A stretch of DNA of 64,000 nt from Dimorphilus gyrociliatus. Its lineage: Eukaryota > Animalia > Annelida. Both the position numbers and the translations under genes were made by a program. Of this stretch, positions 1-64,000 are shown one piece after another. The stretch is from assembly GCA_904063045.1 (NCBI GenBank), contig CAJFCJ010000006.1, positions 124,001-188,000 of the forward strand, written 5' to 3'. A model generated the notes under the pieces. It saw nothing but the letters and a program-made list of their open reading frames with translations. It was not told where the DNA came from and searched no databases. Position 1 is the stretch's first letter. Each line of letters opens with the position of its first letter.

Positions 1-1762
1 TAATTATACGTCAAGGTCATGTTGCTAAATGTTATTATTTTATTCTATCAGGATCGGGTAAATAAAAAATTATTGTCAATATTTTCCCTATATTAGTTGA
101 TTTATGAAATAAATTGCTATTTAAAAGTTGTCGTAACTAAAATGGAAAATGAAACCGGACATTCCAATACCGTCTGTTTTATAAATCGGGGAGATTGCTT
201 TGGTGATATTGGTATTGCTAATCAGGAAAGGCGTTTAGCTACAGTTATCTCAAAAGAGAGCATTGAACTTTTAGTATTCGATGATGAAGATTTTGTTGAA
301 ATATTTATGAGTGGTGGCTTAAAGAATACAGACGATCCATTCTTTAGGTATGCATATATCAAATTGAAAACTATTTACTTTTTCTTATTATTACAACTAT
401 TTTCTTCAACCAATCGACTTTATAATTCCTCTTACACTTTTTGTTTGTTTAACAGTAGTGTCGATTGTTTGAACGGATGGCCTGTTCATTTACTTGCCGA
501 AAATAAGCATAATGCTATGTTGTCTTATTTCAAGTTCGTCAATCTCGTATCGAATTTTATTATACTATATAAATATAGTTAATTTGTTTCTATTTCCCGA
601 TAATTCCCGTTTGTTATCGTATTTTTTTTAGAAGAAAAACCGTTCTTATTCACGACAGCAAAATCTCTGATTGGATTTGTATTGTGAAATCGGTACAATA
701 TTTTGATTGAAAACTCTATCAGAAATATACTATTTTTGGATTTTAATTTTACACAGGGCAGTTGTACAGTATTGAAAAAATTAAACCCAGTGACAACCGT
801 TTTTAGAAGTAAAATACAAGCCAAACCTAGCATAGGTAACATCTATAGCAAATATATAGGCCTAGTAATGGTAAATGAAATCTTCAGGGGATAGCAGATC
901 TGTCTTAAGCCAACACAAGCTCCTAATAAACCAAGGATTTAAACGGCATGAGGATTATTTGGAGAGAACGATTAGCCTTAAAAATAGGATAAGGAGCTTA
1001 AGAGATCTCGATATTCCATGGTTGAAAGCAATGGTCATAAGAGAACAGGTAAAATTAACTTTATTTACCAATTTTCATACCTTTCCAATTGCATCAGAGT
1101 GCTAAGGCCGTGATCTCAAGGGACGGAAATGCTTTTCCTACGCAGGTATAATTAACATATTAACATGTTAAAGAACTATTGAAAATTGTTTTAAAAAATA
1201 TTAAGGGTCCCTTTTTGAGTCAAACTGGACAGAGGAAAGAAGCGAATATGTTGGAAATTTTTAATGAATCAGCTAGTCCTGAAGGAAGTAAGAAAACTCT
1301 CATTGACTCACTTAATAGTCAATACATGAATGTGGGTATCTTATACACTTTTCTTTCTTAATGAATTTATTTGTTTCCTTTCCGAAGTCACAGAATAATG
1401 ATGATAAGGATAGGGCTACAGTGTTCGTTAGGGTTCAAGTATTAACAAAAGGGAATGTTTTTGTAAGTGAATTTAATAATTCAAGTATAGTTTTTAATTA
1501 ATAACTATTTAAGGGTCTCGCTGATCTTATTCACGGGGAACAGACTAGTCTTACTTTGGTTAGCAATGGAACAGAATGCATTTTAATTAACAAAAGGTTT
1601 TATATGGAAAATTTAAATCAAGCTCTCTGGAGGAGGCTTCGAAGAGAACTCTGTCCTTATCCAACAGATAATGAGCTGCTAGAGGCTTTTTATTCTTATA
1701 TGAAATGGCGTAAGAATAAGAAAAAGGAGTTTCAACGAACTCTGCAATTTATCAAAAGATAA
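1..1762 (+). CDS. Cyclic nucleotide-binding domain protein (CNBD2-like), copy A; multi-exon, 5' end outside the window
   Basis: Exons translate to IIRQGHVAKCYYFILSGS | ...GDCFGDIGIANQERRLATVISKESIELL...DDPFF | ...VQVLTKGNVF | GLADLIHGEQTSLTLVSNGTECILINKRFY..., which are two CNB-type segments. GT-AG introns lie at e.g. 58-127 and 348-455. It is colinear with the paralogue at 6710-9578. Confidence 0.8.
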
Positions 1763-1911
1763 TAAAGTTTAAGTTATTTTGAATATTCGAAATAAATTTG
1801 AAACTAAATTAAATTAAATAAATAATAATCAAACATTTTACAAGTCTATTCTTTCGCTCATAAGTTTTTGTCACTATTTCAATATCTCCAGTAAGAAGGA
1901 AATATAAGTAG

Positions 1912-3742
1912 ATGGATATTGACGAGGCATTCGTCAAAATTGGACAATTTGGCTCACACCAGAAGAAATTATTTGCTTTACTAGCAATACAAAAAATATT
2001 TCTTGGCTTGCAGATGGTTTTATCAGTCTTCTTAGCTTCCGATTCAAATTTTAAATGTTATGTAAAATCCATTAATACAACAGTGTATAATGAATGTCCT
2101 AAAACGGGAACATGTGATAGTTATACTTTTATAAATAATGAATTTTATTCTATAGTTTCAGAATTTCATTTAGCTTGCTCAGAATATTATAAATCAGCTT
2201 TAGTTCAAAGTATTTTCATGTTAGGAGTTTTATTGGGTACAGCAATTTTTGGTATTTTATCCGACCTTTATGGTAGATTACCGATATATTTCATAGCTAG
2301 TCTCGGGTTAGTGATTTGTGGGTTTTGCACTGCTTTAGCGTCTAATTATACGCAATTCTTGTTTGGAAGAGCAACTGCTGGAGCGTTTGCTGGAGGTGTC
2401 TCACTAGTTAATTTTATTCTTATTTTGGAATTGGTCGGGCAGGACTATCGAACGTTTTGCGGTAACGTTTTTCTGGGCCTATTTGCTCTTGGGATAACAG
2501 TATTGGCAGGAATTGGTTATGTTACACCGAATTGGAGATTATTATGTTTTTTGACTACCTTGCCAACTGCCTTGCTCCTTACTGCTTCTAGTTTCATTAT
2601 CCACGAATCTCCCAGGTGGTTATTTACACAGGGTAGAGTCGCAGATGCTGAAAGAATAATGCTTAACATGGCAAGGGGAAACGGCTTGAGTCTTTCGTCT
2701 ATTAGATTAAGAGATTTAGTATTATCTAAAGCAGATAGCAATAGAAATTTGAAATTGTTAAAAGAACCACTGTTGCGGAAGAGAGTTTTTGTACAGATGT
2801 ACTCGTGGTTTGTCCTATCAACTGCCTATTATAGTATTACTCTTGAAGAAGGTCAAATAGGAATAAATAGATTTCTAGGTTTTGCTCTAACAGGTATAGC
2901 CGAAATTCCAGGCTTAATAGTCGCTCATCATTCCATGAATTATTTTGGAAGAAAAAATACGCTTAGCGGTTTCGCTGTAGCAACTGCTGCCCTCTGTTTT
3001 TGTATTATCCTCATTCCATATAGTTAGTGTGAAAATATTGACTTCATCTTATTATTCCCTTATTAATTTTCTTATTATTTAGTGTAGAACTGGATCTTAT
3101 CCTCTTTCTAGTATCAATAGTAGCTAAAATCACAATTTCAGCTAGTTATGCAACAGCTTATATCTATTCTGTCGAGTTATTTCCCACTGTAGTTAGGTAA
3201 TTGTGTTACTGTTCTTTAAATAACAATGTTTTCTAGTACTTTTTTTAATCTCTTTAAGAAATAATGGGATGGCTGCTTGCTCAATAGCAGGAAGAATAGG
3301 TGGAGCCTTAGCCCCTTTTACGCTTTCCTTGGTATAATTTATTACAAAATTAAAATGTTCGTGTTTACTTTATAGTCAACTTAACGTTTAGGGACAAGTC
3401 TTCTCAGAATTAAATTACATAATTTACGGTCTCTTTTTAATCTCTATTTATCTATCGAACTTTTCTCTTCCGGAAACGATGAATGATCATCTACCTGAGA
3501 CAATATCCGACGTGTTTATTAGTAATTTGAAGAGGAGTTATTCCTACTCTCAGTTACATTCTGACAGAATACCTTTAAGAAGTAACACAGAAGATTTAAT
3601 AGATAATAGCAAAGTGTTACAGAGTAATACAATAAAATCAAGAGATGTCTATACGACCTTCAAGAAGACAAATACGCCTTGGCAGATCTCTCAGTACGTA
3701 AAGGACACAGGTCTGATAAAGCAGAATTTCAGCTATCCTTAG
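1912..3742 (+). CDS. SLC22 family organic cation/zwitterion MFS transporter (SLC22A15-like)
   Basis: SLC22 hallmarks: N-terminal IGQFGSHQKK, SIVSEFHLAC, LSDLYGR, ESPRWL and ELFPTVVR. Three short 3' introns follow 3021, and the stop is at 3742. Confidence 0.88.
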
Positions 3743-3979
3743 CAATTTTAAGAGAAAATGTCGTAAAATATGTTAATAAAGTGAATATTATCTTAGATGA
3801 AACTATTATTTAGCAAGGCCATTATTTATTAATCCTATATTGTATATTTCGTCCTTTTTAAGGACATTTTCACTTGAATAGAAATAACAAAAAGGAAGTT
3901 CTCCCCATAAGTGTTATTATTGGGCTTGTCTATCATTTAGGAGCAAGTTCTGGTAGTTCTCTTCATTTATGACGTAAAT

Positions 3980-6102
3980 TTAAAGAGTATAAGAGAGAAT
4001 CTTGGGCCTACAAAGATACAAATCTATTCTGTAAATCGAGACTTGAAACTGATTAAAAACACGTTGATACCATTGTTTCCCTACTTCGTATTCGGCTAAT
4101 GCAAAGCGACGACCGTTTTTTAGTTGATATTTCTAGAAATCACCATAAAATAAAAATTAATTTTTATAGGAGATGATTAAGAATTAATGTACCAGTCTTT
4201 TAAATTGAAGTGTTTCCCTATGAAAAATAGTACTTGAAAATTCTTTTCACATCTTTTCAATATCATATGTGTAATTTAAATATGTACGTTCTACATATTT
4301 TACAATCTAAAATCGAATGAAAGAGTTTTGTTAAAGGGAATGTCAAGTTCATCGACCTACTTAACGGACTAATGAAAGCGATAACAAATCTTTCGACTTT
4401 TGTAAACAAGATAAATAATAATCTATATAAGTAATTGAAATAATTATAAGAAATACATTGAGGACGTTGACAGGAGTCGTAACATTAGAGAGAAATGAGA
4501 GATAAAAAGGTAAATGAGGGAATCATTAATTCCCATTTTGTAAAAAGTTTAATAAAATATACTTTTTTATAAGAAAGGAACAACAAAAAGCATTAATTTA
4601 TCATCAAAAGATATAATTTTATTGCGTAAATTTTAAGTCTGTCATATACTTTAAAGGTAAAAGTTTTGTTTATTTTTTTTCCTTCTTTCTTTCTCTTCTT
4701 CTAATAATATATAATAATAATAACAATAGTAATAATAATAATGATAATAATAATAATAATAATACAATTAATGACTTTTGGCCCAAAAAAAAAAAGAAAA
4801 GAAAGTTTACAACAATATACATAAAGCTCTTTAATACATTCATGAACAATAGACAAGTTTTTTCTTTTTAAACGATTATACAAGATATGAACACAGTTTA
4901 AGGACAAGCTAATAAAGACTAGCTAAAAACTTCGCAAAGAGACATTCATATATGCAAATGAAGAGAATTTTTTTTCGTCGACCTAACTTTATCTTCAAGG
5001 ATCGGTAATGCTGTACCTGCACAATTCTTCCATCTGTTCATTTTGTTTCTGTTTTTTTTTTTTAAGTATAAAAATAGAATTTGATTTTAAAAAAAGAAAA
5101 AAAAGGAAAATAGAGTGGCGCCTCTATTTTTTTCAACCTACTTGACAACAACTGTTGAAGGCCAAAGTATGATCGGCGTTTCTTATACATTTTGAAAAGT
5201 GGTGCATTATTCGGCGGCCTCTCCTTGGATATTTCTACAATATAATAAAGCAAATTACTCAATTAGAAAACAACAATTAAGAAAGCCATCTTCCATTTCC
5301 CATTAGGCTTAATTGTCACCAAACTCGGTCAATGACTTTTGTTGTAATGCAATTTACAGGAAAAGTAAATTAAGTGTATCCTTACCAATAAGAAATCTCT
5401 TGTCTCTGAATTGTGTGGTCTATTTACGTTCCTAAAAGCTATTTTATCAGCATAAAAAGATACTTCGCAGAGGAATCCCTTAACCCCAGCCAAAGTACCT
5501 AGCATGCAGCACGACCAATGCTGAATTGGAACCTCTGTTGACGTATTTTATTAATAGAATTGGACAATATTTTTCAATAAATTAAATACAAACTATGAAA
5601 ATATTTATATAATTGTGACGATGGATTTGCTTCGCATTTAGGACGACTCTTCCTCTCCATTTGTACAAGTTCATTTTGACTACGATTTGGGTAAGTATAA
5701 CTGAATAAATAATCTGTTGAAAATGACAAAAATCATGATAAGCGTATACAGTATATCTTTAAACATCATAAATATTCATATATTGTAATTAATAAACAAA
5801 TCTAGTGATATGTAAATATGTATAGAGTATAGTAACTATGTTTATATATATATATATATACTGTATTTATTAATATTAATAAAGGATTACTAATACTATA
5901 TTATAATATATACAAATTTATATTAATATATATACATATAGAATGCCACTTGTAGCTATTGTTTTTATATCGTAGTATTTTGACATTGCTTACCCTCGAA
6001 AGTTGCATAGAATGCTCCACGACGAGAGCTAAGTTCTTCAAGGCGTATTTGACAATAAGCTGTCGATAGGACGGCTAGGTATACGAAGTAGTAAGACTTC
6101 AT
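3980..6102 (-). CDS. Unannotated secreted cysteine-containing prepropeptide-like protein (about 174-226 aa depending on the 3' exons)
   Basis: Hand-built exons are 6102-5994, 5713-5594, 5534-5386, 5234-5142 and 5048-5017 (or 5048-4995 with a stop), then 4217-4193 and 4132-3980. All introns are GT-AG, phases are compatible and the frame stays open. The protein has signal peptide MKSYYFVYLAVLSTAYC and several dibasic sites. Confidence 0.6.
4702..4764. repeat. Imperfect (AAT)n microsatellite
   Basis: About 20 AAT units with a few interruptions, directly visible. Confidence 0.9.
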
Positions 6103-6709
6103 GTTGAATCTTCTTTAACGTACTACGGCAAGATCGACGCTTTTATGAAGAAAAAGAACATCGGCGCCACATCTATCATACGATCTTGTAACCAATCATA
6201 ATTGAGAATCGAAATAGCACCACAGTTCATTAATATTCATTAGGGCTCGTGTCAAACCGGGGAAGCGATAGGCCTAACATTTTCGTACTCTCTTTTAGCA
6301 TCAAAACATGTAGTTTTTCGCCAAATCAATATATTGTAACAATCAACACTTACTTTATTGACACTTTTATAGGCTTATTTAAATTCCGGTCAATCTTAAT
6401 CATAAATCTATATTCCTTAATAATATCTATCTATAAAGGGCATTTATATATTTTTTATTTATATAATATTTCCTTTTAAATGAAATTAATAGGAGGAGAA
6501 AATAAAATAGAAAATGCTTGAATGATTTTTATTATTCGTGTAAAGGTGTGATATTAATCGTGATTAGGCGCGTCTAAACGGCTTAACTGGATAATACAAT
6601 TATATGTTGACATAATTTTCCATATCGTTCTGAATAAGAATAACCGTTCTTAAGAACCCCAATAGAAGTGAAATAAAAATCGTTTTCATTTAGTCTCAAA
6701 CTCTTGGCC

Positions 6710-9578
6710 ATGAACGACAGACAGAGTAAAATTACTTTACCTAGAATAGCTCATTCTCCTATAGAGGAGGAAGATGAAAATTCATCATTGTCCGAATCGT
6801 ATAATAATAGTAATAATTTTAGGAAATTTTCAAACTTTTCTGGACTTGCAACTGCCAGAAAATTTCGAAGAAGGAGTAGTGTTGAAGATTATCACAAGTC
6901 GAGGGAAATACTTATTCTCAACGCGAAGAAAAGGAGAGAGGAATTAATGCATAAATGGAGAAAAGTTAGTCATTGGATAATTATTCTATTTACTTTGTGG
7001 AGAGTTCATGCTAGAAAAGTTAAAGAGTTTATGGATTCGAGTATGGAATTATTAGACGCTAAAATAGATGCTGATCTATTGTTTGACGTAACTGAATTTA
7101 AATGTCATAAGCAGGCTAGAGTGCCCAAAGAAGCAAAAAGAATATTGCAAAAGCGACAAAATGAAAGGACTGACGATGAAATGCATTACGTAAGAGATAA
7201 GAAAATTATCTGAAAAATGCATTTTATCTGATATCTTCTCATATGTTAATTTTAGGTACAAATCGCTTTAAGAAATTATAAGGCAATAGCAGATTATCCA
7301 CCAAATATGCAAAGGGTTATGGCCAAGAAAGGGTGGTATGAAGTGTACGAAGGGAAAAGAGTAATTGTCCGACAAGGTCACCCAGCAAGATGCTATTATT
7401 TCATTTTATCTGGTTCAGTTATAGTTTCGAAACTAGATCCCGAAACGGGTCTATCGAGAACTTTAACGTTGCTACATTCGGGTGAAAGTTTTGGTGAAAT
7501 CGGTATTATTCATGCAGGAGCCAGAACAGCGTCAGTTGTCAGTAAGGATACTGTCGAACTGTTGGCATTTATTGATGACGTATGTATTCGCACCAAAACA
7601 ATAGGCCTATCATTTCCCTGTTGTTTTAAAGGTTTATTTATGAAATCCTCCTCCTTAAGAGACCACGTCATTCTTTTAAAAAAGCAATAGTACCTTCTTA
7701 TGGAATTTTTTTTCGGAAAGAGATATAAACCTATAAGAAATTCAATGTTTTTAAATTTAATAGAAAGTGTTGATTTAACTTAGGCTACATTTGGTAACAA
7801 AAACAAGGTAATAAAATAGAATATAAGAATTGACGTAATTTTCAACAGGTCCCGCCCTGTTGTTTTTAGTATAATTAAGAATTAAATTCAAGGTTGAACG
7901 TTTTTTTTATATATATAAATTTAGGCCTATATAACGTTATATTCATTCGTTTCTCCTCTTACGTTCTACGGAATATGTCCTACTAATCTATAAGAAAAGT
8001 ATTTCATATCGTAATTTACTGATTAGTAATCTGTTGTTATTTATTTGTTTGTTAAAATGAGAAATACACAGCTTTCTTAAACTTTTTTCTAGGACTATGT
8101 TGATATCTTTATGTCCGGTGGATTGAAAGACCCGGGTGACCCTTTTTTAAAGACAGTACCCTGTTTACGTGGCTGGCCCTTACACTTACTGAATGACAAT
8201 TCTGAAAAGTGCTTTCAAACCTTCTACAAGTAAGGCTTAAGTAATTTATTCAGTTTTTCTTTTTATCAATAACTTTTTGTTCTTGTTTCAAAACTCAGAA
8301 AAGGAGCGGTATTAACTAAAAACAGTACAGAATCAGAGTGGATTTATATTGTTAAATCAGTAAATATCTTTATTCTATACGTTGAAAGTAGTCTTTCTTG
8401 TTTCATTTTGGTTTCTTTCTTGATGGACTCGTCTCAAGTCTATTTATAATTTTGTAGGGTAGATTAGCTATACTTAAAAGATTGAATGAAGTCCCTCCAG
8501 AATCATTAGAAGATGCTCCAGTTACTACTCAAAAATCATGCAAGCAGTTACTTTTGAATGTTGACGCTCACGAAAATTATTTACTTAAAAAGATACAAAA
8601 TCAAAATGATAAGTTATTAAAAACTAATGGAGGTAAATTTAAAGGACTACCGGAAATCCGAGTTGAGACTAATGGAATTTTTTACAAGAATAACCTTTTC
8701 GACAATCGTCCTAAAGGTTCGCCGTCAAAATCCAAAAGAATGCCTAAGTTATCAAAAGTAAGTTGATATTGTCGATTTACGTGCCGATTAAAATTGAAAT
8801 TCTATTATATTCTTTAAACAAACTCCCCTAGAGTCATTTAATGCGCTTAGCACAAGAAATACCACAAAGTATTCCGGAAACGGATGAGAACGAAGAATCT
8901 TACGTTAAGTATCAAGAAGAACTTACAAAGCCGATAGAAGAAGTCGGTCCAATTTTTGTAATAGTTCAAATTTTAACTAAGGGATCAGTCTTCGTAAGTA
9001 GACCTATACAATCAAGGGTACTAAAATTTCCCTGGATTGATTCAATTCTTATAGGGCTTAGCTGACATAATTTGCGGTGATCAAACAAATTTTAGTGTCG
9101 TCAGTAAAGGGGCCGAATGTATTGTTGTAAATAAGAAATTTTACATGGAAAATATCACAGAAAGCTTACAAAGGTTTCTAAGAAGACAGGTTTGTTTTGT
9201 TTTTGAATAAATTCTCTCTTTTTCCAATTAAATAAAGGCCTATGCTCTTAATAAAAAAGATCAATAAGGTTATCTATCATACGATACTTAGTTACTCATT
9301 CTAAAATCCTAACGTCAAATTCGTTCACTTAGCTCCTTAACTACTAATTCATTAAATAAAGCACAGATGGCACCAACGTACTTATATTCATTTCGATCCC
9401 TCTACAGGTTTTTCCTTATCCTACCGAATCAAAAATGCAGGACGACCTTTCACTTCATCTAAAATGGGAAATTAGAAGGAAGAAAATTTTGGAAAATACA
9501 ATTAGGAGAATTAAAGGAAGAAGAGTCGATGTGCATAACGCTAGATCAAGACTTTTATTAAAATCAAATGATAAATAA
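6710..9578 (+). CDS. Cyclic nucleotide-binding domain protein (CNBD2-like), copy B; multi-exon
   Basis: VIVRQGHPARCYYFILSGS, GESFGEIGIIHAGARTASVVSKDTVELL and VQILTKGSVF are present. The last exon is VFPYPTESKMQDDL...NDK*, with TAA at 9576-9578. Confidence 0.82.
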
Positions 9579-9589
9579 AACAAAATTAA

Positions 9590-10638
9590 TTACGCTCTTC
9601 CCATTAATTTTGCCTCCATCCAGTTCAAGCCTTTCATAGCTACTTCGTAACCGAAAAAGCATGCTGCATTAGCTGGGAAAGCTCTCAACAAAACCGGGGT
9701 TGCTCCCTTGTAAAATCCTAGAATTCCTTCGTTTCTTATTAATTCCCTCAAGACACCTCTGGCTCCATCAGGATACTTTCCTTCGGGAGCTATTTGAAGG
9801 CGCGACTTGAGCACATCTGGAGGCAAGGCTACAATCCAATTGACTATTCCGGCCATTCCTCCGGCAAAGAGTGTACGCAATACACTAAGACCACCTTCAG
9901 ATCCTTCGGGTGTAAGAAGTTTTTTGAGCCATTCATATGTCATGAAATAGACTCCAGAAGCTGGTATATCTCTAGCTAACGTAGCCATTGAACCTCTGTA
10001 AATCGATCTAATTCCACCTTCCCTATATAGTTGTTTAGCACAATCAATAGGTCCACTATATTTGGCAGTTGCTGCATTTTGTTGAATTTGCAATAGACAC
10101 TTGATTCTTTCTCCAGGGGCCATAATAGTGGTGGAAAAGACACCGGCAAGACATCCAGCAGTGAATAGTTGGGGATAAGTTAAGGGTGTATTTGGATCTT
10201 TTTGTTGCAATTGTTTGCCAACATTAAATCCCATAAATGACACAGCAAATATCGGAGCAACTCCAGCAATAGGAGCTGCCATACCCTTGTAAAATCCTCG
10301 TACTCCCTAAATATAAGATTTTAACATTAATTACCAATGTCTGAGCTCTTACATATCTGAAACATATGTCATGAAATTATAACCTCTTTAACAAGTATTT
10401 TACGAGCACAATCCACAGTGCCAGAATACATGGGCACTTCGCCCGGTCCAGGAATGGGCATGGTCTGCAGACGCACCTGTCCAAAAATAGTCAATGAAGT
10501 TTTGTTATTGAAATTTTTCATATCGTTTAAAATACCCTTTACCTTCATTGTATCAAGTGGGTGACCTGCAAGAACCAAGCACATACCTCCAAACCCACCA
10601 GCCAAAAATCCTTTTATTGCACTAGCTTCTTCAGGCAT
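9590..10638 (-). CDS. SLC25A20: Mitochondrial carnitine/acylcarnitine carrier
   Basis: [83 protein letters not shown] and [10 protein letters not shown]. These are three mitochondrial carrier signatures; there are 2 introns. Confidence 0.93.
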
Positions 10639-10947
10639 TTTATTATATTGCGCCTAATTATTGAACTTGAAGGAAAACCCGCTAAATTTGCTGAGGCTGA
10701 AATATTGTTTTGGAAGTTTAAAGCTTACGCCCAATACAATAGTTCGATGATTTGAAGTTTTGTCACTCTGGTAGCAGATGACTTTAGAAACGTCTTTTAG
10801 CTTTTTTCACTTATCACAAAGTCAAAAGTTGAAAAGAACGTCTTGGCGATAATTCACAAAAACAATGTTCGTATTTTCTGCAATTTTACATTAAGTCTAT
10901 AATGCAAATTACGTTTTAGTTCGGAAAAAGTTTTGCGTCGACTGTTG

Positions 10948-10957
10948 ATCACGTGAT
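10948..10957. promoter_or_regulatory. Palindromic E-box ATCACGTGAT (SREBP/USF/MiT-TFE type) in the SLC25A20/SETMAR-like divergent promoter
   Basis: Perfect 10-bp palindrome in the 400-bp gap between ATGs at 10638 (-) and 11038 (+). Confidence 0.4.
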
Positions 10958-11037
10958 GTGGTTAGCGTGCGAAGGTTTGATTATCGTTGGGAAATAATGG
11001 AAAAATAAAATAGAAAAATATACTTCCCGCCTAACTC

Positions 11038-12619
11038 ATGGAAAAGATTCTTCGAAATGAAAATGATATTAGCGGTGGGATAGAAAATGTTGCTGTCCCT
11101 CTCGAGGATAAGGAATATTTGAAAAACTGTTCTGATTTCGTGGTATGTAACAAATACAATATTTAAACATATCTATATTAATGTGAACAAATTTTTTATG
11201 TAATTACGTAATAACGTATCACGAAACGAATTCAGGATAAATCTATTGATGATTGATAAAGCTATAATATACAATATGCAATGTCGAAATGAAAGTAAAC
11301 AAATCGTAATGATTAAATCATCGACCAATTTCCAGGCTTCTTGTTTTCCTCCATTATATTACTTTGATAACAAATCACCTGGACGATGTATAGCTTTGTT
11401 TCTTTCGCTTCACTTAATTTTGTCAATTCGTAATTTTCTTAAGGAACAAGAGTAGATCAAAATACGATATCAAATATACAGTATCAAATTCTTTTGTTAT
11501 ATTTATAAAGATTCTCCCTAATTTGTAATGATAGGTGCCGTTTCAAATAATGACAGAAAGGATTGTAATAGTTGAGAAATTTTAGATTATGCTAATGCGC
11601 TTACTTATTACAAATTCCGAAAAGAAATGGAACGACTAATTATAGATGGTACAAAATATCAAAGATGAAGGAACATCTGCTAATCTATAATACAGATTTA
11701 GTTTTAGACGAATAAAGTAATTAATCTACCATAAAACAATACCTAACTTAACATGCTGGTTTATTTTATGACAGTTAAGCTGTCCATAGAGATCAGTTCT
11801 CTTAGTAAAAAGTTTCTATTTCTTAGAATGTTGTAATGGAAGTATAAGTAACTTCTCTCTTTTATCTTTTTGCAGTATTCTTTACAAAATATACCAAGTT
11901 TAGAATTTCAAGAGAAATCATGGGCTGAAGAACTACAAGGTTGCGAATGCGAAGCGGAATGTAATAGAGATACTTGTTCATGCGTTAAGCAGTGGGGAGC
12001 TAATTATAACTCTGACAGACTGTTAATTGCATCCTCTGATAGACCAATTTTGGAATGTGGGAAAACGTGCTCATGCTCTTCAGGAAACTGCCAGAATAAA
12101 GTGGTTGGAAGAGGCGTTAGATTAAAGCTTCAAGTCTTTAAAACTCCAGATAAAGGGATGGGAGTTAAGTGCTTAGAGAGTATAAAGAAAGGATCTTTTG
12201 TGAGCGAATATGTTGGTGAAGTAATAGGAGTAAAGGAAGCTAAAACAAGAACAAAGTTTATGGCTGAAAGACCCTCTTACTGCTGTAATTATATACTTGG
12301 CGTTAGAGAAAAGGTGAATGGTTCTGATGTTGATACAGTTTCATTCGTAGATGCAATGTATGTTGGAAATGTCAGCAGATTTATAAATCATTCTTGCGAG
12401 CCCAACTTAAAAATGGTTGTTGTCCGGCATACTAACTTGATCCCCAAAATTGCTCTGTATGCCTCCAGAACTATCAATGAAGGAGAGGAGTTAAGTTTCA
12501 GTTACGGACCGTCTTGTAATAAAGCTATTTTAGGCTCAACGAGATCATGTTTTTGTAAAACTGACAGTTGTTCTGGTTATTTGCCATTTGACGATTCTCT
12601 CATTGAATCCAGTGATTGA
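11038..12619 (+). CDS. SETMAR: Pre-SET/SET/post-SET histone lysine methyltransferase, SETMAR-like without a transposase domain
   Basis: Exon 1 (11038-11142) reads MEKILRNENDISGGIENVAVP. After intron 11143-11875, exon 2 contains GCECEAECNRDTCSC, RFINHSCEPN, EELSFSY and post-SET CFCKTDSC. Confidence 0.8.
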
Positions 12620-13766
12620 TCTTGTTCAATTCAGAAGACTTTAACAATAATTTTTCAATTAAATAATTTACTTATTATATAGTACAATGTCCTGTCTATG
12701 TGGAACTTCCTTTGAATAAAACGATGTCTCAGCAATCAATTATGAATCAATATTAATCATTTTTTAAAGAAATTGTTTACTTTTCAATGACTTATCATGG
12801 GATTGAGATTTTTATTTAAATAAATCCTTAGATGGTGTAAAAAGCTTTGTAAATAAAAAATAAGATCGATTGAAGATCAATTTTCTGGCTGGTGTAGAAT
12901 AATTATCACATTCAAAAGCTTATCAGCTACCCAATTAACTCAACGTCAAAATCGTTCAACATTACATTTCTTTACTGATTATTAATAAACCATTTGAATA
13001 AATATTCTATTTAAACAAAAGCAACCATTGGTATTTAAATACTTCTTATCTAATGGAATTTTAATGGTAATAGAAAACCAGACGCACTATTCATTCTATG
13101 TCAAACACTTGTTTGTCCGTACAAAGCTTTTTTGTTTCGTCAATGTCCAGGCCTATAGTTTAATTCCATCAATCAATTCGACTTTCCCTCTGTTCCAGTA
13201 TATTACTGAAGATCGTATTGAACACATTAATTGAGCAAAGGTATACTCTTTTATAATATTTAATGATATTTTAAACTCGAGTGCAATTCTAACTTATTTA
13301 AAGTTTAATTTATATTCATGAGCATAAAATATGACGTTAGCAGAATAGCTTCTTAGTTTCTCTATAAATTGGAGAATAGACTGGTAAGAAAGTAGTCGAG
13401 GATTAATTTTTTTAGTGAATGATACTTGAGAAAGTAGTCGTCGCGTAGCTACACTGTTGTGCTAATTTTAATAGTCTCAGTTTCCCTTAATGAGAGTTGA
13501 CTAGGTAAGATAATAACTTTTTAGTTAACATTGTTAATATAATACTGTATTAATTAAAAATGTTTACTGTTAATATGTGATAGACGTAAGTTAATAAATT
13601 AAATATTATTAAATATAATCATGTAATCGTACATCAGTAATAAATAGGCCTTTATGTGTTATTTATTAACAGAAAATAGCTTTATATTGCGATTAGAAAT
13701 CGTTTTTTTTTTACAATACTCTGTTAACATTCTCTATATATAAGACGTATAAACAGGGATTAGGAT

Positions 13767-14639
13767 ATGAATAGATTAACAAAGCCTAGATTCCTACCAA
13801 TTCTGACACAAGCTGGTCAGAAGAGAACTTCAAGTGGAGTTGAAAAGGCTAATTTGAAGAAGAAGAAGAAATCAAAAAGCAAGAAGAGGAAAGAAGCTGA
13901 CGATGTGAATATTATCGAAAAAGCTGATGTTGTAGCCGATAGATTATCCTATACTTTAACGTTCACGTCGGATTGTTTGCCGTCTATTTCATTGAATAAC
14001 GCTAGAAGCTTGAATAGAGGAGCCCAACGAATTTTAGAGTTTACAATCGAGAGCATCAAACACGGAGCTAAGACGAAAATGGATAAGATAGAAATGGCTC
14101 AACGACAACTAATGGCTGACTTATTAGAACGGTATCCACACCTAGAAAAACAAATTAGCTTAAGTGTTCGCAAAAATCGAACTCAAAACCTCTTATTCAG
14201 AGACGTAATGCTTGAAAGAAAACACAAAAGAAACATACCGGCAGTTCAACTGGAACCTCTCCCCGAAGTTCAGCAAAATGGTCTTCATCTGCTAGGCAAA
14301 TCAGTTTACAAACCAATAGTGGATGATAGTAAACAAACGACTAAGCAGAACAAGCAAAATAACAGTAAAGTAAAAATTTCTCCAATTTGCTCAACAAATT
14401 TTGGATTAGAAAATAGGGATAACAATCGATTAGGAATGACTCAGAAGACTTTCATTAATAATAGAACCGACTTGGAACGGCATATAGAAAATTCTGCAAA
14501 CAAGCACATAAAAACATTTGCCTCTCATATTCCTAAAAGAAGCAAAGCGGAAGACAATATTCTGTGCCTAAGGGAAACTCTTGCCCCTTCAATTTCAAAC
14601 AAGCCAATACTTCCCTCCATATCGACTATAAACAAATAG
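13767..14639 (+). CDS. Single-exon 290-aa basic protein of unknown function
   Basis: An 873-nt open frame in AT-rich DNA with a lysine-rich NLS-like stretch (KKKKKSKSKKRK). I recognise no domain. Confidence 0.7.
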   Translation: MNRLTKPRFLPILTQAGQKRTSSGVEKANLKKKKKSKSKKRKEADDVNIIEKADVVADRLSYTLTFTSDCLPSISLNNARSLNRGAQRILEFTIESIKHGAKTKMDKIEMAQRQLMADLLERYPHLEKQISLSVRKNRTQNLLFRDVMLERKHKRNIPAVQLEPLPEVQQNGLHLLGKSVYKPIVDDSKQTTKQNKQNNSKVKISPICSTNFGLENRDNNRLGMTQKTFINNRTDLERHIENSANKHIKTFASHIPKRSKAEDNILCLRETLAPSISNKPILPSISTINK

Positions 14640-15955
14640 ATTTTTTTTCTGCTATAAATACAAATTGAATTGTTCTCGCTGGAGAACACAACAATTATAA
14701 TATTGAATACTAGTATTCAAAATATAAAATTCAATTCAATTGTTTTCATTGTATTCTGCTAATTCTCCTTTAATTTAATTTATAATTTCGCTACAGAAGA
14801 ATAGAGGTTTTAACAGGTTACAACCCATTCGCATATACTCAAAACTTTCTTATGTAACAAGTTTCCCTAATTAATATTCAATCGAAAGATATAAGATTAA
14901 AAACCTTATTGCCAACTTATCTTGGCCTTAGTTTTTTACACATGACTTTGAGATAGTCTGGTCAACTTTCGAACAGATATACACCCACACATACAACACT
15001 ATACTCTCTCTCTCTTTACCAAACCTATATTATACATTACGTTGTCTATCCTATGTTGGTAATGAATCAGCATCAGAGTATTGAACCCTGGAAAATGAGA
15101 ATCCTTTTGCTGAGCTGCCGAAGAATTATTCTATATTATATAATTTCTATCAAGTTTTGTATATGGCATAAGATAATCATATTTCAGAAACCATTCATTT
15201 ACCTGACAATAATCGTCAATATAATAAAAGACAAGACTAGATACTTACATCTTTTATCTTGTAGCTTTGATTTTTAATCGGGACAGAATAGGAAGCTAAA
15301 TATGATTTGTTTCAAATCTATAAGAAAACGGGTCAAAAACAGATTAAGGAGGCAAAGTTGTCCATAAAAATAAATAGGGAATATATATTAACAATTTGAC
15401 TCAAAGTCTCTATTTATACTGTTGTTATTTACTAATTAAATTATCATATAAGGTTACAATAGCGTTATTTCTTTTAGAATTTACCTTTCCAAGAGCTCAC
15501 GATAAGACTTTTAGTACATTAATAGAAAGTGAGAACAATCAAAGGTTAGGTTAAAATATCAAATTCAATTAAAGATAAATATCTATTATTAGCATAAGTA
15601 TCACTAAATGATACTATCTAAATGAAATTTTAGGTCTATTTTAAGACTTATGATTAATTTTTATTAAAATCATCTAACCAATTAACATTTTGTAACAAGA
15701 TTATGATTGTTAGAATAATAATAAAACAGAAACGTTTCGCTCTTCAATCTGAAGATAAGAACCTTTTTTACCACCTAGAGTCTAATTATCAATATTCATT
15801 TGCACAGAGCAATATATATATATATATCTGATTCGTATACAAATGATGTATAAATAAATTAAATATATAGGACTTTCTAGATATTTCTTTTTTTTTTTTG
15901 TAGGTACAACCTTATTTTTTAATGATTTATTTAACATACAATATTTTATAGATTA

Positions 15956-16905
15956 TTACAAGAACTTTCCTTTTCTTCGGTCTTTTTTAAAAGATAGATG
16001 ACGTAAGTGTGGAAATTCAAAGAATAAATCCTTATTTAAGTAAACAAATTCCATTATAGTACTATCAACATAAAGTAGCATTCACTTTTATTTTGACATG
16101 GTTGCTATATAATCTACAAGATCCAAAGAATTCGCTGACTATACGCTTTTCCACAGATCTTAAGTTCGTATTAATTTATAAAAATGTTGTAGGCATTAGC
16201 TTTTTCCTTTATTCTATTCTGTTTTTTCTTTTTTTTTTACATTACACACTTTACAAAGATCAATATTGTTTTAACTCAATTTAAATACTGTTTAATATAA
16301 GGCTCTTTTTTGTCCAACAATTTGAGACAAATATTATCTAAATAGAAAAAAAGGATCGTAGAGACTACTTTCTTAAATTAAATATTTAATATCTACCAAT
16401 TACTACCGGATTATAACTCTACAGGTTTCAAAAGCAGTTTCATTAGTCGATTATTCGATATATATCTTATATATATATATACTTTCGTGGAGTATATTGC
16501 TTTTTTTAGAAGGACTTTTTTATAGGTTTGAATTTTACATTGTTAATAACGTTTTAAAGATATGAATAATTAAATATTTTGTTTAATTTGCTGTTTTTTT
16601 TTGTTTCACTAAAAAAAATACTATGATACAGAATATTGTAATCGGCAAATTATGAAAGGCTCTTTGTCGATATATCGGAAATATATTATATACTTTTAAT
16701 TTATTCAAACAAATTGATGCATTTATTGTTAAAGATAAAAAGAAACTTTGAACCTCTTTCTCTTTTTTTAAATGCCACCAGTTTTTTTTGTTAGTATACT
16801 TTTCAAGCAGACGGTGACCAACTTTTCCGGTCTAATTTTTTGATCGGTTACTTACCGGTCAGCAAGGATTTTTAATACAAGATTACTTAAACAGACAATC
16901 AACAT
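15956..16905 (-). CDS. Possible hidden small multi-exon gene (tentative)
   Basis: A phase-compatible exon chain 16418-16397, 16337-16289, 16158-16086, 16030-15956 has 59, 130 and 55 nt GT-AG introns. A strong G|GTAAGT donor lies at 16855, downstream of ATG 16905. Confidence 0.3.
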
Positions 16906-17177
16906 CCGGTACTATGCAAAAGTCAAGTATAATTTGAAGCGAAGTAACTTAATAAGAAAACTCAAATTATTTACATATCAAATGGTTAAAGAAGTAATGC
17001 AGAAAGCTGCAATAGTGTATGTACCGTATAATAGTCTTTAGTAGGTCATCATTCAAATTTCTTTGCAGTTAAACATTAGTGAACTTTCCTCTGCGACTTG
17101 TCGCAACTAGTTCAAGTGGTTGATTATTCGAGTAAACAATTTTATTCCAAATTTGTTCTCTTTTTTTTTTTAGGTAA

Positions 17178-18368
17178 ATGTCAAGTAAGAACGAAAGCTC
17201 TCTGGAATATCATACAAAAATGACACATCATACTCAGGAGAGTAATAAAGAAGCCGTCCTTTCCGCCCTGAAGGCTCTGCAACTTCGAATAAGACAATTA
17301 GAAAAAGAACGAAATAGAGCCGAGGAGAATATTCAAGTCCTCTCAACAGAAAAGGAACATTTCAGAACTGAGTCACCGATAGAAGTAGAACCCAATCACT
17401 CAGAACATTTGGAGTCTCAACTCCACTCTGTAGCTGATAGGTGTAGAATGCTGGAGCAGCAGTTACAAGATATGAGGAAAACTATGGAAGAAGCTCAGCA
17501 AAAATCAATTCTAAACAATGATTATCGCTTTGATATTCATGGAACCTACGAACCCCGACTCAGATTTGAAGATGAAGAAATAAGGCAGGAAACTATTAAA
17601 CCAGATAGAATTCCTGCTGAAGAAAGTGTTCGAGTTAGAAGACTAACCCACGAGCTTTATGACGAAGAGCCAATAGAACCTGAGCGAATACCTGTCAAAA
17701 ATAAGTCGAAAAAGCCCAAAAAAAAAGTCGATAAAGGCCACACCTCGAAACCAAAGCACTATCATTTGAATATGTCTCAAATTCCTTTCATATCGGGAAC
17801 ATCAACAGCTGATAGTTATTCAGTGCCAGCAAATATACAGAGAGTCTTATCCATGATGAAATGCCATAATGAGACACTATGTAAATCTTCGTCAAGTGCA
17901 AGCTCGACAGAGCAATCTCCCGTAGCAGCTGTTTCATCTTCATCGTCTTCCAGTGACCTCGACAGTTTATTGGCCCAGTTGCAGGATGAATTTGGACAAA
18001 TATCTTTGGAGCATCAGCAGGTTTCAGCCGAAATGCTCCGAGCCATAGACCCTACCATTCAGTGTAAGTTGGAAAAGGAAGCTGATGAACTATTAGATAG
18101 AATGGAAAAAAAAGGTGAGCAAATTCAACGCCTGAGATCGTATCAAATAAAGCAACAACAAAAGTCTGTAAATGGAGAATTTACAAAAAAGAAAATAACT
18201 TTTAAAAACCCTGGAAAGGTTAAAGTAACAACGACAGTCAAGGCTTGTGGAACATCTACCAAAGTCAGGGAAAGGCCAAAAACTGCACCATCAAGTGGAA
18301 AAGATTGCTTAAAAGGCTTGAAAAAGATACAACAAAAATTGGGAAAAAACGACTTAGGTTGGATGTAA
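17178..18368 (+). CDS. CEP57: Centrosomal protein CEP57/CEP57L1 family
   Basis: N-terminal AVLSALKALQLRIRQLEKERNRAEENIQVLS and C-terminal LQDEFGQISLEHQQ...LLDRMEKKGEQI match the CEP57 coiled-coil and microtubule-binding domains. The CDS is intronless. Confidence 0.85.
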   Translation: MSSKNESSLEYHTKMTHHTQESNKEAVLSALKALQLRIRQLEKERNRAEENIQVLSTEKEHFRTESPIEVEPNHSEHLESQLHSVADRCRMLEQQLQDMRKTMEEAQQKSILNNDYRFDIHGTYEPRLRFEDEEIRQETIKPDRIPAEESVRVRRLTHELYDEEPIEPERIPVKNKSKKPKKKVDKGHTSKPKHYHLNMSQIPFISGTSTADSYSVPANIQRVLSMMKCHNETLCKSSSSASSTEQSPVAAVSSSSSSSDLDSLLAQLQDEFGQISLEHQQVSAEMLRAIDPTIQCKLEKEADELLDRMEKKGEQIQRLRSYQIKQQQKSVNGEFTKKKITFKNPGKVKVTTTVKACGTSTKVRERPKTAPSSGKDCLKGLKKIQQKLGKNDLGWM

Positions 18369-18511
18369 CTTTCAAATATGTCCTTGGCAAATATCAATTA
18401 ACTAGTAAAAGCTTTGATTTTTATAATGAATAATTAGGAGAAATGATCTAAATAACTACTAACAATTTATTAGAAAAAATAACATAGACATAGAATATTT
18501 ATTTTATCGTT

Positions 18512-19741
<1,230 letters not shown>

Positions 19742-19851
19742 TACTGCTTGTGAATATTTTCTCAATAACTAATTATACTTAAACTTATAATTCGGATTAT
19801 AGACTCGAGAAATTAGACGAATTTTTTCAGATAAAACTGCTTAAGAGACCA

Positions 19852-19895
19852 ACGCCATCTAAAAGCATGGTTCTAAAATACACTCTAGGTGGCGC
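19852..19895. promoter_or_regulatory. Divergent pair of CTCF-like motifs (TAGATGGCGT on -, TAGGTGGCGC on +)
   Basis: Motifs at 19852-19861 (-) and 19886-19895 (+), lying between the METTL1 start and the GAS8 3' end. Confidence 0.5.
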
Positions 19896-20099
19896 TGAAA
19901 CTAGCTACTTATGGCGCTAAAAAGTTCGAATTGAGCTTGGATAAAAATTGAAAGAAACGCAATAAATTTCTTCGATATCGCTCATATAGACAATAGAATA
20001 AAATTCAATTAAGACTAATTAACTTCATTTTAAAGAATTCTTGTAAATTTTTTTTATTTTAAATAAAGTTTATTAAAGAAAATACAAAACGAGATTATT

Positions 20100-21612
20100 C
20101 TATGTGTTTGTGGAGACGAGTCCGGCAGGTCCATAACCAATTTGTTGTCCAGCTACAGCACTTTCCAAAGGTTTAAAACCCAGTTCGTCAACAGGTATGC
20201 CAAACTGAGATAACTTTGATTCATACGTTCTCAACAAATCATTATGGGCTTTACAGACTCTTGCCAATTCGTATTGCAGATCTTTAATGGCAGAATTCTT
20301 GGAATCAAGAACATCCTCAAGCTTACGCGTAACAACGCTGAGAGCTGTAGGATCTAAATTTGACGCAGATAATACTTCGTTCAGTTGTGCTTCCTTTTTC
20401 TCTAATGTGTCGGCTAAAGCATTCAACTTCTTTTCTAATAGTATATTCTTGAGATTACTCTTCTGTTGAACTTCATGAATAGCTTTGATGAACTTCTGAT
20501 ATAGTTCATCTCTCTCGGCTTGAATTTTACCAAATCTTTGTTCAAGGATTTCCTTTTCTAATTCTAACTCTTTATGTTCTTGTTTCAGAACTTTTAGTCT
20601 GGCTTTAGCCGAAGCAAGAGAAAGCTTATCTTTTTCATAATTAGCTAACTGCCTTCTTAGCTCCTCCAATTCAACTCTGGCCTCCCTCAAAGGTTCTGTT
20701 AACCGTTTGTTTTCGGCATTTATTTCATTCATCTGTTTCTCCATTCTCTCTTCTTTCTTCTTCATTTCTTCTACTTGTTCTTTAAGGGTATTAATCAAGG
20801 CAAGATTGTTCAAAGTGATATCATTATAGTAGTTTTTAATATCACTAAACGCCTTTTCATGATTCTTCATCAAAGTATTAATTTGAGCATTCTTCCTCTC
20901 TTCAATCTCGTGAATTTCAGTTTTTCTTCTCAAATCTAGCTCTTCTCTCAACATTCTCATTTTCTTTTCGTATTTGGCTTCAATATCTTTAACTTGTTGT
21001 TCATATGCTTGACGTAAATTTGTAACTTGTTCATCATTCTTCATTTTTAAATTTTTCATTAAGTTCTCGTGAGATAGCTGCTGTTCTTTTATTTCAACTT
21101 TTAAGTCTCTCTTCAATTTTCTCAAGTCAAATTCTTCTTTACGATGATCATCCTGAGCCAGTTTCAGAGCTACTTTGCTTTCAGCTTTTAGTTCAGCCAC
21201 ATTGTTTTGATGTTCGTATAGCAAGTGTTTTACTTTTTGTTTGTATACTTTTATTTCAATTTGATGCTGCTCTTCAGCATCTTCCATTTCTCTATCCTTA
21301 TTACGTAATTCAGCTCTTTTTTCCTCCAATTGTCTCTTTGTAATTTCCCAAAATGTATTTACCTTATCTCTTTCTAATTGGAAATAGTTTCGTTCTTCTC
21401 TTTCTCTATCCACCTAAAAGATGTTTAAAATTTTTATCTTTCCTATTGGTTTTATTTACAATAATGTTTACCTCTTCCTTTAATCTAGTAACCAGCTCCT
21501 CTAGTTGTTCTTTAGTCATTTCTTCTGTTGAAATACCATCAATAACGGCTGGAGTCTTCTTAGCCGACTTCTTCTTCCCCTTCTTCTTTCCACCCTTTTT
21601 CTTAGGAGGCAT
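20100..21612 (-). CDS. GAS8: Dynein regulatory complex subunit 4 (growth arrest-specific 8)
   Basis: [14 protein letters not shown]...[11 protein letters not shown] | [16 protein letters not shown]...[13 protein letters not shown]...[13 protein letters not shown]...[11 protein letters not shown]; a single intron. Confidence 0.95.
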
Positions 21613-21672
21613 CTTTTCTGGTCGAGGAGTTACCAAATGCTATACAACTATGGTTGCTATGTATCCGACAAC

Positions 21673-21682
21673 TAGATGGCGC
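21673..21682 (+). promoter_or_regulatory. CTCF-like motif (CAACTAGATGGCGCT)
   Basis: Lies about 60 bp upstream of the GAS8 ATG in the GAS8/ECI1 divergent gap. An ETS-type ACTTCCGG is at 21836-21843. Confidence 0.5.
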
Positions 21683-22241
21683 TTATATAAATATTCGATA
21701 GAAATATCTTTCAACTTGTTTTCTTAAATTCTCAGTTTACATATTATGCGCAATAAATAATTTTTCAAACTAATATAGACAGTAAAAAATATTTTTTTAT
21801 TTAAAACGCTTAATACGAAATGAATTTTAGTATTTACTTCCGGTTCCTGTGACACTTTTTGATTTCGTACTAAAAAGATAAAACTTAAAGGTTGACATAT
21901 ACACAGTCTAAAAATTAAACTTTTTACCGTTTAATGGTAATGTCAGTAATATTAAAATACTTTAAGAATTTTATAACTATTTAAAATTGTACTAAATCGA
22001 ACCATTAGCTTCTTTTCAATGTCATTAGAGGATACAAATTGTAAACAATTTTTTTTTCAAAACAATAAGAATCAACACTTTAATGCTCATTTTAAATGTG
22101 CACTTTTAGATGTTATAATGCAAATAGTCAACTAGAGTTAAAATTGGTCAAAAGTCTTTTGATAATGCATAAATTAACTTGAAATTTGACAATATACTAT
22201 TTAATAAATGTATTAACAGATCAACTGATACTTGAGAGAAA

Positions 22242-23335
22242 ATGTTTCTGCGAAATGTAATGAGAAAAATTGCAAGCCAAAAATCCTTGAATGGTTTGGC
22301 TATAAAGAAAAATTATTTTGGAACAACTTCTTCACTTCTAGATGATTTTTCCATAAATGCTAATGAAAAAACAGGTATCTCAAAAAGCCTCAAAGTTTGC
22401 AACTGTTCTGTAGTTTATACCATTCTAAATTTATCTAGGAGTGTCGGTTATTACCATGTCTAAAACCCCTGCAAATAGTCTCAATCTGGAGTTTATTCAG
22501 GAACTATCAATGGCTATTCAAAAGCTTAATATGGAAAAGAGTTGCAGAGGAATTATTCTTACATCAGTATATTGTTGTAAAAGCCCATAAAATTTATCAT
22601 AGAGTCTGTATCTTTTTATAGAGTCTTCCAAGTATATTTTCCGCTGGATTAGATATTTTGGAAATGTATCAACCAGAACCCGATCGATTAGAGAAATTCT
22701 GGACAGAATTTCAAGAGATATGGCTAGCCTTGTATTCTTCGCCTAAAACTGTTATGTCGGCTATAAACGTATGTATGAACATTTTGATGTTATTATTGTA
22801 ACTAGAATTATATTGTTTATAGGGTCATTCGCCTGCAGGTGGATGTATAATTGCATTAGCTACTGATTACAGAATAATGAAACCTAAATTTACCATTGGT
22901 CTAAATGAAACTATGTTGGGTATAGTTGCACCTTTCTGGGCTGAGGATTCTATGAAAGCAGTTATTGGTCAAAGAAGATCTGAATACAGTTTGCAGTTGG
23001 GAAAACTTTACACTGCTGAAGAGGCATTACAGGTAGATTTAATCATGACATTGAACTCTCTTAAGCTAAATATCTGATTTTAACAGATCAATCTAATTGA
23101 TGAAATATCGGATAATCCATTACAAGCTTGCGAGGATGAAATGATGAATTGGCTAAAATTACCCGATCACGCTAGAACCTTGACGAAATTTCAGAACAGA
23201 GGACATATTATTGAAAAAATGAAAAAAGGTCGTAAAGAAGATCTTGAAAAATTTGTTAAATTCATACCAAGAGAAGGGATTCAAATGGCTTTGGGAACGT
23301 ATTTGGATAATTTGAAATCTAGAAAGAAGAAGTAA
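22242..23335 (+). CDS. ECI1: Mitochondrial enoyl-CoA delta isomerase 1
   Basis: PANSLNLEFIQEL, FSAGLDILEMY, GHSPAGGC and IGLNETMLGIVAPFW (catalytic Glu retained), with a basic transit peptide; multi-exon. Confidence 0.9.
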
Positions 23336-23602
23336 AAACAAGTTATTTCTCTCAGTGATTTTCAATATGAATTGTAATCCATAATTAACAAGTTAGAAAA
23401 TAGAAAGAAGAAATTACCGAGCAAGCTCAAGTTCATTATATTTAATACAGAGTTATACATGATTTCATAAATAATCTCTTTTTCTAAAATAATATTCGTT
23501 GAAATTTCTTGCTTTGAAAGGGCGATGTTAGCAGTATTCACCTTTGAGATAGACTATATACGAAAAGTGATACGGTATTTAAATATATCTTTCTATACAT
23601 TT

Positions 23603-23612
23603 TAGATGGCGC
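23603..23612 (+). promoter_or_regulatory. CTCF-like motif TAGATGGCGC
   Basis: Between the ECI1 stop and the TFB2M-like start. Confidence 0.45.
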
Positions 23613-23760
23613 TAATAAACTCTTATAAAAATATATCAGCCTATCACCAATTCACATGGTACTAGGGCGATAATAGGAATGTTTTAAGAATTTCTCATGT
23701 ATAAGATAGTTTGCCTACACTACTCATTCGGTGGGATAGTGATTACGGAAATTGTTGAAA

Positions 23761-24749
23761 ATGTTTAAATATACTCTAAAGAAGATAAATAAAATAGATA
23801 TTCAATTAAGACAGTTAAAAACTTGTGTTTCTGACGTTGAGTTAATTGTTAGAAAAATAAAATACAATCTCGAAGATTACACTAAAACAACATTTTTCTA
23901 TCTTGGAGCTCAAGATGGAATACTTGCAGAAAACTTAATTAATTCAGGTACAGTTTATATGTTTTTAAGTTTTTAAACAACTTCATTTATTTAATTCATT
24001 CAGGATGCAAGAAAGTTATCGTTACCGAACATAAAAAAAGTAATGAAGAACATCTGAATGAAATTCAAAATCGATTTAGGGAAAAATTTCTACGATTTAC
24101 GCGTTTTCCTAATTCAAGAATCATTGAAGAATATAAATTAGATGGGTTGGAAGAGAAAAACTGGCACACTCAACCAAAAGTTGCCGTAATTCTTACTCTT
24201 TTGACAAATGATCGTTCAAAATTATCTTTAAATTCATATTTATTACGTAAACAATTTCCCTTTAATTTTGGTCGAACACCTATATTTCTATTGACTGATA
24301 ATACGGAAAGTAAAGTTATACTTATGAATGAAACTAATCTGCAAACAGAGAAGAGAATACCATCAAGGGCTCTGAGTTATATGTTTCTGTATGATAGAAC
24401 TCTCTTAGCAGAAATACCTAGACTAAAGCCATCTCAAAAGTATACTAAACTTATTAAAATACAACCAAAAAGCGATCTTGTTGATCTTCTCTACGACGAA
24501 GATAAATTTAAAGAAGCAGAAGTGTTCCTAAAGCATTTCTTTAACAAACCATACGAAAGAGTTATTCCTAAAATTGAGAAAATATGCCCAAATTTAGGAT
24601 CAGAACTGATTGACATGAATATAACAATGTTAGATAGAGTTAAGGACTTGGATTTTCGAATTATTGGTGAAATATTTCGCCTAGTTGCATCAAATGACAA
24701 TTATTCAAGAAATATTATTAGAGTATTAAGCTCAAGACATGAATTTTAA
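23761..24749 (+). CDS. TFB2M: Mitochondrial transcription factor B2-like (KsgA/dimethyladenosine transferase fold); start uncertain
   Basis: Exon 1 ...FYLGAQDGILAENLINS splices (intron 23948-24003) to GCKKVIVTEH...WHTQPKVAVI...FGRTPIFLL...LIKIQPKSDL. The order of motifs matches TFB2M. Confidence 0.65.
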
Positions 24750-25265
24750 TACCATTAATATATTGAAAAAATAAATTGGCTTTCACTTAATTAAATTGAT
24801 TTGTAAACACTTTTGTTAAGATATTGAATAAGTTATACATTAGTTCCAAGCTATCAATCATTAAGAGTATTCGCTCATGAAATAAAAATGTATTGAACAC
24901 CAAACTGAACATCGATTTTTTAATTCTATTGTACTGTTATACTGCGTAATGTTTATATGAAATTTTATTTTATTTATTTATAATATAACAATGAAATATT
25001 TAAAAAATTAGAAAAGTTGCCCAACGCTAAAAATCAATCGAAAATATTGACTTTTTATTATTTAATATGGCTTGAAATGTAACAGAAATAATTAAAATCT
25101 AGAGTAAAGCTCTTGTTTAGGGGGAAATAGTTCTTGCTTCAGTAAACGTGTAATAATGATATATAGTTCGACCTTATGTATTCATCCGCGAGTTGGCAAA
25201 TTGAAAGTACTTAATAATATAGCATTCTTTTTATTTTTATGTTCTAATAATGATAGTTCTCGAAA

Positions 25266-27656
25266 ATGAAGATCACGTTTTGGGTGATTCTTCCATTCTG
25301 TTTAGGCCAAGTGTTGAATTATTTCAATGCTTTTCAAGGAAATAAACATGGTCCGTTTGAGCGAAAATACAACAGTTTTTCAGAAACTGAAAGATTGAAG
25401 ATGGTAAACAAATCCAGAAATATGTTTTATTTTGCTTACAATAATTATATGGATCATGCCTTTCCTCTTGATGAATTAGACCCGATACATTGCAAAGGTC
25501 GAGGACCAGATAGAGAGCACCCGTAAGTAACAAAATTATATAAAAAGAAGAATCAAGCTACTAATATAATTAATTTCCAGAGAGAATATAAACATAAATG
25601 ATGTGCTAGGCGATTACTCACTAACTTTAATAGAGTCTTTAGGTACTTTAGCTGTAAGTAAAATATTCATAGGTAAAATTGCAATGTAATGATTTCCTTC
25701 CAATTAATCAGGTAATGGGCAACGCCTCAGAGTTTAAAAGAGCAGTTAACTTAGTAATAAAAAATGTTTCTTTTGATAAAAATAGTACTGTTCAGGTATT
25801 TGAAGCAACAATAAGGATATTAGGATCTTTACTATCAGCTCATATGATAGCAACAAATGAAATAAAGCTATTTGATAATTTGAAAATAGAAAATTACGAC
25901 AACGAATTGTTAAGTATGGCTCATGATTTAGCTACTAGGTACATATATATATATATATACAGTATATATTCACATTTCAATTCAAAATGTCTTCAAGTAC
26001 TAATGAGCATCAATTACTTAGATTATTACCAGCCTTTGAAAAGTCACCTACAGGCATTCCTTACCCAAGGTATAAGATATATTAGCTTAATTTGAAGAGT
26101 CAAGACTTTAATACCTATCGCATTTCGTTCATAAAGAGTCAATCTACAATTTGGAGTTCCGGAAGATTCCGTTAATACCACTTGTACTGCTGGGGCAGGG
26201 ACACTCTTATTAGAATTTGGAGCTTTAAGTAGACTACTAAAAGATCCTGTTTATGAGAGCGTTGCAAGACGATCAATTGAGAGATTATGGACACTGAGGT
26301 CAAATGTTACTGGTTTATTTGGTATGTTTGAAAAATGAAATATATCCTTTTGGAATAGGTAATTAATTGATGTTCCCTTTTCTTGCAGGTAGTATAATAA
26401 ATATGCAAACGGGGGAATGGGAAGAATCAATGAGTGGGTTGGGAGCTGGGATAGACTCTTTTTACGAATACTTACTGAAAAGCTATATATTATTTGGCAA
26501 CGAGAATGACTTGAAAAAGTTTAAGGAATCATATGAAACTATAAGGTTCTATTTACGAAAAGGCAGGCCAACATGCAATAGCGGGTGGGGTCATCCGCCA
26601 CTTTACGTTAATGTTAATATGAAAAGTGGAAAATTATTGAACAATTGGATAGACTCTTTACAAGCATCCTGGCCAGCAGTTCAAGTGATATTTGGAGATG
26701 TTGATGAAGCAATATGCACCCACGCCTATTTCTATGCAATTTGGAGAAAGTACGGTGTACTACCAGAGCGTTTTAATTGGCATTTATCTGCTCCAGACGT
26801 TTATTTTTATCCACTTAGACCCGAATTCGCTGAAAGTACATACTTACTCTATCAGGCTACAAAAAATCCATTCTATCTTCATGTTGGTAAAGATATTATA
26901 GAAAGCTTAGAGACTCATACTAAAGTAAAATGTGGCTTTGCAACGGTTCACAACGTTGGTGACAAAACGCTGGAAGATCGAATGGAAAGTTTTTTTGTAT
27001 CAGAGACTTCTAAATACCTATACTTGGTTCGTTTGAATTCTTTTTATATAATGTGCCCTCTGGTGTTTATATTTTTAATAATAAAAAAATACAAGGATCA
27101 GAAGGTTTTAAAAACGTTAAAAAAAAAGACGTTAAATGTACGTGATCGCTGTATTTCGTCTATAGCTATTTGACGAGTCCAATCCAGTAAATATCCGACC
27201 CACCGATTATTTATTTACTACGGAAGGACACATCTTTCCAATGTCAAACGAACTCAGAAAGAAAGCTCCTTTCGTTGAAGAAAAACAGACGAAATCTAGT
27301 AAGAAGTCTACTGAAAAATCTCTAGTAAAAGAAATTAAGAAAGACGAAGACGAGAATACAACCACTAAAACAAAGGACAAAGATTGGAAAGGCAATTTAA
27401 AAGCTTGCAAAGAAATCGATAATAAAAATCGTTTGATAGCTTTTTCACCTCTTCCAAAATTTGAAAATTCAAGTGTTTACGTAAGTTTACTTGAAGATTT
27501 TTTTTACGAAATTATAGTAATACTAATTAAACTTTTATCCACAAAAATTACTAGTGTAATCGACCAGAAGTGAGTGAAAGAAAATTTTCACTTCCCATCT
27601 ATGAGCGTTACTTACAACAGATAGACGCTATTGTAGGAGTTGAACCTGTTCTGTGA
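25266..27656 (+). CDS. EDEM1: ER degradation-enhancing alpha-mannosidase-like protein 1 (GH47)
   Basis: [67 protein letters not shown] and [17 protein letters not shown]. The C-terminus [28 protein letters not shown] matches EDEM1. Confidence 0.93.
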
Positions 27657-27759
27657 TACTTGATTTACATTGCTCAAATTATAAAATATACAGTAATACA
27701 GTATATACACTATAAATTTATATGTTTATATATATTTTATTTGTTTAATACAAGATGAA

Positions 27760-29344
27760 TTAAGCATCATCTTCTATTCTGTTGGTTATCGCTGCTCGTA
27801 ATTTATCGCTATTAATAAAATTATCAACATATGATTTGTAGTGAGGATTTAACAAATATTCAGGAATTCTTTTAAGTACATTTTTCTCTACTTCGTATGT
27901 CCTAGTTTTTAAAGAGAAATAATATCAGTCTTTTTTATATCTAAAGATATAAGCCTACCTTAGTCGGCACATAGCGGCTAGTATTGGTGATATTTTCCTC
28001 TCCAAATGATTCGATAAACAATTGTCAACGTATAATCTATTGACACATATTTCGGTTTTGGCATCTGCCAGAATCTTTTTTACATCATCTTCCAAAACTT
28101 TTCGATTTCTAATAGAACTTCTAATTAAATCAAAAGCTAATTCGGAGCGTGCCTGAGAGGCAGTTGATTGTAACAAATTAGCAACAGCTGTGAATTGTGA
28201 CAATAGTTCTTGGTCTAAATCTACATTGAGAAGGGAAAAGAATAAGTCAAACTTTAAACAAACATCGAACTATGTTCAACGGATGATATTTTATATCAAC
28301 CACAGATGGCAAACGTAAAAAGAAAAAAAAGCAAACGATATCTTACGTAATACATTCTCTTCAGTTAGTTGAACTCCTTTAAAGTTAAGTTGAAAGCTAT
28401 TTTTAGAAATGGAATCAATCGAGAGTCCACCAATTCTTGAATCGATTAGCAGAGTTTTAGGATTTTCCGCTAAAAGTGTAACAGTTAAATATATATTAAA
28501 AAATTATTTAGTGGTATTATTTACCTTCATTAGATATAGTAAGCATAAATAAATCTGCAACTGATGCTATTTCTGAGCAATTAATTGATCCGTTTAAAGT
28601 CCATGTTTCTCCGTCAACTTCAATAGCTAATGTATGTTCATATCCAGTGTCAATTAGACAGCATACAGAATTACCATTCTTTAATTTATTTAAAAAAGAA
28701 CTTTTATGGACGTCTTTGGCAAATTTACGAAAGAATGGTAAGGCTATACCATAGTGATGATCAATGCCAAAATGTAGATTGCCATACATACTGTAAATAA
28801 AAATAAAAGATATAATACAATATATCTATTCAAATTGCAAACGTCTTATTCATTACCATTCTTCAATTGATATCACGTTAGATAAGAAAGAAACATTTGT
28901 ATCTTTTCCTTTTTCACTATTAAACAGTTGACTTGTTATTTGAAATGCTCGTTTTTTGAATTCAATACTCTCTGGACTAATAATATGCAAATGAGTAAAA
29001 AGATTTTGCTAATTAAAAATACTTATTGTATTTTATTGCAAATAATGTTTAGAGTTGGTTTACTTACCTATTTGTTGTCTTAAATAATTCTTCTCTGAGG
29101 AATCTACGGGTCTTTCTCCTTGTTTCGTCAGTTTTTATATCAAATAACTTCCTTGTACCGATGGCTAAAAATGAATATGTTTCACCAATTTCAGGGCGAA
29201 AAGGCGGCTTTGGAATAACCTGTTTAAACCTAATTTCCTGTTTAAAACATTTAAAAACACGAAATGAACCAAATCTTCTAACTTGGAACCTATAACAGGA
29301 TCGAAGACAAACGGTAGTTTACTTAATCTTCTCAATACACCCAT
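27760..29344 (-). CDS. Long-chain acyl-CoA dehydrogenase-like protein with degenerate active site (379 aa, 7 exons)
   Basis: Exons are 29344-29270, 29219-29068, 28976-28857, 28790-28525, 28469-28347, 28220-27959 and 27901-27760, totalling 1140 nt with an open frame. Matches to ACADL include IGTRKLF...RRFLREEL, WTLNGS and LADAKTEICVNRLYVDNCL. Confidence 0.75.
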
Positions 29345-29407
29345 CCTAGACTGATGCTATTTACTAATTAATCACTTCGTTACAATTCATTTCAGTTTTA
29401 TTTTATC

Positions 29408-29425
29408 ACCTATCGTACGATAGGT
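29408..29425. repeat. Perfect 18-bp palindrome ACCTATCGTACGATAGGT
   Basis: Self-reverse-complementary, in the ACADL-like/GPR107 divergent promoter. Confidence 0.9.
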
Positions 29426-29812
29426 CAAAGTAACCTTTATCATCTGTCCTTCAATGTACTCGATATTGATAATGACGCGTTCATCATCTAGTTTTTCATC
29501 TCTTGATTATTTTTAATATAAACATACCAGTTGTAATTCTGTCTATACAACTACGCTATGCGTGTAAAAATGTTTTCCCTAAGGAATGCGTTTGGCATTA
29601 TGATAAGAAGATAACTAAAGTAATCAGCCTTTAGTGATTTCGAGATAGTCATAGAAGAATTTTCTTTGATATGGACTACAAATATCTGTGTAACAAATAT
29701 TTCGAATTGTTAGGCGCTAAAAATATTCTATGTAAAGTGTTTTTCAATTGGATAAAGCTAAAGCGAATCAGCGTCCATATTATAAATCAATCGTCACCGA
29801 AATAAATAAAAA

Positions 29813-32742
<2,930 letters not shown>

Positions 32743-34032
32743 TCAATAAAAAGAAAAGGAAAAACTTTTGATACAAAATATTTAAAAGAAACAAAAAATA
32801 AAAATTAAATATTGCATATTTTTTATTTGTACATAGAAAGTAGTTATTTTAATTTATGTTTTTCAAACAATAAACTCATACTTTGACGACAGCGATTAGA
32901 AGCTTATAACGGATAAGTTATTAATATTCATACGAAAATATGCTAATAACCTCGTGAATGCGCTGATCACACTTTAATAACTCAGATCCGCGGTATTTTC
33001 AAGTTTGCCTTTTTGATCGCTGCATTTGTGCGGCTAGATTATTCGAATAAAATACAGCTTCATAATATTTTTTGGAAAAAGAGCATAATAATAATTTAGC
33101 TTCAACTTTCATTTTTCTTTTTGGGAAAAATATATGAACATGATGCGTTTGATGACTTTTGAAGCAATTGCTGCTAGAGAGGAAGAATCCGTTGTATTTC
33201 ACTATCTATCATCAATGGGTGAGTATATATAAAAATAATAAATAATAAAAAAATACTAGGCATTACAAGCTTTTAAATTTAAACTCTAATTGAAATAAAA
33301 AAAAAAAGAAACTTTAATAGTGAATTACTCATTGAGTTCAATTGTTCAAAAATAAAAGTAAAGGGTAAAGATGAATAGATAATATATTTTACGAATGAAT
33401 ATTGATGATCGCATTTACTAAAAATTTAACAACAGTAATTATTTGAATGGCCGATATTATTTCTTTTGATAATTAAGAGAGATTAACTAATTGATACACG
33501 TTAAGAAAATGATTACTTCATAGTTGAAGTTATTTGTATTTAAATCACTTTAGTAAACAACCGTTATAAGTGATATCAATAGTTTGTCAACACATTCTAC
33601 ATCAAGCTCGTGTCGAATTACCCTCTATTTCTTTACCGAATTGTTTGCGTCGTGCGTTTCGTAAGTAATGTATTATTGTACGATGACGCCCTATAAATAT
33701 TTTTAGAACAATCAAAGTGAAAGTCGAGAAGCTGCTACTTTTTACACGACGGAAATCGAGCAATCAAGCGTGTTATTAATCAATAAATAAATTTGTTCAT
33801 ACATTTGCGCTGTTGATTCGAATTCTTGGCTCGAAAATATTTCGCGGGTTTTCTTCTACACTTACGTCATGTTGATTACCGAGTATTTGTGTGAATTATT
33901 AATAGTTATATTCTTTCAGTGAAATTGAATATATGTTTGATAGAATAGCGAATATTTTATTCAATTTGCAACAATAAAGCAGTATAATAGGACAACTGAA
34001 AGAAAATAGTCCGCGGCCCACTTAGATTTAAA

Positions 34033-34044
34033 TGCGCATGCGCA
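34033..34044. promoter_or_regulatory. NRF-1/EWG consensus site TGCGCATGCGCA
   Basis: Perfect 12-bp consensus palindrome in the CpG-richer region upstream of the NR5A gene. Confidence 0.55.
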
Positions 34045-34794
34045 GTGTAGCAGAAGTATTGAAGGGAACGTTCAGCAGTCAGGCGAATTTTCGCTAAATT
34101 TGCGGATAATTTAATGTTGACACAACGTCCTGGCCACTAAAGAAGAGTCGGGAGGTCTTGTAGGGACGATTAGTCCCCGCATTGGCCATCTACATAAAAC
34201 TTTAAAGCAGGAATCTCGCTTAATTCACGAACGAGATGAGAATGATGAAGGTACGGCTTTTTGGTCGTTGACCTCCCTTAATCGACTCCCTCTTGATCTT
34301 TTGCTCTATATATTTTTTTTATCTTAAGACGTTTGTCCGATTATGTTTCCAAGTGTTCATAATCTATGCAACGACAGAAAAAGATCGATCGATGCCAATT
34401 TATCATTTATGATAGCGTAGAAAGCGGACACCGCAAAACTGTTGCAATACTAATCAACTAGCAAAATTTAAAGCCAATTCTGCACTATGGACAGGCTATA
34501 TTGAAAAATAATCGAAAGATGCTAAAGAAACTCGGAGGCAACCCGCGGAGTAGCTAGATCCGCTCTTCGTCAGATAAGGCCAGTTGTCTTTTAGGCCTTG
34601 TCTATTCAGAAATTATAGTTACGACAATTATGTCTGTATAAGTTGTTCATTGTCATAGCCTTGGTACTAGGCCTTCCGTAGCGTTCATTCAATTTTATTT
34701 TGCAAGGTCCATATGCTTTGGGAGGATTTTTTTCATTTTTTTGTTATTGACTTTTGTTAAACTTCTCTATTATTCATTTGTACTTTTTTAAACA

Positions 34795-36201
34795 ATGACC
34801 TCGACTACCAGTACAATATATAGTATAACTAATACGGGTTTTAAAATGCTAATTACTACAGGTGCCGGTAGCTCAGAAGGTATGCCTGCATTAAATAGAA
34901 GCTTTAATCCCGTTCCCGAAGAATTGTGCCCCATTTGTGGAGATAAGACTTCTGGCTACCATTACGGCCTCCAAACTTGTGAGAGCTGCAAAGGCTTTTT
35001 CAAGAGAACTGTCCAGAATAAAAAAGTCTATTCGTGCGTTGATAATCAGAACTGCCCGATTGACAAGACTCAGAGAAAACGATGCCCCTACTGCAGATTT
35101 CAAAAGTGCCTAAATGTTGGAATGAAATTGGAGGCTGTGCGAGCCGATAGGATGAGAGGTGGAAGAAACAAATTTGGTCCTATGTATAAAAGAGATAGAG
35201 CTTTAAAGCAACAGGCATTACGTCAGCGCCAACAGCTCATGTACGTTCAACATTCAACGCCCATGGATCAAGCTAGCACTCCAGATATTAAACCAGATGT
35301 ATCCAGGCTCTATCCTCCCGTTCCAACAAATATGGCATCAGGACCAACGTCCGCCTCGTTCTACGAATCATCCGCAAATTTCTCCCCTACTGGTTATCAG
35401 CCTCCCGACATAACCGACCTACGAATGCCGTCGCCAAACGTACCTGAGATAGTTCGAACTTTAACTCAGGCTTGTTCAACGTGTGACGGTGAAGAATTGA
35501 AAATTAGACTTGCCAACACAATTGAACAGGAAATGATGAAATGGGTTTCATCAAGCTCCTATCCACCTTTCGTCAATGAGCAAAATGACTTAAGTTGCGA
35601 AATATTACACCTGTTGTGCAGGCTTGCCGATTTGAGTTTATTTCATTTAGTTGAATGGGCAAGACAAGCCATCTTCTTCCGAGATTTACAAATCGATGAT
35701 CAAATGAAGCTTTTACAGACCGCTTGGTCTCAATTACTTGTCCTTCATTTCCTCTATCGTCAGATTCAAGCCGACAAGCAAGACGAACTCATACTAGTAC
35801 ATGGTCACTCGATTTCATTCGATTTCATCCGGCGGGTAGGTTTAACAGACTGGATCGCTATTTTAACAAATACTACAAAGAAGCTTAGAGCCTTGAACAT
35901 TGACGAACAAGATCTCGCTTGTATTAGATATTTAGTACTCTTAGAGCCTGACGTTGCTGTTACAGATGAAGCTAAAATAAAGATAGAAAATTGGCAGGAC
36001 CAAGTTAGCAGAGGATTACAAGAATACACAATTAGTTGTTACTTCCATGCCCACGATAAATATCAGAAATTAATCCTCATGCTACCTGAACTTAAGCAAC
36101 TGGCCGTTAGATGTGAGAACTACTTGTATAAGCGTCATCTAGATGGTGATGTTAAAGAACACAACTTGCTTATGGAAATGTTGCACTCTCAGAGAAATTG
36201 A
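34795..36201 (+). CDS. ftz-f1: Nuclear receptor NR5A / FTZ-F1; DBD and LBD in a single exon, true N-terminus uncertain
   Basis: [37 protein letters not shown]1 box [27 protein letters not shown] and AF-2 NLLMEMLH. A probable splice acceptor lies at 34861. Confidence 0.95.
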
Positions 36202-36590
36202 TCTGTGAAAAATAGAAGAAATTATGTCTTTCTGAATGGGTGAGAGAGTGCTCTTAAGAGTTTTTTCCTTTATTTTGTGCCATTTATTTTTTTCAATTAT
36301 CCGATCCGTTTTGTTATTTTATGTACTCTTATGTTAATTATGTTTTATTTTTTTGTCATTTTTTAATTGTCAACACATACTTTACATAAGTCATTTTTAT
36401 TAAATACTGCCATGTTTAAGCGGCTGTCGTATCTCATGGATAATGTTTTTGTTTTTTCTTTTTTTTCGCTAAAAAACAGTGGCCATATGTATTTAGGTAT
36501 ATTCGTATATATTCCCACATATATCAAATCTACTTTCACATTAAATAAAAAAACGTATTATAAACAATAACATAATCTCATAAATGTATG

Positions 36591-36595
<5 letters not shown>

Positions 36596-36623
<28 letters not shown>
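36596..36623. repeat. (TA)14 microsatellite in the NR5A/EEIG1 convergent 3' region
   Basis: Directly visible. Confidence 0.9.
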
Positions 36624-37464
36624 CTGTATATAATATATTACAAGATATTGTAAATATTTTTATTTATTGTATATTAAACAGAAAAACAAAGAAAATCCAT
36701 TATAAATCTTATATCAGCATAAATATAGATTATATATAATATGCAAATTAGCATTATACACGCATATATATATATATATATTTATTTATTTATTAAAGAA
36801 AGAATGTCATGTTATATGCATATATTGTACTTTTTTAGATCAGTTTTTTTTATAAAAAAAAAAATAAGAACATTAGTGTAAAAATTATTTTTGTTGCTTA
36901 TGAACGAAATTTTTTGACCAATTTTTCTCAAATTTGTTAAATGCTTTATATAACTTTTTTCGTATATCCGCAAATATACATAAATACATAACTTTTCAAC
37001 AGAGAACGTATATATACATATATATATATTTTATAAAATAAATTCATTTCTATACATTATTTTTTATCACAGTGCCCCGTCTGGCAACACACTTATCATG
37101 ACAACACACAGCACGAAATTAATCTAAATAAGTAAAGAAAAAAAAATATTTAAATTAATAACAACTTACACGCTGTGCATAGATAAAAAGCAGTCAGCAA
37201 AAATGTCGGTTTTGTTCTTTACTTTTTTATGAGATTCATCAAAAAACATTTTTATTTATATTTTTTGTTTTTTTTTTTTAAGTATCTTTTTTTTTAATTA
37301 TTATTTTTACTACCAAATTTCAGTCTGTGCAAATTAAGTCTTTTGCATTGATTTTAAGCTTTTTTTGTTTTTTTTTTCTTTTGAATTTTCAATGCTTTAT
37401 TTCGTTCTTTGCCTAATTTTATTTTTCATTAACTTAATTTATCTTTTTTTCTTCTTATTAATAT

Positions 37465-38844
37465 TCATGTCCTAATAGAATTTTTTCGCTTGTCTTCCTC
37501 GTTTTCGGAGTCTTTGTGCGATAAAAGTGTATCAATTATACTTCCATTGTTAGGCCGAGTTTCGCCAACGTGTTGTTCGATTTTTCCCTGTTAGATGTTT
37601 TGTTTTTAAAATAATGTAACAGTGTTATATTTCAAAGATTAATTTCCAAAAGGAAGATAATAATGTTAAGAAAACTCACTCTCATATGGTATCTATCATT
37701 TTTCGGCCACGTTGACGAACTTCCCGTTGTGCAAAAAGATATCATGTCTGCTCCTGAACTAGAGTGTCGACTGTGACCTGTGCTGTATCCAGAGACCTAA
37801 AAATATAGACAGAAGGAATCATTATTATTGATTTATTGGCTGTTTTAGGTAAAAAACGACTAAGGAAAGTTTAGAATATAGATATTAGAATAAAGGAGAG
37901 AAAGCTGTGTGCAGTTCGTCCGATCCAAAATAGGCCTCAATTGAATTTGAATTTCAAATAGTCATTGCTGTAAGGGACTATAATTCCCCAAACTACTTCA
38001 GTTTTGCTTTTAAATTTGTTGATACTTTAATCTCATCAGCAGCCCTTTTTGTTCCTGTTCACTCACTCATAGAATAGGGGAAAAAATTTACATTCAACGC
38101 ATATTTCGGGATCTATTCCAATCAAAGGAAAGATAAAAATCATGATTGATAGACGAAACACAATTTAGCCATTCTGTTTAGGACGAACTATACCTTCATA
38201 TCTACCTGACTGCCGTGCCTGGAATGACCTTTACCAACTCCCCCTTCTGGTTCTTGACTCATGTGAACATGATTACCTCGGGTTAAGCTACCGAAACCCG
38301 AAGATAGTGAAGCGACACTTGCGCCATCTTCTGTCTTCGATTTGGAATCCGTTACATCGTTGGTCTGTTCAGGCTCCTTACATATAAAATTTGGAGTCCC
38401 TTCAGCGAGTTTCATGCCTAATTTAATGCAGAGAAGAGTGTTATCAGGGCGTTTCTTAACATCGTACGATTTGAGTAAACAACGTTTTCGTATAGGTTCG
38501 CCATTTTTGGCATATTCAGCAAGATCTAATTCCACGTATCCTAATTTTTTATATGACTTCCCTCCCTGTTCATCCAATCGAACAGATATTCTTACCAGAT
38601 ATGTTTTTAGGACGTCTGTCGAATTATTCGCTGTCATTTTCGCGGTGAAAGTAACATTGTGATTCCAAGCAATTTCGTGATTTTTTACTTGAACTTTCTC
38701 TGAAATATTATTCTCAACGCTTTTACCATCAACAATTCGAACCTTTACGAAAAGTGTGCCATTTGTTAAACTGACTGATGTTGCTCCTTCTATTGTTAAG
38801 TCAATGTCAAATTTCCAACGCTTCTTTTTCGACATGAAGGCCAT
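37465..38844 (-). CDS. EEIG1: EEIG1/FAM102 family C2-NT domain protein, 3 coding exons
   Basis: MAFMSKKKRWKFDIDLTIE...NGTLFVKVRIVDG...KLGYVELDLAEYA, followed by GHSRHGSQ | VSGYSTGHSRHSS | ...VGETRPNNGSIIDTL. Confidence 0.87.
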
Positions 38845-39378
38845 CCACTGTAACCAACCCAACAATATATATTATAACAAATGTTATTTATAGCAGGACT
38901 ATAAAAGTCTCAGTTATCTCAATTTTTTTTTTGCCTAGAGTCCACAACAAAAATGGTTAATTGATACAAATTTCAATCGCAATAATCAACGGCCATTTAT
39001 GATTATTGAAAAGCATCATATAGAAAAATGGTAATCTGTAACTCAATTTCCGAATCAGAATTGATACTGCAGTCTAGTAGTGAAAAATATTCCCAGAAAA
39101 AATAACAAAATTTAATTTACATTTATACCGGAAGTATTCTACACGTTTTCAACTTCCGTCGATACTACTAAGGCCATCTACAGTTTAAGAGAAGTGAACC
39201 AAGTTTTTATTTATTATTTAAATATTAAATGTAACGAGTAGACAATTCTTTTATATACAGACTGTACATACACTTCAAGTTGGTTTTCATACCTAATACC
39301 ATTAGTATTTTTCTTTTTTAAATACGAATCATTTAACAGTCTATACAATACAACAATAACAATTTTATTTTACTATAT

Positions 39379-42300
39379 TCAGGTTACTATTCCCTCCTCA
39401 TCTACAGCTTTCATTTCAACATCCTCCGGTACGTCTTCAGTCTTACTTAATAAATCTCTATCATCCTTTTCGCTGTGGGCATCACTTTCTTCGCTATCAT
39501 CATCCTCCTCATCATCGCTATTCTCACTTGTTCTAGTAACAGAAGGTAATTGTTCACCAGTTACTAAACATCTATGCTGAATAGCTTTTTGATACGCTTT
39601 TCTCATTGCCCTCATATCTTTACTTTTTTTGTTTTCATTTAATTTAACTTTATCTAAACCAGAATCAACACCTAGAGGTTCTAACTTAGATCTTGGCAAC
39701 CATTGCCATGTTCTTTTTTTATCAAAAAATAAAACTAGAAAGACTCTTTGTTCATACTTATTTTGTAATGCTAAAACTCTAGCTGGAGGAGGGGGAATAG
39801 GTACACCATTGTGTAGGTAACCATTTCTTGGCATTTTTGGATTTATTATGAGGGCGGGATACCACGGATAACCGCGGCATTTCGCCCATACCAGATCTAA
39901 AGGGTGCAGCTCGATCAGCGAGTCGACATCTTCTTCGGGATCTGCTGAACCTGGAGTAACACCCGCTACGAAGCGCATTCGCGGTTGACGTGGTCGTCTT
40001 GAGTATCTGTGGCCGACCTCCTGTGAAACGGGGGGAGGTGATGCTATGTCCGATTCCGTTCCGCCTATCCGACCGTCGTCCGACACCTATGCATCAACAC
40101 GGCCTTTGTTATATTTGCGATAAAGCGTACTAAATTTTAGCGATATTTAGCGATTTTTCAGCTACGGACCTCGGTTTCATTATCGGTCGCGCTGAGAATA
40201 TCGCGTTGGCCTCTGTATTGACGGAAACTATCCTTGTTCAACATCCACGGCTGCGGCGAGCTGATTGAAGGGGAATTCGGCGTGGGAGACGAAGGAGCCC
40301 TGGATGGGCTCTTGCAGAAATTTGATTGAGGTGAACGAGGAGTTCGAGGAGTGGCCGGAGTTCTACAAGGAGATATTGACTGACTATTCGGCGGAGTCGT
40401 GCTTTTCTTTCTGGTAGTTCTCTTGCCGCTGCGACCCCTTTTCTTTTTTGTCTTTTCAGGAGTGGGCAGAGGAACCTCAAAACCGGTATCGTCGCAAGAC
40501 TTATCTTGATTTTCTTTGTCTTCCTTTTCCTCCGATTTGGGTTTCCGCCGACTCCTAGTTGATCTCTCCTTTTCCGAATCAGTATCTTCGGCCACTAATG
40601 TTTTATCTTCCTCCTTATCCTCATCACCTGTGATTTAAGCGGTGAAAGCTATGTGATAAAAACAAAAAAAGAAGAAAATTTTTTAACTCATCGTAACTTA
40701 CCAGAAACACCGGGACTGTAAGCGTCATCATCTTCACTGGAATCCGATACTCCATCAGTTGAACGCCTTCTTTTCTGAGCTGCCATAGCCCGCCGTAATT
40801 TATTTATTTCTTTTTTAACTAGTTTGATCTGTTTTCCCTTTTTCTCTGCATAAAAAGAGTTATGAATATTTTTGAATTATTTTATTCATTATACGTACGG
40901 GGTTTTGCTGTCCACTCGTCTAATTTATCTAAAAGCATATCCAATTGTCGACTCATTGGTAACTTTGATCGAGCTTCTGCGTCCAGGACGTCTATTTCTT
41001 CCTGTACAGGACTTGATGGAGGACTGTTCAAGTGTAAACCAGTAGATTTGTCGTAGCCGATTTTAGCGACTTGTCTCTTTGCTGCTCTTATAACTGTTCC
41101 CCCAGAGTCCCTTAATTTTAACGCTGCACGATAGTAAATAGTATATTTATCATTATACGTTGTACAGTTTTTGATTATTAATGAGAAATCTTCTTCAAAG
41201 TCATCAATACTGAGATAACAATTAGTTTCAATCTTTTCGTGCATAGTAGAGAAATCCATGGGTTTTTCTATGAGCTCTCTATATTGAGGGGCCTCTTTTT
41301 CGGAAACTGGTTCAGCAAAGAAAGAGTTTGTATCTAAACTTTTTAATCTGTCTAAAATTCCAAGTAACATAGTATTCAGAGGTTGCATCCGCAATCGAAC
41401 TTCTTTCTGCTTAATTTTTATTAGATCTCTCTTAATTTTTTCTCGTTTTCTTATCAACTCAACAAGCAGGCGCGCCTTTTCCAGATCGTGTCTAAGTCTC
41501 TGCCAGTACTTTAGTTGTTGTTTCATCTCTGCTTCCTCTGTATCGTCGTCTTCTTTCTGATCTCTTATTCTGTTCATGTGATTGCTCTGTAATCTTCTTA
41601 GGAGAGGCACACCATTTCTGCTCTGTCGCTTCAAGGTCCAATACCCAAGCAGTTTTTGCATGAATTCTTTTTTGCCATGAACATTAATTTTTGATGAGAT
41701 AACAGAAACTCTTTTTTGAGTTAAAACCGGTATTGAAATAACAGGTGCAGCAGCTCTTCTCTCAGCTAAAACTTTTCTAGCCTTTCGCATTCTATTTCGA
41801 CTCTTTGCCTTTAATTGAGCAGGTGTTGAAGGAGTTGCTTGCCGATCTTCTTCAGAAGATGCTCCATTGTCAATCATTGGCATGTTTTGACAATCGGCTG
41901 GTGAATGAACATCGCAATACGCTGTTTTGCGTACGCCAACCGTTGTGTTCGAATCAGCGGACTCTCTTACAGGTTCTATCTTCATATACAAACCAGCGTG
42001 CTGAGCGCAGGTAACATGGAAGGCGGTATAGCAGTTGGTTTTATGGCATTGAATACAAGCACCAATGTTACGTTGCTTGCATATATAGCAAGTTAATTTC
42101 CATCTGGCTGGTGGAATTCTATCTATGCTATCTATTGGTTCTAGAAATACAGTGTTCGCAAATCCGATTTCCTATTTGAAATAGAAAGTTCAAGTTAATT
42201 ATTGCTATTAACAAAAAAAAATACACTTACGGGAATCCATAGAGCACAAACGACATGAGCCCATCGTCCATCATCAGTTTGCTTGAATGCTCCTCCTTTA

Positions 42301-43338
42301 TTCGGACAAAGGCAACATTCAACTGCTCTTGATGGACTTTGTAAGCAACGCCTACACAACCATTGTCCTTCCGGAATGTATGGTACACCATAACATTCCT
42401 GATGAACAGCAAGGTTGCACATATCGCAAAATAGGATCATATTCATATTCTGACATTCGCCATCCAGACAAATGCAGCACAAAGCATCGTCATCAATGTC
42501 CTTTTGATCACAATTTGAATTTTGAAAGGCAGCTTCCTTTTCAAATCTGTCAATCAGCAATTCAAATGTTTCACGATCAATTAAAGAGACGCTTTCATTA
42601 GCTCGAGTTTCATTAATTAATTGTAGCCAAGCAAAATCCTAATAGATGAAAAAAAATTGATTTTCCTCAAAATTAAACAAACTAATTTAGAATACTACCT
42701 CCTCATCCATATCGTATTCAACCATCTCATCAAGATCTTCTGGCGATTTTTCCATATATCTGTTATTATGCTTTAGTTAGTGATTTATATTTTTAATAAT
42801 GAAAATCAAAGTACCTAAAGTAAGCTTGAGTCCTTGAGGGTGCTACGCAAGGCTGATAGTTTTCTATAATTCTGAAAGAAGGTTCAGGGAGTCTTATTTT
42901 CTCTTTTTCTTTTTCTCTCTTCTCAGCGTCACCCCCTGACTGAGAACGCAACATTTCCTTTGCTTGTTCCCTTTTGGCGTTGTCCATGTTATCTATATTC
43001 TCTTGCGAAACAACATTTAACATTTCGTATATATTTAATCGATGGATTTTTCCATCCAGTTCAATTTCAACAATTTTTTGAGCATCAGCATAGGTCAGTG
43101 TATCTCTTGGCTGGGTTATTGTATCTGGAGAAGTAGTAAGCTTCTTGCTGTTCTTGCTTTTTCGCGAAGGTGATGGTGAACCAACATTTTTATAGTCATA
43201 ATGAGTGCTATGCATATGAGATGTTATTCCTCCATAACTCTTATATAATTTTTCGCAATCTTCAAATGGACATTTATATGGTGGCTTGGTTTCTTTTAGA
43301 TTTGCCAGCCATAAATCTATGTCCAGAGAGCTGTTCAT
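39379..43338 (-). CDS. BRPF1: Peregrin / bromodomain and PHD finger-containing protein (MOZ/MORF complex scaffold)
   Basis: TKPPYKCP zinc finger, [48 protein letters not shown], bromodomain [14 protein letters not shown]...PMDFSTM and [20 protein letters not shown]. Confidence 0.95.
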
Positions 43339-45217
43339 ATTTGCTTCTAACGAAAGATATATAAGAGGCTATAATACAACTCGCATACCTCCTCAGCTTC
43401 AGAAATGCTTTGTAAAATTGAAAAATTCTTTGAGTAAATCGGACTGAATCGATACCAACGAATATTGTCTTATTGGAAAATTAATCAATCGAATTTTTGA
43501 CTAATTTTTTGAACAAATCCAGTAGATAGAAATCTGTACTTGCAATATGTAGATAAAAATTGTGTATAACAATTCTGATTTTGTTGAAAAACAACCTTTA
43601 TCAAAATGTTGATTGTTTGACCGCCATATTGGAATGGCAGCGGCGTTGGTGAGGATCAGGATACCTGTTTTATATAATGAAAAAAGGCGCGTGCGGTATT
43701 GCTACATTCTGAATGGACGTCCATTTTAGCCAGAACAAGTTATAATCGGACAAAAAATTGATTTTCAAATAGTCTCTTGTTAGACACTTTTTTCAAATAA
43801 TCGTTTCTTCTGAAATAGTGCATAATATAACTATTGTCTTAAACTTAAAAGAGTTCGATTATTACACGCACGTTTAATAAATATATACTAAAATAGAAAT
43901 ATCTCTTTAACACTTGCGGATTAACTGATTTAGTTGAAGCGCAATTTAGTATCACCAAAACTAAATACGCAACCCTGGGTAAAACTTCGACTGAACAGTT
44001 AGGATAAGTTAAAATAAGCTTTAACGATTTTCATTCATAAATAGCAATAAGTAATTCATACTCTTATTTGTCATTATTTTGATCAAAACTTACTATTAAT
44101 TTCTGTCATTCATAATAAATAATAAAAAATAAATAATTGTTTGAATTATGTTGAAAATCAATTAAACTAGAAATAGATAAGACTTAATCAAACGAACTAA
44201 ACTACAGTAAAGTTGTTAAAATATGTGAAAAGGTAATAGTAGAAAATTAATTTATTATATTCATTTAGAATATTTAATTCGTCATATGTTAGACGGAATT
44301 TTATCTACAAATAGATCTTCATTTAAATTAATTAATTCTGAATAGAAACAACAACAACAACGAAGTTTTCAGTACAATACGATAAATACTGGAATTTTTA
44401 ATAACAAATAATAGCGTAGTTATCGCTATTTAACCATATTATAAAATTTAGTTCGTTGGGGTTAGGGGTTCTCTAGTACAAGTAAATACAAATGAAAAGA
44501 TTAACTTATAAACAGAACTACCAAAATTATAAAACGAACATATATTGAAAGATTACCTAAAGAGATATACGCACCAAATATTTTCTTACATAAACGGAAT
44601 ACTTTGTATGTTGTATACTGTATACTTGAATGCTGGCTTCGTTTGAAAGGATAACACAGAAAATCGGTCATGTGTATTCTGATTACTAGGTTAATTAAAA
44701 GAATTTTCATTCAATTTCTTAGATCTTTATCTAATTTACACAATTCCCTGAGAATTATTCTTCTTTAACATATAGCTCTCTTCTTTCTCTTATGAATAAT
44801 AAAAGAGAAAGAGTTAGTTGATACTTGATAAATCTTATTTGCTTTAAATGAAATAAAGAGAGATTCAGTAAAAACTAAACTTAATACACATGGCTTCTAT
44901 TTTAAACATATTGTAAAGTTTAATGTATTCTCTTCACCTAATTTAAATATGTACCAAGCCTTTGTCTAGTAGATAATAAGAGAGAATTTACTAGAAGATG
45001 TTTCAAAGAAAAAAGTATAGTATTTTATTTGGATTTATACAAAAAAAAAATAGGGCAAAATGCATCATTTAACATGAAATAAAAAAAATAGCATACATAC
45101 ACACACACAGAAGAAAATATGTAAATACTTGAAGAAGAGAAAGTACAAACAATGAAAAAGAGAATTAAAATAAGTTAATAAAAAATAAACACGAAAATTA
45201 TGGTCAAAAAATGCTAT

Positions 45218-46859
45218 TTATATGTATAAATCTTGTTTGTCATTTTGCTTCTTTTTAACTTTTATACACAGGACCAAAGAAGCTGCTAGAATTATTACGG
45301 ATCCGCTAACAGCGTATGCTATTAAGTATTCTTTAGTCTCGTCAATAATTAAACCTGCTAAAGGTGGTCCGATTACGTTACCAATTCCTTGACACATATA
45401 AATCAAACCTGTAGCCCATGTAACGTATCGGCTGTCCAATATAAGAACAATCATTGTCAAACTTAGTGCGTAGTCAGCACTCATGAACCAGCCGTAGCCG
45501 GCACAAGCGAATGCTAAATAATAAAAATTAGAGCAAAAGGGCATTGTTATTAAAATCAATCCGACCATACATGTATAAATCATGTATAGACGGAGTATGG
45601 ATATACAGTTTTTATCGGCTAGCCATCCAACGAATATTTGGCCAACTGTATTGCAAGCGCCAATTACTGGAGTTAAATAGGAGGACGCAAAATGACCAAA
45701 TTTAAACTGTTCGACAGCCATTTGCATATTGAATATGTAGGGAATGTCGGAGGCCATGTATACCAAGCCAGTACATAAACAAAAGATAAGAAAACTGGAT
45801 TTGAATATATTTGATGGAACTATCGAACATATTTTCTTTTCTTCCTTAATTGGCTCTTCGCTATCTTGGCTTGATAATTGAGGGCAACTTGCCCACATTC
45901 GCTTCGATGGTAATACTAACGTTTTCAGACCTTTTTTATCCAATGTTTCTAACGATTGAGTACATGACGATAATTTGGATTGAACAGTTTCCGATGAAGT
46001 ACTTTTATGAAGTTCCAAAGGTCTATAAAGGGCACCACAAACGCAAATATTTAAAAGAACTGCGGCTAAAATCAGCAAACATCCTCTCCATGAGTAAGTT
46101 TCTATAAGAAAATTACAAATTGGAGGTCCAATAACAGTTCCAAGACCGGAGCCGGAAAGAGCGATTCCAGTTGCGGATGATAGTTTTTTATCAAAATATG
46201 TGGAGATAATAACAACGGCTGGTACGTAAACAAACGCTAAACCCAATCCAGAGACAAAGCCATAGGTAAGGCATATAAAGAAGAAATTGGACGAAAAGAA
46301 AGCTAATATGAACCCAACTGAGGCGACGAAACCACCAAATATTGTTACCTTTCTACAGCCAAATTTATGTGTAGCCAAAGATGAAAGTGGTGCGCAGATT
46401 AATGGAACAGATACGAACAAACTATTGGCCAAACTTGTCCAGGCGTTCGAAGTCCCTAAAGAATTAATAAAATATAAATCATCACTGTCTTACTTAAAAT
46501 TGTACTTGTACATACCTAAAGTTTTTGTCCAGATGTGTTCAAACTGTCCTACGGAAAAGGCAATTCCATCAGCTATTGTAAATAAGACGAAGGACGCAAA
46601 GACTATTATCCACCCGTAGCCACCGTCTTGCTGTATAGCGTCCTGTAATAACAAAAAATAAATTATGAAAATTAAAAAGTCAACTGAAAAAGAAAATTTT
46701 AATATCACAAAAATGAATAGGAAAATATAGTTAAAAAAAATTCCAAGTCTCAATCGACTACTTGAACTTTGAATTTTTCTCACATAATTGGAATCAGAAT
46801 ATATGTAATAGTTAATGAGATTAAAAGAAAATTACCTTACAGGTCAAATAAGAATACAT
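45218..46859 (-). CDS. SLC16 monocarboxylate transporter family member (MCT12/14-like); start exon tentative
   Basis: DGGYGW signature, GFVSGLGLAFVYVPA, GSGLGTV and GNVIGPPLAGLI. The putative first coding exon 46859-46836 (MYSYLTCK) is spliced in phase to 46642. Confidence 0.88.
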
Positions 46860-48241
46860 GGAAGACGTAGTAGATAAGAACAAATCAAAAAGATATGTTT
46901 AACCTTTCAGTTTTTCACGATTTGCTTAGCAATATTAAATCATAAAGATCGTTTTAGAGTTTGATAGTACTATGATAAGGGCTTTTACAAAGCATTCAAT
47001 GAGGCGATCTCCGTTTTTAACCAGATGTTCGTAATCTACTTTCTCAGTACAAAGTTACCAATCTTGACCTATTTTATACCTTATAAGGTTATCCAATTAC
47101 AAGATTAATAAGTATATATACTGTTTATAATAAAACAAGGAAATTCAGAGCTCTTATGTTATTCCTTTGGAAAACATGAACGAAGCCTCTGGGCCTAAAA
47201 TGTAAATATGCTCTATATTTTTAATAAACGTAATAATACATAAAATATTATATACATATGAATATGTATTAATAGAAATTTTATATATATTATATTTATA
47301 TATATATCTATAACAAAGGCAAGTCTTCTTTGACTTTTTCATAAAAGCGTTATCTATTCAATTCTCTCATTTAAAGGCTTCTGGTCGTATTTTTAGAGAT
47401 TATTTTTGATAAATATTATCGTGCAAGGTCAACAGTAAAGAAGAACGAATGGTTATCGCTATTTGAAGAAGTCACTGATCTGACAGCGTAATCATGTATG
47501 ATGTAGAAATCACAGTAAAAGATATTAAATCGCCTTACTATATGAACATAAGACATAGTGCTAATATAAACACTGAAAGAATTTCCTTCTCATTATTCAT
47601 ACATTGATTTTCCCTAAAAAAAATATCTATTTACAATTTTACAAACCTCGTCCTGGATTGTTTGTCAGTCCTTTAAATCATCAGGGGAGTCCTCGTTCGA
47701 AAAGAGCTTTTGACTCCTTATAGAATTCATAATGGGGGAAAAGGCGAATCAATTCAACGTTGCGTAATAAAATGAAAAATAGCACAGCTGATCAACAAAT
47801 GCAGATAATCGAATATCTGGATAGGTGGCGTTGTTCACAAGAAAAAATTTTTTATCATCGGCCATTTTGAAGGTCAATAACTTTTGGCGGTTTATTTCAA
47901 ACAGTGTATAACTCACATTATAATAATTACTTAACTTTTCAGTTTTTTGTGAGAGTAAGTTACATTTTTCAAATATAATATATACATATATATATAATAA
48001 GTAACGCATATGAACTACAATATGCAAATAACCCTTAATGATTATCTCTTATTACATAACATGTTAGGTTAATAATTGAGATTAATTTGTTTATGATTTA
48101 GTTTTTAAAAAATTCTCAATCAAATTACAAGGTTCAAGTGGTTTTTTTCAAAAAAATAAAAATCTGAACAATACTTTATTAATAATGTAAATTGGTACAA
48201 AGAGTTGTTCGTTAGAAGGATTAAAATGTATCAAAAAAGGT

Positions 48242-49416
48242 TTAATCGGTAAATGACATATCTTTACTGCAATTAGAAGGCATGCTGCTTTTATTCAGTG
48301 TGTTGAAGTAAGAGTGATTAAGGGCGTCCCGACAGTTGATTCTGTCTCCGGGATTGTAAACAAGCATCTTATGCAACAAGTCCAAACCTTGTTCATTCAA
48401 ATGAGGACATCTATCCGCAAGGACGTCTGTATGCCACTTTGGAAATATAGATTTGTAGTCAGGAAGTTCTTCAACTCCCGGCCAGGAATCATTTGTGGGT
48501 GTCGTAAGTGTTCTACAAATTTTCAAATAATAATGATAAACAATGAGACGATTAATAATAATTTTTGTAAGGAATTTACCTAAAAATTCTTAAAATCTGG
48601 TCAATTTCTGAATCTCCCTGAAACAACGGTTTCCTATTTGACATTTCCGCAAAGATGCAACCAATTGACCACATATCAACAGGAGTTGAATATCTGGCAG
48701 ACCCAAGTAAGACTTCTGGAGCTCGATACCAAAGGGTTACTACTTCGTGTGTATATACTCTTACAGGAACGCCGAATGCTCTTGCTAGACCAAAATCTGC
48801 CAGTTTAATTGCTCCATTTTTATCGATTAAAAGATTTTGAGGTTTTAAGTCGCGATGAAGAACTCGTCGTTCGTGACAGAAGAGAACACCATCAAGAATT
48901 TGGTAAAGATAGCTCTGAACAAGATCGGGGGGAAGGAGTTCGCCTTTCGGAAGAGCATCCATGTATTTCTTCAGATCCATAGTCAAATATTCAAAGACCA
49001 AGTAGATTTTATTTTCCTCCATCAAAACATCTTGTAAGCTACAAGAAATTAAATGTAAACAACCAATCGAGGTCGTAAATTATCTCAAACGTAAAGATAT
49101 CGTAATAGAATTTTTTTTTAGAAGTTAAAAAGTATTTACCAAACAATGTTGGGATGTTGCAGTTCCTTAAGTAAGGAAATTTCACGAATAGCGGTACTAG
49201 GAACACCTTCGTCCTCATTTTCCAGCCTAATTTTTTTCAATGCAACAATTTCGTTTGTATGTTTATGTTTCGCTTTGTAGACAACCCCATAGGTGCCTAT
49301 GACAAGAAAAAGTTGGATGAATATTCTCAAATGCTTGAATTTTTTGTAATAAAATTGTTATACGTACCCTCTCCAATTTTCTCGATTTTAGTGTAGTCGT
49401 CTATTATTCCTGACAT
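48242..49416 (-). CDS. CDK1: Cyclin-dependent kinase 1
   Basis: [66 protein letters not shown] and GDSEIDQ; 4 exons. Confidence 0.96.
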
Positions 49417-49770
49417 TTTTTCTCTTCCAAATATTCTTACAGGCTACTTTCACCTCTCCAAGTGATAATTTTCGGCTATTTTGGAGTAGTTAACCAGAAT
49501 ATTAATGTTAAAATAATATAACGTTGAGTGTGGGCTCCAAAATTTTTGAAGTTGCCGACTGACCAATCACGCTACAGCTAAGTGGAAAAAACCGTATCGA
49601 ATCAGAACTTAGATCACAAAAAAAACAGAAAAATTTTTATATATTCTTACACCATTAGAAATTAGAATAAATTCTTATTTTTCCTAATTATAATTCGAAA
49701 ATGTTAATATAATTATTCAAAAAATAAATCTAACCACAAAACTGGTAATCTCAGTAGCTCGGAATTTAAA
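49417..49770. promoter_or_regulatory. CDK1/CCP110 bidirectional promoter with CHR-like TTTGAA (49545-49550) and NF-Y box GACCAATCA (49561-49569)
   Basis: The two ATGs diverge 354 bp apart and the motifs are directly visible. Confidence 0.5.
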
Positions 49771-52617
49771 ATGGATGCGAACTCAAATATCGACTCAGCG
49801 GCAAATTTCACTGAAAATTTTTCCAAAGAAAATATTAACAATGAAATTAGAAGTACAATTGACACATCGGTAATTTTATAAATTTTTGAAATCCAATGAT
49901 GTCTTATTTAAAAAAAAATTGTTAAAAATATTACTTTTTTTTCAATTTTCAAACGGTTCTTTAATTTCCTTTCGTAAACATGTTGGTTCTTGTAGTGTTT
50001 CGAACAACTTTAATAAATTATCATTATTCATTATTATTTTTGTTACTGATGAATTATAAACCCAAATTAATGTGTTAATTGCTTACCATAATGACGCAAC
50101 AGAGCGAAGAAGTTACTGTTCACCACGAAAAGGAAGAGACTTCACCTTTAATTTTACAAGAAACGACGTTTGAATCATGTATAAGATTTTATGGATGCCC
50201 CATTTTACCTCCAATTGTGAGTAATTCATTATCATATACTAAATGCTTTCAAGTGCTTTCGACTTCTAGTTAAGTCTCAAGGATCGAGAAGAAATGCTAA
50301 AATATAAAGAATTGGCAAAAACTGCCGAAATAAATTTAAGAAATAAAAGACGTAAGAAACTTGTCGATAAAGTAACATCGGTTTTAAATACTATAGAGGT
50401 CGGTACTCATATGAAATTTGAATATTTCCTTCAAAATTTTATTCGTTATTGAATAACAGGAAAGAAAGACAATTAAAACCTTACCCATAGAAAACCCTTC
50501 TGAGAGTTCTGATACTGAGAGTACAAGTAGCAGTGCACCAACAAGGACAAACTCAACTATTTTAAGCGACGAAAATGAAGATATTACTAATCCTAAAACT
50601 GAAAATTTAATGTCATCTGATAGCGGAATCTCATCTAAAATGCGTACAAATGAATCTAAGTCTCTAGCCAGTACTGGAGTAACACTATGTCCTGATTTAG
50701 AAGGAAGTGCCTTGCTAGCAAATGTTTCGTTACACGATGAAACGGCTTCTACGGTCTGTAGTGATAACGAGGACCAAGAAACATCTAAGAGCTTAATGAT
50801 AAAACCACTTGAAAATAAAACCACGGAAGACGATGAAGAAAGTAATCACTCAACCGACTCAAAAACAAGCTATACATTAGAATCCCCTTGTGCAGCTCTG
50901 CAAGAGCAATATGAAAAAGGTCTCGTTTCTGATAATATGGATCTGGAATTAACTCACAGTTTTAGTGAGGAGAATCATAAGAGAGCAGAAAATGAGGATC
51001 AACCGACAGATTGCTCTGTAGAATTGGATGAAGAAGATGAAGAATATGTTATACCCTCGATACCTTTAAACGAATTTGAAAAACCTCAAGAAATTGTTTT
51101 AGAAAACTCTGAAGTAGATTCAAATGGAAATACTTCGAGTAATGTTTTAGATGAAGATGAACATAATAATTTAATGTGTTTAGCAGAAATGTATGCCAAC
51201 CAGGAAGCGAAAGATGACAGTGAGATCTCCAATAGTGAAGTTACAGTTGATCAACCAACTTGTATCGAAAAGCTAAATGAATTACCTATCGAAAATCCAA
51301 AAAATACTAGCGAGATTGTTGCTTCAAGTGATGTAAATATTGATGATGTTGAAAGATCTGAACAAATGGCAATAGAATCAACGAAAATTGAAGAAAATGC
51401 CACTAAAAAGAATATTCCTAATTTATCCGATCAATCTCCTTGCTATCGCTTGCAACGACGGCAGTTGCTAGAGGAGGAATCTGAAATGAGGAAACAACAT
51501 TTAAAGAGATATTTAGAAGAATTAAGTCGAATGCCTCTGCCAGGAGATGAAATTGTAGTTGAAAAACGAAGCGTTGAAGATCTAGTGAACTTTTTAAATT
51601 CGAAAGTTTTGGATCAAGATTTAATAAATCAAAAAGTTAATTTGCGACGACTAATTGATGATCATGACGAAATGATAAGTACTTTATCGAAATCGGAAAT
51701 AAAAGAATTAGAAAACTCTCTTTTTGAAAAAATGAAAGAAAGATTATTGTCGATGAGAGATGATTTTGTAACAAGTACACCAATAGAAAATACTCCCGAA
51801 AGGCCTACAAATACCTCGAACAGACTTATTTTATCTGAAGATGAGCTCCATCGCCGTTTTTGTAAATTTTCTGCTGTTGTTAAAGGTTACCTAACTAGAA
51901 AGTTGTTGTATACTGAAAAGGTTCAGGGCTTATTGTGCACTGTTAAAGACACAGCAGATTTTGCTCTTCATTTTGAACAAGATTCTACTTTAAGAGAGCC
52001 AACAGCAGCAGAAAGAATGCTGCAAGAAAGGGTTCTTTCTCAATTGACGGCCGCTATGTACAATCTGCACTATTTGTTTATTGAGAGTTCGCCAGCTGAG
52101 AGAATGAAAACCATCAGTCTTGACAGAGAAAGAAAATTGTCAGAAAAAAAGAAACTAAGTGAGAAAAAATTGAGTACGGCAACTATAAAAAGACGATCAA
52201 GAATAGAAAGCCGAGAAGGGAAGAGTGTGAAAAGACCCAAGGCAATATCAAAAACTTTAAAGCCCACTTTATGTAAAAGTCCGGAAAAATTAGATAAAGA
52301 AGCTTTAAATAGGTATTACCCAGCCGTGAGCATAAACATATGTACTACATTGATTTTTATTATAGGAGTAAAAAAGCAGCTACTATGAGAGTTCAGAGAA
52401 AATTATTATTAGATGAAATCGAAAAAGAGTGTGCTACTTTAGCACAAACTAAGAAAAAACAACCACCATCTGGTAGGCATACTTGGAATTTTTAATTTTA
52501 TTTCTATTTATTCTTCGTTTGTTTAATCTAGAAAAATCTGCCAAAAAATCAATGACGAGAAAAACTGCGTTGACAACTAAGCCAATGGTTAGACACATTG
52601 CTTCTGCGAAACGATAA
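49771..52617 (+). CDS. CCP110: Centriolar coiled-coil protein of 110 kDa
   Basis: N-terminal IRFYGCPILPP and C-terminal FSAVVKGYLTRKLL...TVKDT...LQERVLSQLTAAMYNLH...ERMKTISLDRE match the CP110 conserved blocks; multi-exon. Confidence 0.82.
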
Positions 52618-52784
52618 ATAATCTGGGAGAAGCTCCTTAAGAATTTTTAAGACATCATACTGCCATTTTCATTTTCAAAACTGAGATTATAGTTAAAACA
52701 AAAATTGTATTAATACTAATAGCTTGTTTAGTATATTCTTTATGATTGGATAGTTTAAACTTTCGAATTTTAAGTGTACGAAAA

Positions 52785-52794
52785 TAGATGGCGC
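52785..52794 (+). promoter_or_regulatory. CTCF-like motif TAGATGGCGC
   Basis: Between the CCP110 stop and the SMCO4 start. Confidence 0.45.
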
Positions 52795-52892
52795 CACATT
52801 ACCAACCGGCCATGTTGTACAGGAAGCAGTTTACGACGACGTCTGCTTTAACGTAGAACTGATTGGAATTTTGTTTCTACATTCCATTGAAA

Positions 52893-53069
52893 ATGCGACA
52901 ATTAAAAGGTCAAGTTAAGGAAAGCCGAAAAGAAAAAAGACAGAGGCGGAAAGAAAACCTTGAAAACAAAAGTAAAGTGATTTCCATAGTTCTTCCAGTT
53001 ATTGTAGCCATCACTGCAATTTGCATCGGAATCGTATACTTTGGAACAAGACCTAAAGCTATTGCTTAA
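52893..53069 (+). CDS. SMCO4: Single-pass membrane and coiled-coil domain protein 4 (58 aa)
   Basis: MRQLKGQVKESRKEKRQRRKE...IVLPVIVAITAICIGIVYFGTRP matches the SMCO4 pattern MRQLKG...VVLP...VYVATRP. Confidence 0.9.
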   Translation: MRQLKGQVKESRKEKRQRRKENLENKSKVISIVLPVIVAITAICIGIVYFGTRPKAIA

Positions 53070-53196
53070 CACGGCTCAAGTTATTTCCTCAATATTATTG
53101 ACATCTATTTTAAAAAATAACTTTGCAGTTAATAAATCTTTAAAAAAATATAACAATCGTTTTGACTAGATTTTAAAAAGTTGTATAAATATTTAG

Positions 53197-55214
53197 TCAA
53201 ACTGCTGAAGCTTTGGCGGTAGTTTGTAAATCAAGCAATTTTTGAACTGTTCGACACAATTCTAAGGGTTCTTTTTCTTCTAAAATCACAGACGCGGGGC
53301 ATATAAAATCCTGTAAACAGAAAGTAGAACTAGAATTTCTTAGAAAAATAGGTTATCTTTAGGTTCTATGACATACCTCACTAACGCCAATTCTACGGCA
53401 TGCGGTTAAAAAACTATTGACATTTTTCTGGCACTTGGCAGTTGGTAATTCAGTGTCGACGACAGACGGAACGTGAACACGATCAATTGAATGAGGCCAT
53501 ATTTGATTGGCTAAATGGCATAAAATAACGCCATCTCTTAAGGCTGCAGTTATATTTTCTGGAAGTTTACATTTTAGGTGTTCCTCCATCATCCTTCGAG
53601 TTCTATAAAGTTCACTCTGACGTAACACAGCTTGTTTTTCGTGTCGTTGTATTGTGAAATTCGAAGGTTTCCTATCTTGATTTGGAGATGGTGTTTGATC
53701 TTTGGATAGCATTTGCGTATGAAATCCATTATTATTCTCTGGCGAATAATTTTTAACCGGGGATATCTGATGAACGTTTGCTGACGATGAGTAAGCAACA
53801 GATCTTCTGTTTACAGAGGGAGAGGTTTGAAGATCTGCCTTGTACGACGGTATTGAACTTGCAGAGTTAGACGAAGACTTGCTGTCATCGTGGAATGAGT
53901 AGGTAAAATTCCTGTGACCGCTGAATAATCAAATATTTAGAAAAGGTATAAATTTATAAGTCGGTAAGTCTAGGTATACTTTTGCATATTTGGACTATTC
54001 TTTGGTGTGGAATCCGGTGACGTTTCCGGTGTAGTTAAACCAGAAACGGAAGAACTTCGGGAACTAGAAAGTTGGGAAACAGTCCGCGGGGGAGGTTGAG
54101 GTCTGGCAGACGAAGAACTTCTTCGAACCAGCTCAGGCTTCCTTTGTGTTACAGGAACACATTCGGGTAAGGAAAGACTGGATATTTGTGATTGCTGTGA
54201 AAGACTGGATATCGTCCTGAAAAAGTTATATAAATTGATTGTTAACAGTTTATCGGTGTATCCAAGCTCTTACTGATAACAGATCAGTACATTCTATAAA
54301 TGCAATATAATATATTGCGTGCTATTTATAATGCTAATAATTTTATAACTTACGGGAATGAACTTGAATGTCTAAATTGTCCTTTGTTTCGGCGTGTTTC
54401 CTCGCCAAGTTCCCTCTTTCTTTCTCTATTAAGACTTTTTACAATATGCTTCCATCCTTTTTTGGCAATGTCCGCAGGTGGTTGTTTTAATGGGTTAAAA
54501 TTTAGATTAATGCATTCAATATTCATCGAAGCCATTTCGAATGGTAACTTTTCAATTCTATTCGATGATAAGTCTAGTTTTGTTAACTTTAGTAAGCTAA
54601 TTGTCACAGGCAGTAGAACAATCTTATTTGATCTTAAATTTAATATCTTCAAGTTCTCACAATGCTTTATCGTATCAGGCAAAAACGATATTTCATTTGA
54701 TGAGCAATCCAAGTAAGTCAAACTACTTAAAAAAACAATCTCTTCTGACAGAGACACTAAATTGTTGTTCGACAAAATTAATATACTTAGGCACTTTAGA
54801 TTTCGCAAACAAGTTTCCGGAAGACAGTCCAGTTTGTTATATGATAGATTTAAGCTTGTTAAACAATCTAACAGGGAAAGATCAGGTAAAGACCTGATAT
54901 TATTATGTGAAGCATCGAGTTCTTCTAAATATGTGTATTCTAATATTTTTTTCGGCACTTCCGTGTACATGTTATCCGAAATATCTAAAACAATCATGAT
55001 TAACAGTTCCGTAAAGCTGGTAATTGATAGATCGCATTCACTTACCACATTTTACCGTGTCTAACAGATCTCCTTTTTGAAAAATTTTTGGATAGTCTAT
55101 CAATTTTCTTCCATTTAATTTGATTTCACCAGTTGAGACTGCTTCTTCATAAATTTTCTCAAAATATCGATTCTTTTGATGATTCGCGCCCGTTGGCCGA
55201 CGGCTGGCAGCCAT
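53197..55214 (-). CDS. LRCH: Leucine-rich repeat and calponin homology domain protein
   Basis: MAASRRP...EEAVSTGEIKLNGRKLIDYP...DLLDTVKC|DISDN, about 9 LRRs, and CH domain AALRDGVILCHLANQI...KCQKNVNSFLTACRRIGV. The last exon ends ...TTAKASAV* at 53197. Confidence 0.88.
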
Positions 55215-55230
55215 CTTTGTTTTGATCTAA

Positions 55231-55286
55231 GCGCATGCGCCCAAGTGATACAAAATTGCCTGTATAACAATAACGGTGACCAATCA
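55231..55286. promoter_or_regulatory. LRCH proximal promoter: NRF-1 core GCGCATGCGC (55231-55240) and NF-Y box GACCAATCA (55278-55286)
   Basis: 17-72 bp upstream of ATG 55214. The 11-mer TGACCAATCAC is identical to the one in the CDK1 promoter. Confidence 0.5.
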
Positions 55287-55990
55287 CCATCTACCACTAA
55301 TAGAGAACTAAAGATATAAAAGCCTATATTCGTATTTTGTTGGAAAAAGTATCGAAAAAAACTAAAAAAGTAGTATTTTTCCAAAAGATACACTATGTCA
55401 AGTTAAGCAAAAGTGTTTTTTTTAAAATTTATTTTCTTAATATTTGCAACAAAATGAAAAAGAAAAGATAGAAATAAATAACCTACTTAAATAAAAATAA
55501 AAAATGTAAGGAAAATATAAATCAATTAAGATTAGTATCTTTTTTTTATTTATATTAAAGATTTATTTATTTTATATTCTCAAACGTTTTCAAAAAATTT
55601 CGAAAAGTGAATACTTCCGTTAAATCTGTTGTGTCTTTTGTTTTGTTTTGTTCTCTTCTGTTTATCCATTTATTTTATATTATATTTATATTTTTATATT
55701 TATATTTACACGTGTAAAGAAAAAAACAAAGACTTTATATTTTTTTCTAAAACTCCATTCCAAAAACATTTTCGCCAATCTTCACAGCATACAACACCGT
55801 CATTAAATTTCAATAAGGGTTGTATAGAATTTGCACATAATTTGCATAGTATAAGTCTTTCTTTAAATATCAATTCTGGTTATATTTTTCTTGTAAAAAC
55901 TGCTTTCATCTCGAATTACCAAACCATCTGCCATTTTTTTTAAAAAAAATAGAATAAACATAGTTTTTAATAGGAATGATTTATTTCTTA

Positions 55991-58900
55991 TTATTTTATC
56001 TTTTTAAGCCTACCTGCTAATCCATCATCTGTTATGTTTATTGAATCATCGTAGATTGGAGAAACTCGATCTACAGGCGCAATGAATAATCTTCTTCTGG
56101 ACTTTGACTTTGTAAGTCCTCTCCCTCCCTTTCCAGTTGGTGGCCTTCGCCATGGTAATCTAAACTTTTTAACTGATTTAGGTCTGATCGCTGCTGCGGC
56201 TGCTGTTGCTGTTACTGCCGATGTCGTAGCAGCTATTGCTGCTGTAGCTGTCTCATTATTGACAGCTGACTCCTCGTCAACGTCAGCCATAGTTGGTTCA
56301 TCTTCTGCCATTTGTCGAAAATCGAAAAGTGTATTCTTTTTTTCAACCTTGACTTGTGCCGGTTTGGTAGGCTGTTTAAGAGTTCCCTTTAGTGGTGGAA
56401 GAGTTTTTGGCTTTTTAAATGGCTTCTTCTTCGCCGTTGGTTTATTAGATTTTTTCTTTTCCGTTTTAGGCTCTTCTGCAGGGGGTGGTGGTACAAGAGG
56501 TGCAGCACCTTCAGTCACATCCGAATGAACTTCTACTTTTTCTTCTATTGGTGAATTGTTGGATTGTTCAACAGCCTTCGACTCCAGATAGGCTACATTT
56601 GAAGCCGAAGTCATGGCGGCAAGTATCGAAGATCCTTTCGGTTGAGACATTGAAGCTTCGACAATAATTTCATCTTTTTCATCTTCCAATATTTTATCAG
56701 CGGCTGTCTTGTTCTTCTTCTTTCGTTTGCAAAATTTCCATATACAAACAACCAACACCACAACTAGTAGAGCGGCTAATATAGCTGCTACCGGCACTGT
56801 TTGGATAAATATTATTTATTAAGTGGACGTAAGATGTCGCTACGTATAATTAGTGTTAAATGAGACGATTAGCTCTAATCTTATTACAAGGATCAATTGA
56901 ATCGAAATGGTAAAAACAAAGCAATTGTCTTTCCTCATAATATAGCTTTTATAAAAGCCCTTTATATCATTCATGACTGTTATAGGAATAGAAAACAATT
57001 AAATTATAGGCCTATAAAAACTAACCGGCCCATGGATATTTGCAAACAAAGATCGTGCATATAGGCTCCACTCTTTTGCCACCTGTTGAAATATTTATCG
57101 CTTTAGATAAAGTTTCAATAATTAATGGTCCTCCCTCCCGCTTCATTTATCTTTTTGTTTAAAGCTTACCTAAGATACAAACGTGATCTGCATTTTCTTC
57201 GTAATCTTTGATACACGAGCATTTCCCATCCGTTGTACATTCAGCATTAGGATCTAATTCCAAACAAATTGAAGAGGAATTGCAGAAAGTTGAATTCAAG
57301 GGTAATTTTTCACAAAATGAACCATTCTGATTTTTAGTTGGTTTATACGCCTTTTGACATTCACATACACCGTTTATACACTCCGAATTTTTCACTGGAC
57401 AGGCATGTGTCGAATTGCAGTATTCATATGTTAAAACATTTGTACATTTGCAGTTTAATAAATCATTTGTCTCCTGACAGTCTCTCCGGCAAATACATTT
57501 GCCATTAGAACAGCTGGAATTTGAAGCAAATGGAAAACAATCTCTTGCTGTTTCGCACGGAATATCTTTCAATTTCTTTCGATAGCAGAATTTCCCCGTC
57601 GAATCAAATATATAACCTTTAATACATTGACATTTACCCTCCGTACATTGGGCAAATGTTGATAAAATCTGACATTCAGAGTTTTCAGAACAAGTTGAAT
57701 TTTCAATTGTCCTCCTTAAACATTGCGTTCTCTCTTTATTCGGACTATGTGTTTGCGGACAAACACAAAATCCATTGAGACAAATAGAATTAGGTAGTGT
57801 TGCGCAATGTGAGTTTTGATAGCAGTCGAGAACATTAACTTTATTAGATCTGCAGGTGAGCCTATTAGCGCTGAGAGCATATCCAGACTTACAACGACAC
57901 TTTGATTTAGAGAGGTCACATTCGCTATACGATATAACTGAGAGGCAATCTTGATCTTTTTGACACCCAATAGCCGGTATTATAATACGTTTACAAGAAA
58001 AGTCTATAGTTTCATAGCCATGTCTGCATATACAAATAGAATCATTACAATAGGAATAGGTGATCAGGGATTGGCATATAGCAGTACTAGTACAACTGGC
58101 ATTTCCCGGTTTGGCCCTTATACACGAATCACTTGTTGGATTCCAATGTTGATATATACAAGAACATTTCCCCCCGTCACATATAGTATTTGGGATATGT
58201 TGACAATCTTCATTAACCGTGCACGATGAGTCTATTGTCTTCAGCTTGCATTCGCTACCTATCTGCTCATAGGTTTGTTTACATTTACATTTATTTTCCG
58301 AACAAATTGAGTTCGGTAGTGTGGAACAGTTGCTAGAGTGAATGCAAAAATCTCCTAATGCCCATTTAGAGCAATGCGTAGAATTATCCATTCTAAAATC
58401 AGGTAGGCACCTGCATATGCCGGCAGAACAAATAGCATTTGTTAAGCCAAGACAATCGAATGTACTTAAACAATGTCTAAATAAAAGTCCGCCCAGTTTG
58501 CATTCTCCACCTTCCGCGTAATAGCTTGTTGCGCATATACATTTATTGTTCGAACAAATTGAATTTGTTATTACGGCTGAACAATCCTTATCAACTAGAC
58601 AATGATCCGATAGGCTCCCTATTAGAGATAAAAAAAAGTGCATTATTTCAAAAGCTTAAAAAAGACAAGTGCAAAACTTACTCTTTGAACATACTGTACC
58701 AGAGCTGAGGCTCTTGTAACCGTCGTTACAAATGCAACTATTATTGAAGCAATGGCTATTAGTAATTGATGTTGAACAATCAGCATCATTTCGGCATCCA
58801 CTATCACCAATTTTCAATTTTTCACAAGAATTTCCCACACTTTTATAGCCTACTTTACAAGCACAACTTCCCGACGAACACTCAGAATTCCCGCCTGTGG

Positions 58901-61900
58901 CCACCTCACATTCGGAGGAAGATGTACAAGAATCACCAAGGTTTTTGATTATACAACCATTCAATTCAATTTTATATCCAATTTTGCAGACGCACTTCCC
59001 TTGAAAACAATAAGAATTTGAAATGAGTTTACAATCAATGTCGGTCGAACATTGATCGTTCAATTTCCTTTCTTCGCAGATTTTTCCATTTATAGTTTTA
59101 TAACCGTCTAGACATTCGCATTCCTTTTTAGTGGAGGAACATTTAGTGAAATTCAAAACAGAATTACAGTCATTATTCTTTGTACAGGAGTCATTTAGAG
59201 TTCTTATCTGACACGATGAATTCGAAGCGATCGGGAAATGTCCAATTTTACATTGACATTGACCACCAGCGCACTCGCTGTTAGCAATGTGGACCTGACA
59301 TTCTGTATCTGTTGTGCACTGGTCACCAGTTTTTAATTCTTTGCACTCCTTACTCAGAACTTTATAACCGAATTGACAATGACAAAAGCCTCCGTCACAA
59401 GTGCTATTAGTTATAACAGCATTACAGTCGGTATTCAAGGAGCAGGAATCATTTAATTGCCCTTTACAAGAAAGGAAAAAAAAGCATATTGTATATTAGG
59501 TATATTGAATTTTTCGTATACATATATACTGAATATATATATATATATATTTCCTTGAATGTAATTAATATGTAGTCATTTGCAGCATTAATACGTAAAA
59601 ATCATTAAATAACTATAGTTGGTCAATGGACTGAAATATATATATATATATATATATAAAGCGTTCGAAGACAGTAGCACATTAATAAAATGAAATGTCA
59701 AATAGAAGAAATTAAAAAAAAGACAAAAGAACAAATTACACTCTTTGGTTTTAGTAGGCGAATTTAATATTATGTTTTGTCTTGTATACCAAATCAAGCA
59801 AAAGATAAAATCTATTCGTGCAGCATGAATAAATCATACCCATAGCGACTATACTGCAAAATAGTGATCATGCAAAAGCATAACTTGAAAGGGAATTTAC
59901 TATAGGTGGGCATTGAAAAGTAATCTTCATGCAATTTCCTTACTTATTACGCATTCCTTTCCGCTATTGAGACTTTTAAATCCGAGTTTACAACTGCAAA
60001 CGTTGTTTAGACATGTACTATTTCCAACTGCAAAGCTACAATCTGGATTTGATTTGCAAGAATCGTTAACTTTTCTTAATGTACAATTAGTTAAATTAAG
60101 GCTTGTATAATATCCAGTTTTACAGGAACATGTTGAATTAGCGCATTCGGTATAGTTAACCGCATTGTTGCAATCGGTGTTCAATTTACAAGAATCACCA
60201 ATTTTTCGAAGAACGCATGTCTCGTTAATTGAATTAGAATAAAAACCACTCGTACATTGACAAGATGAATTTGAACATATACTATTATTAACTGCTAAAC
60301 TGCAATCGTCAAATGTTGCGCAACTATCACCAATTTTCCTTAGGATACAACTAGAATTCTTTTCATTCCTATATCCTTTAGAGCATTCGCATGTAAAGCT
60401 AATACATAGGCTGTTATTAACTGCTTTGTTACAGTTTTCGTGATTCTTACATTTATCGCCTATTCTTCTCATACTGCAAAATGATTCATTCCTTTGACTG
60501 AATGCAGTGTCGCATTGGCAAGATCCATTATTACATAAGCTGTTATTAACTGCAAAGTTGCAATCATTTAAAGTTTTACATTCACTCTCAAGTTTTCTTA
60601 ATGAACATTCCGTATTTTGTTTAATCGATAAATATCCAATTTTGCATTCGCAAGTTTTATTTGAAGAGCATATACTATTTTGAACGGCAAAACTGCAGTC
60701 TTCTGATATAGCACAGGAATCACCAATCTTTCTAAGTTTACAAAACGTTCCGCTTGATATTGAATAAAATCCAGTTGCACATTTGCACACATTATTTAGA
60801 CAAGTAGAATTATCCACTGCAAAATTACAGTCATTCTTCCACTTGCAAGAATCTCCTATCTTTCTTAAAGCACAGTTCGATAGTTGAGAATTGGCAATAT
60901 AACCGATTTCGCATGAACAAGAGCTATTCGTACAAATACTGTTATTTATAGCCTTTTGACAATCCGATTTCCAAAGACAATAGTCTGAAATTTTCCTTAG
61001 AATACAGGAATCGTTAAGACCACTTTGATAAAATCCTTCAGCACAATGACAGGTAGTATTAACGCAAATACTGTTGTTTACAGCAAAACTGCAATCTTCA
61101 ATATTCTGGCAAGTATCGCTAATTTTCCTCAGAATACACTTGGTATTTTCTTCATTCCTGTAACCTTTGTTACAAGAGCAAATATTTCCCAAACAAATAC
61201 TATTATTAATAGCAAGGTTACAATTTTCTTTAACTTGGCATTGATCTCCAATTTTTCTCAATGAGCATATAGAGTCGTTTTTCTCTATGAATTCCGTTTT
61301 ACAGTTACAAGTATTATTCAAGCACAAGCTATTGTTAATCGCAAGACTACAATCTTGTAATTTGGTACACTTATTTCCCAATTTTCTTAAAATGCACGTT
61401 GTATTGGCGTTAATTGAATGGAATCCTAGAAGACATTCACAAGTTCCGTTATCTGAACAATGACTATTTTCAATTACGCTATTGCAGTCTTCATTTTTTG
61501 TACATTTGTCACTTATAGTTCTTTTAACGCAGCTGGAATTTTCATTATCTGCCCGATATCCAGTAACGCAATTACATGTAGTATTTACGCATGTACTGTT
61601 TTGAACTGCAAGGCTACAGTGTTTATCTTCCGAACAATTATCGTTAATTTTCCTCAGATTGCATTGGGTTTTGTCAATGTTTGAAATAAATGCAGTATTA
61701 CAATTACAAGTTGAATTTGAACATGTACTATTAATTATAACTGCGCTGCAATCATCAGAATTGGAGCAACTATCGCCCACTTTTCTCTTGAAGCATTGAC
61801 TTCCGTTTGTATTTGAATAGAAACCTGTTTGACAGGTACAGATTCGATTTATTGAGCATTTACTATTAGATATTACTAGCAGACATTCAGCGTCTGATGC

Positions 61901-63539
61901 ACAGCCATCGCCAATAGTTTTTTCAGAGCAGCTTTGATTTTGAAATGGTTTAAAACCTTTATCGCAAGAACAACTTCCATTTAAGCATGAGGTATTGAGT
62001 AAAGACTTTGGACAATTTTCGTCAACTGTACAAAAATCACCTAGCTTGCGCAAAACGCAATTAGACGCCGTAACGTTTTTATAGCTGATATTGCATTGGC
62101 ATTTACCAAATTGACAGACAGTATCATTCATAACTGAATCGCAATCAATATTCGAAGAACAATTGTCATTCAATTGCCTTCTATGACAGATAGTTAGGAG
62201 GGTATTTTCGTAATGACCTATATTACATTTACATTTGTTCGATTCGCAACTGGAAAATTGTACAGATGTGGAGCAATCTATACTTTGATCACAAGAATCT
62301 TTTATCCTGTAAGGAACGCATTCCGTATGATCCAGAGATGAATAAAATCCGATTAAACAATCACATTTTGATGTATTGCAGAAGCTATGTGAAACAGCGA
62401 AACTGCAGTCCGTATTCAAAGTACAGGAATCCCTTACTTTTCCTGAAATGGTAAACTATATGCTAACAAGCATAATAACTTATCAAAAATGTGCTCAAAA
62501 GCTCTTTTCCACTTTTTGGGGGATTTGTGACTCAAAACAGGAAATAAAAATAAAAAGAACCCACACACATCTATGTAAAAAAGTAATTGACATGAACTTA
62601 TAAAACGTATAAGAACTTACGTTTTATGCAAGTGTCCAAGGCAGCATTAACGTAGAATCCGGGGTTACAAGTACATTTTGAGCTTGTACAATTGCTGTTG
62701 TTGAACGCAGCACTGCAATCGATGTTTTCAACACAAGCGTCGCCATACTTTCCTGAAGGAAAGTTATAGAAATTTTTTAAACGTCTTCTCAATTGTGTTT
62801 ATAAATTATTAAACTTTACTTTTAATACAACTGTTTCCGTCTGAGCCAACATAAAAACCAGCCTTACATTGACAAGTTGACGTTTTGCAGAAAGAATTAT
62901 CGACAGCGTCTCCACAGTCAGAATTGATGGAGCAGGGATCTCCCAGACGTCCTATATAATTAGTTATTAGTATTAAAGTGATTATATAATTGCTTAAAAC
63001 TTACTTAGAGTACAAACAGTATTCTTATCATTCACCATATAGCCAGATAAGCATTCGCATTTATTATTCTTACAAACAGAGTTTGATACAAATTCAGGAC
63101 AATCACAACACCAACTTGATCTACACTCTGTACCTATCCACTTTTCTGAGGAAAATATTAATAGAATATTTTTCATTATCATACGATTAAACCTACTTTC
63201 GTCGTCTTTTGAGCCACCACAATCCGAAAAGCCATCGAGTACATATGATAGAGTTGTACATCCTCCACTTGAACAGGAAAATCTACCTGGAGCTGTACAG
63301 GGACTTGAAACTTCATCGTTGTTATTAATACAATCTCTTACTCCATCATTTCTCTTAGAAGAAGCAATACAAACATTTGTTTCGCACTCGAATTCATCAG
63401 CTTGACACGCGCATTTTATCGTTGGAAGGAGGATGACTAAGGAAATAAATGATAAGAAATTAAGTTAAGTTATCTTATAGAAAACAAAATCAACTTAATA
63501 ACCTTTTACAAGTAAGATAAAGAGAAAATTCTGAAACAT
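55991..63539 (-). CDS. Giant type I membrane protein: signal peptide, 2 atypical LDLa repeats, about 40 six-cysteine EB/EGF-like modules, TM segment and a cytoplasmic tail of about 250 aa
   Basis: Exon 1 (63539-63503) reads MFQNFLFILLVK and exon 2 (63436-63197) carries the LDLa pair. The repeat consensus is about C-x4/5-DC-x6/7-S-x-C-x4-C-x-C-x2-G[FY]-x6-8-C-x2-RK[IL]GD. TM VPVAAILAALLVVVLVVCIW is followed by KFCKRKKK. Confidence 0.85.
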
Positions 63540-64000
63540 AGTCGACGGCGACGTCGCAAAGAAGTTCTTTAAAAGTCCAAACACCTCCTTCTAAGATAAT
63601 GTTGTCTGAATAAAAACTCAATGAGAAATAATTGGTGAAAGCTCTTTGAATAAATCACATAAAATTGTTGAATAATAGACACCAATTATTGAAATCATCA
63701 ACGACACGAAACGTTCAGCGTCGCTTAAGCGACTGACGTTTCTTTTTCTATTATTTCCTTTTCAAAACGCCGACTTTTACCTAAGCGTATAAAACACTCG
63801 ATAAGTTCTTGTTCAGCCCGATGAACATTTGCTTCTTTGTTCTTTTTTTTTTGTTTTACTGTTCGATTTATAAGTAGGCTTATAAACTTCTATAAATCTT
63901 CATAACGTTTTTAGAGGGCTTATTAATTAGGAATATAGCTTGTCAAAGAATGAAAGAAATTACTTTTGTATATGAGCTTCTATTTGTTACTAAAGGTACT

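Follow-up and report, generated by a model that had tools for sequence, protein, structure and literature searches.

The closest known relatives of the gene described here are the product DgyrCDS7603 of the annelid Dimorphilus gyrociliatus and a set of deposited proteins from Capitella (CAPTEDRAFT_224946), Owenia (CAH1795579.1), Lineus (LOC135488088), Tubulanus (LOC141904093), Liolophura (LOC135481988), Strigamia (T1J652), Limulus (LOC106469718) and Caerostris (CDAR_374461). The gene lies in the window, by which we mean the whole stretch of 64,000 nt of D. gyrociliatus DNA that was analysed. The window copy has the same architecture as DgyrCDS7603 and these relatives, but differs from them in an extra intron (5141-5049), an extra pair of cysteines (in exons 2 and 5), the sequence RRGRR in the loop between the helices and a tail that is two residues longer.

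Better known systems resemble the family in part. The ANATO domains of C3a, C4a, C5a and the fibulins are likewise small and helical with six cysteines in the order CC..C..C..CC, although the window family has about 30 extra residues between the third and fourth cysteines and no Pfam or profile match, and is free-standing where ANATO domains are parts of large multidomain proteins. Insulin and relaxin, too, are secreted helical proteins with disulfide bonds and a CC pair, whereas the window family lacks both the C-x11-C of the B chain and the CC-x3-C-x8-C of the A chain and has no match to Pfam Insulin; the original prediction was therefore right that this is not a canonical insulin. Precursors of amidated neuropeptides are comparable in being small and in having a signal peptide, some dibasic sites and, ahead of a conserved N-terminus, a short pro-segment that closes with S-R-R. 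In contrast to them, the window family has neither conserved basic-flanked peptide copies nor a conserved Gly-basic amidation signal, and what is conserved in it is a folded domain some 95 residues long. Eclosion hormone, which resembles the family in an MLG motif and a 12-residue cysteine spacing, was rejected as a relative because there is no Pfam match and the cysteine order differs.

The original prediction joined seven minus-strand exons (6102-5994, 5713-5594, 5534-5386, 5234-5142, 5048-5017, 4217-4193 and 4132-3980) into one prohormone-like frame. Our local frame check agrees that they splice into a single open frame of 681 nt, that is 226 codons and a stop, with GT-AG at every junction and introns of 280, 59, 151, 93, 799 and 60 nt (the first had been given as 279 nt). 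It had also been noticed, correctly, that an open reading frame track misses the gene: all exons are shorter than 60 codons, the longest being 149 nt, and the gene is absent from the list of open reading frames. Judged against orthologous and paralogous sequence, only exons 1-5 of the seven proposed belong to the coding gene. The hidden gene is real; it has five exons, occupies window 6102-4995 on the minus strand and encodes a product of 174 residues. With a probability of roughly 80%, we consider that product to be a secreted member of an unnamed protostome six-cysteine family, folded as such and not a multi-peptide prohormone. The features of the locus are as follows.

6103..6270, minus strand: promoter and 5' UTR block, with an inverted CCAAT box, a TAAT/ATTA pair and an A/T-rich TATA-like element
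5994..6102, minus strand: exon 1, 109 nt, with the ATG, a hydrophobic signal-like segment, S-R-R-G and the start of F-E-D-Y-L; its donor is GTAAGC in phase 1, at an intron position also found in Capitella
5594..5713, minus strand: exon 2, 120 nt, with the D-Y-L motif, a variable linker and a copy-specific extra cysteine (PKCEAN)
5386..5534, minus strand: exon 3, 149 nt, the first half of the six-cysteine domain (HWSCCMLG..AG.KGF.C..FY...N.NR)
5142..5234, minus strand: exon 4, 93 nt, the second half of the domain (IM..FS.C.......F..CC)
5049..5141, minus strand: intron 4, 93 nt (94 nt in the orthologue), confined to the window copy and its orthologue
4995..5048, minus strand: coding part of exon 5, 17 codons and TGA at 4995-4997, the true C-terminus, with the second copy-specific cysteine (ELC)
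4805..4994, minus strand: probable 3' UTR, with conserved blocks to about 4805 and low-complexity sequence thereafter

The end of exon 2 directly precedes the K-V-P..HW start of the cysteine domain, and the position of the intron downstream of it is common to Capitella. The window is AT-rich (27-41% G+C), and the neighbouring genes are ordinary metazoan ones, coding for an MFS sugar transporter, a cNMP-binding protein and a mitochondrial carrier. Rfam gave no match on 3300-6700. No annotated protein for the window gene surfaced in either protein search with single-exon queries, and the gene is apparently unannotated. All database searches used single exons or database proteins, the spliced protein having served in the local frame check only. 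The genome searched was an assembly of 77.9 Mb in 349 contigs; the D. gyrociliatus genome paper (PMC7854359) reports an assembly of ~78 Mb in ~350 scaffolds and a median intron length of 66 bp.

The coding model can be compared with an orthologous 13-kb contig (L007) from a related worm, which was reached through a mis-called Logan-assembly protein (P0002) and is syntenic with the window, having identical neighbours in identical order. In a global alignment, exons 1-5 are 81-88% identical to this contig with no gap columns (exon 2 at 88% and exon 4 at 84%), and both the splice sites and the TGA at 4995-4997 are kept; the introns are 56-68% identical, with many gaps. Summed exon by exon, not over the joined sequence, the differences amount to Sd 63.5 and Nd 18.5, giving dS 1.3, dN 0.046 and dN/dS 0.035. 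At these rates, exons 1-5 evolve under strong purifying selection. The codons that follow the donor proposed within exon 5 (Y-S-I-T-D-P-stop) have synonymous differences only. A similarity word search started from the orthologue's exon-3 region returned only the query itself. Past the stop codon, conservation against the orthologous contig lasts for about 190 nt and collapses near 4805, which is why we read 4805-4994 as probable 3' UTR, its exact 3' end and the expression of the gene being deduced from conservation only; the orthologue does not have the ATTAAA of 4830-4835.

The last two exons of the original prediction behave differently from exons 1-5. At exon 6 (4193..4217, minus strand) the orthologue has an in-frame TAA and TGA and no GT donor, and the paralogues terminate before that point. 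At exon 7 (3980..4132, minus strand) the acceptor AG is lost in the orthologue, indels of 8, 4 and 5 nt intervene, stops occur in all frames of both strands and the GRR codons are not kept; this exon partly overlaps a conserved non-coding block at ~3900-4090. Exons 6 and 7 show how easily short open stretches with GT and AG borders chain in DNA of 27-33% G+C. Since the orthologue has stops, frame-breaking indels and no splice sites here, the LKYQLKN-GRR 'amidation cassette' is, on this comparison, non-coding and outside the gene, and the expected LKYQLKN-amide falls with it. The hidden multi-exon gene accordingly stands for exons 1-5, where orthologue and paralogues support it, and not for exons 6 and 7, which are broken in the orthologue.

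Two further loci in the Dimorphilus genome match exon 3, on contigs C9 (69% identity) and C1 (55%), and their similarity to the window gene extends to exon 4 and to the last part of exon 1 (S-R-R-G-x-[YF]-[FY]..F); compared with the deposited protein DgyrCDS7603, exon 3 is 63% identical. They are four-exon genes with a stop about 15 codons past the second CC, and for the C9 copy the four exons that we modelled give exactly the deposited 169-residue protein DgyrCDS7603/CAD5118928.1 (P0001). When exon 5 is read through to the stop at 4995-4997, its tail aligns without gaps to the two paralogue tails with BLOSUM62 scores of 26 and 20, which are reached by only 3 and 13, respectively, of the 51,138 stop-free 15-mers in all six frames of the window, and both together by only 2; the empirical p of this C-terminal alignment is ~6e-5. 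Because the read-through aligns in this way, the conserved product is the five-exon, 174-residue short form. Such a form, ending at 4995, had been mentioned as possible in the original prediction, and both the paralogue tails and the orthologue's stop mark it as the correct model. Exons 1-4 with exon 5 read to this stop form, in these comparisons, a coding path far beyond chance. A search of the genome with the family profile finds exactly three members; a supposed fourth paralogue on contig C25 (L004, E 0.008, with a stop) was not recovered by the profile and was rejected. Intron 3 is common to all three Dimorphilus copies, and both the paralogues and Capitella read straight through the site of intron 4. 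The window gene is a new paralogue within an already deposited, uncharacterised protostome family.

Could the locus nonetheless be a pseudogene, or a path that is open by chance? The ease with which short GT/AG-bordered open stretches chain at 27-33% G+C would favour such a reading, yet a dN/dS of 0.035 at a dS of 1.3, gap-free exons, a conserved stop, paralogues and homologues in four phyla leave it with next to no probability.

The family itself was collected with a profile built from the exon-3 peptides of the three Dimorphilus copies, which retrieved 52 relatives at E<=1e-3 among 1.84 billion representatives. Those with names come from the annelids Owenia, Capitella and Ridgeia, the nemerteans Lineus and Tubulanus, the chiton Liolophura, the centipede Strigamia, Limulus and spiders (Caerostris), that is from four phyla, and all are labelled 'uncharacterized' and carry no precomputed Pfam domain. 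Against a profile of 47 family members, the match of window exon 3 has E 2.1e-20 and that of exon 4 has E 0.013, and 12 of the 12 invariant family columns are present in the two exons: CC, G, G, C, Y and R in the first half, and F, C, F and CC in the second.

Family members follow a common plan, in which a signal peptide is followed by an F-[DE]-D-Y-L motif, a variable and probably disordered linker, a helical six-cysteine domain and, often, a very basic tail. In the family alignment the mature N-terminal motif reads [RK]-x3-[YF]-x2-F-[DE]-D-Y-L, and the domain begins with ..IL.YF[RK]DVP..HW. Its first half has the consensus CC-x-L-G-x2-A-G-x-K-G-[FY]-x-C ... [FY]Y ... R-N-x-N-R and its second half, after a loop, ..M..F..C.......F..CC, with 64-75 residues between the CC pairs. 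The six invariant cysteines (CC-x2-G-x9-C ... C-x9-10-CC) lie within a domain of about 95 residues and presumably form three disulfides. Gene structure agrees in part with that of Capitella, where one phase-1 intron follows ..FE and another precedes DVP..HW, matching window introns 1 and 2 (the junction of exons 1 and 2 reads ..TFE|DYL in the window copy); Capitella has no introns at the sites of window introns 3 and 4, which are lineage-specific.

No family was found in Pfam with the exon peptides, 10 relatives or 38 members, and a sub-threshold match to DNA_primase_S (best E 0.004, in 10 members) was taken as noise. Sequence searches of the PDB with the profile and two single members returned nothing, nor did the ESM Atlas by features, and literature searches by accession, sequence motif and topic found no paper on the six-cysteine family.

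The distribution of cysteines and basic residues bears on how the protein would be processed. The original prediction saw two paired K-C..S-C-C..L-C units, each giving a disulfide-bonded peptide. In the family, the CC..C of exon 3 and the C..CC of exon 4 make up one CC...C...C...CC domain and not two repeats, and the outer cysteines, in exon 2 (PKCE) and exon 5 (ELC), are peculiar to the window copy and its orthologue; this extra pair probably forms a fourth disulfide. Among the dibasic sites only S-R-R-G is conserved, and this in the Dimorphilus copies only. The RK site is KK in the orthologue and GKK or GEN in the paralogues, while RRGRR, replaced by KRSRR in the orthologue, corresponds to no dibasic site in either the paralogues or the other phyla. 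Since only S-R-R-G is kept and the other sites vary, the pattern is unlike that of a multi-peptide prohormone; since both 'units' are halves of one conserved six-cysteine domain, a folded protein is indicated rather than small excised peptides.

A hydrophobic core, of modest strength, lies at residues 6-15 of the window copy (mean Kyte-Doolittle 1.96 over 10 residues), and N-terminal hydrophobic segments occur in nearly all full-length family members, which points to entry of the family protein into the secretory pathway. The predicted signal-like N-terminus is upheld; the convertase and PAM reading attached to it is not, because the amidation cassette is non-coding in the orthologue and the internal RK and RRGRR sites are not conserved. 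These results leave little room for the seven-exon prohormone of the original prediction, in which convertases would cut at the dibasic sites and PAM would help to yield LKYQLKN-amide and two disulfide-bonded peptides. The seven exons are indeed open in D. gyrociliatus with GT-AG borders, and the window copy does combine a signal-like N-terminus with several dibasic sites. Nevertheless, the broken exons 6 and 7 of the orthologue, the ending of paralogues and family alike at the end of the short form, the variable RK and RRGRR and the division of a single domain between the 'two peptides' make that scheme very improbable. In the reading that we favour, the protein would enter the secretory pathway, might lose a short propeptide at S-R-R|G in Dimorphilus, and outside the cell would act as an intact folded protein without being cut into small amidated peptides.

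The fold is predicted from two proxies for the window protein. AlphaFold2 models the paralogue P0001, with 38 relatives, as all-helical with a mean pLDDT of 71 (82-93 in the domain), and a domain-only fragment (P0006), with 47 sequences, at pLDDT 81 and pTM 0.69; in both models the loop between the domain halves has the lowest pLDDT. Foldseek searches of the PDB with the two models gave nothing above noise, VIA-align found no match above noise among 48,161 representatives, and a search of the ESM Atlas by shape returned nothing.

Among known folds, the anaphylatoxin type is the one that invites comparison: the six-cysteine domain could be a divergent, loop-expanded ANATO domain and the family a set of free-standing modules of the C3a/fibulin type, possibly receptor ligands. 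The cysteine order CC...C...C...CC with its CC-x2-G-x9-C matches that of C3a, C4a and fibulin-1, which serves as a lead and not as a test. In an exhaustive structure search, human C3a (4hw5_A) ranked eighth, its alignment covering 72 of its 77 residues at 22% identity, the highest listed. However, its Z of only 3.5 and rmsd of 4.3 are tied with those of unrelated helical proteins and lie inside the tool's noise for helical models; the Foldseek and PDB sequence searches were empty; Pfam ANATO (PF01821) matches none of 38 members at E<=10 and nothing anywhere in the genome, and the additional residues between the third and fourth cysteines would have to have been inserted. We therefore regard an ANATO origin as unlikely, if less so than the prohormone.

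The loop between the domain halves raises the question of a two-chain hormone, in which this basic segment would be excised like the C-peptide of insulin, leaving two disulfide-linked helices. The loop carries RN.NR.HN[RK][RK] and G-R-x-R in many species, holds the RRGRR of the window copy and the KRSRR of the orthologue, and is where model confidence is lowest. The other two Dimorphilus paralogues, however, have no comparable site, and R-N-x-N-R is nearly invariant, as would be expected of structural or binding residues, and is not made of canonical K/R-R pairs, so that we hold such processing to be decidedly improbable.

Upstream of the gene, 6103-6300 is 93% identical to the orthologous contig, above the identity of the coding exons. 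In this block the TATA-like element precedes the ATG by about 44 nt, and the inverted CCAAT box, TGATTGGTT, lies at 6190-6198 on the minus strand; all three paralogues have the same 9-mer, at a distance of 96-137 nt upstream of their ATG, and the 64-kb window contains it a single time.

What the folded protein might do outside the cell is a more tentative matter. Our preferred guess, to which we would give slightly less than even odds, is a ligand that signals outside the cell and is produced by specific cells. The arguments for it are weak ones: the small size of the protein, the strict conservation of polar residues exposed at its surface (R-N-x-N-R, H-N) and the fact that the promoter block is better conserved than the coding sequence. 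A doubtful but serious competitor is a secreted protein that has no part in signalling, such as a matrix binder, an antimicrobial or a carrier: it would suit a small, disulfide-rich, helical protein and the strongly basic C-terminal tails of many members, although the Dimorphilus copies have no basic tail and an extremely conserved promoter block with homeodomain-type sites fits tight cell-type control better, which is a weak argument. We thus rank a signalling ligand first, a bulk matrix or antimicrobial protein second and a loop-cleaved two-chain hormone third. A bolder version of the ligand would be an ancient protostome one, a free-standing, loop-expanded anaphylatoxin-like module released from specific, possibly neurosecretory, cells to an orphan receptor and triplicated in Dimorphilus, where the window copy would have gained a disulfide and an intron; this remains a speculation with only a small chance of being right, below that of an ANATO origin as such and close to that of the two-chain hormone.

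In summary, the analysis adds an apparently missing gene to the D. gyrociliatus genome and corrects a tempting but wrong peptide prediction, so that there is no point in seeking LKYQLKN-amide. Given that the genome is known to have lost introns, the extra intron of the window copy is of minor interest for intron evolution. More broadly, our results point to a compact secreted six-cysteine family that extends from annelids to chelicerates, is under strong purifying selection and has no Pfam model. Families of this kind are where undiscovered hormones and cytokine-like ligands of invertebrates tend to hide, and for receptor screens the members that evolve slowly, those of Owenia, Lineus and Strigamia, would be well suited.

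The 198 nt immediately 5' of the ATG of the secreted six-Cys gene are strongly conserved.

6103-6300, minus strand: conserved upstream block, from the alignment with the orthologous contig of the related worm

Identity across this block is 93%, with about 150 nt nearly 100% identical, whereas synonymous sites of the coding sequence are near saturation in the same comparison. Homeodomain-type sites are present here as a TAATGAATATTAATGA element, together with an inverted CCAAT box. The 9-mer of this box, TGATTGGTT, is found 96-137 nt upstream in each of the three paralogues; within the 64 kb of the window it has a single occurrence.

Conservation above background is also seen between this gene and the MFS transporter gene.

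~4330-4440 and ~3900-4090: conserved non-coding blocks between the two genes

Here identity reaches 66-78%, against a background of about 50%, in the two-species comparison. Neither strand of these blocks has a frame open in both species, and Rfam returned no match for them. The stretch that the original prediction had read as a seventh exon (4132-3980), carrying an amidation cassette, overlies one of the two. Elsewhere in the window, the following are known from the Pfam scan of the context only, the nuclear hormone receptor being encoded by one long ORF.

34795-36201, plus strand: nuclear hormone receptor with a zf-C4 and a ligand-binding domain
57159-62419, minus strand: two large EB-module-rich ORFs

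The remaining observations concern members of the family.

G000:C1:2751456-2754587, minus strand: third paralogue, L003, a four-exon gene
KB309929.1 ~2336-2614 and downstream: Capitella locus, deposited model CAPTEDRAFT_224946
5049-5141: 93-nt intron, only in the window copy and its orthologue

The L003 product ends in ..YELRSYEIN. This gene, too, may be absent from the public gene set, since just one database protein turned up for it, P0003 (Logan), and that is a mis-called fragment of its orthologue. The Capitella model exits the domain exon at ..ELTR, and two more exons give it a tail rich in Cys and Trp; genomic read-through past this point gives W as the next residue, in agreement with the family consensus, and the 3' end of the annotation is probably mis-spliced. 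The Dimorphilus genome is described as having in the main lost introns. The intron at 5049-5141, absent in both paralogues and in Capitella, represents either a lineage-specific gain or else parallel losses.
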